From NCBI GenBank assembly GCA_963730465.1, contig CAVSRR010000006.1:432934-496933 (forward strand): DNA of 64,000 nt, written 5' to 3'. The DNA comes from an uncultured beta proteobacterium (lineage in GTDB: Bacteria > Pseudomonadota > Gammaproteobacteria > Burkholderiales > Casimicrobiaceae). Within the stretch, counting starts at the first letter, position 1. Each line of letters begins with the position of its first letter. Position numbers and translations under genes: made by a program. Positions 1 through 64,000 of the stretch are shown one piece after another. The notes below the pieces were generated by a model that did no database searches, was not told the DNA's origin, and worked only from the letters and a program-made list of their open reading frames with translations.

Positions 1-163
1 GTGAAGGCGCGGGAGCGTCGCATGGGTTTCAGATGATCGCTGCGCACCCGTGCATTGCGGGTGAGGTCCTGCCGGCGCGGGGCGATTGCGGGTGCGCGGC
101 GGCAGGCGGCATCGGACGATTATGCCACCCGGCGGGGCGTTGCCGGGCGATGCGGCCGATGCG

Positions 164-192
164 TTGCACGCCGCCGAAAATCCCGTTATAGT
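164..192 (+). promoter_or_regulatory. Candidate sigma70 promoter of the leuA leader (TTGCAC -35, 17-nt spacer, TATAGT -10)
   Basis: TTGCAC at 164-169 and TATAGT at 187-192 read directly. The predicted start site falls at or just before the leader ATG at 199. Confidence 0.45.
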
Positions 193-198
193 TAATCC

Positions 199-294
199 AT
201 GAGCAGCTTGCGCGACTTTGCTTTCGCCATCTCGCGACTTTCTCCGATCGCCATCCTCGGCGGTCTGCTGCTGCTGCGCCCCGCGCGCAGATAA
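199..294 (+). CDS. Leucine-rich leader peptide, 31 codons (MSSLRDFAFAISRLSPIAILGGLLLLRPARR); candidate leu attenuator ORF
   Basis: ATG 199, TAA 292-294. Four consecutive CTG Leu codons at 265-276 plus three more Leu. Ends 87 nt before leuA. A CTGCGC/GCGCAG hairpin (274-290) overlaps the end of the Leu run. Confidence 0.5.
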   Translation: MSSLRDFAFAISRLSPIAILGGLLLLRPARR

Positions 295-381
295 CTCACA
301 CCCCTTTCGCAGTCGCCGTTCCTTGCCCGCCAAGTGCAGGCAGGGCCATCATCCATGAATGGAATCGTGCAGGAGCCGACC

Positions 382-1923
382 ATGCCAGACCACTTGATCA
401 TATTCGACACGACGTTGCGCGACGGAGAGCAGAGTCCGGGCGCATCCATGACCGCAGAAGAGAAGATGCGCATCGCCAAGCAGCTCGAGCGGCTGAAGGT
501 CGACGTCATCGAGGCGGGATTTCCCGCGTCCTCGAACGGGGATTTCGCCGCCGTCAGCGCCATCGCCAAGGCGATCAAGGGCAGCACCGTCTGCGCGCTG
601 GCTCGCGCCAACGAAAAGGACGTGCGCCGCGCGGGCGATGCGCTCAAGGGCGCCAAGTCGGGCCGCTTGCACATCTTCCTCGCGAGCTCGCCGATCCACA
701 TGAAGATGAAGCTCCGGATGACGCCGGAGGAAGTGCTCGCACAGGCAGTCAAATCGATCGCCTGGGCGCGCGAATACACCGACAACATCGAGTTCTCGCC
801 CGAAGACGCAGGCCGCTCGGAGCCGGATTTTCTGTGCACGCTCGTCGAGGCGACGATCGCGGCCGGCGCCACGACGATCAACATTCCCGACACCGTCGGC
901 TACACCATGCCGTGGCAATTCGGCGAGCTGATCCGGAGCCTGCGCGAGCGCGTCCCGAATTCCGGCAAGGCCGTCTGGTCGGTGCATTGCCATAACGATC
1001 TGGGCATGGCGGTCGCCAACTCGGTCGCCGCGGTGATGAACGGCGCGCGCCAGGTCGAGTGCACGATCAACGGCCTCGGCGAGCGCGCCGGCAACGCGTC
1101 GCTGGAAGAGATCGTGATGGCGGTGAAGACGCGCAAGGACGTGTTCCCGTGCACGACCCGCGTCGACGCGACTCAGATCGTCGCGGCGTCGAAGCTCGTG
1201 TCGAGCATCACGGGCTTCCCGGTGCAGCCCAACAAGGCCATCGTCGGCGCCAATGCCTTTGCGCACGAATCGGGCATCCATCAGGACGGCGTGCTCAAGC
1301 ATCGCGAGACCTACGAGATCATGCGCGCCGAGGATGTGGGCTGGGGCGCGAACAAGCTCGTGCTGGGAAAGCTTTCCGGCCGCAACGCGTTCAAGAACCG
1401 CCTCTCGGAGCTGGGCATCGAGCTCGGCACCGAGGATGCGGTCAATCATGCCTTCGCGCGCTTCAAGGAGCTCGCCGACAAGAAAGGCGAGGTCTTCGAC
1501 GAGGACCTGCACGCGCTGGTCTCCGACGAGCAGGTGACGCCCGAGCGTGAGCATTACAAGCTGGTCGCGCTGAAGGTCGTCTCCGAGACCGGCGAGGTTC
1601 CCCATGCAAAGATCACGATGGGCGCCGGCGAAACGGAGCTCACCGCGCAAACGCGCGGTGACGGACCGATCGATGCGACATTCAAGGCGATCGAGCAACT
1701 GACGCATTCCGGCGCGGCGATGCTGCTGTACTCGGTCAATGCGATCACGACCGGCACCGATGCGCAGGGCGAGGTCACCGTGCGCCTGGAACGCGACGGG
1801 CGCATCGTCAATGGACTGGGGTCCGACACCGACATCCTGGTGGCATCGGCCAAGGCCTACATCAACGCGCTCAACAAGCTGCACAGCAAGCAGGAGCGAC
1901 TGAATCCGCAGCTCGCGGCGTAG
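382..1923 (+). CDS. leuA: 2-isopropylmalate synthase
   Basis: ORF 334..1923. N-terminus [42 protein letters not shown], and a C-terminal LeuA regulatory domain. AGGAG lies 6 nt before ATG 382. No frame break. Confidence 0.95.
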
Positions 1924-2052
1924 ATCGGGTCTCGCAGGTCCATGCGCATGATGCCGACGGTGAACCCATCACGCCGGCACCTGCAACTTGTCGTGCCCGG
2001 AGCGCAGTATCACAATGGGGCTTCGCGTATCTAGCCGCTCCGGGAGCAGACA

Positions 2053-2784
2053 GTGAACGAAGGCTTGCGAACGGCTGAGAGCAAAGTCGCGGACGCCGAC
2101 AGCGCCGGAGACCAGGCCGCGTTGCCATCCGGCATTCGTCTTGGCGACATCGAGTTGCCCGTGTGGCCCGAAGGCCAGAGCGTGGACCCGATGTCGGCGC
2201 CGCTGATGGCGATCACCACCTTCAAGGACTGGGAGACCTATCATCCGGCGTTGATCGCCGCGGCGCTCGAGGCGGAGCAGGACCCGCAATTCTGCGCGAG
2301 GCTTTTTCGCGGGGGCTGCGGCACGAAGGTCCGCAGGATTCCCCAGTGGCGTTCGACATCGGCGCAACTGATCCACGCTCGCGCGCTGACACTCGCCCAT
2401 CGCACGCTCTCGCGCCGCGCGGTGTTCGCCGACGACAACTGGGGAAGCGTCTACCGCGACGGCGATCACTGCATGCCCCACAGCCATCTGCGCTCGGACG
2501 TCAGCCTCGTTTACATGCTCGATACGGGTGACGTCGATATGGACGATGAGCTCGCGGCGAGACTTTGCTTCGCCGATCCGCGCATCGATGCCTGTTGTCC
2601 GGACGAGCCGGGCCGCGTTACGCGTCACGTGATGCCGGTCATGACGCCCGGAACGATGCTCATCTTCTCGAGCGACTACCTGCACAGCGTCAATCCCTAT
2701 CACGGCAAGCGCCCGCGGATCACGCTCTCCTGGAACATCACCCTCCAACGCCTGCCCGGGCGTCCGGGCGAGGGGTGGATGTAG
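2053..2784 (+). CDS. Hypothetical protein, putative 2OG-Fe(II) oxygenase-like (TIGR02466 / 2OG-FeII_Oxy_5-like)
   Basis: Intact 243-aa ORF (GTG start). MPHSHLRSDVSLVYML and FSSDYLHSVNPYHGKRPRITLSWN resemble the metal-ligand and C-terminal strands of that family. Assignment by motif memory only. Confidence 0.5.
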   Translation: MNEGLRTAESKVADADSAGDQAALPSGIRLGDIELPVWPEGQSVDPMSAPLMAITTFKDWETYHPALIAAALEAEQDPQFCARLFRGGCGTKVRRIPQWRSTSAQLIHARALTLAHRTLSRRAVFADDNWGSVYRDGDHCMPHSHLRSDVSLVYMLDTGDVDMDDELAARLCFADPRIDACCPDEPGRVTRHVMPVMTPGTMLIFSSDYLHSVNPYHGKRPRITLSWNITLQRLPGRPGEGWM

Positions 2785-2945
2785 CGCGGGCTAAGGGCCC
2801 ATGGTGACCGGGACGGCGGCGCCGCCGTCTGCTATCATTTCCGCACTGCAGCAAATAGCGCGTCGCGCCCGAGTCGGGACGGGCCGACTTGGCAGCGTTG
2901 CTCTGCACCATGGCGGTGCAGCAACGTAACAACGCGAGGACTGAA

Positions 2946-4553
2946 ATGAGTGCGCCCATCTACGGTCAGGGGATCGAAGTCATCGGCCGCGTGCCCCCCG
3001 AATACGCGCGGATCCTGAGTGCCGAGGCGGTGGCGTTTGCGGCCCGTCTGCAACGCGCCTTCGGCCGCCGCCGCGAAGAGTTGCTGACGCTGAGGGCGAC
3101 GCGCCAGAAAGCCTTCGACGCCGGCAGCGCTGCCCGGCTTTCTCGAAGAAACCCGGGCGATCCGCGAGGCAAGCTGGGTTTGTGCGCCGATTCCCGACGA
3201 CATTCAGGATCGCCGCGTCGAGATCACCGGCCCGGTCGACCGCAAGATGATCATCAACGCGCTCAATTCGGGCGCGAGCGTGTTCATGGCCGATTTCGAG
3301 GACGCCAACACGCCGAGCTGGGACAACAATATCCAGGGCCAGCTCAACCTCCGCGATGCGATCCGGCGCGAGATCGACTACGTCACGCCCGAAGGCAGGG
3401 CGTTACAAGCTGCAGCGAAAAAACCGCGACGCTATTCGTCCGGCCGCGCGGCTGGCACCTCCCGGAGAAGCACGTCATCGGTCGACGGCAAGCCGATCTC
3501 CGGTGGAATCTTCGACTTCGCGCTGTACTTTTTCCACAACGCCAAGGAGCTGCTCGCGCGCGGCAGCGGACCCTATTTCTATCTGCCCAAGCTCGAGAGC
3601 CACCTCGAGGCCAGGCTCTGGAACGACATTTTCATCGCGGCGGAGGATGAGCTCGGGCATCCGCCGAGGGACGATCAAGGCCACCGTGCTCATCGAGACC
3701 ATACTCGCGGCGTTCGAGATGGACGAGATCCTGTACGAGTTGCGCGAGCATTCCGCGGGACTCAATTGCGGCCGCTGGGACTACATTTTCTCGTGCATCA
3801 AGAAGCTTCGTAACCATCGCGACTTTTGCCTTGCCGACCGCGTGCGGGTCACCATGACGACGCACTTCATGCGCTCGTACGCCGAGCTTTGCATCAAGAC
3901 CTGCCATCGCCGCAACATTCATGCGATGGGAGGCATGGCGGCGCAGATTCCGGTGAAGAACGACGAAAAGGCCAACGCCGAGGCGTTCGCCAAGGTCAAG
4001 GTCGACAAGGAGCACGAGGCGACGATCGGCCACGACGGCACCTGGGTCGCGCATCCGGGCATGGTCCAGCTCGCGAAGGAAGTGTTCGACCGGCTGATGC
4101 CGACGCCGAATCAGATCGCCAGCAAGAAGCGCGAGGACGTGAAAGTCACCGCCGCCGATCTTGCTGAAGTTCGAGCCCGAGGCGCCGATCACCGAGAACG
4201 GGCTGCGGCTCAACGTCAACGTCGCCATACAGTACGTCGGCGCGTGGCTTGCCGGGCAGGGGGCGGTTCCGATCTTCAACCTGATGGAAGACGCCGCCAC
4301 GGCGGAGATTTCACGCTCGCAGGTGTGGCAGTGGATACGCTCTCCCAAGGGCGTTCTCGACGATGGGCGCAAGGTGACCAAGGCGATGGTCGCAGCGATG
4401 ATTCCGCAGGAGCTGCAGAAGATTCGCGACCTCCTCGGTGCGGCTTATGCCGAGGGAAAATATGACGAGGCCGCGACGATTTTCGCCGGCCTGGTCAACG
4501 ACGACACGTTCGTGGAATTCCTGACGCTGCCGGCGTACGAGCGGATCGACTGA
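2946..4553 (+). CDS. aceB: Malate synthase A, interrupted by about six frame switches in this assembly
   Basis: Pieces in three frames: [14 protein letters not shown] (ATG 2946, GAGGA RBS), [103 protein letters not shown], and C-terminus [14 protein letters not shown] with stop at 4553. Confidence 0.9.
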
Positions 4554-4596
4554 GTTTCGTCCAGCCTGCGGCGCCTCGGCGTTCGACGCTTCTCGT

Positions 4597-5185
4597 CACT
4601 CGATGCGGCACGCCTCGTCAAAGGCCAGTCGCGGAGCGCGCGGGCGCAGCTTTGCACGGGTCGCCATGCCCGAGATTGCAAAGGAAATTCGATCTGATCG
4701 TGCCGCCGGGGAAGAATGCCGCGTCGACCTTGGCATTGTCGAACCCCGACATCGGCCCGCAATCGAGCCCCAACGCGCGCGCCGCGACGATCAGGTAGCC
4801 GCCCTGCAAGGATCCCGTTGCGCATTGCCGTCGTCGAGGATCACGTCGGGATGATCCACGAATAGTCTTCTTCACGTCGGTCGCTCGGCGCAAGCACGAC
4901 ATCTTTGCGTAGAATTCCAGATCGTAGGCGACGATCGCCGTCGCCGGCGCCGCCATGGTCTTGTCGACATTGCCGGCATCGAGCGCCGGCCGCAGCTTCT
5001 CCTTCGCTGCCGCGGCTCCTCACGAACACGATGCGGGCCGGCGAGCAATTCGCAGACGTCGGTCCCCATTTCATCAGGTCGTAGATCGCGCGAAGCGTCT
5101 CATCGCTGACGGGCCGACCGTTCCACGACCGGTATGTCCGGGCGGTGCGGAATAGCTGATCCAGTGCATCGTCGGGCAGGCTCAT
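4597..5185 (-). CDS. Nitroreductase family protein (RutE/YdjA-like), at least 2 frame breaks
   Basis: [55 protein letters not shown] (start 5185). Then [10 protein letters not shown]...[23 protein letters not shown]-terminus [12 protein letters not shown]-stop at 4597 lies in a third frame. Confidence 0.75.
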
Positions 5186-5231
5186 GGACGCAAACTCTAG
5201 GTTGAAGGGATCATTGAGAGGCATTATCGCC

Positions 5232-5252
5232 GATATTGATTCAATTAATTGG
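5232..5252. promoter_or_regulatory. AT-rich island with perfect 10-bp palindrome CAATTAATTG; candidate operator in the divergent nitroreductase/rubrerythrin promoter region
   Basis: GATATTGATTCAATTAATTGG read directly; palindrome at 5242-5251. Only 11/19 matches to the classical Fur box when aligned by eye. Confidence 0.3.
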
Positions 5253-5387
5253 ACGCATGGCCTTGCGCCGGGTAGATTCGACGAACGGCGCAGTCTGGGC
5301 GCAACTTCTGCACCTTTCCCCGATCGAACTTTTGCGAATGATCCCGACTGGGTTTCCCGCTTGTAGCGCTGCAACGAGGAGAACGCA

Positions 5388-5807
5388 ATGAATCTCAAGG
5401 GCACCAAGACGCACGACAATCTCAAGGCTGCGTTCGCCGGCGAATCGCAGGCGAACCGGCGCTACCTCTATTTCGCGAGCAAGGCCGACGTCGAAGGACA
5501 AAATGACGTCGCGGCCGTTTTCCGCTCGACCGCCGAAGGCGAGACCGGCCATGCGCACGGGCATCTCGACTATCTGGTGGCGGTGGGCGATCCCGCGACC
5601 GATCTGCCGATCGGCAAGAGCCGCGACAACCTCAAGGCCGCGATCGCAGGCGAGACGCACGAATACAGCGACATGTATCCGGGCATGGCCAAGTCGGCCC
5701 GCAGCGAGGGCTTCGACGAGATCGCCGATTGGTTCGAGACGCTTGCCAAGGCGGAGCGGTCGCACGCCAACCGGTTCCAGAAGGCGCTGGATTCACTCTC
5801 CGACTAG
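5388..5807 (+). CDS. Rubrerythrin-family diiron protein (no rubredoxin domain)
   Basis: Intact 139-aa [51 protein letters not shown], and a duplicated ExxH ferritin-like fold. GAGGAG RBS. Confidence 0.9.
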
Positions 5808-5809
5808 TT

Positions 5810-5873
5810 GTTATTGCGTCAGGGCGGGCAACGGATCGGGATTTGCCCGTGGGAGTTGCCCTGACGCAATAAC
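5810..5873 (+). repeat. 64-nt nested inverted repeat (16-bp perfect outer stem, 6-bp inner stem) directly after the rubrerythrin stop
   Basis: GTTATTGCGTCAGGGC (5810-5825) pairs perfectly with GCCCTGACGCAATAAC (5858-5873). Inner GGGCAA (5826-5831) pairs with TTGCCC (5842-5847). No U-tract follows. Confidence 0.85.
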
Positions 5874-5975
5874 TCCGCCGATTGGAGCGGCGTGCTTTGC
5901 CCGCCGCTCAATCTGCGGAAACGCGCCACGCGTGTTGCAAGCGCGAATCGTTCTCAGTCTTTTCTGACTATCCCC

Positions 5976-7331
5976 ATGCGCGAAGGCAGTCTCGAGGCAC
6001 CCACCCGCCATCCGCTGGACTGGCGCAACCCGGATTTCTACGACCAGGCGTCCGCCGACGCCGAGCTGGAGCGCGTCTTCAACATCTGTCACGGCTGCCG
6101 GCGCTGCGTCAGCCTGTGCAACGCGTTTCCCACGCTCTTCGACCTGATCGACGAGAGCAAGTCGGGCGAGATCGACGGCGTCGACAAGGCGGACTTCGGC
6201 AAGGTCGTCGATCAGTGCTATCTCTGCGACATCTGCTACATGACCAAGTGTCCCTACGTTCCGCCGCATCCCTGGAACGTGGATTTTCCGCACGTCATGC
6301 TGCGAGCCAAGGCGATCAAGTTCCGGCAGGGCGAGACGAATTTTCGCGACAAGACGCTCACCAGCACCGACCGCGTGGGCAAGCTCGCCACCATCCCGGT
6401 GGTCGTGCAGATGGTGAACAAGGCGAACAGGACGCCCGCGGTGCGGCGCGCGATGCAGAAGCTCATCGGCGTCCATGCCAAGCGCTGGTTGCCGCCTTAC
6501 GCGACGCGCCGCTTCGCGAAGCTCGCGCCCGAGTCGAAAAGCTGGCCCGTCAAAGCGGGCGAGCGCACGCCCGGCAAGGTCGCGATTTTCGCGAGCTGCT
6601 ACGTCAACTTCAACGAGCCGGGCATCGGCCTCGACCTGATCCGCGTCCTGGAGCACAACGAGATTCCGTACGTCCTGATCGAGAAGGAAGCGTGCTGCGG
6701 CATGCCCAAGCTGGAGCTTGGCGACCTGGATGCGGTGGAGCGGCTCAAGAACGCGAACATGCCCGAGCTCGCGCGACTCGCATCGGAAGGATTCGCGATT
6801 CTGACCCCGATTCCGTCGTGCACGCTCATGTTCAAGAGCGAACTTCCGCTGATCTTTCCAGGCGACGGCCAGGTCAAGGCTGTCGCTGAGGCGATGTTCG
6901 ATCCGTTCGAATACCTGATCGCGCGCGACAAGGATGGCCTGCTGAAAAAAACATTTAGCACGCCGCTGGGCAAGGTCAGCTACCACGTCCCCTGCCATTC
7001 GCGCGTGCAGAACATCGGGCAGAAGACCCGCGAAGTGCTCGAGTGGATTCCGGACACCTCGGTCAACACGGTCGAGCGTTGCGCGGGGCACGACGGAACG
7101 TGGGGTGTCAAGACCGAGCATTTCGAGACAGCGATGAAGATCGGCCGGCCGGTATTCCGCCAGATGGAGCAGACCGCGCCCGACTACATCAGCTCCGACT
7201 GCCCGATCGCCGGACGCGCGATTTTGCAGGGGATCGAGGAGGCGGCGACTCCGGCGCATCCGAAAAAGGCGCATCCCCTGACGCTGCTGCGCATCGCGTA
7301 CGGCCTGTCCGGCGACGGCGCGACGTCATAG
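5976..7331 (+). CDS. HdrD/GlpC-like iron-sulfur oxidoreductase (2x 4Fe-4S ferredoxin motifs + 2x cysteine-rich CCG domains)
   Basis: ORF 5892..7331, likely ATG 5976 (MREGSLEAPTRHPLDW). Motifs CHGCRRCVSLC, CYLCDICYMTKC, EACCGMP, VPCHSRVQNIG, CAGHDG. Intact. Confidence 0.85.
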   Translation: MREGSLEAPTRHPLDWRNPDFYDQASADAELERVFNICHGCRRCVSLCNAFPTLFDLIDESKSGEIDGVDKADFGKVVDQCYLCDICYMTKCPYVPPHPWNVDFPHVMLRAKAIKFRQGETNFRDKTLTSTDRVGKLATIPVVVQMVNKANRTPAVRRAMQKLIGVHAKRWLPPYATRRFAKLAPESKSWPVKAGERTPGKVAIFASCYVNFNEPGIGLDLIRVLEHNEIPYVLIEKEACCGMPKLELGDLDAVERLKNANMPELARLASEGFAILTPIPSCTLMFKSELPLIFPGDGQVKAVAEAMFDPFEYLIARDKDGLLKKTFSTPLGKVSYHVPCHSRVQNIGQKTREVLEWIPDTSVNTVERCAGHDGTWGVKTEHFETAMKIGRPVFRQMEQTAPDYISSDCPIAGRAILQGIEEAATPAHPKKAHPLTLLRIAYGLSGDGATS

Positions 7332-7345
7332 GAGCACGATCGACC

Positions 7346-7938
7346 GTGCCCCGGATCACGCGCGAGAGCCTCCTCACGCTCGAGGCATATGCGAAGGAGC
7401 GCAAGGACTTCCGCGTCCGAGTCATCGCGCACAAGAAGCAGCGCACGATACATCTCGGGCCGCATCTGACGCTGCTGTTCGAGGACGAGCTCACCATCCG
7501 CTACCAGATCCAGGAAATACTGCGGGTCGAAAAAACCTTCGAGGAAGAGGCGATCCAGGACGAGCTCGATGCCTACAATCCGCTCGTGCCCGACGGCAGC
7601 AACTGGAAGGCGACGCTGCTGATCGAGTACGAGGACGTCGAGGAGCGCAAGCAGGCGCTATCGGCGCTGAGGGGTATCGAGGATCGGGTCTGGGTCCAGG
7701 TGGGAACGCTGACCGCGCGTTTACGCGATCGCGGACGAAGACCTGGAGCGCGAGAACGAGCAAAAGACGTCTGCCGTCCACTTCGTGCGCTTCGAGCTGA
7801 GCCGCGCCCTGATCGAGGACCTGAATCGACGGCGCCGCGCTCGCCATCGGCGTCGACCATCCGGCGTACGCGTTCACGTTGAGCGAGGTGGGCGAAGCGA
7901 CACGCAAGGCGTTGCTCGCCGACTTGTCCGGAGCCTAG
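7346..7938 (+). CDS. DUF3501 family protein, at least 2 frame breaks near 7720-7860
   Basis: GTG 7346 after AGGAG. ITRESLLTLEAYAKERKDFRVRVIAHKKQRTIHLGPHLTLLFEDELTIRYQIQEILRVEK...YNPLVPDGSNWKATLLIEYED. C-terminal pieces HFVRFELS and DHPAYAFTLSEVGEATRKALLADLSGA-stop lie in other frames. Confidence 0.7.
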
Positions 7939-8496
7939 AGCGACAAGACGTCCGAAGACGACCAGCGCTCCCATGCTTCGCGCGTGATGCCGCGAATGCA
8001 GAATGGCTCGCGCTTGCCCGCGGTGCTCACGCATCGTCGTATGCAGGAGCCTCAAGCCGCATTTCTCCATGACCCTTCCCGATGCGGGATTGCGCACCAG
8101 GTGCGACGCCGTGACCTCGTCGCAATCGAGATAGCCGAACATCAGCGAAATCACGGCGCGCGTCGCTGAGGTCGCGAAACCCTGTCCCCAGTACGGCGCC
8201 CCGATCCAGTAGCCGAAATTCTCGTGCGCGTCGGCAATGGGCCGGGCCTCGATCGCGCCGACCAGCAGGCCGTCCTCCGCTCGCGTGATCGCATATACGT
8301 ACGCGATGCCGCGCTCGCGCTCGACCTGGTGGGTGCTTATCCACTGCTCCGCCATCCCGCTCTCGTACGGATGCGGGATCAGCGCGGTGGTTTCCGCGAC
8401 GGTATATTCACCGGCGAGCGCCCGCACGCGCGGCGCATCGTCCGGCACGAACGGCCGCAGCGTAACCGGGAGAGAGGTGACGCGCTCGGGTAGCAA
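7935..8496 (-). CDS. GNAT family N-acetyltransferase (RimJ/RimL-like), 1 frame break at the C-terminus
   Basis: LRPFVPDDAPRVRALAGE...WISTHQVERERG...GYWIGAPYWGQGFATSATRAVISLMF...VTASHLVRNPASGRVMEKCGLRL. The reconstructed tail ITREAWERW ends at TAG 7935-7937. Confidence 0.75.
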
Positions 8497-8513
8497 AACC
8501 GGGCGGAGCGAAG

Positions 8514-8999
8514 TCAGTCTCGGAAGTTGCCGAACTGGAGCGGAAAGTCGGTGATCGTCTTCTTGATCAGCGCGATGGCGTCCTGCAATACGTCTCTTTT
8601 CGCGCCCGAAACGCGCACGGCGTCGCCCTGGATGCTGCCCTGGACCTTGAGCTTGCTGTCCTTGAGCGCCTTGACGATCTTCTTCGACAGCTCCTGCTCG
8701 ACGCCGACGCGAACGGTGACTTTCTGCTTGACCTTGTCGTGGCTCATTTTCTCGATCGTCTCGAACTTGAGCGATCGGACGTCGACTCCGCGCTTGGTCA
8801 GCTTGCCCAAGACCACGTCCGTGACCTGGCGGAGCTTGAACTCGTCGTCGGCGAAGAGGGTGAGCTCCTTCTCCTTGTGCTCCACGCGCGAGTCGGATCC
8901 CTTGAAGTCGAAGCGCGTCGATATTTCCTTGTTCGCCTGCTCGATCGCGTTGCGAAGCTCGACCTGATCAACTTCTGAAATGATGTCGAAGGATGGCAT
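8514..8999 (-). CDS. yajQ: YajQ family (UPF0234) nucleotide / cyclic-di-GMP-binding protein
   Basis: [40 protein letters not shown]...[10 protein letters not shown]. Intact 161 aa, ATG at 8999. Confidence 0.9.
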
Positions 9000-9094
9000 G
9001 GTTCTGATCTGAGAGTGATGATGCGCGAACGCTAGCACGTTCGGCCACGGTGTGCGATAGGTCGCCCAAGGCGCGTCCGCATCGTCTAGAATGA

Positions 9095-10469
<1,375 letters not shown>

Positions 10470-10499
10470 CGCCGCGAGGGCGGCAGAACCTCAATCGAC

Positions 10500-11485
10500 T
10501 CAGTCGATTTTCGCGCCCGTCTTGCTGATCACCGGCGCCCACTTGGCCGATTCGCTACTGATGAGACGGCCGAAATCCTCGGGCGTGCCGCCGACCAGCT
10601 CGAAGCCCTGCGCGTTGAGCGTGGTCTTTGACCGAAGGATCCTTGAGGATGGCGCCGATCTCGGCATTGAGCCGCTGCACGATCGGCTTCGGTGTTCCTG
10701 CGGCGACGAGCACGCCGTTCCAGGCGAGCGCTTCGAAGCCCGGATAGCCCGCCTCCGCGATCGTCGGGCAGGTCGGGCAGCAGCGCGAATCGCTTGGCCG
10801 TCGTTACCGCGATCGCGCGCAGCTTGCCTGCCTGGATCTGCGCCTGCAGCGGCTGCATGACCGCGAACATCATCTGCGTTTCGCCCTGGATCGTCGCGGT
10901 GACGGCGGGCGGTGATCCATTGAAGGGAACATGGACGATGTCGATGCCCGGCGGTCGATTTGAGCAGTTCCATCGTCAGATGCGACGAGCTGCCGTTGCC
11001 GACCGACGCGTAGTTGAGCTTGCCCGGATTGGCCTTGGCGTAGTCAACGAGCTCCTTGACCGAGTGGATCGGGAGCTGCCGCGTTGACCGCGAGCACGTT
11101 GGGCTGGCTCGAGGTGATGATCACCGCGTGCGAGGTCCTTCTGCGGGTCGTACGGGAGGTGCGCGTACAGATGCGGCCCGAACGCCAGCGGACCGTTGAA
11201 CGACATCACCATGGTGTAGCCATCGGGCGCGGACTTCGCGACGAGGTCGGTCGCGACGGTCCCGCCGGCGGCGGGCCTGATTGTCGACGACCACGGGCTG
11301 CCCGAGCTTGTCCTTGAGGCGGTCGCCGATGATGCGCGCGAGCACGTCGAGCGAGCTGCCCGCGGGCGCCGCGACGACGAACCTGATCGGCTTGTCGGGC
11401 CAGTTTTGCGCCGACGCGTGAAACGGCAGCCAGCAGACAGTCCCGCGCACGCGGCGACCAGGAGGCAGATTCTCCGTAACGACAT
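10500..11485 (-). CDS. Bug/TctC-family tripartite tricarboxylate transporter substrate-binding protein, at least 4 frame breaks
   Basis: Signal MSLRRICLLVAACAG. Then WPDKPIRFVVAAPAGSSLDVLARIIGDRLKDKLGQPVVVDNQ, GGTVATDLVAKSAPDGYTMVMSFNGPLAFGPHLY, AGKLRAIAVTTAKR, and ELVGGTPEDFGRLISSESAKWAPVISKTGAKID-stop at 10500. Confidence 0.8.
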
Positions 11486-11500
11486 CGACAATTCCTCGGT

Positions 11501-11867
11501 TTACGCGGGGGTGTGGCAGACCGCTTCGATATTGTGGCCGTCGGGGTCGAGCACGAAGGCGCCGTAGTAGTCGGGATGGTAGATCGGGCGCAGCCCCGGA
11601 GGTCCGTTGTCCCGGCCGCCCGCGGCCATGGCCGCCTTGTAGAAGGCGTCGACCTGCGCGCGCGACTCGGCGCGAAAAGCGATGTGTATCGGCGGCACGT
11701 TCGGCGTCCCCTGGCCGATCCAGAAGTCCGGCTTGGGCGCGACGCCGAAACCGGCGGACTCATCGAACTCCATCAACATCGCGTAGCCCAGCGGCGCCAG
11801 CGCGGCGCGATAGAAGGCCTTGCTCTTCGCAACATCTGGAAACGTTGACACCTGAGTGATCGATCAT
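11501..11867 (-). CDS. VOC/glyoxalase-bleomycin resistance family protein, 1 N-terminal frame break
   Basis: MIDHSGVNVS (ATG 11867 after GGAG), then DVAKSKAFYRAALAPLGYAMLMEF...HIAFRAESRAQVDAFYKAAMAAGGRDNGPPGLRPIYHPDYYGAFVLDPDGHNIEAV. Confidence 0.75.
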
Positions 11868-11900
11868 TCTAGTCTCCGCAAACAGCCGCTTGACGCGCAG

Positions 11901-12846
11901 TCAGGCGGACACGCGTCCACAAACGAGATATTCGAGCAGCGCCTTCTGTGCGTGAAGGCGATTTTCGGCCTCGTCCCAAACGACGCTTTGCGGCCCGTCG
12001 ATCACCGCGGCCGAAACTTCTTCGCCGCGATGCACGGGCAGGCAGTGCATGAACAGCGCATCCGGTTTCGCCTGCGCCATCATTTCCTCGTCGACTTCCC
12101 ATTGCGCGAAATCGCGCTGGCGCTCCGCGTTTTCGGCCTCGAAACCCATGCTCGTCCATACGTCGGTCGTGACCAGATCCGCTCCGCGGCACGCCTGCAT
12201 GGGATCGGCGAAGGACTGGAGCCGGGCTGGTGTCCAAAATGCCTGCTCGCTCGGGCTCGACCTCGTAACCGGGCGGAGTCGAAACGTGGACATTGAAATC
12301 GAACAGATGCGCGGCCTGCAGCCAGGTGTTGCAGACATTGTTGGAGTCGCCGATCCACGCCACGGTCTTCCCCTGGATCGATCCGCGATGCTCGACGTAG
12401 GTGTAGATGTCCGCCAATAGCTGGCACGGGTGATATTCGTTGGTCAGCCCGTTGATGACGGGAACGCGCGAATGCGCGGCGAAGCGCTCGATGATGGTTT
12501 GCGCGAAAGTGCGGATCATCACCACGTCCACCATCCGCGAGATCACTCGCGCGACGTCCTCGATGGGCTCGCCGCGCCCGAGCTGGGTGTCGCCGCGATT
12601 CAAGTTGATGGCGATGCCGCCCAGCTGGTTCATGCCGGCCTCGAACGAGACCCGGGTGCGCGTCGACGCCTTCTCGAAGACCATGGCCAGCGTGCGGTCG
12701 CGCAGCGGCTGGTAGATTTCGTAGCGCTTGAAGCGTTCCTTGATCCACCGCGTCCGCTCGAAAAGGTAGACGAGCTCGTCGCGCGTGAAATCCTGCAACT
12801 GCAGAAAATGCTTGGGAGCCACGGGTGTGCTCACGACGGCCACCAA
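11901..12846 (-). CDS. argF: Ornithine carbamoyltransferase, 1 frame break near 12240
   Basis: [14 protein letters not shown]...[16 protein letters not shown]...[11 protein letters not shown], then a second frame with [12 protein letters not shown]...[13 protein letters not shown]...[15 protein letters not shown]. Confidence 0.9.
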
Positions 12847-13001
12847 ACCTGTATTCGCTGAAAAAACAGCATTTTAGCACGCGCCTATCATCGATCCTGC
12901 TTGGTCCGATCCTATGCATCGTGACGCCTTCGTTCCGCGCGCTGCGTTGCCGAATCGTCGCCTGTGCAGTGCGCGCGTGCGGCCTTAGCGCTCGACGGTC
13001 G

Positions 13002-13030
13002 AAAAAAAAGCGCCGCAGGGCGCTTTTTTT
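13002..13030 (-). terminator. Rho-independent terminator downstream of rpsT (flanking A- and T-tracts, potentially bidirectional)
   Basis: AAAAAAAAGCGCC-GCAG-GGCGCTTTTTTT read directly. 5-bp GC stem, 4-nt loop, runs of 8 A and 7 T. Confidence 0.7.
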
Positions 13031-13052
13031 CTCGGAGCTCGGAATGACCGCT

Positions 13053-13317
13053 CTACGGCAGCGCCTTGATGGCTTGCGCCAATCGCGTCTTGTTTCGTGA
13101 TGCGGTGTTCTTGTGCACGATCTTCTTGTCGGCGATCCGATCGATCACCGATTGCTGTGCCTTGAATTCCTTGGTCGCGGCAGCCTTGTCGCCGCCGGCA
13201 ATCGCCTTCTTCACCTTCTTCAGCGCCGTGCGCAAGCGTCGACTTGAGGCTCGCGTTGTGCTGCCGCCGCACTTCCGCTTGGCGGGCACGTTTGCGCGCT
13301 TGGGCAGTATTTGCCAT
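13053..13317 (-). CDS. rpsT: 30S ribosomal protein S20, 1 frame break near 13233
   Basis: [28 protein letters not shown], then with one extra base removed [59 protein letters not shown]. Confidence 0.9.
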
Positions 13318-13580
13318 GTTCGTGAATCCTTGATTGCGGGTTTTGTTGCCGATTGGAGGCGCTTCCGTACTTCGATGGAGCACCCCAAAAAGACCGGGCA
13401 TAATAGCGGTTTTCCGGGTTTCGCGCAAGCCAAAACCCGCTCTGGCGGCTCTTCCAGTCCCTTATTGCTTCGTTTTGCTTCTTTTTCGTTTATTTTCTGT
13501 CGAATTTCCATCGATGTCCATGTGCACTCCGTCCGGCACCCGACCCGCGTGATCGTCGCATCGCACCTGCGCGCTTCAAG

Positions 13581-15120
13581 ATGAATCTGCTCAAGGCGCT
13601 GTCGACCGTCAGCGCATTGACGCTGCTTTCGAGAATCACCGGCCTTGCACGCGAGAGCCTGAAAGCGGTCGGCTTCGGCGCCGGGCCTGCAGATGGATGC
13701 GTTCGAAGCGGCATTCCGTCTGCCCAATATCCTGCGACGCCTTTTCGCCGAGGGCGCATTCTCGCAGGCATTCGTCCCGATCCTCGCCGAGTACAAGAAA
13801 GCGCGAGGCGAGCAGGCGACGCACGATCTCGTCTCCCGCGTCGCCACGCTGCTGGCGGTGCTTTTGCTCGCGATCTCGGTGCTCGGCATCCTCGCCGCGC
13901 CATGGCTCGTCTATCTTCTCGCCGGCGGCTTCGCGCGCACGCCGGGCAAGGTCGAGCTGACGGCGGAGCTGATCCGGATCATGTTTCCGTATATTTTCTT
14001 CATCTCGCTGGTGTCGCTCGCCGGCGGCATCCTGAATGTTCACCGGCGTTTCGCGATTCCCGCCGTAACGCCGGTGCTGCTCAACGTATCGATCATCGTC
14101 GCGACCGTCTTTGTCGCGCCGCACTTCGATCCGCCGATCGTCGCGCTGGCATGGGGTGTCGCGGTCGGTGGCGCGGCGCAGCTTGCATTGCAGATCGTGC
14201 CGCTGGCGCGCCTTGCGATGCTTCCGCGACCGCGCTTTGACTGGCGCGACGAAGGGCGTGAGGCGCGTGCTGCGCGCGATGGGGCCTGCGGTGATCGGCG
14301 TTTCGGCGGCGCAGATCTCGACCCTGATCAACACGCAGCTCGCGGCCTATCTGGGTGACGGACGCATTTCATGGATCACCTACGCCGATCGCCTGATGGA
14401 ATTTCCCAGCGCGATGCTCGGCGTTGCGCTGGGCACCGTCCTGCTGCCCAGCCTCGTCAAGCATCACCACGACGACAACCAGGAGCAGTATCGCGCGTTG
14501 CTCGATTGGGGCTTGCGACTGACGTTTCTGCTCGCGCTCCCCGCGGCGCTTGCGCTCGCGATTCTGTCCGTGCCCTTGATCTCGACCCTGTATCAATACG
14601 GCCGCTTCACGCTCAACGACGTGTGGCAGACGCGCGACGCGCTTCTGGGCTACAGCGTCGGACTCATCGGACTGATCGCGGTCAAGATCCTGGCGCCGGG
14701 CTTTTATGCGCGGCAGGACATGAAAACACCGGTGAAGATCGCGTTCCTGACCGTGCTGGTCACCCAGGCGCTGGCGGTCGCGATGATGTTCCGCATCGGG
14801 CACGCCGGCCTGACGCTCGCCACCTCGCTCGGCGCGTGCCTGAACGCGGCGTTGCTGTTCGTGACCATGCGCCGCCGCGGCATCTACGTGCCCAAGGCGG
14901 GATGGCTGCTTTTTCTGGCCGCATCGCCGTCGCGCTCGCAGCCCTGGGCGGCGTTCTGTGGTGGGCCGCCGGAGGTGACGCGTTCTGGGTCAATGCCGGC
15001 CTGTGGGCCAAGGTCGGGCGGCTGTCGCTGGTGATCCTTGCCGGCGTCGTCGCCTATTTCGCGGCGCTTTGGGTGTGCGGATTCCGGTTTGCCGATTTCA
15101 ACCGGCGCGAGCACGCCTAG
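13581..15120 (+). CDS. murJ: Lipid II flippase MurJ (MviN), 3 frame breaks (about 13689, 14255, 14905)
   Basis: [25 protein letters not shown]; [35 protein letters not shown]; [29 protein letters not shown]...[23 protein letters not shown]; C-terminal TM segments in a fourth piece. Confidence 0.9.
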
Positions 15121-15142
15121 ACGTGTCCTTCGTTCCGCGTCC

Positions 15143-16272
15143 CTAGCGCCGGCGGAACGGCGTCAGATCGAACGCCGAGCGCTCCGTTGATCAGCAAATC
15201 GGCCAGCACCTCGCCGATCACGCTCGAGAATTTGAACCCGTGTCCCGAGCACGGGCTCGCGATCAGCACTCGCGGCTGGTCGGGGTGTCGATCGATCCAG
15301 AAGTGCTCGTCCGGCGTATTGGTGTACATGCATACCTCGGTCGTAGCGCAGCGGGCCGTCCGCGTCCGGCACGAACCGTCCGCGCCAGCGCGCGCACCGC
15401 GGACACCTCGCTGTCGCTGACGTCGCGGCGCAGACGATCCGGATCGGCGATCTCGCCGGCGTGATGGAGCGCCAGCTTCACGCCGTCGCCCAGATCGGGA
15501 AATCCGTAGAAGAACTCGCGCGGCGCGCTCTCCCACAAATGAATCGGGCACCGCGCGGGCGCGAAGATCGCCGGATCCGAGCGGGGAGTGAACCAGCACA
15601 AGACCTGGCGCTCGACGGACAGCGGCAGATTCAAATCCGGGCACCAGCGAAGGAATCCAGGCTCCCGCGGTCAGGAGCAGTTGCCCGGCAAGGTATTCGC
15701 CACGATCGGTGCGCACCCGAACGCCGTCGCCGTCGCTCCGCCAGCCGGTCACGCGCTCGTCGTAGCGCAGCGTCGCGCCATGCGTTTGCGCGAGCGTGAG
15801 GTGCGCGCCGACGCAGGCCTCCGGGAAGAGAATGCCCGCGCGCGGCTCCCATAGCGCGACCATGTCATCGGCCGGCCGCAGTGCGGGGAAGCGCGCCGAC
15901 ACGTCTGCGGCACGTCAGCAGCTCGTGCGGGAGCCGATGCTGCTCGGCGCTCGCTCGTGCTCCGCGCACGAGCACGCCGTCGGGTCGGCCGATCATCAGT
16001 CCGCCGGTGATCCGCAGGAGCTCCTGCCGGACAAACGCTCGAGCTCGTTCCAGAGCTCGTACGCGCGCTGCACGAGCGGCACATACAGCGGATGCTCGAA
16101 GTACGCTTCGCGGATGATGCGCGTCTGCCCGTGGGAGGAGCCGAGCGAGTGCGGCGGCGCTGAAACGGTCCAGCCCGAGCACGCGACGACCCTGTTGCGC
16201 GAGGTGAAAGGCGGCGGCGCTGCCCATCGCGCCCAGGCCGACGACGATCACGTCATAGGATGTCCGCCATGT
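15143..16272 (-). CDS. FAD-dependent oxidoreductase, monomeric sarcosine oxidase / N-methyltryptophan oxidase-like, at least 4 frame breaks
   Basis: [32 protein letters not shown]; [22 protein letters not shown] in another frame; [18 protein letters not shown]; [44 protein letters not shown]. Start codon not resolved. Confidence 0.7.
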
Positions 16273-16398
16273 CGTGACGAAGCAGATGAGGATCGGCACG
16301 GAGATCGCCGCGCCCTGGGCACCGTCGTCTCGCCGGGGCGCCGGCCACACTTCGCGGGCGGTAGAGCGAGAAAGGGCGGCGAGCAGGATGCTTTGAAC

Positions 16399-16839
16399 CT
16401 AGTCTTGTCCGCCGGCCTTGCGGTAGGGGCACTTCACCCGCGTGCATTCGGCGTACAGATAAAGCGCGTGCTCGCTGATCTCGAAGCCGCGCTCGCGCGC
16501 GATCTTGATCTGGCGCTTCTCGATCTCGGGATCGAAGAATTCCTCGACGCGGCCGCACTGCAGGCAGACCAGATGATCGTGGTGTCCGCCCTGGTTGAGC
16601 TCGAATACCGCCTTGCCGGATTCGAAATGGTGGCGCACGAGCAATCCCGCCTGCTCGAACTGCGTGAGCACCCGGTAAACCGTCGCCAGTCCGACATCGA
16701 GGCCTTCGGCCAGCAACTGCTTGTAGACGTCCTCCGCGGTCAGGTGCCGGACCTTGCTGGTCTCGAAGAGATTGATGATCTTGAGCCGCGGCAGCGTCGC
16801 CTTCAATCCGGCGTTCTTGAGGTCGTGCTGGGTCGACAT
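16399..16839 (-). CDS. fur: Ferric uptake regulator
   Basis: Intact 146 aa. [19 protein letters not shown]...[11 protein letters not shown]...[18 protein letters not shown]...[16 protein letters not shown]. Confidence 0.95.
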
Positions 16840-16937
16840 GGCGGTTCGCGGGAGGGGAATGGGCGGCCAGGGATCGCGGACGCACGCCTTACTATGATAT
16901 AGTTTCCGGTCGTTTTTCGCAGCGGAAGCTCAATCTA

Positions 16938-18216
<1,279 letters not shown>

Positions 18217-18239
18217 ACGGCGGCGAGGCGATGCGCCGA

Positions 18240-19010
18240 TGAGCGGTCGCGCATCCCTTCGATCTGAGCGGCCGCCGCGCCCTGGTGACGGGCTCCGGCG
18301 GCGGTCTCGGATTCGCGATCGCGCAGGGCCTGGCGCGCGCCGGCGCTCACGTCATCCTGAACGGCCGCAACGTGGAAAAGCTCGGCGCCGCGTGGCAATC
18401 GCTGGATCGCGACGGACTCGTCGCGCACGCCGTGCCGTTCGACGTCACCGACGCTGCGGCCGTCGACGCCGCCATCAAGGATATCGAGCACCGCATCGGG
18501 CCGCTCGACATCGTCGTCAACAATGCCGCGATGAACCGGCGCCAGCCGCTCGCCGATGTCAGCGACGCGCAATGGCGCGAGTTGATGGCGGCCAATCTCG
18601 ACGCGCCCTTTTTTGTCGCGCGCGCGGTCATTCCCGGCATGAAGTCGCGCCGTCGCGGCAAGATCGTCAACATCTGCTCGCTGGCGAGCGATATCGGCCG
18701 CCCGAACATCGTTCCCTATGCGACGAGCAAGGGCGGCCTCAGGATGCTGACCCGCGCGCTCGCGGTCGAGCTCGCGCCTCACAACGTGCAGGTCAACGGC
18801 ATCGCGCCGGGATTCTTCAAGACCGACATGAATGCGCCGCTGGTTGCGGATGCGGAATTCTCCGCGTGGGTCGCGCGGCGCACGCCGGCGGGGCGCTGGG
18901 CCGAGCCGCCCGAAATTGCCGGCGCCGCGGTGTTCCTGGCGTCGGGCGCCGCCGACTACGTCACCGGTCACATCCTGTATGTCGACGGGGGCTTCAGCGC
19001 GGCGTACTAG
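18240..19010 (+). CDS. SDR family oxidoreductase (gluconate-5-dehydrogenase-like); the N-terminus probably carries 1 frame break
   Basis: TGSGGGLGFAIAQGLARAGAHV (TGxxxGxG), NNAAMN, YATSKGGLRMLTRALAVE (YxxxK), YVTGHILYVDGGFSAAY-stop at 19010. Confidence 0.85.
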
Positions 19011-19011
19011 C

Positions 19012-19368
19012 GGCGCGAGCCTCCGGGCGAGGGGCCCCGTGCGAAGCACGGGGATCGACCGGGAATTGCGAGTCGACGCGGAAGGCCGACGCGCGTCGAT
19101 CGACATCTCGGTGCAATGCAAGGAGGCCGCGGCGCGAGCCTCCGGGCGAGGGGCCCCGCGCGAAGCACGGGGATCGACCGGGAATTGCGAGTCGATGCGG
19201 AAGGCCGACGCGCATCGATCGACATCTCGGTGCAATGCAAGGAGGCCGCGGCGCGAGCCTCCGGGCGAGGGGCCCCGCGCGAAGCACGGGGATCGACCGG
19301 GAATTGCGAGTCGACGCGGAAGGCCGACGCGCGTCGATCGACATCTCGCGACGATGCAAGGAGGCTTC
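19012..19368. repeat. Tandem repeat, 3 head-to-tail copies of a 119-bp hairpin-rich unit (copy starts 19012, 19131, 19250)
   Basis: Aligned by eye: the copies differ at only 3 positions until the degenerate last ~30 nt of copy 3. Each unit carries CCCCGTGC-GAA-GCACGGGG, TCGACGCG-11nt-CGCGTCGA, GTCGATCGAC, and terminal pairing GCG(A)GCCTCC/GGAGGCCGC. Confidence 0.95.
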
Positions 19369-19393
19369 GGCGGCGGTCTCACCGTCCACCCTG

Positions 19394-19423
19394 TTAGCGG
19401 CAAGCTCGCGCGTGAGGTATAAT
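19394..19423 (+). promoter_or_regulatory. Candidate sigma70 promoter of carA (TTAGCG -35, 18-nt spacer, TATAAT -10)
   Basis: A perfect TATAAT at 19418-19423 is conspicuous in GC-rich DNA, 80 nt before the carA GTG. Confidence 0.45.
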
Positions 19424-19437
19424 TCGTCGCTTCCGAG

Positions 19438-19467
19438 AGCGGGGAAGCCACTACTGGCCTCCCCGCT
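19438..19467 (+). promoter_or_regulatory. Stem-loop in the predicted carA 5' leader
   Basis: AGCGGGGAAGCC-ACTACT-GGCCTCCCCGCT, 11 of 12 positions paired, with no U-tract after it. Confidence 0.4.
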
Positions 19468-19502
19468 TATCACGTCTACTGCCCGATTCGAGGAAACACG
19501 CC

Positions 19503-20667
19503 GTGTCCGCCGCCCACGTCCCCGCGATCCTCGCGCTCGCTGACGGGACCGTGTTTCGCGGCCGGTCCATCGGCGCGGCCGCAGCCAGCGCCGGCGAGGT
19601 GGTGTTCAACACCGCCATGACCGGCTATCAGGAAATCCTCACCGATCCGTCTTACGCCGGCCAGATCGTCACCCTGACCTATCCGCATGTCGGCAACACC
19701 GGCGTCAACCCCGAGGACGTCGAATCGAAGCGCATCTTCGCCGCGGGCCTGGTGATCCGCGATCTGCCGGCCCTGGCATCGAACTGGCGCAAGATGCTCG
19801 ATCTGTCGTCCTATCTGCGGGAGGCGGGCGTCCCCGGCATCGCCGACATCGACACCCGAAAACTGACACGGATGCTGCGCGAGCAAGGCGCGCAGAACGG
19901 CTGCATCATGGCGGGAACAGGGTCCGACGCGCCCGACGAAAAGAAAGCGATCGCGATCGCGCGCGCCGCGCCGTCCATGGCGGGGCTGGACCTCGCCAAG
20001 ACCGTCAGCTGCGCCACGCCGTACGACTGGTCGGGCAGCACGTGGGCGCTCGGCGTCGGCTATCGCGCGGGAGGAACGCCGCGATTCCACGTCGTCGCCT
20101 ATGATTTCGGCGTCAAGCACAACATCCTGCGCATGCTCGCGGAGCGCGGATGTCGTGTGACCGTGGTGCCGGCCGCAGACTCCCGCGCGCGATGCGCTTG
20201 CGCTCGAGCCGGACGGCGTGTTCCTGTCCAACGGTCCCGGCGATCCCGAGCCCTGCGACTACGCGGTCGATGCCATTCGCGCGTTTCTCGCCGCGGGCAC
20301 GCCGACGTTCGGCATCTGCCTCGGCCATCAGCTGCTCGGTCTCGCCGCAGGCGCGCGCACTACCAAGATGAAGTTCGGCCATCACGGCGCCAACCATCCG
20401 GTCCTCGACAAGGACACCGGTCAGGTGCTGATCACCAGCCAGAACCACGGCTTCGCCGTCGATGCCTCGACGCTCGCGGCCAACGTTCGGGTGACGCACG
20501 TTTCGCTGTTCGACGGAAGCCTGCAGGGCATCGCGCTCAGCGACAAGCCGGCATTCAGCTTTCAGGGTCACCCGGAGGCGAGCCCCGGTCCGCACGATCT
20601 CGCCTATCTCTTCGATCGCTTCGTGACCATGATGGAGCGTCGGACGTCGGTGCCGGAGCCGCTATGA
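19503..20667 (+). CDS. carA: Carbamoyl-phosphate synthase small (glutamine amidotransferase) subunit, 1 frame break near 20178
   Basis: [16 protein letters not shown]...[36 protein letters not shown], then [11 protein letters not shown]...[10 protein letters not shown]...HGANHPV...TSQNHGFAV...[14 protein letters not shown]. Removing one base restores [18 protein letters not shown]. Confidence 0.95.
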
Positions 20668-21302
20668 GCGCGATCGAGCTCTACGGATGCCGCGGGTGCG
20701 GGTCGGCCGTGATCGAGGCGCTGCTCGAGCGCGCGGGCGTCGAGTTCAGCGTATCACGAAGTCGCGCCGTGGAAGCCCGGAGCCCGCCACGCGACGCGCT
20801 GAAGGCGATCAATCCGCTGGCGCAGGTGCCGACGCTCGATGCTCGCCGACGGAACGGTCATGACCGAGAGCGCGGCCATGATCGTCGCGCTCGACGAAGC
20901 GCATCCCGCGGCGCGCATCCTTCCGCCGCACGGCGATGCGCGGCGGCCGGTGGCGCTTCGCTGGATCGTGTTCATCGCCGGCAACATGTATCCGGCGATC
21001 AGCGTGCGCGATTTTCCCGAGCGATGGGTCAAGAGCGATACGGCGTGTGCCGAGCTCAAGGACGGCGCGGTGGATCGCCTCAAGGCCTATTGGACGATGC
21101 TCGAGGACGCGCTGCAGCCGGCGCCGTTTCTTCTGGGCAAGGAGATGACCGCGCTCGACTTGTACGCGGCGATGCTGGCGCGCTGGAGTCCTGGCCATGC
21201 GTGGATCGATCAGCACTGTCCGCGCATGGCCGCGGCGATCGCGCTGGCCGAGCAGGACCCGATCGTCGCCCGCGTTTGGGCGCGCAACTTCAAGAAGAGC
21301 TG

Positions 21303-21303
<1 letters not shown>
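20664..21303 (+). CDS. Glutathione S-transferase family protein embedded between carA and carB, 1 frame break near 20835
   Basis: [28 protein letters not shown]...[10 protein letters not shown], then [20 protein letters not shown]...[20 protein letters not shown]. Its ATG overlaps the carA TGA (ATGA at 20664-20667) and its TGA overlaps the carB ATG (TGATG at 21301-21305). Confidence 0.8.
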
Positions 21304-24545
<3,242 letters not shown>

Positions 24546-24597
24546 GGCGGCTGCATTGAAGCCGACTTTGCGTTAAAATTGACGTGCAGTCGACGAT

Positions 24598-24634
24598 GGC
24601 CGGGCGCGGCGTTGCCGTGACCGGTCTTTTATTT
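24598..24634 (+). terminator. Terminator-like hairpin plus T-tract after carB / in the greA leader
   Basis: GGCCGG...CGGC-GTT-GCCG...CCGGTC followed by TTTTATTT (24627-24634). The outer stem includes one G-U pair. Confidence 0.45.
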
Positions 24635-24652
24635 GGTAGCACTTGGTAGCAC
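24633..24652. repeat. Perfect tandem direct repeat TTGGTAGCAC x2, 26 nt upstream of greA
   Basis: Read directly at 24633-24642 and 24643-24652. Confidence 0.9.
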
Positions 24653-24677
24653 CCGCTGGCGCCTCATCGCGTAGATC

Positions 24678-25155
24678 ATGAGCAAAATTCCCCTGACCAT
24701 CTCCGGTGCCGAAAAGCTCAGAAGCGAGCTGCAGCGGCTGAAAAGCGTCGAACGTCCGGCCGTCATCGCCGCCATCGCCGAGGCGCGCCTGCACGGCGAC
24801 TTGTCCGAGAACGCGGAGTACGACGCCGCCAAGGACCGGCAAGGCTTCATCGAGGGCCGCATCGCGCGCATCGAGGAGACGCTCGCGCGCGCGCATATCG
24901 TCGATCCAGTCGCAGGTCGACGGCGAGGGCCGCATCGTTTTCGGCGCGACCGTGGATCTCGAGGATCTCGAGCTCGGGACCGAAGTGCGCTACCAGATCG
25001 TCGGCGACGATGAGGCCGACATCAAGGCCTACAAGATCTCCATCGAATCGCCGATTGCGCGCGCGCTGATCGGCAAGGGCGCCGGCGACATCGCCGAGGT
25101 GCAGGCGCCCGGCGGCATCCGCGAGTACGAAGTGCTCGCCGTTCGCTACATCTGA
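24678..25155 (+). CDS. greA: Transcription elongation factor GreA, 1 frame break near 24909
   Basis: [62 protein letters not shown], then [54 protein letters not shown]. Confidence 0.9.
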
Positions 25156-25321
25156 CGCCGGATCGACTCGCGCTCGGGCCGTCCAGGCCGGCCTCGCGCA
25201 TCAGGGAGTGCGGCGACGGCGCCGTTCGCGCGACGCCGGCGCCGAGGGCACGCCCTTCGGCCCGCGGCGGCCTGAGGCCGCAGCCGTCGACGGCGGTCGG
25301 GCCGGCGTCCGCGCGGCGGGG

Positions 25322-25762
25322 CTACGTGGCCGTCGCGCCTGGGGTGCCGATTTCGCCATGGTCTTTCCTCCCGCCTTGCCTTCTTTGCTCGCCTCCCGCA
25401 TGTTCCCGGCCTGCCTGCCGCGCGCGGTAGCTGGACGCGCGCTTTCCGGACGCCGACGTTCCGCGTGGCTTCGGCTTCGCCACGGGCTCCTTCGGCGCAG
25501 GACGCCACAGGATAATGAGCTTGCCGATGTGCTGCACCGGAGCCGCGTCCAGCTTGGCGCAGATCTGCCCCAGCATCGCTTCGCGCTCGCCACGGATGTC
25601 GCTGAACGCGCGCACCTTGATCAGCTCGTGCGCTCGCAGATTGACGTCGATCTCACGCAAAACCGCGGGCGTCAGCCCGTGCTGTCCGATCGCGACGACG
25701 GGATGGAGATGATGCGCCTTGGCGCGCAGCGCGCGCCGCTCGGCCGGTGTGATGGTAAGCAT
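25322..25762 (-). CDS. yhbY: YhbY/CRM-domain RNA-binding protein with a long basic C-terminal tail
   Basis: MLTITPAERRALRAKAHHLHPVVAIGQHGLTPAVLREIDVNLRAHELIKVR...QHIGKLIILWRP. The Lys/Arg-rich tail may hide a frame break, so the 3' end is uncertain. Confidence 0.7.
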   Translation of the reverse strand: MLTITPAERRALRAKAHHLHPVVAIGQHGLTPAVLREIDVNLRAHELIKVRAFSDIRGEREAMLGQICAKLDAAPVQHIGKLIILWRPAPKEPVAKPKPRGTSASGKRASSYRARQAGREHAGGEQRRQGGRKDHGEIGTPGATAT

Positions 25763-25837
25763 GCGCCAGTGTAACGGATCGGCGCATCCCGCGACGACGT
25801 AGTCCGCCGAGGACCTCGCCGTCAACTCTGCGCGCCG

Positions 25838-26390
25838 CTAGGATAGGGCGATGTTCTTTCGCATTCGCACGACGGCCATCGTCAGCGAGCCCGCGAGCGG
25901 AATGTCGAAGCGCTCGACCGCGCTCGAATCCGAACGCCGCATACAGAGGCTCGCCACCGAGCGTTGCCACCAGTTCCATGCGCGTGAAGCCAGCGTCAGC
26001 CGCTGCCTGCTGAGATTGCCGCATCAGCGCCGCGCCGATGCCGCGGCGCGCATGGGCGGGATGGACGAAAAAGGCGCGGATTCTCGCGGGATCGCGCGCC
26101 GGGTCGAGCGCGCTGTCGGCGCTCGGTCGCGTCGGCCGCGAGCGGCTCCGAAGAGCGTCTTGCGCCGGCTCCAGCCTCCGCAGCCGGTGATCGTCGCATC
26201 GTCGGTCACCACGAAATAGGTGCCGTCGGCGAAGAGCTCGCGTGTCGACCGCGAACGACCGATCCGAGCGCCGCATCGATCTGCTGCAGCGAATAAAAGG
26301 GCAGAAGGAGCGTGCGCGCCGAGATCGGCGATCAATGACCTCGATCGCTGCGACATCGTCGAGGCGCGCAGGACGAAGATCGACGCTCAT
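25838..26390 (-). CDS. GNAT family N-acetyltransferase, at least 2 frame breaks
   Basis: MSVDLRPARLDDVAAIEVI; TYFVVTDDATITGCGGWSRRKTLFG; RIRAFFVHPAHARRGIGAALMRQSQQAAADAGFTRMELVATLGGEPLYAAFGFER. Reconstructed stop at 25838. Confidence 0.7.
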
Positions 26391-26657
26391 CGGGACGGAG
26401 CGCGTCATTTCGCGGCGCCGTGCTCGACGCCGCCCAGTCGTTCGCGGACGAGCCGCGACGCGAGAGCACGCGAACGCCGAGTTGGCAAGCGAGCGCGCGA
26501 CCGCCATCGGCCATGACATCGCTGTGGTTCCATCGGAACGCGGCACGCGGCAGCGAGGCGAGCGGGCGCATCCAGGGCTTCGTCGTGACGACGGACGTCA
26601 CCAAATCCATCATGCAAACACGAGTCGCCGAAAATCGGTGGACAGCGGCACGGTGCG

Positions 26658-27053
26658 TCAGGCAGGATCGGCGGGCACACGGTTGGAGACTTCGACCAGA
26701 TTCTGGTCCGGATCGCGGAAATAGAACGATCGCAGCCGCGTCGTCGCGCCGGTGCGGTCCACCGGGCCGAGCAGGATGTCCACGCCCTGCGCCCGGACAT
26801 GGGCCATGCATTCATCGAGCGGCAGCGACGTGAAGAGGCAAAAATCCGCCGAGCCGGGCACAGGGCGATGCGCGTGCGGGACGAATTCGCGGCCGGCGAG
26901 GTGCAGGTTGATCTTCTGGCTGCCGAAGGCGATGGCCTTGCGTCCCTCGCCGAATGAAACCACCGTCATGCCGAGAACGCGCTGGTAAAACGCGCACGCC
27001 TCGTCGATGCTCGCCACGGTCAGCACGAAGTGATCGATGCCATCGATGTGCAT
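26658..27053 (-). CDS. VOC/glyoxalase family protein
   Basis: MHIDGIDHFVLTVASIDEACAFYQRVLGMTVV...FYFRDPDQNLVEV. Intact. Its ATG overlaps the stop of the upstream gene (ATGA). Confidence 0.85.
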   Translation of the reverse strand: MHIDGIDHFVLTVASIDEACAFYQRVLGMTVVSFGEGRKAIAFGSQKINLHLAGREFVPHAHRPVPGSADFCLFTSLPLDECMAHVRAQGVDILLGPVDRTGATTRLRSFYFRDPDQNLVEVSNRVPADPA

Positions 27054-27787
27054 CACGGTGCCTTTTTCATGTATTTCCAGTTCCTGGGCTTGCCCTCGGC
27101 GAGCCATTCGATCGCCGTCAGAAGGCGCTTCTTGCGGGTCGCATCCTGCTTGGCGCTGACCAGCCACTCGACATATTCGTTGCGATGACTCGTGCTCATG
27201 GCATCGAAGCTTTTCTGCGCGAGCTTGTTCTTGCGCAGCGCGGCGCTCAAGATCGTCGGGAACGGCGAGCGGCGCGGCCTTGGTCTTGACCCGCGGCGCG
27301 CGGAATCTTGACTCCGCCGACGTTCAGATCGACCGCCTGGCGAATGTAGTCCAGGAGCAGCCTTGTCGGAGGGCAGCTGCGACAGGTCGGTGACGATCAG
27401 CAAGCCCACGTTGCCGTTGGCGTCGCGCAGCAGGCCCTTCGGATCGCTCAGCATGCGTCCTTTCCAGAATCGGAACCGGACGTGCCTCTTGAACGCCGCC
27501 AGCCACGCGACGATGCCCTCGTGCTCGAAGACCGGATGGCCCCACTTCAAAGCCTCGCCGATTCCCGGCCGCGCTCGATGAAAGAGCGCGCGCAGATGCT
27601 CGAGAATCGGCCGCGCGAAGGGCTCTGCTCGCGCGATGTAGCCGTCGAGCTCACCCGAAGTGTTCTTCGCCCTGGAGACGCGTGCCGGAGGCGAGCGGTC
27701 TTGGCGGCGATGAGGCGTGGCGCACGACTTCTTGGGAGATCGCTTGGTGCTACGGGTCTGGCCCGGCTGCGCTCGGGTGGGGCTCAT
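27053..27787 (-). CDS. DUF1801 + YdeI/OmpD-associated family protein, 1 frame break; start uncertain
   Basis: LDGYIARAEPFARPILEHLRALFHRARPGIGEALKWGHPVFEHEG...RFRFWKG, and C-terminal KNKLAQKSFDAMSTSHRNEYVEWLVSAKQDATRKKRLLTAIEWLAEGKPRNWKY. Confidence 0.6.
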   Translation of the reverse strand: MSPTRAQPGQTRSTKRSPKKSCATPHRRQDRSPPARVSRAKNTSGELDGYIARAEPFARPILEHLRALFHRARPGIGEALKWGHPVFEHEGIVAWLAAFKRHVRFRFWKGRMLSDPKGLLRDANGNVGLLIVTDLSQLPSDKAAPGLHSPGGRSERRRSQDSARRGSRPRPRRSPFPTILSAALRKNKLAQKSFDAMSTSHRNEYVEWLVSAKQDATRKKRLLTAIEWLAEGKPRNWKYMKKAP

Positions 27788-28007
27788 TCTTGTACGCTCC
27801 TCGTATGTTCAGGGCGGCCAGCGCGACCTGCAGCGCGATGAGCGCGTAGGCGCGGTCGTGCCAGCCCCAGACGATCCACAGCGCATTGCTGATCAAAAAG
27901 CACCAGAAGCCGATCTCGCGCCTGCGCTTGCTCTGCGACGCACCAGCCACGCCGCGATGACGGTGGCGAGCATGGCCGGCCAATTGGATGAGGTCGAGAT
28001 CGTTCAT
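27750..28007 (-). CDS. Small hypothetical membrane protein, probably 1 frame break
   Basis: EIGFWCFLISNALWIVWGWHDRAYALIALQVALAALNIRG. An N-terminal TM segment is recoverable in another frame. No family recognised. Confidence 0.3.
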   Translation of the reverse strand: MNDLDLIQLAGHARHRHRGVAGASQSKRRREIGFWCFLISNALWIVWGWHDRAYALIALQVALAALNIRGAYKNEPHPSAAGPDP

Positions 28008-28050
28008 GGGCCGGATATCCGGGCGTGGGGGCGCGATGTCGGCGAGCCGG

Positions 28051-28641
28051 CTAGTCGCGGATCATCGGCGCCCGCGTCGCAAACTGCTCGTCCTGCGGCG
28101 TAGCCGGTAGCTTGCCGCTGGCCGCCGCCTCCCGGACGACGCGGGTAAGCAGGTCCAGCCCCATCGGCGCGAGCGCGCGCTCCCAAAGCTCGCGCGCGGT
28201 TTCGCCCTTGCGCACGAAGCACCAGTCCTGCGCCGCGATGGCGCCGGCATCCATTCTTTCGGCGAGATGGTAGATCGATCCGCCGGCGATCGGGTCGCCT
28301 TCCTTGATCGTCCATTCCACCGCGGCGATTCCGCGATGGCGCGGCAGCAGGGACGGATGAAATCCAATGCCGCCGAGGCGCGAGCGGGCCAGCGCCTCGC
28401 TGCTGACGCGCGCGTGGCTGTGCGCCGCGACGATCAGGTCGGTGCCCGTCGGCGATGGCGCTTGCGGGAACATTCATCGGATCGTCGAGGATGACGACGT
28501 CCAGTCCCGCCGTCTTCGCCGCGATGGCGAGGCGATCGTCCGCGGCGGGCACGACGACCCGCGCGATCTCGACTTTCTCCTTGCGCAGGCGCTCGAGCGC
28601 GCGGCGCCGAAATACCGCGAGCCGACCAGCGTCAGCTTCAT
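28051..28641 (-). CDS. Formyltransferase family protein (Fmt/PurN-like catalytic domain only), at least 2 frame breaks
   Basis: MKLTLVGSRYFGAA; DLIVAAHSHARVSSEALARSRLGGIGFHPSLLPRHRGIAAVEWTIKEGDPIAGGSIYHLAERMDAGAI. Confidence 0.75.
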
Positions 28642-28705
28642 CCGCGAAGATGGGACATGGGTTTCCGTCGGTTGGTCATTCGCGGAGCGAGCGCGAAGCC
28701 CGCGA

Positions 28706-29089
28706 TTACCGCGACGACGAACCCGACAGCAATGGGTGAGCGAGCAACCTGGGCGCGCGAAGCCATCCCTCATGCAACGCGGCGGGGATCGTGCAGGCCG
28801 CGGCAAAGGCGGCGAGGAAAATGACGCATGCGAGCCAATTCTCGCCGCGCACGGCGCGGGCAATGATGAGCGAGATCGCCAGGCCCAGGAGGATTCCCAC
28901 GCTCGCCTCGGCCATCACGCTCGATGCGTGGGCGTGGTGTATCGAGCCGGGATCGAGAAAGGCCGTCAGGCGCGACGCCGGCGAGCGCCATAAGGCGACG
29001 ATGGTGCCCCAAACCGCGATGAGGACGATCGGACTCGCAGCGCCGGAAATCCCGGCGAGCCACGCTGTGCGCATTCTTCGTGATGTCAT
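28706..29089 (-). CDS. Hypothetical membrane protein
   Basis: 127-aa ORF with about 3 hydrophobic segments (IVLIAVWGTIVAL, ILLGLAISLIIA, ACVIFLAAFAAACTI). No family recognised. Confidence 0.4.
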   Translation of the reverse strand: MTSRRMRTAWLAGISGAASPIVLIAVWGTIVALWRSPASRLTAFLDPGSIHHAHASSVMAEASVGILLGLAISLIIARAVRGENWLACVIFLAAFAAACTIPAALHEGWLRAPRLLAHPLLSGSSSR

Positions 29090-29620
29090 CGGCTGTCCTT
29101 GCGTGTCATGGGGCTCGCAGTCCGCGGCCGTCGCCGGCTCGAGGACTGCCGCGAGCCGGTATCTTGGCTCAAGATGCGTCGAGCATCAACCGCTCTCGGG
29201 TTCAAGCGCGCGGATTGAATGTCGCGTCGCAGCGCGCTCGCCGCGAGCCAGGCGCCGACGACCGCGCCGATGCACGGCACGGCGTACTGGCCATAAACGC
29301 CGAGCATGGTAGGTCCACGGCAACGCGGATGACAGATGATGCTGCGGTCATCGCGAAGTTGACGCCGCCATAGGCAAGGCCGGCCGCCGCGGCCCATCCC
29401 ATCGCGCTTCCAGAACGCAGCAGGGCGCCGAGGAGCGTACCGAGGACGACGGACCATATCGTGTCGAAAGCCCCACGTCATGCCCAGCGACCATGTGATC
29501 GGCGTCGCATAGCTCCGGCTTTCGATGAAGGCATCGAAGCGCATCGCGCAACGGCCAGACAATCGCGCCCGCCAGCAGGATAAGCACGACCGGCGCGACG
29601 ATGCGGCGGACCACGGCCAT
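29086..29620 (-). CDS. Hypothetical membrane protein, fragmented across frames
   Basis: MAVVRRIVAPVVLILLAGAIVWPL and MLGVYGQYAVPCIGAVVGAWLAASA pieces. Weak call. Confidence 0.25.
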
Positions 29621-29638
29621 GTCGCAGGCACGTTTGAG

Positions 29639-30112
29639 TCAACTCGGCGACGCCACAAACGCGGCGACGTCTCCGGGCTTGCGCAACATCTTGTCGACTT
29701 CGGCCGCGTGCAACTCCTCGGCCAGGACCATCTGCCGCGCGAACTCCTCGAGCGCGATCGACTTCCCCTCGACCAGCGGCAGGAGCTCGCGATACAGGAC
29801 GAGCGCCCGCCGCTCCGACTCGAGCGATTCGCGCAGGATCGCCGCGATGTCGTGCTTGTGCGAATCGAGGAGCTGGCCGATCGCGAGCGACGGGTACGAG
29901 CCGAGCGTGGTGATCCATTCGCCGACCTGCTGCGCGTGCGCCAGCGATTCATCCGCCTGCTGGCGCAGCCACGACACGATGGGTATGCGGCCGAACCCGA
30001 AAACGAGCAACGAATAATGAGTGTAGCGAACGACTCCGGCAAGCTCCGCCTCGAGAATCCGGTTCAACACACCGACGACTTTGTCCTTGTCGATTTCTGA
30101 CATGCTGTTCAC
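29639..30112 (-). CDS. Bacterioferritin-family / ferritin-like protein
   Basis: KVVGVLNRILEAELAGVVRYTHYSLLVFG...ADESLAHAQQVGEWI...LRESLESERRALVLYRELL...FARQMVLAEELHAAEVDKML. Intact. Confidence 0.75.
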   Translation of the reverse strand: MNSMSEIDKDKVVGVLNRILEAELAGVVRYTHYSLLVFGFGRIPIVSWLRQQADESLAHAQQVGEWITTLGSYPSLAIGQLLDSHKHDIAAILRESLESERRALVLYRELLPLVEGKSIALEEFARQMVLAEELHAAEVDKMLRKPGDVAAFVASPS

Positions 30113-30147
30113 CTCTTCTGGTGGTCGGCCTGTGCGTCGGACGACGC

Positions 30148-30538
30148 TCAGGCATCGCGGGTCGAGTGCAATGCGATTCTGTTTCCTTCGCTGTCGAGGA
30201 TGACGGCGCGAAAGCCGTGCTCACCGATCGGCATGCACGGCCTCGATGACTTTGCCGCCCATCTTCTCGGTCTGAGCGATCGCGTCGCGGATGCGGCCGT
30301 CGACATTCATGTACATGAGGACGCCACGCGGTGCCGCTGATACCGGCCTGGTTGGTGACGAGGCAGCCGCCGTTGCCCGTGGCGTGGTGGAAGACGGCAG
30401 AACTTGAAATTCTCCCGCCTCGACCTTGTCCACACCGATGTCGAGGGTCGCCGCATAGAACGCCGAGGCCCGGTCGAGATCCGCCACCGGTATGTCGCAC
30501 CATACGGTGAGATTGTGCAGGGAGTTCAGGTCGCTCAT
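30148..30538 (-). CDS. VOC/glyoxalase family protein, about 3 frame breaks
   Basis: MSDLNSLHNLTVWCDIPVADLDRASAFYAATLDIGVDKVE; FHHATGNGGCLV; VLMYMNVDGRIRDAIAQTEKMGGKVI; GEHGFRAVILDSEGNRIALHS-stop at 30148. Confidence 0.7.
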
Positions 30539-30710
30539 GGCACGCCTCCTTGCCTATGATATTACCGGGCGCCGAGAAAGTGTTGGGCAAACCGTGTTCG
30601 TGCAGTCGCTGCCAGTCGGAGCGCAATTCATCGGCGTTGGTCACAAAATCGCAACTCGCCAAGACCCTGTCGCGCTTGCGGCGATCGTGTTCCGGCGAAG
30701 AGCCGAACCG

Positions 30711-30978
30711 TCAGCGGCGGCTGGTATTCCGAAGCGCCGGATTGACCCTGTCGATGTCCGCCTTGACCTGAGCGCGGCTGCGCTCGTAGACGATCTCACG
30801 TCCGCTGACGTTCCCCGCATATGCCAACGCATTGCGCGTCGGGCTGAGCACGCACCTCACGCTGTGGACGCCTGCGCCCGAGCACGACCTCGATGCGATC
30901 GGCGCGCTTGTCGAGGACGACCAGGTCCATCGTTTGTCCGGTTTCAGTCACGCGTACGGTAATTTTTTCGTCTGCCAT
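30711..30978 (-). CDS. Small hypothetical protein, 1 frame break
   Basis: MADEKITVRVTETGQTMDLVVLDKRADRIEVVLG, then GVHSVRCVLSPTRNALAYAGNVSGREIVYERSRAQVKADIDRVNPAL. No family recognised. Confidence 0.4.
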
Positions 30979-31044
30979 GGATGCATCGCTCCTGTCGAAT
31001 CAAAGCGGCGAATGCTTCGCCGTCGCGATGCCGCCGCCGGCGTG

Positions 31045-32099
31045 TTAGAGTATCCGGTTGAACCATAGCAGAGAAAGGATCGCCGAGAGCATGGCGAGGA
31101 CCGCGCCTGCGGCGGCGAACAAGGCGGTGATCTCGGTTGCCTTCTTTTCCAGGAACAGGCGCGAATTCAGCGATTTGTAGATCTTGCCCAGGTCCGTCGC
31201 CGTGCCGGCGTAGAAATATTCGGCCTTGGTCGTATTGGCGATGGTCTTGAGGGCGTCCTCGTCGAGCCGCACGCGCATCGACCAGCCTTCCGCGCCCAGG
31301 ATTTCGCCGGCGACGTGCCGATGCCGACGGTGTACACGCGGATGCCGCGCTCGGACGCCATTTTCGCGGATTCGATCGGATCGGGGCCGGCCGTCGTCTG
31401 GCCATCGCTGAGCAGGATGATCGCGGCGGAGCCGTAGGAGCCGGGCGGCACCGGCTTGGCGTCCTGCGCCTTTCCCTTGGCGGGATCGTCGAGCGAGGTG
31501 CCGCGCGCCGCCTCTTTTGCGCCGCCGGGCCGCGGATTCGACGCGCGCAGGTCGAATTCGATGTCGGGAAAGATGATCTTGAGCGATACCAGGATCGCGC
31601 TGCCGATCGCTGTCCCACGCTGCAACTGGATGCGGTCGAGCGCGGCGAGGACGTCGTCGCGATTGAGCGTTGGAGCTTGCACGACCGACGCGGTCGCGGC
31701 AAACGACACCACCGCGAGCCGGGTGCTGCGAGGCTGATCGGCGACGAAGCTGCGCGCCGCGGCCTGGGCGGCGGCGATGCGCGTGGGCGAAACGTCGGTC
31801 GCCTTCATGCTGCCCGAGGCGTCGATGGCGAGAATCACTGTCTCGTACTGATACGGGAGCGTGACAAGGGCCGCGGGCCTCGCGACGGCGGCGATCATCG
31901 AGATCAGCGCCAGCAGGAGCAGCAAAGGCGGGACATGGCGCCGGAACCTCCACGCCGCGCCCATGGCGTCCTGCACCATGGTGAGGCTCGCATAGCGCAG
32001 CGCGAGCTTGCGCTTGCGTCGCTGCAGAAGGAGGTACGCGCCGACGATGACCGGAATGGCGAGCGCGAGCCACAGCATCTGCGGCCAGAGAAAGGTCAC
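31045..32099 (-). CDS. VWA domain protein with N- and C-terminal TM anchors (BatA/BatB-like), 1 frame break near 31320
   Basis: MTFLWPQMLWLALAIPVIVGAYLLL; MIDAS motif AIDASGSM; ILLSDGQTTAG; C-terminal TM ALFAAAGAVLAMLSAILSLLWF. The start overlaps the DUF58 stop. Confidence 0.85.
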
Positions 32100-33031
32100 A
32101 GGTGCTCCAGGTGCTGCGGCAGCGATCCGCCCGCGGCGAGCTGACTCCTGCGCTTGCGCAGATCCGCGAAGCGCAGAATCGCGTCGATGAGATTATCGTC
32201 GGTGGCCAATTCCAGCGCGTCGACGCCGGCCTTTCGAAACGAGTCGCGTATGCCTGCCTCGCGCCGCTCGGCGACGGCGGCGAATCGCTTCCGGAAGCGG
32301 CGATCGTGCGTGTCGACCAGGATCTGGTCCCCGGTCTCCGCGTCCTGCATCACCACGACGCCGAGATCGGGAATCTCCATCTCGAGGCGGTCGTAGAGGC
32401 GCACGGCGACGACCTCGTGGCGTCGCGCCAGGTGCGCGAGCGGCTTCTCCCATCCGGGCAGGCTGATGAAGTCCGAGACCACGAAGACCAGCGAGCGCCG
32501 CGGTATCAGCTGATAGGCGCTGCTGAGCAGCTGCTGAAGGTCGGTCGCGGCGGAGCGCGCGAGCTCGGGCCGCGCCAGCATCTTGTGCAGGATGTGGAGC
32601 ACGTGCCGTCGGCCCGTGCGCGCCGGTATCACCGTGTCGACGCTGCCGCCGTAGAAGAGCGCGCCGATGCGATTGCCATGGCGGCTGAAGGCGCGCGCAA
32701 GCACCGCGACGAGCTCCGCCGCAACCGCGCGCTTCTTGATCTTCTGCGAGCCGAAGTCGACCGAGGGGCTCAGGTCGAGCAGGAACCACGCCGTGAGCTC
32801 GCGCTCCTCGTTGTAGACCCTGACGTACGGGGTCTGCATGCGCGCGGTGACGTTCCAGTCGATATGACGGACGTCATCGTGAAACTGGTATTCGCGCAGG
32901 TCCGCGAGATCGACTCCGAAGCCGCGGAAGAGCGTGCGATAGTCGCCGTAGAGCAACCCATCGAGGCGGCGCAGAACCGTCCACTCGAGGCGGCGAAGGA
33001 TCGCCTCAGGCGTTTGCGCCCACTCTGACAT
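32096..33031 (-). CDS. DUF58 domain protein
   Basis: Intact 311 aa. GDYRTLFRGFGVDLADLREYQFHDDVRHIDWNVTARMQTPYVRVYNEERELTAWFLLDLSPS. Confidence 0.9.
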   Translation of the reverse strand: MSEWAQTPEAILRRLEWTVLRRLDGLLYGDYRTLFRGFGVDLADLREYQFHDDVRHIDWNVTARMQTPYVRVYNEERELTAWFLLDLSPSVDFGSQKIKKRAVAAELVAVLARAFSRHGNRIGALFYGGSVDTVIPARTGRRHVLHILHKMLARPELARSAATDLQQLLSSAYQLIPRRSLVFVVSDFISLPGWEKPLAHLARRHEVVAVRLYDRLEMEIPDLGVVVMQDAETGDQILVDTHDRRFRKRFAAVAERREAGIRDSFRKAGVDALELATDDNLIDAILRFADLRKRRSQLAAGGSLPQHLEHL

Positions 33032-34025
33032 GGGTCTCGAGCGGCCTCTCGGGCGCAGGCAGATGCTTCATGATGCGAAGGATGATCTGGTCGGCCGTGA
33101 GCGAATCCGAAAGCGCTTCGTAGGACAGGACCAGGCGATGGCGCAGAACGTCGGGCGCGATGTCGGTCAGATCTTCCGGCAGCACGTAGCTCCTCCCGCG
33201 AAGGAATGCGAGCGCACGCGCGCCTTCCACCAGGTGTATGGTCGCGCGCGGGCTGGCGCCGTAGGTCAGATACGGCGCGACCTTCGGCACACCATAGCGC
33301 TCCGGCTTGCGCGTGGCGGACACGAGACGCACGGCATACTGAACCAGCGACGGATCGACATATCCGGTGCGGCACTGTCGTTGCAGCGCCAGCAGCTCGT
33401 CCGTCGTGGCCACGGCGGCAACCGCCGCACTCGCGCCCGTCACCCGATTGACGATGACGAATTCCTCCTCCTCGCTCGGGTAGCCGACGAGGACTTTCAT
33501 CATGAAGCGGTCGACCTGCGCTTCGGGCAGCGGATAGGTCCCTTCGGTCTCGATCGGATTCTGCGTTGCCATTACCAGAAACGGCTCGGGCACGCGATGA
33601 CTCTCGCCGGCGATCGTGACTTGATACTCCTGCATCACCTCGAGGAGCGCGCTCTGCACTTTCGCCGGCGCGCGATTGATTTCATCCGCCAGCAGAAGAT
33701 TGGTGAAAACCGGGCCGAACGAGGTGGTGAAGTCGCCGGTCTTCTGATTGTAGATACGCGTGCCGACCAGGTCGGCGGGAACGAGATCCGGCGTGAACTG
33801 GATGCGCCGGAATGTGCCCTGGACCGTCCTTGCGAGCGTCTTCACGGTGAGCGTCTTGGCGAGTCCCGGCACGCCTTCGACCAGCAGATGGCCCTGGGCG
33901 AGAATGGCGACGAGCACGCGCTCCAGGAAGTGGTCCTGGCCGACGACGATCTTCTTCACCTCGTAGAGGATGCGCTCCATGTCGCGCGAAGCGACGCCGC
34001 TGGCGCCGACTGCTGTGTCGTTCAT
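33006..34025 (-). CDS. MoxR-family AAA+ ATPase
   Basis: Intact 339 aa. VEGVPGLAKT (Walker A), LLADEINRAPAKVQSALLEVMQE (Walker B), ATQNPIETEGTYPLPEAQVDRF. Confidence 0.95.
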   Translation of the reverse strand: MNDTAVGASGVASRDMERILYEVKKIVVGQDHFLERVLVAILAQGHLLVEGVPGLAKTLTVKTLARTVQGTFRRIQFTPDLVPADLVGTRIYNQKTGDFTTSFGPVFTNLLLADEINRAPAKVQSALLEVMQEYQVTIAGESHRVPEPFLVMATQNPIETEGTYPLPEAQVDRFMMKVLVGYPSEEEEFVIVNRVTGASAAVAAVATTDELLALQRQCRTGYVDPSLVQYAVRLVSATRKPERYGVPKVAPYLTYGASPRATIHLVEGARALAFLRGRSYVLPEDLTDIAPDVLRHRLVLSYEALSDSLTADQIILRIMKHLPAPERPLETHVRVGANA

Positions 34026-34050
34026 GATGTCTCTTCGATCCTGATCCGGT

Positions 34051-35019
34051 TTAGAACGGGGATACGCCTACTGCCGCTGCAGCATTTTCGATGGGGACCG
34101 CGAATCCGATGCCGATGAAGACGCCCTGGTCGCCGGGATTCAATATCGCCGTGACGATGCCGACGACTTCTCCGTCCATCGTTGCCAGCGGGCCGCCGGA
34201 ATTTCCGGGATTGGCCGCGGCGTCGAACTGAATCAGGTTGGTCAACAGTCGCTTGCCTTCCGGGGAGCGGTATTCGCGCTTGAGGCCGGAAACCACGCCG
34301 GCCGTCACCGAAGGACCGATGCCGAATGGGAAACCGACGGCGATGACCTGGTCGCCCATCGCGAGATCGCGCGTCGAGCGCAGCGTCGCCGGAACCAGAT
34401 CGTCGGGAATGGTCTTCGCCTGAAGCACGGCGAGATCGTTCTCCGGTTGCGTGCCGATGACGGTCGCGTCTGATTCCGTCCCGTCGGCGAAGACCACCTG
34501 CACCCGCTCCGCGCCGTTGACCACGTGCAGGTTGGTGAGGATGACGCCCTTGTCGACGATGACGACACCGCTGCCGATGCCGCGGATGTGGTCTTCCTCG
34601 TCTTCCTTGCCGTGCTCCAGGCGGCGCACGCGCACGACCGATTGCGAGACCACGTCGAAGGCCTTGGCGGCGGGCGAGGGCAGCACATTGCCGTCCAGGG
34701 TGTGTAGCACCGCGGCGTCGATATCCTTCTGACTGATTTCACGCGGCGGCGGACGCGTGGAGACGTAGCCGACGAGGATCAACAGGCTCAGGAGCGCGGC
34801 GGAGGCGACGAGAGCGATTCGCTCGTGGCGGGCAATGAACGCCCTGGTGCGGGCGGCGAGGCCGGCACGCGGAGAAGCGCTGCCGGCGACGGCCTCGGGC
34901 GCGGCTTCCGGCTCCGTGGGTGGACGCATGTCGCGTCCGTCGGCCGTGTGAGACCGCGTCGATTTGCTATAGAGCGTGACTCGTTTCATGCGGGCTGTCC
35001 CGATACATGGGTCCTGCAC
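34051..35019 (-). CDS. Membrane-anchored trypsin-like (S1C/HtrA-type) serine protease without PDZ domain
   Basis: Intact. TM LVASAALLSLLILVGYV. Catalytic regions TNLHVV (His), ENDLAVL (Asp), GNSGGPL (Ser). The start may be MKRV at 34989. Confidence 0.9.
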   Translation of the reverse strand: MQDPCIGTARMKRVTLYSKSTRSHTADGRDMRPPTEPEAAPEAVAGSASPRAGLAARTRAFIARHERIALVASAALLSLLILVGYVSTRPPPREISQKDIDAAVLHTLDGNVLPSPAAKAFDVVSQSVVRVRRLEHGKEDEEDHIRGIGSGVVIVDKGVILTNLHVVNGAERVQVVFADGTESDATVIGTQPENDLAVLQAKTIPDDLVPATLRSTRDLAMGDQVIAVGFPFGIGPSVTAGVVSGLKREYRSPEGKRLLTNLIQFDAAANPGNSGGPLATMDGEVVGIVTAILNPGDQGVFIGIGFAVPIENAAAAVGVSPF

Positions 35020-35082
35020 ATCAGCGCAACATTAGCATGCCCGCGTTCAAAGCGAGGGCAGTGACCTGCGCGCCCCTTCCGG

Positions 35083-35984
35083 TTATGGCTTGATGAATTT
35101 GAGTACGAATTCATCCTTGGGTTGCGGCGGGTCCGGCGTGTTCTTGTCGCGTGGGTCCGACGGATTGCGCAGGAAATCGCCTTCTTCGGCGAGCTTGAAT
35201 CCCGCAGCCTCGACTTCCTTGCGCAGGAATGCCTCCTCGACCCGATGAAGCGTTCCCGACTCGGAAATGCCCGTGCCCGGTCGGCCCGAGTGATCGGCGA
35301 TGACGTACATTGCCCCGGGTTTGAGCGCGGCGAACACGGCCTTGTTCATTTGGGCGCGATCGACGCCGAGGAATCCGAGATCGTGGTAGTTGAACATCAA
35401 GGTCACCAGATCGAGCTTGTTCGGCGAGAGTTCTGCCGGGATCGGGTCCTCGAAGGGCTGCACCACGGCGATCATGTTTGAAACCGCTGGATTCTTCGCG
35501 CGTTCCGCCAACGCCTGCGCCGATGTCCGGCCCGGCGAACGCGGAGTGGCGATCGCGGGTGGCGCGACGGCGGCGGCAGGGCGGCGACGGGATGCGACTG
35601 GCCTTCGGGCGCGGCCGGTGCTGGCGCGACCCTGTCCGCATTTCGCGGCGCGCTTTGTCCGTAAACGCGTCCCGTCGGACCCACTGCTCGCGCGATGAGC
35701 TCCGTGGTATACCCGCCGCCCGAGCTCAAATCCAACGCGACCATGCCCGGCCGTACGCCGATAAAAGCCAACATCTGGTCGGGCTTGCGGCGGATGTCGT
35801 TGGTCCGATCGGCCGCGCTGCGATCGGGGCTCGCGATGATCTCTGCAATACGTTCGTGGGACAACGGTGCGCCTGTCGGATTGGATTGGGCCGTCGCGCA
35901 CGCCGCCGCGAGAGCTGCGATGGCGCCGAGCATCGTGGCGCAATATCGAATTCTCAGGACCTCGGGCATCGTGAAGGGTGTCAT
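35083..35984 (-). CDS. Secreted class I SAM-dependent methyltransferase, at least 1 frame break in a Pro/Ala-rich linker
   Basis: Signal MLGAIAALAAACATA. VALDLSSGGGYTTELIA (motif I). LVTLMFNYHDLG...ALKPGAMYVIADHSGRPGTG...HRVEEAFLRKEVEAAGF. Confidence 0.75.
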
Positions 35985-36760
35985 GGATTCCTCGGATCAT
36001 GGCGCCGCTTCTCGTACCAGAGCTCCATGCCTTGCCGTTGTTTGACCGCGTTGGGCCCGCGTAGTGCCATGCGGACCAGAATCTTCAGCACTTCGACGCC
36101 GGAATAGGTCCGGAGTTTCCGGCCCGACGTCATCACGGCTTGCTTGAGGACGACGAACGGTCCGAGCGCACGAAGGGCGCGACTCATGACGACCTCTTCC
36201 GCCCCGAAAAACGTCTCGTCGAAACCGCCGACCGCGGCAAACGCGTCCCGGGAGCAGAACAGGAAGCAGCCGGCGGCGAGCCCCAGGGTGCGGTAGATCC
36301 AACCCAGGGGCGGCAGCAGCATCCTCGCATAGCGCGGAACGTCGGTCTCGAACGCGACCGCCGCCCCGCCCCCGACGGCGCCGCTGCGCATCGCATCGAC
36401 CGCGGCGCGAACGGCAGCTTCGGTGACGATCGTATCCGCGTCGACGAAAATGAAAAGATCGCCGCGCGCCGCTCGAGCACCGGAGTTTCGGGTCGCCGCT
36501 ATCTGACGGTGAGCGACGCGGATGACACGCGCCCCATGCGCTGCGGCGATCGCGGCGGTGCGATCGGTGGACGCGTCGTCCGCCACGACGACTTCGTAGG
36601 TCTCGTTCAAGGCAGCAGCCGCCGCGTGCAGCGCGGCCAGCGTCGCGCCGATCAGGCTTTCTTCGTCGTACGCCGGGACGATGAACGAGATCAGGCGATC
36701 CTCACCGCGCGAGGCGTCAGGAGCGTGCCGGCGACCGGTACATGAACGCGACGACAGCAC
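35981..36760 (-). CDS. Family 2 glycosyltransferase
   Basis: ISFIVPAYDEE...VVVADDASTDRT...ATRNSGARAARGDLFIFVDADT. Intact. The stop overlaps the methyltransferase start. Start codon uncertain. Confidence 0.85.
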   Translation of the reverse strand: MLSSRSCTGRRHAPDASRGEDRLISFIVPAYDEESLIGATLAALHAAAAALNETYEVVVADDASTDRTAAIAAAHGARVIRVAHRQIAATRNSGARAARGDLFIFVDADTIVTEAAVRAAVDAMRSGAVGGGAAVAFETDVPRYARMLLPPLGWIYRTLGLAAGCFLFCSRDAFAAVGGFDETFFGAEEVVMSRALRALGPFVVLKQAVMTSGRKLRTYSGVEVLKILVRMALRGPNAVKQRQGMELWYEKRRHDPRNP

Positions 36761-37133
36761 CCAGGATCAGCATCAGAATGCCGTCGAACACGATCTGCTT
36801 GACCACGGTCATGCCCGGCATCGGCTGCACCACGTAATAGATCATGTAAGTCGGGACCACCGTCAGCAGCGCGACCGCGATGCCGAAGCGAATCCCCTGC
36901 GGCAGCCACGGCAAAGGCTCGACGCCCCGCGAATAGATCCACACCAGCGCCCCGGACAACATGAGATGCGCGAGAATCATCAACGGAAAGAAATTCTGCG
37001 AGTCCGCCTCCGAGCGGAACATGCCGGTCAATCTCGTGTAGTCGTCGTGCAACAGAACGCCATGGACCACGAAGCTTCCCAGGAACCAGACGATGAATAC
37101 CACGATCCAGGCGATGACGAATTTTTTGCCCAT
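36717..37133 (-). CDS. Hypothetical 4-TM membrane protein
   Basis: MGKKFVIAWIVVFIVWFLGSFVVHGVLL...PLMILAHLMLSGALVWIY. Intact. No family recognised with confidence. Confidence 0.55.
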   Translation of the reverse strand: MGKKFVIAWIVVFIVWFLGSFVVHGVLLHDDYTRLTGMFRSEADSQNFFPLMILAHLMLSGALVWIYSRGVEPLPWLPQGIRFGIAVALLTVVPTYMIYYVVQPMPGMTVVKQIVFDGILMLILGAVVAFMYRSPARS

Positions 37134-37215
37134 GACTCCCCCTTGGATGATCGGCAGCCAGCCTGAATTCGTCCCAATGAAGCATCTTACGGACGAGCGA
37201 TCGCGGAAGGCCCGG

Positions 37216-37668
37216 CTAGGTGGCGTCAGTGTCGACCTTAACCACGATGTTCGCAATCGCCGCGGGAGAAAATGCGGCCTCGTAGGCGGAAAGTCGCCGC
37301 TCCATGGCCTTGTCGCTCACGCGCCGGGGGTTGGTGACATAGATGGAGAAATCCGGAGTCCGGTGGATTCGCTTCATCAATTGCAGCATCGATATGCCCT
37401 CGACGATGACCGGGAGCTGCGAGGAAATGCGTCGCTCGATGATCCGGTTGATCTGGTCGTCGAGGTGGATGAGGTGATCGCGCGCGGGTATCAGGAAAAG
37501 GTCGGTCTCGATCAGCGACATGCTGAAGTGCCATGCGAGGTACCGTCCGAGCGTGGTCTTGCCCACACCGTCGCGCCCGTCGATGGTAACGATGGACCCG
37601 TGCGATCTTCGCAAGACCGGCGTCAGCGCCGTGACGACTTGCAGATAGGGAGGAAGAATCTTCGGCAC
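37216..37668 (-). CDS. Small P-loop NTPase/kinase-like protein
   Basis: IVTIDGRDGVGKTTLGRYLA (Walker A), PVIVEG. Visibly lower GC than its neighbours. Confidence 0.55.
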   Translation of the reverse strand: MPKILPPYLQVVTALTPVLRRSHGSIVTIDGRDGVGKTTLGRYLAWHFSMSLIETDLFLIPARDHLIHLDDQINRIIERRISSQLPVIVEGISMLQLMKRIHRTPDFSIYVTNPRRVSDKAMERRLSAYEAAFSPAAIANIVVKVDTDAT

Positions 37669-37686
37669 GGGGTCGGAGCCTAGCAG

Positions 37687-38292
37687 CTATCGCGATGGAA
37701 ATGCGCGTTGGTACGCCGGCCTGGAGGCCAGGCGCTCGCGGTACGCCACCAGACGGTCCGGCAGCGCATGCCCGAGCGTCCCGGTCCACATGCCGAGCAC
37801 GCTTCCGACGGAGATATCCGCGAGCGTGAGCTCGGTGCCGCCGAGGTAGCGATCGTCGCCCAGAATGCCGTCCACGTAGCGCACCGCCTTCTCGACACGC
37901 GCTTCCTGCGCCAGGACCGACCAGTTGCGCTTGTCGGCGTCAGGTGCGACGAAGCGCGCCTCGATGATCGGATTGATTGCCATCCCGATGGCCGTCTCGC
38001 CGAACACTGTCATCTGCAGCACGCGCGCAAAGCCCGGCTGATCGCTGTCGGGCAGAAGCGGCGTCGGACCGTATTTCTGCGCGAGGTAGAGCATCATCGC
38101 AACCGATTCGTTGATCGCGACGCCGCCTTCATCCTCGAGGAATGGCACCGAGCCGAGCGGATTGAGCGCGCGGTAAGCCTCGGCGGGCGGAAAGCTCACC
38201 GTCTCGATCCTGTACGGCAGGCCCATCTCCTCGCACTGCCAGATGACGCGCCAGCCGCGAACCGCCCGCGCAAAATTGTGGATCGTGATCAT
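37687..38292 (-). CDS. Glutathione S-transferase
   Basis: MITIHNF...LNPLGSVPFLEDEGGVAINESVAMMLYLAQKY...YLGGTELTLADISVG. Intact. GGAGG RBS. Confidence 0.9.
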   Translation of the reverse strand: MITIHNFARAVRGWRVIWQCEEMGLPYRIETVSFPPAEAYRALNPLGSVPFLEDEGGVAINESVAMMLYLAQKYGPTPLLPDSDQPGFARVLQMTVFGETAIGMAINPIIEARFVAPDADKRNWSVLAQEARVEKAVRYVDGILGDDRYLGGTELTLADISVGSVLGMWTGTLGHALPDRLVAYRERLASRPAYQRAFPSR

Positions 38293-38317
38293 CCTGCCTC
38301 CGTTCCCGCCGGCGTCG

Positions 38318-39223
38318 TTAGCCCGTGCCTCGGGCGCTGACATCATAAACGAGCTTCGCCGCGGCGATATCCTCGACCGCGAGCCCTACGGATTTGTACA
38401 CTGTCGTTTCCTCGACCGGGCTCGGCTTCGATCCCGCGAAAATCTCGCCGATCTCGGCATAGATCGACGCTTTCGAGAGGATCACGTCGCCGGATTCGTG
38501 CTGCGCGGCGTCGCGCGACTCCACCACTACGACGTTGCTCATCGCCTCGTCATCGAGCTCGCGCCATGTCGGCATCGGTGCGCCGATGGCGTTGACGTGC
38601 GCGCCGCGCTTGAGCCACGCGCCCTTGAGAATCGGGTCGTGCGCCGGCGTCGCCGTGACGATGACATCGGCGCCACGCACCGCGGATTCCGCATCCATCG
38701 CCGTCGCGCCGTGCAGGGCGGCAAATCGCTCGGCGTGGTGTCGCGTGCGGCTCCATACGCGGATCTCGTCGAACGTGCGCACACACGCCAGCGCTTCCAG
38801 ATGCGAGCGCGCTTCGACGCCGCTGCCGAGCAGGGCGAGCACCCGGCTGTCGGGCGACGCGAGATGATCGGTCACGGCGGCGGAGACTGCGGCCGTGCGC
38901 ATCGCAGTGAGCACGCTTCCCTCCAGCACTGCGATGGCTTCGCCGGTATCGGGCCGCAGGAGCAAGACCGTGGCCATGACTGTCGGTACCTTGGTTCCGG
39001 CGTTGCGCGGATAGAGGCTGACCAGCTTGACGCCCATTGCGTGCCGCGTGGCCACCGGCATGACACCCATGAATCGGTTTCCCTCTTCCACGGTGAGCCA
39101 GGTTCGCATCGGTTGCAGCACGTCGCCGGCCGAAAAGTCCGCCAACGCGCTTTTCATCGCCGCGATGAGCTCGTCCCAGCGCAACGCCGAGCGCACTGCG
39201 GCGTCGTCGAAGTGAATCACCAC
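38318..39223 (-). CDS. Ornithine cyclodeaminase / mu-crystallin family protein
   Basis: GVKLVSLYPRN...GSVLTAMRTAAVSAAVTDHLA...LALLGSGVEARSHLEAL...GAHVNAIGA. Intact. GTG start near 39220-39223 is tentative. Confidence 0.85.
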   Translation of the reverse strand: MVIHFDDAAVRSALRWDELIAAMKSALADFSAGDVLQPMRTWLTVEEGNRFMGVMPVATRHAMGVKLVSLYPRNAGTKVPTVMATVLLLRPDTGEAIAVLEGSVLTAMRTAAVSAAVTDHLASPDSRVLALLGSGVEARSHLEALACVRTFDEIRVWSRTRHHAERFAALHGATAMDAESAVRGADVIVTATPAHDPILKGAWLKRGAHVNAIGAPMPTWRELDDEAMSNVVVVESRDAAQHESGDVILSKASIYAEIGEIFAGSKPSPVEETTVYKSVGLAVEDIAAAKLVYDVSARGTG

Positions 39224-39242
39224 GGCCGGCGCGTTCGCCGCA

Positions 39243-39753
39243 TCAGGGTTGTTCTCCGCGCGCACGGAGACGTGCGGTCGCAGACTCCATTCCCCCGGTC
39301 GCCGGCGCGAGCGTTCCGGCTTTTCCCAACCCGAACGGTGGCATGTTGACGTAGATATTCTCGTAGGTTCCCGGAGACACGACATAGGTCTCGTGCCAGA
39401 CGCCGACATCGCCGCCAGTGCCCACGGCGCGGTTGAATGCCCGCCATGCGGGGAGATGCGCCGCATCGCGATCGCGCGCATACGCGAGGAGCTTCTCGAC
39501 GGAGCGCCAATACTGGACAAGGATAGTCGTCCTGCCGCCCCAGAGCTCGCCGCTCAGCATGCCCAGCTCAGGCCTGGCCGTCAGCTCCTGCAGCAGCCGC
39601 GGCATCGCGCGCGCGACCGGCCACCACTTGTGCACTTTCCACGGCGAGTTGATCCTCATGCCGATCAGGAACACGGCAAACTGACCCGTCCATCGCGGCG
39701 AATAGGCGTTGCCGGTTTATGCCTGTTCCCAGCGTGTTCCGCGTCATGGGCAA
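39243..39753 (-). CDS. DUF4188 domain protein, 1 N-terminal frame break
   Basis: FLIGMRINSPWKVHKWWPVARAMPRLLQEL...VQYWRSVEKLLAYARDRDAAHLPAWRAFNRAVGTGGDVGVWHETY. Confidence 0.7.
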
Positions 39754-39823
39754 TGCTTCCGTTCGAAATGGCGATTGATTTCGGTTGAGCAGACGTGCGT
39801 GTTGCGCGCGGCGAGTTCGGCCG

Positions 39824-40219
39824 TCATTCCCGTTGGATCACGAGCTCGTCAAAACCGGTGGTGGCGTCGGGTTCGCGCGTGAACGACCATTCGGGCAGCA
39901 GCAGGAGCAGCACTTCGGCGGTGGTTCGCACGACGCAGCCGTAGACGAGGTGGCCGCCCAGCACGCGGCCCTGGGCATCCGCGACGCTCATGTGAAGGTG
40001 CGAACCGTTGCCTGCAATCGTCCCGGCCAGGGTCAGGATCTCCAGGTCGGCCGCGATGAGGTCAGGCTCGGTCGCGGCGGCAAGCCTCAGGCGAGCCTGC
40101 TTCAGGCTGCCGATGCCGGACACCAGGAAAGCTGCGCGGCAGTGGCGCGCAGCTACGGCGCTCTCCAATGCGCGGCGCAAGTCCGCGTCCGGCGGAATGC
40201 GCAACGGGAGGGGATCCAT
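39824..40219 (-). CDS. PPC (DUF296) domain protein
   Basis: MDPLPLRIPPDADLRRALE...FLVSGIGSLKQARLRL...LEILTLAGTI...HLHMSVADAQGRVLGGHL. Confidence 0.7.
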   Translation of the reverse strand: MDPLPLRIPPDADLRRALESAVAARHCRAAFLVSGIGSLKQARLRLAAATEPDLIAADLEILTLAGTIAGNGSHLHMSVADAQGRVLGGHLVYGCVVRTTAEVLLLLLPEWSFTREPDATTGFDELVIQRE

Positions 40220-40223
40220 CCGG

Positions 40224-40712
40224 CTATCTTTTGGTCGCGGGATCCCAGTGTTCCGCGATCTTCCCGTTTTCGATGCGGAACATGTCGAACCATGTCGTCG
40301 AGTACTTCTTTCCCGGATCCTTGGGGTCGATGCCCTCGCGCGCGAAAGCGAGAACCACCGTGTCGCCTTCCGCAATGATCGCGACCAGCGGCGCCCGCAC
40401 GCGCGATTCGATCGGCTGCAACGCTACGTTCTTGGAGAAGAAATCGACAAATGCGGCCCTGCCGGTGGGGACGTTCGGGTTGTGCTGGATGTAGCCTTCG
40501 GCCATGTACTTCTCGGCGAGATCCATGTGTCCTGCCTCGAAGACCTCGCGCCAGAAGTTGTAGACGAGCCGCTTATTGGCCGCCAGCCGCGGATCGGAAC
40601 TTGCCAGCATCTGCTCCTGGTCGGCTTTGGCGACGACCGTAACCTGAGCGTGCGCGTTGGCGAGCAAAATCGCCGAGAAACCGGCAGCGACAACAGCGGA
40701 CAGTAGTTTCAT
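40224..40712 (-). CDS. Secreted SnoaL-like / NTF2-fold protein
   Basis: Signal MKLLSAVVAAGFSAILLANAHA. NKRLVYNFWREVFEAGHMDLAEKYMAEGYIQHNPNVPTGRAAFVDFF...WFDMFRIENGKIAEHWD. Confidence 0.8.
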   Translation of the reverse strand: MKLLSAVVAAGFSAILLANAHAQVTVVAKADQEQMLASSDPRLAANKRLVYNFWREVFEAGHMDLAEKYMAEGYIQHNPNVPTGRAAFVDFFSKNVALQPIESRVRAPLVAIIAEGDTVVLAFAREGIDPKDPGKKYSTTWFDMFRIENGKIAEHWDPATKR

Positions 40713-40948
40713 TTCGCGCCTCGAATACGTGGAAGACAGGCTTCGACATGCCGGGCGGCCCGCGAACTCGCGACGAGCGCCAACCGTTCAGACTACCGGA
40801 ACGTCGCGCGTCGCACCAGCGGGCGGCGCATCGATGAAGGCGCCGATCAGCCTCCGGTGTCCATCCGCTTTGATCGGCGCTCGGCGGAGCGTTTCGCGAG
40901 TCGCGGATCCTGCGGAAGGGTTGCGTCAACCGCGTTGGGGGCTTCGCC

Positions 40949-41230
40949 TCAGGCGGACGGGCCGGGCGAGAATCGCTGATAGGAACGTTCGCGCGCCTTG
41001 GCGGCCTCTTCCTCGCGGTTTCTCGGCGGCGCATTCGTGCTCAGGGAGCCAAGGAGCTTGCCGGATATCGCAGCGATGCCATCCACGGCCGCGAGGAACA
41101 CCGCCTCGTTGGCTTTCGAGGGCTTGTTGAAGCCGCTGACTTTGCGCACGAATTGAAGCGAGGCCGCGCGAATTTCATCTTCGGTCACCGGTGGTTCGAA
41201 ATTGAAGAGCATCTTGATATTTCTGCACAT
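40949..41230 (-). CDS. DUF2277 family protein
   Basis: MCRNIKMLFNFEPPVTEDEIRAASLQFVRKVSGFNKPSKANE. Confidence 0.7.
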   Translation of the reverse strand: MCRNIKMLFNFEPPVTEDEIRAASLQFVRKVSGFNKPSKANEAVFLAAVDGIAAISGKLLGSLSTNAPPRNREEEAAKARERSYQRFSPGPSA

Positions 41231-41441
41231 GTTCGTTTCCTCGATAGTCACCGCGTCGTCCGATGGGGCGGTCCGTCAGCGCGCGTCGCACGGCGCCCAG
41301 GCAGTCATGATAGGAGCGCTTGCCGGAAAAACAAGCCGCGTCGGTCAGGCGACAGGAGGAGCGGCAATGGCTCCCGCTTCGCCGCACACGTGAAGCGCGG
41401 GCACAGGCGGAGTTCGGCGACGCGGGTGCCGAAGCTTGCGC

Positions 41442-41861
41442 CTACCGACCTGCGTGAACATTCTGACGGCTGAACTGGGGAAGTCCGTCGAGGTTCGCGG
41501 ACCATCCCAATGCCGACTGGCACCAGATCCGCTTGCGCGGAGGCAGCTCGTTTCGCTGCCGCAGACATCCGACGCGCAGTGAATACGAAGGGGGATTGTC
41601 GATTGCAGACGAATAGACTGGTGTGGCGCAATCCGGACAGAAAGCGTGCGCGCGCCTGGCTCCGCTTTCGGCTGTCTTGACGTAGACCTTCAGGCGGCCG
41701 CTGAGCAGGGAGAAACCCTCACTCGGCGCGGGGACGGATACACGATACGCCGAGCCGGATAGCATCTGGCAGTCGGTGCAGTGGCAGAGCGTGACTCGCT
41801 CGGGGTCGACGGTGGCTTCATAGCTCACCTGTCCACAGTGGCATCGGCCTTCTACCTTCAT
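41442..41861 (-). CDS. GFA (glutathione-dependent formaldehyde-activating enzyme-like) family protein
   Basis: MKVEGRCHCGQVSYE...LCHCTDCQMLSGSAY...AHAFCPDCATPVY. Confidence 0.85.
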   Translation of the reverse strand: MKVEGRCHCGQVSYEATVDPERVTLCHCTDCQMLSGSAYRVSVPAPSEGFSLLSGRLKVYVKTAESGARRAHAFCPDCATPVYSSAIDNPPSYSLRVGCLRQRNELPPRKRIWCQSALGWSANLDGLPQFSRQNVHAGR

Positions 41862-41926
41862 CGCTGCTCCTCGCAGACAGGCAAGCTTGAGATCGCGGCC
41901 ATGGGCGACGACAATCGACGCGGCGA

Positions 41927-42199
41927 CTACAGGCGCGACGCTATCGTTTCCGCGGCTTCCGCGGATGGCACGATCGGAAACACGTCGAAGTCGACGATGT
42001 CGCTCCAATGGCCCATCCATTGATCGAGCAGCGCCCGATCGGACGTTTCCATGATCTGGAAGCAGCGCTCGAATTTTTCATCGACCCAGCTCGATATGTA
42101 TTGCAGGCCCGGCGGTGCGAGCCGTCCCCGTTCGCGGAAGCGCCGGTACACCGGCAGCGGGTCGCCGTTCCTGAAACGCTCGACAATCATGTACAGCAC
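41927..42199 (-). CDS. DUF3303 family protein
   Basis: (V)LYMIVERFRNGDPLPVYRRFRERGRLAPPGLQYISSWVDEKFERCFQIMETSD. Confidence 0.7.
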   Translation of the reverse strand: MLYMIVERFRNGDPLPVYRRFRERGRLAPPGLQYISSWVDEKFERCFQIMETSDRALLDQWMGHWSDIVDFDVFPIVPSAEAAETIASRL

Positions 42200-42256
42200 G
42201 ATGGGCTCCTGGGGCTGGTCCCGGCGAACATGCCCGGTTGCTCGCACCGGAACTGC

Positions 42257-42595
42257 CTACTCCGCGGAGAAGAACCAGACGCGTTCGATCAATTCCCCGA
42301 CGACTTCATAGACTGCGGCGACCTCCATCGGACCTGCGCGAACGCCCCACACGCGCTCGTGATCGATGACCTTGTTTCCGAGCACGATCCGATTCACGAT
42401 GTCCGCTCTCAGCCCGGGCAGATTGAATCGCTGCGTCGCGTAAAACTCGGCGAACTGCGCCTTGCCCGAGAGGCCGGGCTCGACGGACGGCATCCTGAAC
42501 ACCGCGATATCCTCGCTGTAGTTCGAGACGAAGCGCTCGAGATCCCGGTCGTTATAGGCTTCGACTTGGCGTTGAACAACGTCGGCGGCAGACAT
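42257..42595 (-). CDS. NTF2-like (SnoaL/steroid delta-isomerase-like) protein
   Basis: MSAADVVQRQVEAYNDRDLERFVSNYSEDIAVF...AAVYEVVGELIERVWF. Confidence 0.75.
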   Translation of the reverse strand: MSAADVVQRQVEAYNDRDLERFVSNYSEDIAVFRMPSVEPGLSGKAQFAEFYATQRFNLPGLRADIVNRIVLGNKVIDHERVWGVRAGPMEVAAVYEVVGELIERVWFFSAE

Positions 42596-42680
42596 GGATT
42601 CCCTTCGCTTCGTTAGCGAATCAAGGCTCAACCGGTGTCGAGCGTCGCAAGCCCAGCGCTGCGGTGGCGCGGCGCGCTCC

Positions 42681-43204
42681 TCATACCGAGCCGGCGTCCC
42701 GATGCATGAGCATCTCGCCCGGCTCCAGACCGTATTGTGCAGTCGCCTCGGGCGAAGCGGGAACAAACCCCAGCCGCTCGAGAAAGCGCAATGAGCGCCG
42801 GTTGTCGCGACGTAGCACTGCAGAGAGCCTTCGAACGCGGTAGGTCTCGACGAGATCTCCGATCATCGCTCGAACCGCCTGGTCGCGCAAGGCCGCGTCC
42901 CCAGTACTGACTGCACAGCTCGTAGGCGATCGCGGCATGGCCGTCGGCGTGGACGGTGGCCTGAACATAGCCGATGAGCTCGGACGTCGGCAGGCGGATC
43001 ACCCAGTTGAGCCACTGTTGCGAGCCATCGGGCGATTGTCTCGCTTCCAGCTTCGTGAACCGTGCACGCAGCCACTCGATCGACGCCGGTGGCGCATTCT
43101 CGTACTCGTAGATCGCCGGGATCGCTGAGGACGACGAACATCTCCTCGGCGTGCGCCGCGACTTGTGGCTCGAGAGTGAGACTGCCGACGTCGATAGCGT
43201 GCAT
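42681..43204 (-). CDS. GNAT family N-acetyltransferase (RimJ-like), 2 frame breaks
   Basis: MHAIDVGSLTLEPQVAAHAEEMF; AIYEYENAPPASIEWLRARF...WVIRLPTSELIGYVQATV...AIAYELCSQYWGRGLA; LSAVLRRDNRRSLRFLERLGF. Confidence 0.75.
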
Positions 43205-43250
43205 GAACTTTCTGGCGGACGCGGTTTGCGATACCGGCGCGCGTCGTCGC

Positions 43251-44261
43251 TCAGTGATTTCCGATGAAGACCATTGCCGCATTGCGGCATTCCTCAGGGA
43301 ATTCGCTCCACATTTCATGCGTCGCGTCGGCGAGGATGATGCGCTCGCCGTGCGGGAGGAGGCGTTGGAGCTGGCCGTCGATGGCATTGCTGAGCTTGAG
43401 GCTGCGCTTGCCGCTGAGGAGAAGGATGGGCGCCTGGATGCGCTGAACGGCGCTCAGCGAAATCATCGGGAAGGCGTCCCTCGACATCGTCAGGGCTCGC
43501 CACTCCGGTGCATTCTCGAGGAGCGCGCTGCGCACTTCGGGAGGAAGCGTCGCGAAAGTCATCTTCTCATCGGTGCCGGAGTAGCCGATCTTGCCGAATC
43601 CATCGATCGCGGCGGCCACGCCCGCTTCGTCGTTGCGCCGAAAACCGCGCGTGGTGGGCTCCCAGACGGTGGTCATGAACTCGGTGAACAGAGGCTTGCC
43701 TCCTTCGATGCCGGGCAACCAGCGCATGACCGGCGGCTCGGAGAGAACCAGCGAGCGCACGATCTCCGGATGCCTCAGTGCGAGCAGCAGGGCGACGTAG
43801 GCGCCGTAGGAATGGCCCACAACGTGCGCCGCCGGCAGGCCGAGCGTCCCGATCAGCGTCGCTAGGTCTTCGGCATCCACGACGGGCGAGTAGGCATTCC
43901 CGAAACCCGCACCGGAATTGGGGAAATTGTACCGGCGGCTATAGGAGATGGCGCGATAGCCTTGCGAGAAAGCCGCGACCTGCTGGTCCCATGCGCGGTA
44001 GTCCTCGAGGCCGCCGTGAATGAAGATGACCGGAACGCCCGCGCCTTGATCGAGGTAGTGGAACCGCACACCGTTGACAAGGATTTGCGTGGGCGCGGTT
44101 TCGGCGCTTGCCGCCTGCGTAAGCATCGCCAGCGGCGCGAAGGCCCATATCGAAAGACAGAGCGCTAATTTTTTGATGTCGGGCTTTCTATCGTTGAGGG
44201 TGAGATCTCCGATGCGACGCAACGGATGGATCCCGTACGGCCAGCAAGCACCGCGAGCCAT
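43251..44261 (-). CDS. Secreted alpha/beta hydrolase
   Basis: Signal LALCLSIWAFAPLAMLTQAASA. VIFIHGG. Nucleophile elbow GHSYGA. Intact. Start codon uncertain. Confidence 0.85.
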   Translation of the reverse strand: MARGACWPYGIHPLRRIGDLTLNDRKPDIKKLALCLSIWAFAPLAMLTQAASAETAPTQILVNGVRFHYLDQGAGVPVIFIHGGLEDYRAWDQQVAAFSQGYRAISYSRRYNFPNSGAGFGNAYSPVVDAEDLATLIGTLGLPAAHVVGHSYGAYVALLLALRHPEIVRSLVLSEPPVMRWLPGIEGGKPLFTEFMTTVWEPTTRGFRRNDEAGVAAAIDGFGKIGYSGTDEKMTFATLPPEVRSALLENAPEWRALTMSRDAFPMISLSAVQRIQAPILLLSGKRSLKLSNAIDGQLQRLLPHGERIILADATHEMWSEFPEECRNAAMVFIGNH

Positions 44262-44300
44262 CTTGCGAGCTCTGATCGGACGCCCAAGCCCGGGCACGCC

Positions 44301-44639
44301 TCACCGGCCGAAGACGCGGGCGAACGCCGACGCCAGCGCCGAGCGCCTTTTCGGCCTCAGCGCCGGCGCGAGCTCGAAATAGCGGCGATCCACGTAGCAC
44401 CAGGCCCAAGTCTCGCCGCGCTCCATCGGCGCAATGAGGGGATGGCCGGTCGACTTGAAGTGCTGCAGCGCGTGCGCGTGTACCGAATCTTCGCAGCATC
44501 CCACATGGCCGCATGAAAGGCACACGCGAAGCTCGTTCCAGGTTTCGCCGAGCGCCATGCATTCCTCGCAGCCGACAGTGCGCGGCTCGACGGGCTGAAT
44601 GGCAACGGCGTGTTCGCAAGGTTCAGCCATAAATGTCAT
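44301..44639 (-). CDS. UBP-type zinc-finger domain protein
   Basis: VGCEECMALGETWNELRVCLSCGHVGCCEDSVHAHALQHFKSTGHPL. Intact. Confidence 0.85.
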   Translation of the reverse strand: MTFMAEPCEHAVAIQPVEPRTVGCEECMALGETWNELRVCLSCGHVGCCEDSVHAHALQHFKSTGHPLIAPMERGETWAWCYVDRRYFELAPALRPKRRSALASAFARVFGR

Positions 44640-44699
44640 CGCAAGTATGTCATCGATCGGGGGACGGGATACAACGCGACTGCGTCGACGGTGCTGCCA

Positions 44700-45023
44700 T
44701 CACGGCAGAATCGTGATGAGCTTGATCCGCCGGCGATGACGACGAAGCAGGTAGTCAACGAAATCGCCGATGATCAGGTTGGGCTTTCCGGAGCCCTTGT
44801 TCACCACGCGACACGAGAGCACCTTGGTTGCCGCATTCCACTGAATGTTGATGGATCCCCGGCGATCCTCGGCCTCGCTCCTTATCTTCGTCCAGCCGGG
44901 AGAGCGTCCGGGCTTGCGCTCGCGCACGAGCATGAACCGGTTCGCGCTCAGCTTTGTATCGTTCGCGATCGCGTCGCGGACGCTGAGTCCCGGCGTGCAG
45001 AAAACATGAACAAGTGTTTGCAA
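44700..45023 (-). CDS. Hypothetical protein, no recognised family
   Basis: Intact 107-aa ORF in a visibly lower-GC patch. The sequence looks protein-like (GSINIQWNAATKVLSCRVVNKGSGKPNLIIGDFVDYLL). Confidence 0.45.
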   Translation of the reverse strand: MQTLVHVFCTPGLSVRDAIANDTKLSANRFMLVRERKPGRSPGWTKIRSEAEDRRGSINIQWNAATKVLSCRVVNKGSGKPNLIIGDFVDYLLRRHRRRIKLITILP

Positions 45024-45044
45024 CGCGGCCTCCGGCGTCTTCAG

Positions 45045-45583
45045 TCAGGGCGAGCTTGCCGTGACGCGATACACCATGTGCATTTCGTCGTGCAGGACTT
45101 CGTCCACCAGCAATGCGTCGGGTTCGCGCCCGAAAACCCTGAAGCCCGCGGACTCGTACAGGGCAACGGCGGCACCGTTGTCGGCGGTGACGGAAAGGGT
45201 GAGCTGGCGCAGCCCTTCCATCGACGATGCAAACGACAGCGCCGCCTGGAGAAGTTGCGCTGCCCAGACCCTTGCCTCGATGCGCCGGTGCGACATACAT
45301 GCTTCGAACAAATCCCTTGTGGAGTGAGCTTGCGCTCGCGCTCGCGACCGACGCCGACCATCCCCACGAGCTCGGGCCCGGCGAATGCGCCGAACATTGT
45401 GCGCTCCGATTCCGGTCCCAGGTGCCTCTTGATCGTCGCGAGCGGCGTGCCACGCTCTTCCTCGTAGCTCGAGCTGAACGCAGCGGGTGACTCGCGCAGC
45501 GCCGCGAGGCGTAGCGACTGGAATGCGGCGGCGTCGGCGGGGACGAGGCGGCGGAGGGTCGCGCCGACATCAGCGACCTGCAT
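45045..45583 (-). CDS. GNAT family N-acetyltransferase, 1 frame break
   Basis: LRRLVPADAAAFQSLRLAALRESPAAFSSSYEEE...GMVGV, then HRRIEARVWAAQLLQAALSFAS...LTLSVTADNGAAVALYESAGF. Confidence 0.8.
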
Positions 45584-45642
45584 GAGCTGTCATCTGGAAG
45601 GCTTCGCCAGGCCGGCACCGATGGAGAACCCGGTAAAGAATT

Positions 45643-46053
45643 CTAAATCGCGGTCGGCACGCTCGACAGCCACTTGCGTGCCTCGGGCTCGGAAGAATAC
45701 ACATCTGCGGTCAAGCCAAAATCCGCTCCCACCCGGACACCGAACTTTTGAGGATGGATGTATTCGGGATGGACGACCAGCGCGACGACGACCATTCCCT
45801 TCGACTGGTGCGCCCACTGTTCCATCATCAGGAAGCGATCGACGAGGGACGGAATGGAGACGCCGGTCAGCCCCTTCCCGTTGATGAGCAACTTGTCGAC
45901 GCGCCGGTTGCGGCAATCTCCGATCGCGAGATTGATCAGTTCCACCGCCTGCACCAGCGTGCATTCGCCGACAGGGCGGAAATCGCCCATGCCGTCCACG
46001 ATTTCCAGCGACTTCATCATCGGCGAGTCGTTCAAGTTCGACGGCGTGGTCAT
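45643..46053 (-). CDS. Hypothetical protein (possibly STAS/SpoIIAA-like fold; unassigned)
   Basis: Intact 136-aa ORF. ECTLVQAVELINLAIGDCRNRRVDKLLINGKGLTGVSIPSLVDRFLMMEQWA...VVALVVHPEYIHPQKFG. The fold guess is weak. Confidence 0.5.
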   Translation of the reverse strand: MTTPSNLNDSPMMKSLEIVDGMGDFRPVGECTLVQAVELINLAIGDCRNRRVDKLLINGKGLTGVSIPSLVDRFLMMEQWAHQSKGMVVVALVVHPEYIHPQKFGVRVGADFGLTADVYSSEPEARKWLSSVPTAI

Positions 46054-46345
46054 CGAATAACCTATCCGTGCAGGAGAAACGCAGACTGCGGGACGATCAT
46101 GCAGAGCTCCGTTGCTGTGTTGACATCGGTCGCCCAGTCGAATTTCGCGGGATGCTCCACGGCCGCGAATCGACGCGTCGATGACAATCGCGACATATGG
46201 GATCTCCGGCGCGCTCGGGCGAGGACATCAAGTCCGCGCGTCGGCGTCCCTCGCGAGCGCTCCATTCTACGCCAAGACCGTTGGCGGTACGGGTACCGCG
46301 CGAAGCGGCCCGACCTCAAACAGTTTCGCTCCCCGAAGACGGGAG

Positions 46346-46815
46346 TCAGCTGCGCTCTGTGCGGAGCTCACGGGTCATGAACACGCTATACGGGTCCTCG
46401 ACGTAGTTCGCGAACGGCGCGCAGAACTCGAACCCGAAGTGGGCGTAAAGGCTGCGCGCCGGCGCAAAGGCCTCCACCGAGCCTGTCTCGAGGCTCAATC
46501 GCCCGTAAGAACGGCGACCTGCCTCCTCGATAATGTGATGCATCATCGCCGCCGCGACACCCGTTCGCAAATGCGACGACGCAGTGCGCATCGACTTGAT
46601 CTCGCCGTGATGCGGATTCAGCTCCTTGAGGGCGCCACAACCCGCGAGTTCCGCGTTGCGCCAGACCTCCAGAAGGTAATGTCCGGCTTGCGCAGGGCGT
46701 CGATGTCGAGCGCATGGATGCTCTCGGGTGGAGAATGCAGCGTCATGCTGTGCAGATGCTCGCGCAGCAGGGCGATGATCTCCGGACCGGTCAGATCGTC
46801 GATGCGAATATTCAT
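46346..46815 (-). CDS. GNAT family N-acetyltransferase, 1 frame break
   Basis: MNIRIDDLTGPEIIALLREHLHSM; ELAGCGALKELNPHHGEIKSMRTASSHLRTGVAAAMMHHIIEEAGRRSYGRLSLETGS...ARSLYAHFGF. Confidence 0.8.
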
Positions 46816-46883
46816 ACCCTGTCGCGCGCAGCACACAAGGTACGATCAAAGGCGCCGACCCGCGTCGCGTTGCTTCGTAACAT

Positions 46884-47152
46884 TCAGTCGACGATGAAAA
46901 GTGTCACGCCCCGCTCCGTGTGGGAGCGGTGTGCTTCGGCGCCGTCGGCAACCTGGTAGCTCATGCCGGGCTTCAGCGTGAACGTCCTGCCGTCTTCGAG
47001 CTCGGTGTGAAGCTCGCCTTCGGTGCACAGGATAATGTGCCCGCGCCACGCGAACGCAAGCTTGCCCGGCGACCCTGCGCTGGTGCGTCCCCAAACTCGC
47101 TGGAAGACCGTGCAGGAAGCGCATGGCGGCTTCCGCCTCGAGTTGCGATCAT
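46884..47152 (-). pseudogene. DHCW-motif cupin-like gene, degenerate (frame break plus apparent internal deletion of the DHCW segment)
   Basis: C-terminus GHIILCTEGELHTELEDGRTFTLKPGMSYQVADGAEAHRSHTERGVTLFIVD is typical. The segment between ..AFAWR and GHII.. that normally carries the cupin beta-strands and DHCW is missing. ATG 47152 overlaps the upstream GFA stop but lies in another frame. Confidence 0.5.
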
Positions 47153-47511
47153 TCCATCGCCGCGCCGACGGTCCTGCGGACCGGGATGCCCGACGGATCG
47201 AAGTCGTGAAGGCAAAACACATTGACACCAAAGTTGTCGGGCGTGACCCGCTTGCGATGAAACGGATAGATACCGCAGATCCTGCAAAAGAAGTGACGCG
47301 CGGTCTTGGTGTGGAATCGATACTCCGTGAGCGAATCCGCACCGGACAGGAGCTTGAATCGGTCCTGCGGCACTTTGACCATCAACGCATTCTTCCGTCG
47401 GCATATCGAGCAGTCGCAGGTGGTCAGTTCCGGAAAGTCGGTCTCGATTTCAAATGTGATCGCCCCGCAGTGGCAGCTGCCGCGGTATTTTTGCAGCGGA
47501 CGCGTGGTCAT
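47149..47511 (-). CDS. GFA family protein
   Basis: YRGSCHCGAITFE...TCDCSICRRKNAL...RHFFCRICGIYPFH. Intact. Confidence 0.85.
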   Translation of the reverse strand: MTTRPLQKYRGSCHCGAITFEIETDFPELTTCDCSICRRKNALMVKVPQDRFKLLSGADSLTEYRFHTKTARHFFCRICGIYPFHRKRVTPDNFGVNVFCLHDFDPSGIPVRRTVGAAME

Positions 47512-47595
47512 CGCCTGATTTCAGAAGCCGCAGGACGACGTGACACGGCATCCGCGGGTGCAAATGGCGCCCGGGGGTGTCGCCGGCAAGTCAGG

Positions 47596-48024
47596 TCAGG
47601 CGCGATGGACGTAAGCAACAAGGAACACCCCCAGGGCGAGCCCCAGGCAGAGCGGAGCATAGACTGCGCTGTCGAGGCGCGCAAAGGGCGTACCGCGAAT
47701 GCGCTTGAAAAAGCCGACGTAGCGAAAGTCACCCACGGCGCGCGCGAGCAGTCCGAGCGCGAGGGCAAACGCGGCCCAGGTGACCCAAGTCGCCGGGATA
47801 GCGGTCGCGATCAGTCCGGCGCTCGCGGCGACCAGCACGGCGCACGCGGCGAGAGCGACCGAAACGATCAGGGTCGCGAGTGGCGACGGTACGAATAGCG
47901 GTCGATCCTGTACGTGGGGAACCGCGGCGGCCCGGCCGGTCCGGCCGCCGAGCGCCCAATAAGCGTGGATCAGCGCGAGGACCGCGAAAATCGCAATGAC
48001 GACAAAGGCGAAGACCTCCGACAC
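47596..48024 (-). CDS. DUF3995 membrane protein
   Basis: FAVLALIHAYWALGGRTG and four hydrophobic segments. Intact. Confidence 0.7.
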   Translation of the reverse strand: MSEVFAFVVIAIFAVLALIHAYWALGGRTGRAAAVPHVQDRPLFVPSPLATLIVSVALAACAVLVAASAGLIATAIPATWVTWAAFALALGLLARAVGDFRYVGFFKRIRGTPFARLDSAVYAPLCLGLALGVFLVAYVHRA

Positions 48025-48043
48025 GGCGTTCCGGGCGTTTCAG

Positions 48044-48470
48044 CTAGCCGGCGACGAAACGAACATCGGCGATCCAGTTGCGTGCTCTGCGCGCAAGACG
48101 CACCGCCACGTCTTCGTTCCCGAACGTGACGGGAGCCCTCGCAACGCGCGATGGGTCGACATTTTCAAGCACGTTGACATTGACAACCGCATAGAGACGA
48201 TTGCGCGATTTCGCTGGTCACCAACGGCACGGCTCCGCAGCGCGAGCAGACGTGGAAGACGGCAGTGCGAGTGCCGAAAGCGTACGTCGAGACTTGCGAG
48301 GCATCGCCGATCGCAACCGTCAGGCGCGACTTCGGATTGGACGTCCAGACGCCGCCGTGCTTGGTGCAGAACGAACAATCGCACGCGCGCGCCGGGATCT
48401 CAGCCGCGTCGCCGGGCCATTCGAGCTCGAATGCGATGTTGCCGCAGTGGCATTTGCCTTCGATGAGCAT
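48044..48470 (-). CDS. GFA family protein, 1 C-terminal frame break
   Basis: MLIEGKCHCGNIAFE...ACDCSFCTKHGGVW...FHVCSRCGAVP. The reconstructed tail ends NWIADVRFVAG-stop at 48044. Confidence 0.75.
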
Positions 48471-48519
48471 GACGGTGGCCGCTCGAGTGGGTCGATGCGC
48501 GATGACTGAGGCGTGGCGC

Positions 48520-49119
48520 TTAAGGCGCATCGCGCCGGTCACGCGGCACCAATCTCAGGTACTCGGCGAGCGCGCCGCCAGCGAGGGATTTTGCCATGAC
48601 GCGAACCGTATTGACACGCGTGCCCATCGCGATCCCTTCACGCTCGCGAACCTCGACAAAACCACTGTGCTCCCAAAAGCGCTCGCCCCGGCGGTTGCCC
48701 TCGACGACGCCCAGGCGCACCCACTGCGCGCCCCGTTCCTGCGCCCAGGTCAACAACGCCTTCAACATCGCCTGTGCGCTGCCGTCCCCGTGCAGGTTCG
48801 TGGCGACGATGAACAGGCCGATATGCCATATGCCGACCGCCAATAGATCGGAAATGACGTTCGCCATTCCGATCAAGGTGCCGGTCTTGTCCTCGAACCC
48901 GATGAGCCACTTTCTGGTGTAGGACCATCCTTCGGGAGGAACGCTGTCAACTTCTTCGCGTGCCTCGTCCGCGTCAGGCGGTTGCCCGCTGACCGCGAGA
49001 AAATACTCCGGATTGCGCTCAAAAAATCGCTGCAATGCCGGGGTGTCCGTGTCCACCAGCTCCACCGCCCGGAACGCGCCGGCCTCGAACAGCGCCGTTT
49101 CAGATCGGTGCGTGCGCAC
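48520..49119 (-). CDS. GNAT family N-acetyltransferase
   Basis: FRAVELVDTDTPALQRFFERNPEYF...IGLFIVATNLHGDGSAQAMLKALLTWAQERGAQWVRLGVVEGNRRGERFWEHSGF. GTG 49119 is tentative. Confidence 0.75.
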   Translation of the reverse strand: MRTHRSETALFEAGAFRAVELVDTDTPALQRFFERNPEYFLAVSGQPPDADEAREEVDSVPPEGWSYTRKWLIGFEDKTGTLIGMANVISDLLAVGIWHIGLFIVATNLHGDGSAQAMLKALLTWAQERGAQWVRLGVVEGNRRGERFWEHSGFVEVREREGIAMGTRVNTVRVMAKSLAGGALAEYLRLVPRDRRDAP

Positions 49120-49135
49120 GGCGCGAACGTGGCTA

Positions 49136-49955
49136 TCAGCGCTCGACGGCGACAATGTGCGCCTGAATCCTGCCCTCGATCGGCCCGTCACCGAAGCGCC
49201 GGACAAGGGCTGCGGCCGCGACGTCGGTTGCCTCGCCGAGCAGCGATTTGTCGCGCGCCTCGATTTCGGAGCGCAAGGGAGTTCCCTGACAGAAGGCGAT
49301 CGCGGCGTTGCGCGCCGAAGGCGACCGGCTTCTCGCCGCGACGGTGTCTATCCGTGGCGGCGACGCGAAACCCCCTCCCCGGAGATCGCGGCGGACGGCT
49401 TCCATGTCGCAGTAGCCATGCGGCGTTCGAGCCATGAAACGCGGTGGGTCGTCGGGAAAGACGGATTCCAGCGCGACCGTAACCGTGTCGGCAAACTCGT
49501 TTTCCGCGATGCGATCCCAGACGTTGAACAGGAACAGTCCGTCCGCCTTGAGGACGCGCCGCGCCTCGGCGAACGCGAGCGCCTTGTCGGGAAAGAACAT
49601 GACGCCGAACTGGCACACGACGGCATCGAACGACGCGTCGTCAAAGGGCAGCCTCATGGCGTCAGCCTGGCGCCATTCGACCGGGCGGCTCGTTCCGATC
49701 GAGGAAGCCAGATCCAGCATCGGTTGGTTGAGGTCGGTCGCGACGATGGAGACGCGCTCGGGCAGCGTGGATGCGAGGTGCCGCGTGACGACACCCGTGC
49801 CCGCCGCGATTTCGAGCACGCGGGAGATCTTTCTCGATGCCAGGCGCTGCGCGAGATCCGACCGCGTACGGCTCGAAGATCATCGGGACCAGGTTCTCTT
49901 CGTAGAGCTTCGGAATCGAGCCAGCGAAGAGCTTGTCGGACTCGCGGTCGCTCAT
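49136..49955 (-). CDS. Class I SAM-dependent methyltransferase, 1 frame break near 49830
   Basis: MSDRESDKLFAGSIPKLYEENLVPMIFEPYA, then VLEIAAGTGVVTRHLA (motif I), FDAVVCQFGVMFF, LKADGLFLFNVW. Confidence 0.85.
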
Positions 49956-49973
49956 CGGGGTCTCCTTTGCGTC

Positions 49974-50282
49974 CTAACGCTCGTTGGGAGGCATGGTCTT
50001 GATCGGAGCCGCGAATCGGGCGTGAGCCTGCGGGTCGACCGGCCGATGCCGGACCTTCGTGCTCGCAGGGTCCTTGCCTAGGTAATTATCGCCCTTCCAG
50101 TTCTTCGATGGCCGGATGGGTCTTGGAACAAATCCGCCGCCGCAGTTCGGGCATACGTTTTCGAGGATGTTTTCGACGCACGTTGCGCAGAATGTGCATT
50201 CGTAGCTGCAGATGCGCGCATCCGACGCGTCGGGAGGCAACGCCTTGTTGCAATGCTCACAGGTCGGTCTGAGCTCGAGCAT
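49974..50282 (-). CDS. DUF1272 (Cys-rich zinc-ribbon) protein
   Basis: MLELRPTCEHCNKALPPDASDARICSYECTFCATCVENILENVCPNCGGGFVPRPIRP. Confidence 0.8.
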   Translation of the reverse strand: MLELRPTCEHCNKALPPDASDARICSYECTFCATCVENILENVCPNCGGGFVPRPIRPSKNWKGDNYLGKDPASTKVRHRPVDPQAHARFAAPIKTMPPNER

Positions 50283-50304
50283 GCCGCCGGTCCCTTCTTC
50301 CTGG

Positions 50305-50607
50305 TCAGGCCGCGCGCGCGGCGACAAGCTCGTAGTGCTCGACGCTCGGGAACGGATCGTAGAAATGATGCAGCAACTGCTTCCACTGCTGGTACTCGGG
50401 CGAGCCGCGGAATCCGACCGTGTGCGCCTCGAGCGACGTCCAGTTGACGAGCAGAACGTAACGGTTGGCTGTCTCGACGCACCTCTGCAGCTGATGCGAG
50501 ACATGGCCCGGCATGCCTGCGATGATAGGCGAGGCGCGAGCGAACGCGGACTCGAAATCACGTTCGAGGCCAGGGCGAACGTTCAGGACGGCGACTTCGA
50601 GGATCAT
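50305..50607 (-). CDS. Antibiotic biosynthesis monooxygenase (ABM) family protein
   Basis: MILEVAVLNVRPGLERDFESAF...YVLLVNWTSLEAHTVGFRGSPEYQQW. Confidence 0.85.
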   Translation of the reverse strand: MILEVAVLNVRPGLERDFESAFARASPIIAGMPGHVSHQLQRCVETANRYVLLVNWTSLEAHTVGFRGSPEYQQWKQLLHHFYDPFPSVEHYELVAARAA

Positions 50608-50717
50608 CGACGAATCCAAGATAGCTGACGCAGTTGCGAGGCACTACGCGCGTTGAAGGCTCGCTGTCGTGGCGCACCGGAGATCGGACGCCATATTCTA
50701 TGCGTGGCGCGCCACAT

Positions 50718-50981
50718 CTATCCGCGATGTCCGAGGAGCCGTGCCGGCAGGAAGAGGATCGCCTTGAGCAGCGCAAATGCGGCACTCACGCAAATTCCCG
50801 CGAGTCGAAACGGAAGCGCGACAAGCCAGACGAGCGGAAAGAGGACCAGCACCGCCAACGCGAGCGGCCAGGAGAACACGAGCAGCAGGCACCAGACCAG
50901 GGCAAGTGCAAGAAGGCTCACATCGATCTCCTCTTTCGACTTCGTTGCGCCCGAGACGTTCTCAGCCGCCGAAATAGCCAA
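50718..50981 (-). CDS. Small hypothetical membrane protein
   Basis: 87-aa ORF with two hydrophobic helices. The palindrome GTGGCGCGCCAC follows its stop. Confidence 0.4.
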   Translation of the reverse strand: MAISAAENVSGATKSKEEIDVSLLALALVWCLLLVFSWPLALAVLVLFPLVWLVALPFRLAGICVSAAFALLKAILFLPARLLGHRG

Positions 50982-51417
50982 CGCCGCGCGCCATTAGCGC
51001 CGCACACAGGATAATAAGGACTACGCCAGCCAGCTCCCAATGGATGATGGAGCGGATCGCATGCATTCTCGCAGGCGCGACCTGAGGCACCAGCCCTTGT
51101 TTCAGAGCCTTTCTCCACGACAGAAATTGGAGCGTGGGATAGATCGAGAGCAGCCCGACCACGGCGAAAAGCGAGAGCTTCGCGATAAACGTCGCGCTGT
51201 GGAAATAGTACGACGATCCCTTTTCGAAATAGAACACTCTCAGGAACCCGACGACCACGATCACGGTCGCGGAGATTCCGAAAACAAGGTCGACAACCGG
51301 AAGCTTGCGCGCGTTATCGAGGCTCAATTCGCCACGAACCAGCACAAACTCGACGGCGAGCGTCGCGACTAGCGTGAATGCCGCGATGTGATGGAGAAAG
51401 GCGAAGAGCGAGCTCAT
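50962..51417 (-). CDS. DUF2214 family membrane protein
   Basis: MSSLFAFLHHIAAFTLVATLAVEFVL and four TM segments. Intact. Confidence 0.7.
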   Translation of the reverse strand: MSSLFAFLHHIAAFTLVATLAVEFVLVRGELSLDNARKLPVVDLVFGISATVIVVVGFLRVFYFEKGSSYYFHSATFIAKLSLFAVVGLLSIYPTLQFLSWRKALKQGLVPQVAPARMHAIRSIIHWELAGVVLIILCAALMARGVGYFGG

Positions 51418-51501
51418 TGCGAGAACGATTCGGATCGACGAGAAGGCGCTTGCCTCCCGTCAAGAGCTACAACGATTGACGGCAATCTCCGGACGCGACA
51501 T

Positions 51502-51870
51502 TCAACCAGCGTGCCTGGCATAAGCGTAGCTGAAATCGATGGGCGGCGCAGTAATCGACAAGTACTCGAAGGCGGCCGGTCCGTCATTCTGCAATCCGTG
51601 AATCTCGTCGTCGGCGAACCGCACCAGCTCACCCGCGCGCAGCATCCGAGTCTCGCCATCGGCCAGGAGCAGCAGGCCGACGCCGGACAGCGCGTACCAG
51701 ATTTGCTCCGATGACGGGTGCGAGTGGCGCGGCTGGGTCGCGCCCGGGGCCACCGTCACCTTTGTCATCGTAACGCGGCGGGATGATGAATTTCGGGGTG
51801 AAAGGAGTTGCACGGAGTCGACGCCGGGATTGGCGAACGTCGCGAACTGCGCAAGAGTGAAGTGCTCCAT
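51502..51870 (-). CDS. Cupin domain protein
   Basis: VTVAPGATQPRHSHPSSEQIWYALSG...GELVRFADDEIHGLQNDG. Confidence 0.8.
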   Translation of the reverse strand: MEHFTLAQFATFANPGVDSVQLLSPRNSSSRRVTMTKVTVAPGATQPRHSHPSSEQIWYALSGVGLLLLADGETRMLRAGELVRFADDEIHGLQNDGPAAFEYLSITAPPIDFSYAYARHAG

Positions 51871-52034
51871 GCGTCGCAGCCTACCAAGTCGTCCTTGTGG
51901 TGTATGGCCGAGGCGTCAGATTCCGAGCCGAGCGCGCACCGTCCGAGTCTCGTGCAGGATCGGGCTCCATGGAGCTCATATCGTTCTCGAAGATATCGTC
52001 AACTGCGACGGAATACCCTGGACGCCGCGATCCG

Positions 52035-52458
52035 CTAACACGCGCCGAGGCGATGCGCCTTGACCTCCGCCGTAACGGGCTTGCCGTCCACCGTCGTGGT
52101 CAATGTTCCCTCTGGAGTTGTCGCCGTGAAACACCGTCCTGCTGCGGATGGTTCGTTCGCCGCACACAAGAGTGTACTCGACGGTGTTGCCCGCGATCGT
52201 GTAGGACTTGACCGCGCAGCGGCCTTCGGCCTTCTTTTCCGCGGCCGCTTTTCCGCTGGCGGAATCGCCGTTGACCTGGGCCGCGTCGGCGGCGGTCATG
52301 CAGCTCGCGAAAACACGTGGAGCGCCGTCGGTAATCATCGTGAATTCCCATCGACCGGGAACCATGCGGTCCGCCGCGGAAACGAGCGTCGATCCAGCGA
52401 TCAGGCAGCCAGCGGCGGCCGAGAGGAGAGGGCGCGAAGACAGCAGATTGTGTTTCAT
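52035..52458 (-). CDS. DUF3617 family lipoprotein, 1 C-terminal frame break
   Basis: Signal/lipobox LLSAAAGC. PGRWEFTM...CMTAADA...CAVKSYTIAGNTVEYTLVC. The reconstructed tail ends KAHRLGAC-stop at 52035. Confidence 0.7.
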
Positions 52459-52593
52459 CGGCCAAGTATAGGCTTGCGGCGGCCGAAAGCCACCAAGTCG
52501 CGTGCAGCGTGGCGCGAGATCGCGGCCGGCCCGTGCCAGAGATGATGATCTCGCATGCTTCGAACCCGGCGAGCCGCCGCAGCGATTGATCGT

Positions 52594-53310
52594 CTAGCTT
52601 TGCGGATGGATTTTTTTCGCGCGCAGAAAGTATCGGTTGGCGGTCGAGGCGAGAGACAGCGCACCACCGAGGAGCGCGAGGTGCGCCAGTATCAGGCCCA
52701 TGAGAAGGCAGGCCAGTGCGCCTCCGGCCGCGCGCTGCGACATGTGCCGAAGCGCGGACACCGTCGAAAAATTCAGCGACCCGCTCACCCCGGCGGGACC
52801 CGACATCGCTCGCGCGGACAGCAAGCCCTGAACATTGAGCGCAATTGCGTAGATGGTCGAAACGATCAACCCTCCTGCGAAGAAGACAAATGCGGGCCCA
52901 CCGACCAGGTAAGACAGTGTAAACACGACGCCTGCGAAGACTATTTTGGCCACGATGTTTCTGGGCCGGAGGCCACTGCGAACGGCGTCCCAGTCCTCGA
53001 CGGTCATTGCTCTTTGAGAATCGTTCGCGGCGCGCGTCAACTGCGCGATGTGGTGATTCACGAAAAACAAGGCGAGCCATACAACAACGGCGACCCAAGC
53101 GTCGAAGGGCAAGTCGCTTGCCAAAAGCGAGATGAGGTATCTTTCCAAGACTCTAGTCCAGGTCACGTCCCGAGCGCTGGGGACGCATGAGAAGTGCCGG
53201 GCCGTCGGGCGTGGCGACTTCTCGCAAGGAACGTGTCCGAAAATCGCGCCGGACCTGATGCCAAAAGCGTGATCGGCAGGGCGTTCATCGGATACAGGGC
53301 TTCGGGACAA
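52594..53310 (-). CDS. Hypothetical multi-pass membrane protein; start uncertain
   Basis: AWVAVVVWLALFFV, IVFAGVVFTLSYLVGGPAFVFFAGGLIVSTIYAIAL, ALACLLMGLILAHLALLGGAL. No family recognised. Confidence 0.45.
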   Translation of the reverse strand: MSRSPVSDERPADHAFGIRSGAIFGHVPCEKSPRPTARHFSCVPSARDVTWTRVLERYLISLLASDLPFDAWVAVVVWLALFFVNHHIAQLTRAANDSQRAMTVEDWDAVRSGLRPRNIVAKIVFAGVVFTLSYLVGGPAFVFFAGGLIVSTIYAIALNVQGLLSARAMSGPAGVSGSLNFSTVSALRHMSQRAAGGALACLLMGLILAHLALLGGALSLASTANRYFLRAKKIHPQS

Positions 53311-53349
53311 TCAGGGCTATCCGCGGGGATCGCATACATCGCCGTGACA

Positions 53350-53715
53350 TTAGACGCGTGAGGCAGCGATTGCAATCTGTTTGGCCTTGCTGAGCGACGA
53401 GCGAGCTCTTCGATACGACGACTCGACCAGCTCGGTCAGATAGGCGGCTGGAAAGCGATGCACCCGGACAATGGTGATCCAGTGGTAGCGTCCCCTGTAT
53501 CGCGCCGGTTTCACGCCGGGAACATCGGTCAGCTCGATAAATCTGTCCGGGCTGACCCTCGTGCTGAACCGCCATCGCTCGGGCTCGCTGGTCTTGAAGT
53601 AGGCGAAGGTCTTGCCACCGACCGAGTAGACGAGAATATTGCTCGGATCGCCGTATAGCGTTTCGCAGGCCCCGGAGAGACCCTTACAGAAGGCCTTGAG
53701 CTGTGCGACATTCAT
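53350..53715 (-). CDS. MmcQ/YjbR family DNA-binding protein
   Basis: MNVAQLKAFCKGLSGACETLYGDPSNILVYSVGGKTFAYF...KPARYRGRYHWITI. Confidence 0.85.
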   Translation of the reverse strand: MNVAQLKAFCKGLSGACETLYGDPSNILVYSVGGKTFAYFKTSEPERWRFSTRVSPDRFIELTDVPGVKPARYRGRYHWITIVRVHRFPAAYLTELVESSYRRARSSLSKAKQIAIAASRV

Positions 53716-53798
53716 GAGGGGAGTCGAGGTCAGCGTGCGATCGAAACTCGACGAGGCGGTCGGCGCGTCCGACGCGAGCCGTTGGGTCGTGCCATGGC

Positions 53799-54002
53799 TC
53801 AGTCATTCGGAGCTGCTCTATCGCGAAGCCACAGCCAGCACGCAGCGATTAACCCCGCCGAATGTGTCAGCCAGACGCTGTATGTGTGCCATTTGCTGTA
53901 CTTGCAATCCCGCGCGGAGACTTCGGTGTACCGGCCATAGCTGGCGAGATAGAAATGGCCATTGTCGACTTTTCCGCTGATGCCGACGAGAAGAGATCGC
54001 AT
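53799..54002 (-). CDS. Small hypothetical ORF (67 aa, Trp/Tyr/Cys-containing), weak call
   Basis: Low-GC ORF downstream of the LanC-like gene. No family recognised. Confidence 0.25.
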   Translation of the reverse strand: MRSLLVGISGKVDNGHFYLASYGRYTEVSARDCKYSKWHTYSVWLTHSAGLIAACWLWLRDRAAPND

Positions 54003-54144
54003 GAAGGCCGCCCCTCGGTGGATTAGCTGCGTCGCCGAGCGTGTGTCGTGGACGCCACGTGGCCTTAACGATACTACCGAACGAGCGAGCCGTCACACAT
54101 GTCCGGCGCGTGGAAGTCGTGGAAGCTGTCGCTCGGAGGACGCA

Positions 54145-55371
54145 TCAGATCCCGGCCCGCGCGGGTGGATAGAAAACATCCAGCGTCGGAAACTGCGCTT
54201 CCGCGCGCACGCAATCCCAAAGATAGACGGCGAAACCGAGATCACCGGTCCACAGGGAGTAACGCAATTGCCCATAACGCGATGCATCGGCCTGCGTTTG
54301 CGCGATGCCGTGCATTGCGAAGGCGCGAGCGCGTTCCAGCCACGTTGAATCGCGTGTTCGCTGATACAGCTTCAGGAACGCGTAGCCATTGCCACCGGTG
54401 CCGTGACACAGGTTGGACCCTTTGATCAGCGGACCGGCAGACCACGTGGTCTCGCCGGCCGCAAGCAGCAAATCGTCCAGCGCCGCGCCCGGGAATTCCG
54501 CCAGGCAGATGATGAATCCCGGAGCCCCGTGGCAGAACTGGAGTAGCTTCTTCTGATCGGGTCTCGCGTCGTCGAGCTCGGGACGCCAGTTGACGCCAGG
54601 CCCGACGCGATCGACGGTGCGCCGAACGGTCTCTTCGATACTGCGCTCCCAAGCAATCCAGTCCTCGGCGCGCAATAGATGTCGGCCGCGGATCAGTGGC
54701 AGTGCCGTGGCGACAAACCCGTGCACCGCGTCGAGATAGGTCGATCGCCTGCCGCCCATGTGCTGTGTCCAGTGCCAGCACAGAAATCGAGGCGACCACT
54801 CGAGCTCGCGCCAGAGCTCGGCCGCGGTCGAGCGAAACAGTTCCGCCCATCGCGGTTTCCCGCTGCGCTCGTAGAGGAACAAGGCGGCAAGCAGTGTACC
54901 CGGCGAACCGAACATCAGCTCGCGCGCGGGATGCTCGGTGTTGCCCGCGATCAGGGCGTCGAGAGCGATCTCGACTTCTTCATCTTGCCGCTCGCCCCAC
55001 TGCATCATTCGAATCGGAGTGTCGCCCATCAGAAACGAGGCCCACTCGTCTCTCCCCAATGCGCAGTTCCAGGCTCGGTTGCGCGAAACGAGTCGATCCA
55101 GGTCGGTCGCGTAGCTTCTCGAAAGCGTGACCGCGCCGACGGCGCGGAGGTAATGAAGCGCCCAGATGACGCCACAAGCTCCGTGGTACAACGGCGTCGC
55201 GAAATCTTCCGGGTCGCCATCCTCCCGGTCGAGTGGATGCAGAGGCCAATAAACATCGGGGCTAAAACGCGACTCGGTATCGGCCACGATGCGTTCGATG
55301 GCTGCTCGCGCCTCGTTCTCGTTCCATGGCAGGCGTCGGAGCCGCTCGTGTCTCTCAGGCTCGTAGAGCAT
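54145..55371 (-). CDS. LanC-like (lanthionine synthetase C-like) protein, stand-alone
   Basis: Intact, ATG 55371. LYHGACGVIWAL, GSPGTLLAALFLY, FCHGAPGFIICL, NLCHGTGGNGYAFLKLY, SLWTGDLGFAVYL, consistent with GxxG repeats and the Cys/Cys-His zinc ligands. Confidence 0.85.
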   Translation of the reverse strand: MLYEPERHERLRRLPWNENEARAAIERIVADTESRFSPDVYWPLHPLDREDGDPEDFATPLYHGACGVIWALHYLRAVGAVTLSRSYATDLDRLVSRNRAWNCALGRDEWASFLMGDTPIRMMQWGERQDEEVEIALDALIAGNTEHPARELMFGSPGTLLAALFLYERSGKPRWAELFRSTAAELWRELEWSPRFLCWHWTQHMGGRRSTYLDAVHGFVATALPLIRGRHLLRAEDWIAWERSIEETVRRTVDRVGPGVNWRPELDDARPDQKKLLQFCHGAPGFIICLAEFPGAALDDLLLAAGETTWSAGPLIKGSNLCHGTGGNGYAFLKLYQRTRDSTWLERARAFAMHGIAQTQADASRYGQLRYSLWTGDLGFAVYLWDCVRAEAQFPTLDVFYPPARAGI

Positions 55372-55405
55372 GCGGCCCTCGGCCGCTGTCGACTCCTCGG
55401 TCAAG

Positions 55406-55963
55406 CTAGTCGCGGACGCGGCCGTGCGATCCGTCCGGCCGGGGCGAGCGGCGCAAGTACGCACGCGCGATCGTAAGCGGATGGCTCAGTGCCGTGAAGA
55501 GCTGCCCCAGGCCACGCGATGGATCATGAAAGAGGCCGAGCTGGCCGAGCACCGTTCCGCGGTCGTAGTAGATGCGTTCGCCCGCCAGCCGATCATCGAC
55601 GTCGAACGTGTACACGCCGCACAGGGGGAACTCCATGCGCCTCCCCGTCGCCGGCAACCCGCGCCATGCACCGAGATGCGTCCCGCGGATGGTGACTTCT
55701 AGCACGATGCTCTCCGATCCCGCGTGCCGATCCTTCACCGCGATCGCCAGGTCGGGCAGCGCGTGCAGAAGCTCGCCGTAGTATGAGCGCACGCCGTCGC
55801 AGCCTGTACGGTGATCCTCCCAAGGCTCGTCATCGTAGCGCGCGCTCGCGCCGAAGGTCGCCATGAGCGCATCGAGGTCGTGCCGGTTCTCGCAGCGGAT
55901 ATGCTCGTCCACGATGGCCATCCGCGCCTGCACGCGCGCTACGTCGAGAACGAGGTCGCGCAT
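55406..55963 (-). CDS. SnoaL-like ester cyclase family protein
   Basis: VDEHIRCENRHDLDALMATF...YYGELLHALPDLAIAV...THLGAWRGLPATGRRMEFPLCGVYTF...ERIYYD. Confidence 0.8.
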   Translation of the reverse strand: MRDLVLDVARVQARMAIVDEHIRCENRHDLDALMATFGASARYDDEPWEDHRTGCDGVRSYYGELLHALPDLAIAVKDRHAGSESIVLEVTIRGTHLGAWRGLPATGRRMEFPLCGVYTFDVDDRLAGERIYYDRGTVLGQLGLFHDPSRGLGQLFTALSHPLTIARAYLRRSPRPDGSHGRVRD

Positions 55964-55966
55964 AAT

Positions 55967-56275
55967 TCAGGGCTCCGGATCCGCCTTCGCCGGGACGCGC
56001 AGCGCGCCGGTCACGTCGAGGTCCCGTACGACAAGCTCGTCGATTTCCAGCCGCTTGATCCGCGCGCGCCCGATCGCCAGCTGACCCACAGCGAGCGCCC
56101 CGATCGCCACCGCGCCGATGGCCATCGCGCCCAAGGCGAGTGTACCGATGGACTGGGCGATCGATTGGGTGATCTGATGCGCGCGGCGTGGTTCGTGCGT
56201 GCGCACGAGTTCGCCTTTACGACGCAAATCGCGGATGACGTCGCGGGTCAGTCGGTCTCGGGCGCGCAGCCTCAT
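55967..56275 (-). CDS. Small hypothetical protein with a glycine-zipper TM segment
   Basis: GTLALGAMAIGAVAIGALAVGQLAIG flanked by charged regions. Its stop lies 4 nt before the ester-cyclase start. Confidence 0.45.
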   Translation of the reverse strand: MRLRARDRLTRDVIRDLRRKGELVRTHEPRRAHQITQSIAQSIGTLALGAMAIGAVAIGALAVGQLAIGRARIKRLEIDELVVRDLDVTGALRVPAKADPEP

Positions 56276-56380
56276 TTGTTCGCGCTCCCGAAATCTCGGA
56301 CACGGCGCCGCGAAACGCGCCGCAAGGCGCCGCGGCACGCGACGCGGATCCGCTTCAAACAGCGGGCGGGGCGGATCTCC

Positions 56381-56674
56381 CTACGCGAGCTTGCGGAGGA
56401 TTCCATTCGTTTCCTCTTTGGAGAACGCGCGCAAGGTCTGCGTCCGGACGTTGCCCGCCGCGCCAATCGCGAGTCCGAGTGCCGTCATGCTTGCGTCGTC
56501 GCGCGCTTCGAAAATGCAGACGATGTCATAGCTGCCCAGCGTCCAGTAGAACTCCTGGGCTTTGACGCCGAATTTCTTGGCGAGTTTCTTGACCGCATCC
56601 GCGCGCTTGGTCGTGCTCTTGACACTGCGGATGCCCTGGTCGGTGAAGTTCGCGAGAACGATGTAGGTGGCCAT
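56381..56674 (-). CDS. GYD domain protein
   Basis: MATYIVLANFTDQGIRSVK...EFYWTLGSYDIVCIFEARDD...NVRTQTLRAF. Confidence 0.85.
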   Translation of the reverse strand: MATYIVLANFTDQGIRSVKSTTKRADAVKKLAKKFGVKAQEFYWTLGSYDIVCIFEARDDASMTALGLAIGAAGNVRTQTLRAFSKEETNGILRKLA

Positions 56675-56785
56675 GGTTCCTTCCTCGTGGATATGAGGCC
56701 GGTTAGGAACGTCGGGGCGGCATGGCCTCCGGACGCCGCCTCCGACTCGCGCCAACCGCCGGGCGTGCATCGCCCGGCGTGCCTT

Positions 56786-57307
56786 CTATTCGGTTGTGCT
56801 GACGAGCACGTGGTTTTCATGCTTTTCCCCGCCCAACTCGAAGTACGCGGTTCCGGTTTTGACAAGGCCGTGCTTCCGGTAGAAGGCGATGGCGGGAAAA
56901 TTACGAGCGTACACCTTGAGCCAGATAGTAGTGCTTCCCACGCAACGATGCGCCACGCGCCGGCTCTCTATGAGAAGCGACGAACCGATGCCTTTCCGGG
57001 CGAAGTGTTCCTGGACATACAAAGAGACCACCTCGACCTGGCAACTCGCGGATGGGCACTTCGCATCGACGTTGACGACTGCGTAGCCTACGATATTTTC
57101 GTCGATCCCGGCGACCAACACCGTCACGTCCTTGCGCGTAAGGAGGCTTCCAAATTTGTCGACGCTGAGCTCCGAGAGCACATAGCGAGCGATTGCAGTG
57201 TCGATTCCATCGGTCGCATAAGTGTGCAGCCACACTTGCGTAGCGAGCACGGCGAGGCGCTCGGCGTCGGAGGGAGCGCCCTCCCTGATCACGGCCTCGG
57301 CGGACAT
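56786..57307 (-). CDS. GNAT family N-acetyltransferase
   Basis: IREGAPSDAERLAVL...EVVSLYVQEHFARKGIGSSLLIES...IWLKVYARNFPAIAFYRKHGL. Intact. Confidence 0.85.
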   Translation of the reverse strand: MSAEAVIREGAPSDAERLAVLATQVWLHTYATDGIDTAIARYVLSELSVDKFGSLLTRKDVTVLVAGIDENIVGYAVVNVDAKCPSASCQVEVVSLYVQEHFARKGIGSSLLIESRRVAHRCVGSTTIWLKVYARNFPAIAFYRKHGLVKTGTAYFELGGEKHENHVLVSTTE

Positions 57308-57314
57308 GGGCCCT

Positions 57315-57800
57315 TCAGGGCTCGATTGCCACTTCCGCCTCGATCTCGACGGGTATCCCGAAGGGCAATTCGGCCATGCCGACCGCGGAGCGCGCATGCG
57401 ATCCACGCGTAGGCCCATACAATTCCAGGATCAAATCGCTGAAGCCATTGATGACTGCAGGCTGCTGCTTGAAGCCCGGCGCGGAATTGACCATGCCGAA
57501 GACGCGCAGCCACGCTGATACGCGGTCCAGCTCGCCGAGCTCGCGCTTCAGGCTGCTCAGTATGGACAGTGCGACAAGGCGTGCTGCGTTCCGACCCTGG
57601 TCGACGGACAAGTCCAGCCCGAGTTTTCCAAGCGGCGTGGCCAGTGAGCCGTCGGCACTCTGGGCCGCGTGACCCGAGACATAAGCGCGATTACCGTAGA
57701 CGCGGACCCAGGGAAAGGGCAGCGTCACTCCCGGCGGGAGCGGCAGTCGCGGGGGAAGCGCCAGTCCGAGCTCCTGGAGCTTGGTCTCGATCTTCGACAT
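57315..57800 (-). CDS. RidA/YjgF family protein
   Basis: VRVYGNRAYVSGH...VFGMVNSAPGF...ARSAVGMAELPFGIPVEIEAE. Intact. Confidence 0.85.
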   Translation of the reverse strand: MSKIETKLQELGLALPPRLPLPPGVTLPFPWVRVYGNRAYVSGHAAQSADGSLATPLGKLGLDLSVDQGRNAARLVALSILSSLKRELGELDRVSAWLRVFGMVNSAPGFKQQPAVINGFSDLILELYGPTRGSHARSAVGMAELPFGIPVEIEAEVAIEP

Positions 57801-57912
57801 GTCAACCTCCTGGCAATATCGCGAAGCCTCTTCGAGGAGTTGCACTCCGGCGTCCCGTTACTGGGTTTCCCCGGTCGGCGAAGCGCCAACGTCGCAGTTC
57901 AAGCGTGCAGCC

Positions 57913-58320
57913 TCACGGCTTTTTCGACTTCACCTCGGCGGCCCTCAGCTGCACGGCCAAGTTGCCGGCGAAGTCCGATGGCAGGTATACGTCCGCCGAG
58001 TAGGTCTGGAAGCCGTCCGCCGCGATCTGCAGCTTGAATCGACCAAGACTGGTATGCGCGAAATCGAAGAAGCCGTGCTCGTCGGTTTCCGTGGAATAGA
58101 CGATCGATGATTGCGGAGGATCGTGGCGCAGCAGAACCTTTGCGCGAGGCTGCTTGTCGACGTAGGCAACGTTCTCGAAAGCAACCCATCCGTGCAGGCT
58201 GGCGGCGCCCGACTGCGCCCAGGATGCATCTGCCGGCGTGAGCATGAGGGTCGCGACCGTCAAAGCAGCTGACGACGCCACCTGTCTTGTGAAAGACCGT
58301 AGATCGAGGAGCAGTGACAT
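57913..58320 (-). CDS. Secreted carboxypeptidase-regulatory-like (CarboxypepD_reg) domain protein
   Basis: Signal ALTVATLMLTPADASWA. LHGWV...TETDEHGFFDFAHTSLGRFKLQIAADGF. Confidence 0.6.
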   Translation of the reverse strand: MSLLLDLRSFTRQVASSAALTVATLMLTPADASWAQSGAASLHGWVAFENVAYVDKQPRAKVLLRHDPPQSSIVYSTETDEHGFFDFAHTSLGRFKLQIAADGFQTYSADVYLPSDFAGNLAVQLRAAEVKSKKP

Positions 58321-58408
58321 GTCGATTACACCGGATCGCAAATCGCCTGTCTTCGGCTCAGGCACGCCTTCCCAAGCGCGCTGGAGCAGTTGTCAGGAGC
58401 CCCTTGTC

Positions 58409-59158
58409 TTACGTCGCAAAGAACTCGACCACGCCCGTGTGCAGGTCGTACATGGCGCCAGCGATCTTGATCGCGCCGCTCGACTCCATGCCGGCGAGAA
58501 CGGGACTGCCTTTGCGGATGTCCGCGATCGTTAGCTCGACGTTCTTGCGGGCGACGGCGTCGATGAACCTGTAGTTCTTCGACGTTCTCGGGCCGTTATA
58601 GACGGTCGCGGTGACCGCAGGCTTGATTTTCGCCAGCAGCCCCGTGAGGTTGCCGAGCTCGGCGTTGTCGATCGCGCCCTTGATCGCGCCGCAGCCTGTA
58701 TGGCCCATGACGAGGACCACCTTGGCGCCCGACAGTTTGCAGGAGAACTCCATGCTGCCGAGAATGTCCGGATTTTCGACGTTGCCCGCGACGCGGCTAT
58801 TGAAAATGTCGCCGATGCGCAGGTCCATGATGGTTTCCGCGGACGCACGCGAGTCGATGCAGCTCAGCAGCACCGCGAGTGGATACTGCGCCGCGGCGCT
58901 GGCGCGTTGCTGGGCGAGAAAATCATGGTCCTCGCGCTGCCCGGTGCTGAAGCGATTGTTGCCTTTCTTCATGAGCGCCAGCACGTCGTCCGGAGTCAAC
59001 TTGTCGCGCTGTTCCTTGGTAAGCACGACCGCGTGGGCGGCTTCGCTGAGCGTTGTGCCGCCAATGAACGCTATTGCAGTCGTTGCGACCGAGGCGCGCA
59101 AGAAACGGCGACGATCGACAGCACGCGGAATCTGACACTCTTTGCAGTGCGCGGACAT
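58409..59158 (-). CDS. Beta-class carbonic anhydrase with twin-arginine signal
   Basis: Tat motif DRRRFLRAS. LSCIDSRA, NVENPDILGSMEF, VMGHTGCGAIKGA. Intact. Confidence 0.9.
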   Translation of the reverse strand: MSAHCKECQIPRAVDRRRFLRASVATTAIAFIGGTTLSEAAHAVVLTKEQRDKLTPDDVLALMKKGNNRFSTGQREDHDFLAQQRASAAAQYPLAVLLSCIDSRASAETIMDLRIGDIFNSRVAGNVENPDILGSMEFSCKLSGAKVVLVMGHTGCGAIKGAIDNAELGNLTGLLAKIKPAVTATVYNGPRTSKNYRFIDAVARKNVELTIADIRKGSPVLAGMESSGAIKIAGAMYDLHTGVVEFFAT

Positions 59159-59379
59159 GAACGATCTCCCCAGGGAATTTATTTTCGCCTTGTCTGGCAA
59201 GTGCGATGTGCCGTGCACCGAATTCGAAGGCGGCGCACGCAAACGTGGGATGGCGTCGTATCGTATGCCACAAACGACCGCGTCGCAATGCGACGCAGGA
59301 AAGCGCGATTCGACAGCCCGGATGCCGGCATCCCGCGACGTCGCTCTATCGGCGCACGCTCCGCTTGCGCTCGCGGTCG

Positions 59380-59571
59380 CTACGGTTTTCGGGGGATTCT
59401 GCGCGCACGAAAGAATACAAAAATGCCCGCGACAAACGCGGCCGCCCCGTAAATCGCCCATTGCGTTTGTCCCGTCATGAAGCTGCCCGGCAGTACATTG
59501 ATCCCCTGCAGGAACCAGACAGCGCCGATCAGCATGAGCAGAACGCCAACGATGGTCAGGGTAGTTCGCAT
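59380..59571 (-). CDS. Small 2-TM hypothetical membrane protein
   Basis: MRTTLTIVGVLLMLIGAVWFLQG...WAIYGAAAFVAGIFVFF. Confidence 0.5.
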   Translation of the reverse strand: MRTTLTIVGVLLMLIGAVWFLQGINVLPGSFMTGQTQWAIYGAAAFVAGIFVFFRARRIPRKP

Positions 59572-59598
59572 GAGTGTTTTCCCGCCCCGAGTAACCGG

Positions 59599-60081
59599 CT
59601 ACGTTGGGTCATCGATCGCCTTGAACATGCTGATGTTCGTGGGTCGATATCCGAGCTTGGCATAGAACGCGTGCGCGAGCGTGTTGTGCCCGAACACATG
59701 CAGCGCCATGCCCAGCAACCCAAGTCCCCGCGCGCGCTCTTCGAGCGCCAGCAGAGCGCGCCGGGCATGTCCCTTGCGCCTATGCTCGGGTTTGATGCTT
59801 ATTTCGTACACATAGCCAATCCGCTTGCCGGCACGATCTTGAACTGCAAACCAAAGTACACCGACACTTGCCTGTTCGTGCGAATCACGAATCGTGAAGA
59901 AATAGTTGTCGGGCGTTGCGAGCCCTTGTGGCAGCAGCTCATCGAGTGTCTTTCGCGACAGTTCGAGCGCATCGGCTATTGCCCATTGGCCGGAAGTGAT
60001 CTTTTCCGCCGCATACCTGGGAACAGCGTCTGCTGCGTACGCGACGAAGTCGTCCTGGGTCATTGGTACTAGGGCTGTCAC
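59599..60081 (-). CDS. GNAT family N-acetyltransferase
   Basis: GYVYEISIKPEHRRKGHARRALLALEERARGLGLLGMALHVFGHNTLAHAFYAKLGY. Intact. Confidence 0.85.
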   Translation of the reverse strand: MTALVPMTQDDFVAYAADAVPRYAAEKITSGQWAIADALELSRKTLDELLPQGLATPDNYFFTIRDSHEQASVGVLWFAVQDRAGKRIGYVYEISIKPEHRRKGHARRALLALEERARGLGLLGMALHVFGHNTLAHAFYAKLGYRPTNISMFKAIDDPT

Positions 60082-60192
60082 GAGAACTCTCTCAGGGTGA
60101 ATGCGTTTCCCGGCTCAGTCGCTGCGAGCACCGTTGGAGTGACGATTCGGCTTTCATTGAGACCTCCCAGGCACAAACCCAGCGCGAGGCCG

Positions 60193-60783
60193 TCACGTCG
60201 CGATGGGTCCACGCTGCGGCGCCCGCCGCGACCGCGCGCCCCAGTCGCGGGCAAGCAGTCCGTACAGGCTCGAGTCGGAAACCTCTCCCGCGACGATCCA
60301 CCGCTCTCGCAGGTGGCCTTCTTTCTTGAATCCGAGACGCTCGAGGGTCCTCGCGGAGGCAACATTTCTGGGGTCGACGTCGGCCTCTACACGGTGGAGA
60401 CTCAGCTCCGCGAAGCCGAATTCCAGGAGGGAGCTCAACGCCTCAGTCATGTATCCGTTGCCCCAGCAATCGAATGCCAGTGTATAGCCTAACTCCGCCC
60501 GCCGGCTTTGCTCGTGAAAATTGAACAACGAACACTCGCCCAGCAGCGTGCCATCGCCTTCTGCCAGTATCCCGAGACAAACGTATCGGCCGGCGCGCAT
60601 CGCCTCGATATCCCTCGCAAGGCGCTCGCGAGCGACCTCGATGCTGGTCCATGGAGGCTTGCTCAGGTAGCGTGCCACCCGGAGGTCGGCGAAGATCGCG
60701 AACAGGGCCGCTGCGTCGGGGTGTTCAAGCGGACGCAATCGCAGTCTTGGCGTGCGCAGGACGGTTCGGTCGAAGGCGCGCAT
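60193..60783 (-). CDS. GNAT family N-acetyltransferase (RimJ/RimL-like)
   Basis: LRTPRLRLRPLEHPDAAALFAIF...ELGYTLAFDCWGNGYMTEALSSLLEFGF...LHRVEADVDPRNVASARTLERLGF. Intact. Confidence 0.9.
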   Translation of the reverse strand: MRAFDRTVLRTPRLRLRPLEHPDAAALFAIFADLRVARYLSKPPWTSIEVARERLARDIEAMRAGRYVCLGILAEGDGTLLGECSLFNFHEQSRRAELGYTLAFDCWGNGYMTEALSSLLEFGFAELSLHRVEADVDPRNVASARTLERLGFKKEGHLRERWIVAGEVSDSSLYGLLARDWGARSRRAPQRGPIAT

Positions 60784-60820
60784 TAGATTCCGTGCGGCCG
60801 TTCAACACCAAGATCGGCTG

Positions 60821-61678
60821 TCACCGCGCGAAGATGCCGGGGTTGTTGCGTTTCCATATTCGCATCTCTTCTTCCTGCGGGAGATGGCCCTTGTCGTATT
60901 TTGGATCACGTACCCAGTCGATGCACGTGTCGACCATGCTTTCCACGGAATAAAAAAAGATCTCGATGCCTTGAAAGACAGAGATGATGGGCCGCTCGAA
61001 GCGCGGGTCCAGCGACTGCTGCTGACAGGGCATCACCATCCAGCCGTTTTCAAAGGCGGCGAAGGGGAAGGCATTTCTCAGCAACGTTGCGCCGGGTGGA
61101 TTGGCTCCGTAGGTTCGCATCATCGTCTCGTATTCGCGCTCGGCGTCCTGAACGGACACAAACGCGCAATCCCGGAAATCGAAGGGAGCGTGACCCGGCG
61201 AGTCATTGCGCCGCTGGCCGTTGTGCCAGGAATAGAGTCCGAGAAGCTCGTCGGGAAGCTTGGCCGGAAACCACTGGCACAGTGCACGTACTTCATCGGC
61301 GCGAAGCGGCGGCAGGAGATCCTCGGTGACCTCGAGCCCCTTCGCTTCGTACGCGAGACGAAGGAGCTCCAGCTTGGAGTGCAATCCCTCGGCCGAAAAA
61401 GTGGCTGTTGAGGGAGCCGCGGCTTGCTGCGGCGCCTTGCGCTCGGAGCACGCGACGAGGGCGGTCAGCGGTATGAAAGGCAGGAGCGATCCGAGCGCGA
61501 CAACCCTGCGACGTTGCGCGCGATTCAGGCCGCGATCGGCGAATCCACAACTGGGAATGGCACCACCGCCCCGTTGGCAACCGCTGCTTCGGTATTCACG
61601 CCCGCGACCGCGCGTCTTCCCGCCCCTGTTTGCTGTGGGCATCGCAATCCCCTTTGTCCCAACGGCGCGCAACGGCAC
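60821..61678 (-). CDS. SMI1/KNR4 (SUKH-1) family protein with a lipoprotein-like N-terminus; start uncertain
   Basis: Lipobox-like LTALVACSE. LPDELLGLYSWHNG...AFPFAAFENGWMVMP...IFFYSVESMVDTCIDWV. Lower GC than the flanks. Confidence 0.75.
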   Translation of the reverse strand: MPLRAVGTKGIAMPTANRGGKTRGRGREYRSSGCQRGGGAIPSCGFADRGLNRAQRRRVVALGSLLPFIPLTALVACSERKAPQQAAAPSTATFSAEGLHSKLELLRLAYEAKGLEVTEDLLPPLRADEVRALCQWFPAKLPDELLGLYSWHNGQRRNDSPGHAPFDFRDCAFVSVQDAEREYETMMRTYGANPPGATLLRNAFPFAAFENGWMVMPCQQQSLDPRFERPIISVFQGIEIFFYSVESMVDTCIDWVRDPKYDKGHLPQEEEMRIWKRNNPGIFAR

Positions 61679-61740
61679 CCGCCGCCCTCAAATGCCACCT
61701 CCGGAGTGTCTCCTTGGTCACGGTCAGCGATCGCCGAGCG

Positions 61741-62388
61741 TCATTCGCTCCTGCGCAAGAAGACATGCGTTGCGCGCTCGCCGACGACGTAGCGCGCGCA
61801 TTCGTAGCCCAAGGCGCGCATGTCGATGCCGTCGAAGAGATTCTCCCCGCGACCCAGCAGGATAGGCCGGACGGCCAAATGCAGCTCATCGATCAGCGCG
61901 GCGCGCAGGTATTCGCGGATGGTGGACACGCCGCCACCGAGGCGGACGTCGAGGCCGCCCGCGGCGGCGTTCGCCTGCTCCAGTGCGGAATGGATCCCTT
62001 CGGTGACGAAGCGAAACTCCGTGTCTCCCTTCATCCTGACGGGCGGTCGAGCGTGATGCGTCAACACGAACACCGGAGTGTGGTACGGCGGCTCTTCGCC
62101 CCACCAGCCCTTCCAGCTGTCGTCCGGCCACGGACCGCGGACCGGACCGAACATGTTGCGGCCGAGGATCCAGGCACCGATGCCGGCCGTGCCTTGTTGC
62201 GCAAGCTCGTTGTCGACTCCCGTCTCTCCGCCTTCCTGACCGTGCATCTTGCGCCACGCGCGGGTGTGGAAGAACCATTCCATCAGCTCGGGGCCTCTGA
62301 TCCCGAGCGGATTCTGCAAATCCTGGCCGTGGCCGGCACTGTAGCCGTCGATGGAAACGGCGAAGCTTTGAACTTTGAGTTTGGACAA
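61741..62388 (-). CDS. Dihydrofolate reductase-like (RibD C-terminal domain) family protein
   Basis: (TTG)SKLKVQSFAVSIDGY...ILGRNMFGP...VFVLTHH...GGGVSTIREYLRAALIDELHLAVRPILLG. AGGAAA RBS. Confidence 0.85.
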   Translation of the reverse strand: MSKLKVQSFAVSIDGYSAGHGQDLQNPLGIRGPELMEWFFHTRAWRKMHGQEGGETGVDNELAQQGTAGIGAWILGRNMFGPVRGPWPDDSWKGWWGEEPPYHTPVFVLTHHARPPVRMKGDTEFRFVTEGIHSALEQANAAAGGLDVRLGGGVSTIREYLRAALIDELHLAVRPILLGRGENLFDGIDMRALGYECARYVVGERATHVFLRRSE

Positions 62389-62520
62389 TGGGTTTTCCTT
62401 CGATGAGCGAGCCGAACTACGTTGCAAGCGGAGATGCACTGGACGGGCTCCGTCGACATCCGGTGGACCGAACCTCATCATGCAGCACACCCTCGTATCG
62501 GAGCGGTCATGCGTGCCGGT

Positions 62521-63010
62521 TCACTTGGCGTCCGACGGCGTGCCCGTCTCGATGTAACGCTTCAGCCGGTCAACTTGCTCGCCGATTACGCGATCGACCG
62601 CGGGCGCAATGCTCTCGAACCCACCGGCAATGAATCCGCCCACGCTGTAGGTAAGCGTGAGCTTGCTTCCTTTATCCGCCGGCGATATCAGCCAGGTCAT
62701 CGAGCCGGTGACGCCGGACGCCTGCAGTGGGCCGAGGCTGCCGATCAAGCGGAGCATCTCGTTTGTCTTCAACAGCGACGACGCGCATGTGTTCGACACC
62801 GCCGTTCGACAGCGCTCGCAGAAACCCTCCCGCACGAGGATCGATGGAATTTTGTTGTCCCCGAGTAGATTATGGGGTTCAGCGGGACGATTCGGCCGGG
62901 CAGCGCCGCGTAAGCTCGGGGAGATGCCGCGAGACTCGCTGTGGCTGCGAGACCGTCGTGAGATAGCGGATGCGCCGTTGCCCGGCATTAAGAATTCGAT
63001 CGCGATTCAT
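62521..63010 (-). CDS. SRPBCC / AHSA1-like (Aha1 domain) protein, at least 1 frame break
   Basis: C-terminal half SGVTGSMTWLISPADKGSKLTLTYSVGGFIAGGFESIAPAVDRVIGEQVDRLKRYIE. The N-terminal part from ATG 63010 lies in other frames. Confidence 0.6.
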
Positions 63011-63105
63011 GAGTAGATGGTCATTGAATCTCAAGGTTGACGGTGATTGGTGGACCAAGGCGGACGCACGGACTAGGTGCGATCGACTGCGTGCGGCGCG
63101 ACGGG

Positions 63106-63615
63106 CTAGAGTGCGAGCTCCATGAACACGAGCCAGCCTTTCATCGCTGCAGGAAGATCATAGTACGGCTCGATCGTCTTGAAACCCAGGCGATGATACA
63201 GCCCTATCGCCGCGTCCTGGCGAACGCTCGTGTCCAGGCGCATGACTCGATAGTGCAGCGCTCTGGCTTCGTCGAGCAGTGAATCCGCCAACGCGCGGCC
63301 GACGCCTTTGCCGTGAAACTCGGGATAGACGAACATCCGCTTCATCTCGCAGGAAGCCGGAGTCGATCTCGCGCAGCGCCACGCAACCCGCGGGCGCGCC
63401 ATTCCACGTGGCAAGCAGCAATTGGCCGCGAGGAGGTGCGTACTCGCCGGGCAGCGACGCGAGCTCCTGCTCGAACGCGCGCGCGTCAAAATACGCATCG
63501 ATAAGATGCAGGTCCTCGCGATGCCGCTCTCGATGCCAGGTGACGAATGATCGCATCAGCGACCGAACCTGGTCGAGCTGCTCGTGGTCGTCGGAACTTG
63601 AACGGTGGCGAGCAT
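63106..63615 (-). CDS. GNAT family N-acetyltransferase, about 2 frame breaks
   Basis: FEQELASLPGEYAPPRGQLLLATWNGAPAGCVALREI, then CEMKRMFVYPEFHGKGVGRALADSLLDEARALHYRVMRLDTS...AIGLYHRLGF. ATG 63615 is tentative. Confidence 0.75.
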
Positions 63616-63687
63616 CGAAGTGTTTGTTCTGGAGATCGCGCGTGACAGTCTTAGCCAGACGTCCGTGTAGAGATGATGCTCAGCACA

Positions 63688-63986
63688 TCAGGCGCCTTCA
63701 AGTGTGAACAGCATGTCGAGATCGCTCGTGCACTGCTTGCGAAGCGCAATAAGGGGACGATACTCGGGCGAGTTGTACCAAGCCATTGAGGGCATCCATG
63801 TCCGGAAACTCGATGATAACAACTCGCTCCGGTTTCCAGTGCCCGCCCTCGGGTAGCTTGTGGCTTCCACCTTTGGTCAGGTAGCGACCGCCATGCTTGG
63901 CGATCATCGGTCCGACCTCGGCTTCTGTATTCGTCGAATTTGGCCGCGTCGGTGATGATGTGCTCTACGATCAGATAGGCCGGCAT
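63688..63986 (-). CDS. DUF1330 domain protein, about 2 frame breaks
   Basis: MPAYLIVEHIITDAAKFDEY; MIAKHGGRYLTKGGSHKLPEGGHWKPERVVIIEFPDMDALNG; WYNSPEYRPLIALRKQCTSDLDMLFTLEGA-stop at 63688. Confidence 0.75.
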
Positions 63987-64000
63987 TGATGGCTGCTCCT

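Follow-up and report, generated by a model that had tools for sequence, protein, structure and literature searches.

Three copies of a 119-nt, hairpin-bearing sequence stand one behind the other upstream of carA in the window, i.e., the whole 64-kb stretch of DNA that was analysed here. This raises the question of whether they form a special structured module tied to carA, as a sequence-only reading of the locus had suggested, or whether they have another origin.

The array and its site between the SDR gene and carA

Tandem Repeats Finder placed the array at positions 19010-19372, with a period of 119, 3.1 copies, 95% matches, no indels and a score of 663, and found no other array scoring above 63 in the window. 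The three units (19012-19130, 19131-19249 and 19250-19368) follow each other head-to-tail, align in 119 gapless columns and show pairwise identities of 93-97%, which bears out the three tandem copies of the sequence-only reading together with the substitutions listed for them. These substitutions are found at unit position 29 (T in copy 1, C in copies 2 and 3), at unit positions 66 and 84, where copy 2 alone is changed (C>T at 19196, G>A at 19214), and at unit positions 100-104 and 117-118, where copy 3 deviates. That reading was also correct in starting the array one nucleotide after the SDR stop codon, in ending it about 25 nt before the carA promoter (the last unit ends 25 nt before the -35-like TTAGCG at 19394-19399 and 50 nt before the TATAAT at 19418-19423), and in regarding it as non-coding, the long ORFs drawn through it being artefacts. 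The features of the region are the following:

18243..19010, + strand: 3′ part of the SDR gene (gluconate-5-dehydrogenase-like), from translation; stop codon TAG at 19008-19010
19011..19019, + strand: CGGCGCGAG box, conserved 5′ terminus of the element and immediately behind TAG, from the alignment of 15 copies
19012..19130, + strand: unit 1 (119 nt), from alignment and Tandem Repeats Finder; CM score 128.3 bits
19035..19053, + strand: hairpin A of unit 1 (CCCCGTGC-GAA-GCACGGGG), from inverted-repeat search and family covariation
19073..19099, + strand: hairpin B of unit 1 (TCGACGCG-11 nt-CGCGTCGA), from inverted-repeat search; not conserved in relatives
19131..19249, + strand: unit 2 (119 nt; C>T at 19196, G>A at 19214), from alignment; CM score 124.1 bits
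19250..19368, + strand: unit 3 (119 nt), with the 3′ end CTCGCGACGATGCAAGGAGGCTTC as in the single-copy relatives L028 and L001
19368..19375, + strand: CGGCGGCG, degenerate partial start of a fourth unit, read from the sequence
19394..19423, + strand: carA promoter-like TTAGCG-18 nt-TATAAT, read from the sequence; conserved in array-free relatives
19438..19467, + strand: carA leader hairpin AGCGGGGAAGCCA/TGGCCTCCCCGCT, outside the repeat, from inverted-repeat search; conserved in L001-L005 and L027-L032
19503..20667, + strand: carA (carbamoyl-phosphate synthase small chain), from translation; split in the assembly by an extra base at 20175

With respect to the flanking genes, the SDR product is 98-100% identical to proteins with adh_short/SDR Pfam domains, and the true start of the SDR gene in the window is lost through an extra base (1 nt) at 18245. 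The carA ortholog of L001, which is 96.6% identical in its DNA, encodes the CPSase_sm_chain and GATase domains. The TTAGCG/TATAAT pair was not called by a consensus promoter scanner, and scans of the array region called neither a promoter nor a terminator there.

Compared to a 96%-identical relative, the window displays scattered 1-nt insertions, and it therefore probably stems from an indel-prone long-read assembly. Despite this, all three units are exactly 119 nt long and substitutions are their only differences; the three 119-bp copies are real. Further copies in the 64-kb window were found neither by blastn nor by nhmmer --max nor by a covariance model with filters switched off.

Among close relatives, the element at the SDR-carA site is present, absent or rearranged. 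Eight relatives (L002-L005 and L029-L032) have an SDR-carA spacer without a unit, which measures ~140-155 bp in L002, L003, L004 and L005, and one unit is found in L028, whose SDR is 97% identical, and in L027. In the closest relative, L001 (96% DNA identity), only unit positions ~44-118 are left, beside a 1.2-kb lower-GC island. The idea that the element is a remnant of the deacetylase gene of L001 was ruled out, since that gene is lacking at the five other sites of the element. The single copy of L028 is 96% identical to unit 3 as compared to 93% and 92% for units 1 and 2, though the contig of L028 was assembled from short reads, such that an array may have been collapsed there. Since the 3′ end CTCGCGACGATGCAAGGAGGCTTC of unit 3 matches the single-copy state in L028 and L001, we regard unit 3 as the ancestral-like copy. 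Furthermore, CGGCG at 19249-19253 and within CGGCGGCG forms a 5-nt direct repeat with a spacing of exactly 119 nt, and a matching CGGCG pair, likewise 119 nt apart, borders the single copy of L028.

A dispersed element next to TAG codons

A scan of 185,579 species genomes with the exact core (20-mer) of the unit revealed four MAGs with the element at other sites, and each of these four species-representative genomes had only one locus with the exact 20-mer. A metagenome scan added nine loci, such that genome and metagenome loci together make up six sites. The five non-carA loci, which come from related Burkholderiales/Casimicrobiaceae assemblies, harbor an element of 113-127 nt in 1-3 tandem copies. 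It is located downstream of icd, a ferredoxin gene, an AsnRS-like gene and a decarboxylase-like gene, and in the remaining case it has a short ORF fragment (probably mutL) on one side and miaA on the other. Every one of the six sites is intergenic, the element is co-oriented with the upstream gene at all six, and convergent genes lie downstream of it at four unrelated loci. According to the sequence-only reading, dispersed copies with target-site duplications would make the unit an ordinary MITE/REP family; dispersal was indeed found, over six loci, but neither a clear target-site duplication nor a partner transposase was seen at the loci examined, which for the exact-core matches spanned 8 kb. 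Terminal inverted repeats amount to a 6-nt GCCTCC/GGAGGC that is present in the window's subfamily only, other members having A.A or C.C there, and judged from these ends the family lacks the terminal inverted repeats of classical MITEs.

The number of units varies between relatives at four of the six sites (1-3 units), for instance at icd (two in L024 vs one in L013), at the ferredoxin gene (two in L008 vs one in L009) and at the decarboxylase-like gene (two in L006 vs 1.4 in L021), and the arrays of the window, L006, L008, L021 and L024 are all head-to-tail. Units of one site share 85-96% identity across genomes, as compared to 62-82% for units of different sites, and those of site 6 (L025) match site-1 units at 92% over their full length, with unrelated flanks. 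They mostly cluster by site, which looks like long vertical inheritance and not active transposition, and elements persist at the same site across genomes that are ~85-88% identical. No match to the element was obtained in plasmids (blastn), nor to its 5′ box in viral contigs (pattern scan), and copy number per genome may be low. The minus strand of the core encodes ...DSQFPV..., which accounts for chance matches in ureF-like genes (L016, L019, L026).

The unit lengths across the family are 113, 119, 120, 124 and 127 nt. A conserved 5′ domain of ~75 nt consists of the CGGCGCGAG box, a rod-like fold with the helices CGCGA/UUGCG, CCGG/CCGG and CGA/UCG that is capped by the 8-bp hairpin A, and then the segment ATCGACCGGGAATTGCGAGTCGACGC; beyond it lie a GGCCGAC box, ~35 nt of locus-dependent 3′ sequence, and the GAGGCCG end. 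All copies have CGGCGCGAG and GAGGCCG(C) as their ends, and GCGCGAG is invariant in 15 of the 15 aligned copies (six loci). The invariance of the core segment, however, is an ascertainment artefact, because the core was the search pattern, and it does vary in tandem neighbours that lie outside pattern selection (L006a, L024a); core conservation was hence withdrawn as evidence for a protein-binding site. A complete or partial CGGCGCGAG is also found past the last unit of L027, of L006 and of the window. This 9-mer heads the element at every site and is present in the empty SDR sites of L004, L005, L029 and L032 as well, which would be compatible with a target, with an element end or with a relic.

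At five of the six loci, the element starts 1 nt after a TAG stop codon, and TAG followed by C and GGCGCGAG terminates open frames of 138-763 aa at five different genes, the TAG share of stops in the studied loci being roughly 30%. At site 6, TAG/CAG is retained before the element though there is no stop codon there, and no TAG is found between the units of tandem copies. At icd, filled sites read ATG-TAG as compared to ATG-TGA in the closest empty sites, the C-terminus ...ERM is the same in both, and native C-termini look intact. The icd element is located between the stop codon and a hairpin-plus-T-tract that is retained in empty icd sites; this terminator-like hairpin is visible by eye, but was not called by the terminator scan. 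The abutment on TAG is the family's only unusual feature, and it is unusual for such repeats.

Two hairpins of different standing

Single units fold better than their shuffles on both strands (z = -1.0 to -2.9 on the plus and -1.7 to -3.1 on the minus strand), which answers the folding check that had been proposed for them. Hairpin A of unit 1 is a perfect 8-bp inverted repeat (arms 19035-19042 and 19046-19053), and its equivalents in the other two units (19154-19172 and 19273-19291) carry one C.A mismatch each; this difference from the T-A pair of copy 1, which had been listed as a counter-example, is confirmed. Across 10 distinct copies of the family, 97.5% of the cells in hairpin A are paired, two stem positions alternate between A-U/G-C and U-A/C-G, and the intermediates are G.U in six distinct copies vs C.A in one. 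The structure that had been drawn for hairpin A thus covaries, and by the standard of these family-wide compensatory changes it is a real conserved structure.

Hairpin B, which is unrelated to hairpin A, fared differently. It is likewise a perfect 8-bp inverted repeat in the window, with arms at 19073-19080 and 19092-19099 in unit 1 and at 19192-19199 and 19211-19218 in copy 2; the equivalents span 19192-19218 (the T-A variant) and 19311-19337. The double substitution of copy 2 had been taken as compensatory, and 19196 and 19214 do pair, unit positions 66 and 84 being pairing partners. As evidence of selection on the stem, however, it does not hold, since the 66/84 pair is mismatched in three of five distinct subfamily sequences and the pairing count is no different from that of shuffles (408/500). 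In L028 and L001, a second mismatch adjoins this pair. The stem as drawn is kept only inside the window's own subfamily, and hairpin B was for this reason rejected as a family-wide structure; minimum free energy folds of other members miss it, and by eye several of them allow a related 7-bp bulged stem. The closing helix between the unit ends also had to be given up at the level of the family, because other members have A or G in place of the T of CCTCC, faced by an unchanged A and without compensation. Helices other than hairpin A are invariant across members, so that covariation is uninformative on them.

Known families, rival explanations and a possible origin

The statement that the unit could not be matched to a known riboswitch was upheld, since the whole window gave no Rfam match at gathering thresholds. 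At E<=10, the only match wholly inside the units of 18900-19560 was ClpQY_promoter, with 15-17 bits as compared to a threshold of 42, and RsmW reached 25 bits against a threshold of 52, starting in the last 24 nt of unit 3 and lying mainly over the carA leader. A CsrA/Rsm sponge was ruled out given this RsmW match and GGA motifs that are unconserved among members.

MIRU-type loci (mycobacterial interspersed repetitive units), which reportedly go back to Supply et al. in 1997, are dispersed and intergenic, with one to few head-to-tail units of roughly 50-100+ bp and a strain-variable copy number, and MIRUs contain small ORFs that overlap the stop and start codons of their neighbours (translational coupling). 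The element resembles them in its dispersed intergenic loci, its variable head-to-tail units, its gene-like orientation and its exact fit to the upstream stop codon, and, as far as the assembled loci tell, it behaves as a MIRU-type repeat in this respect. However, its units measure 113-127 nt, a length of 119 is not divisible by 3, and a small coupling ORF is lacking, there being no ATG, GTG or TTG within 12 nt past the SD-like AAGGAGG at the unit end. It also comes from another phylum, is unrelated in sequence and has a covarying hairpin.

The REP/BIME sequences of Enterobacteria and Pseudomonas are 20-40 bp long, start with 5′ GTAG and occur in hundreds of copies in alternating orientation, and REPINs owe their mobility to RAYT transposases. 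REPs that lie no more than 15 nt from a stop codon are said to lower upstream expression via ribosome stalling and tmRNA (reported by Liang, Rudd and Deutscher in 2015). Like them, the element is extragenic, presumably transcribed, hairpin-bearing and usually just 3′ of genes, with compensated stems, variation between strains and a plausible role in 3′-end protection or termination interference. Unlike them, it is ~119 nt long, has two unrelated hairpins, is arranged head-to-tail, is apparently low-copy and lacks a GTAG-hairpin, with 24 nt of hairpin-free sequence between its TAG and hairpin A. ERIC elements are non-tandem, and each forms a single long, imperfect palindrome whose ends are inverted. 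By description, not by sequence, the element is similar to ERIC/IRU (~126 bp) and RIME (Rhizobium-specific intergenic mosaic elements) as presumably transcribed intergenic DNA of Proteobacteria of ~110-130 bp with two palindromes plus boxes, but it is tandem and not one long palindrome. Integron attC sites are structured sites of 57-141 bp with an RYYYAAC inverse core and a GTTRRRY core. The element shares with them a structured site that starts at or overlaps the stop codon of the preceding ORF; it was rejected as attC since neither core is found at its ends, and it lies behind scattered core housekeeping genes instead of in cassette arrays. A PATE of the IS200/IS605 type would fit the TAG anchoring (insertion 3′ of a short target, subterminal hairpins, no TIR/TSD), but was dismissed because hairpins A and B are unrelated and tandem copies have no TAG between them.

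That the element immediately follows the stop codons of genes with no relation to each other argues for a REP/MIRU-like family and against a carA-specific regulator. We consider it reasonably probable that the array arose by local amplification of one copy of a small interspersed intergenic repeat, which had not been described before and belongs to uncultured soil Burkholderiales (Casimicrobiaceae-like); this new family is probably low-copy. A cis-regulatory structured RNA or DNA cruciform module that controls carA, for which the distance of 25 nt to the -35-like hexamer and the stable folds of single units could be invoked, is hardly credible, and the comparison with relatives refutes it for the most part: ten relatives have the carA promoter and leader hairpin in conserved form, and eight of these ten have no unit; at unrelated loci, the element follows the orientation of the upstream gene and is tied to its stop codon, four of these loci having convergent downstream genes; and no riboswitch or other Rfam match was found. 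With promoter and leader intact, the array is not a pyrimidine/arginine sensor. Very improbable, too, is the expansion of one real copy to three by the long-read assembler. The scattered 1-nt insertion errors and the one copy of L028, the closest short-read relative, would fit such an artefact, but the 3-8 substitutions between units are patterned (a derived 3′ end is common to units 1 and 2, and unit 3 has the ancestral one), independent assemblies, short-read ones among them, have tandem doublets at three further sites (L006, L024, L008), and short-read collapse is commoner and would lower the count of L028, not raise that of the window.

A functional 3′-UTR motif, i.e., a new family of cis-acting RNAs for which there is selection at the ends of certain housekeeping genes, has more in its favor, though we find it rather doubtful. 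Such a motif would modulate termination or ribosome rescue or block 3′ exonucleases, with tandem copies as dosage and DNA mobility as incidental, and since the rod-like 5′ domain starts 3 nt after UAG, a terminating ribosome would need to melt it. This would agree with the co-orientation at six of six sites and the placement 1 nt past UAG at five of six, with the native C-termini that look intact (...ERM at filled and empty icd sites), with the compensatory pairs of hairpin A and their mostly G.U intermediates on the sense strand, with the same-site persistence across ~85-88% identical genomes, and with the position upstream of the terminator-like hairpin at icd. However, presence or absence and 0-3 copies among close relatives at the same gene imply that the function cannot be essential. 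Furthermore, the 3′ third of the element is unconserved between sites, the invariant helices beyond hairpin A lend no covariation support, site 6 holds TAG/CAG where there is no stop codon, and template switching can yield compensation mechanically (PMC8794818, PMC7202029).

For the locally amplified repeat that we favor, a single copy bordered by the CGGCG direct repeat, as in L028 and L027, would have given rise to units 1 and 2 through slipped-strand or unequal recombination at CGGCG, leaving unit 3 as the ancestral-like copy. The array would be transcribed as SDR 3′ UTR and serve at most as a generic REP-like 3′ hairpin module in mRNA 3′-end protection or termination interference. Hairpin A may be kept by selection, be it for recognition by a mobilising enzyme or for RNA stability, or by template-switch correction of quasi-palindromes. 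That the UAG anchoring is mechanistic, reflecting either an insertion machinery that recognises or creates the TAG at ORF ends or a termination-coupled 3′ RNA module whose first helix is opened by the ribosome, seems decidedly unlikely to us.

For annotation, these results remove a false lead, in that the array is not riboswitch-like with respect to pyrimidine or arginine. The locus provides a natural case of imperfect tandem hairpins that were made perfect in two different ways, and these two routes bear on the weight that is due to a single "compensatory" pair. The results also yield a new interspersed repeat family, defined by its sequence, for a little-known clade of Betaproteobacteria from soil, and this family is of use as a VNTR-type strain marker and flags spots where short-read assemblies may break or collapse. 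If the TAG abutment at five unrelated genes were mechanistic, it would suggest that insertion is directed by stop codons or that the element is a 3′ UTR device coupled to termination.

A dispersed family of intergenic repeats

The array between the SDR gene (short-chain dehydrogenase) and carA (carbamoyl-phosphate synthase small chain) is reported by Tandem Repeats Finder at 19010-19372, with a period of 119, 3.1 copies, 95% matches, no indels and a score of 663, while the next best array in the window scores 63. The features of the region are as follows.

19008-19010, SDR stop codon TAG
19012, 19131 and 19250, starts of units 1, 2 and 3
19394-19423, carA promoter-like TTAGCG-18 nt-TATAAT
19438-19467, 13-bp carA leader hairpin AGCGGGGAAGCCA/TGGCCTCCCCGCT

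A gapless alignment of the three units, each exactly 119 nt long, contains substitutions only, which together with the repeat search confirms the tandem array described in the sequence-only reading. The units differ at exactly the positions listed there and at no others, namely a T/C difference at unit position 29, the paired C>T at 19196 and G>A at 19214 in unit 2, and a block in unit 3 (positions 100-104 and 117-118). Hairpins A and B, as drawn there, are perfect 8-bp inverted repeats, and for single units, whose folding had been proposed as a check, the predicted folds are somewhat more stable than those of shuffled sequences on either strand (z ~ -1 to -3).

Within the 64-kb window, searches by blastn, nhmmer and a covariance model run with its filters off brought up no further copy. 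When species genomes (185,579 species, one genome each) were scanned with the 20-mer GACCGGGAATTGCGAGTCGA, the complete element was recovered at other locations in four MAGs, labelled Pseudomonadota, Casimicrobiaceae, "beta proteobacterium" MFD06085.bin.2.144 and Burkholderiales, and a metagenome scan added nine loci. The suggested search for dispersed copies thus places the element, a repeat of 113-127 nt, at six sites in related assemblies.

Sites of the element (L numbers are loci from related genome or metagenome assemblies; upstream genes were named from C-terminal translations, not by family search)
Site 1, between SDR and carA: window, three copies; L027 and L028, one each
Site 2, after a 763-aa Orn/Lys/Arg-decarboxylase-like gene: L006, two; L021, 1.4
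Site 3, after icd: L024, two; L013, one
Site 4, after a ferredoxin gene: L008, two; L009, one
Site 5, after an AsnRS-like gene: L007, L014 and L018, one each
Site 6, between a short ORF fragment ending ...RLFMRGR (probably mutL) and miaA: L025, L017 and L011, one each

The remaining 20-mer hits were rejected as family members; they are chance matches in coding DNA, since the core translates to FDSQFPV on its minus strand, and comprise L016, L019 and L026, at a UreF-like N-terminus, as well as L012, L015 and L022. Hits of this kind would contaminate a naive k-mer census of the element.

Unit identity is 85-96% at the same site between genomes and 62-82% between sites, with the exception of site 6, whose unit matches those of site 1 at 92% identity from end to end, even though the flanks of these two sites are unrelated. 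This shows that at least one fairly recent inter-locus transfer has occurred. In every aligned copy (C)GGCGCGAG stands at the start and GAGGCCG at the end; the first ~75 nt are kept, and the next ~35 nt differ between sites. The invariance of the core ATCGACCGGGAATTGCGAGTCGACGC is a product of the search pattern, as the unselected tandem neighbours L006a and L024a vary there.

The element matches no Rfam family, in agreement with the earlier failure to place it among known riboswitches, and was not found in plasmids (blastn) or viral contigs (pattern scan). It is a new family of a known kind, the small interspersed hairpin-bearing intergenic repeats. MIRU-type VNTR loci are nearest in architecture and REP elements nearest in likely role, but the element lacks the defining features of MIRU and REP/BIME, as well as those of classical MITEs and attC, and we therefore assign it to none of them.

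Hairpins A and B

Hairpin A, with its 8-bp stem, emerges as a real structure from comparison across the family. In 10 distinct 19-mers 97.5% of cells pair, and the covariation score is reached by no shuffle. Pair 5/15 occurs as A-U (4), G-C (4) and G-U (2), and pair 6/14 as U-A (6), C-G (3) and a mismatch (1); with the U.G contributed by L028, U-A, U.G, C.A and C-G are all seen at the latter. The C.A in units 2 and 3, previously listed as a counter-example, is present, but it is just one such intermediate. As the intermediates are mostly G.U on the sense strand (six distinct copies, versus one with C.A), there is a weak hint that this is the relevant strand. The GCGAAGC mini-hairpin motif pointed out earlier exists in the window, but its GAA loop is not conserved, and CAA, AAA, ATC, ACT and GTA also occur. 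Helices proposed by RNAalifold around hairpin A (CGCGA/UUGCG, CCGG/CCGG, CGA/UCG) are near-invariant and thus beyond the reach of covariation. For the closing helix suggested between the unit ends (GCCTCC/GGAGGC), other members provide no compensatory changes, and it is not supported.

Hairpin B as drawn (8-bp stem, 11-nt loop) is confined to the window's subfamily, and the covariation that had been read from the double substitution is not supported. The pair is C-G in units 1 and 3 and U-A in unit 2, but a C.A mismatch in L028, L001 and L025/L027, with a second, adjoining mismatch in L028 and L001; the pairing count is indistinguishable from shuffles (408/500). Most likely the ancestor carried the C.A mismatch, and pairing then arose in two ways, units 1 and 3 gaining it through A>G and unit 2 through C>T. 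Such a two-way repair is curious, but template-switch correction of quasi-palindromes would predict it just as well, a process that makes inverted repeats perfect without functional selection (PMC7202029, PMC8794818).

The SDR-carA site and the origin of the array

Orthologous loci were collected via SDR homologues. Eight of them (L002-L005, L029-L032) have a spacer of ~140-155 bp without a unit, and one unit is found in L027 and in L028, whose SDR is 97% identical. L001, the closest relative found (96% DNA identity), retains only unit positions ~44-118, positions 1-43 being replaced by an adjoining 1.2-kb island, and its site seems rearrangement-prone. This island (L001 4772-6016; GC 0.53-0.60, flanks 0.66-0.70) carries on its minus strand a frameshifted polysaccharide deacetylase (PF01522), whose apparent frame continues into unit-derived sequence, and a 184-aa ORF of unknown function.

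The single copy in L028 has CGGCG on either side, 119 nt apart (TAG-CGGCG-CGAG..., ...GGCCT-CGGCG-GCGG), and the same pair lies at 19249 and 19368 in the window. The 3′ end of unit 3 is that of L028 and L001, and this unit matches the L028 copy at 96% identity. Units 1 and 2, which are 97% identical, have a derived 3′ end in common. The array may have been founded by slipped-strand or unequal recombination between the CGGCG repeats, their spacing setting the 119-nt period, with further duplication thereafter. Copy number differs between relatives at three other sites, and the amplification process is therefore general for the family.

With L001 as reference, the window has isolated extra bases in three genes.

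18245, one base, removing the SDR start frame (start ATG 18239)
20175, one base, splitting carA (19503 to ~20175, then 20218-20667)
20749, 20781, 20791 and 20839, breaking the frame of a GST-like gene between carA and carB

The name contig_58273_np1212 of L001 and contigs of 0.5-0.7 Mb suggest long-read metagenome assemblies, and from sequence comparison these frameshifts look like errors of an indel-prone long-read assembly, not pseudogenes. We do not think that the array itself is an artefact, because its units are all exactly 119 nt, with substitutions only and a consistent pattern of differences.

The link between the array and carA drawn by the sequence-only reading was not borne out. The promoter-like sequence and the leader hairpin are kept in 10/10 relatives with the region, repeat or not, including the eight without a unit; the carA control region is therefore independent of the repeat. 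The element also occurs at unrelated loci. In the window the last unit stops 25 nt short of the -35-like TTAGCG and 50 nt short of TATAAT, and as these 25 nt and everything downstream are left intact, we expect no specific effect of the array on carA. Rfam has no match for 19394-19467 beyond a weak RsmW-like hit (25 bits, threshold 52); in this clade the region might serve carA as a leader or attenuator.

Stop-codon anchoring and likely role

At sites 1-5 the element begins one nucleotide after a TAG closing an open frame of 138-763 aa; at site 6 it is preceded by TAG (L017) or CAG (L025), which does not act as a stop in that context. By a crude ORF census, ~30% of stops at these loci are TAG, such that 5/5 would arise by chance at ~0.002; the fixed 1-nt spacing weighs more heavily than this count. 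Empty sites give mixed signals. Empty SDR sites have TAG without the motif (L002/L003), TAG+CGGCGCGAG (L004/L005), TAG, 16 nt and CGCGCGAG (L032), or TGA, 13 nt and CGGCGCGAG (L029-L031). At the last, TGACAAGGCAACTCGG-CGGCGCGAGC resembles the unit-to-unit junction TGCAAGGAGGCCG-CGGCGCGAGC and, judged by this likeness, may be what is left of a deleted array. At icd, the closest empty sites (L033-L036, Icd 92-94% identical) end ATG-TGA, and the filled L024 and L013 end ATG-TAG. CGGCGCGAG may be a target, a duplicated target or an end of the element that stayed after a deletion, and the element may either require a TAG already in place or supply its own. No terminal inverted repeats, site-specific duplication or transposase were seen at the loci examined. 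The exact TAG anchoring is the main point of interest in the element.

The orientation of the element is that of the upstream gene at every site. At icd the stop codon precedes it, and after it comes a conserved GC hairpin with a trailing TTCTTGT, also present at empty sites. This hairpin (A6-CCCGCCG-loop-CGGCGGG-TTCTTGT; ~60-95 nt past the icd stop in L033-L036, ~2065-2100 in L024) lies between convergent icd and cold-shock-protein genes and looks like a bidirectional terminator; a terminator scan did not call it. Some metagenomic Icd proteins, among them the homologues P0121, P0123 and P0130 (467-500 aa), have internal duplications of 50-80 residues, which most likely stem from chimeric short-read assembly and not from real variation.

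Because of its co-orientation and its position before the terminator-like hairpin of icd, the element very probably forms part of a transcribed 3′ UTR. The working model with the best support is a REP-like 3′ module, whose stable rod-like hairpin, 3 nt past the stop codon, may protect the mRNA 3′ end. It may also interfere with termination, as is reported for REPs near stop codons in E. coli (Liang, Rudd and Deutscher 2015). Close relatives can do without the element, so any such effect would be modulatory.
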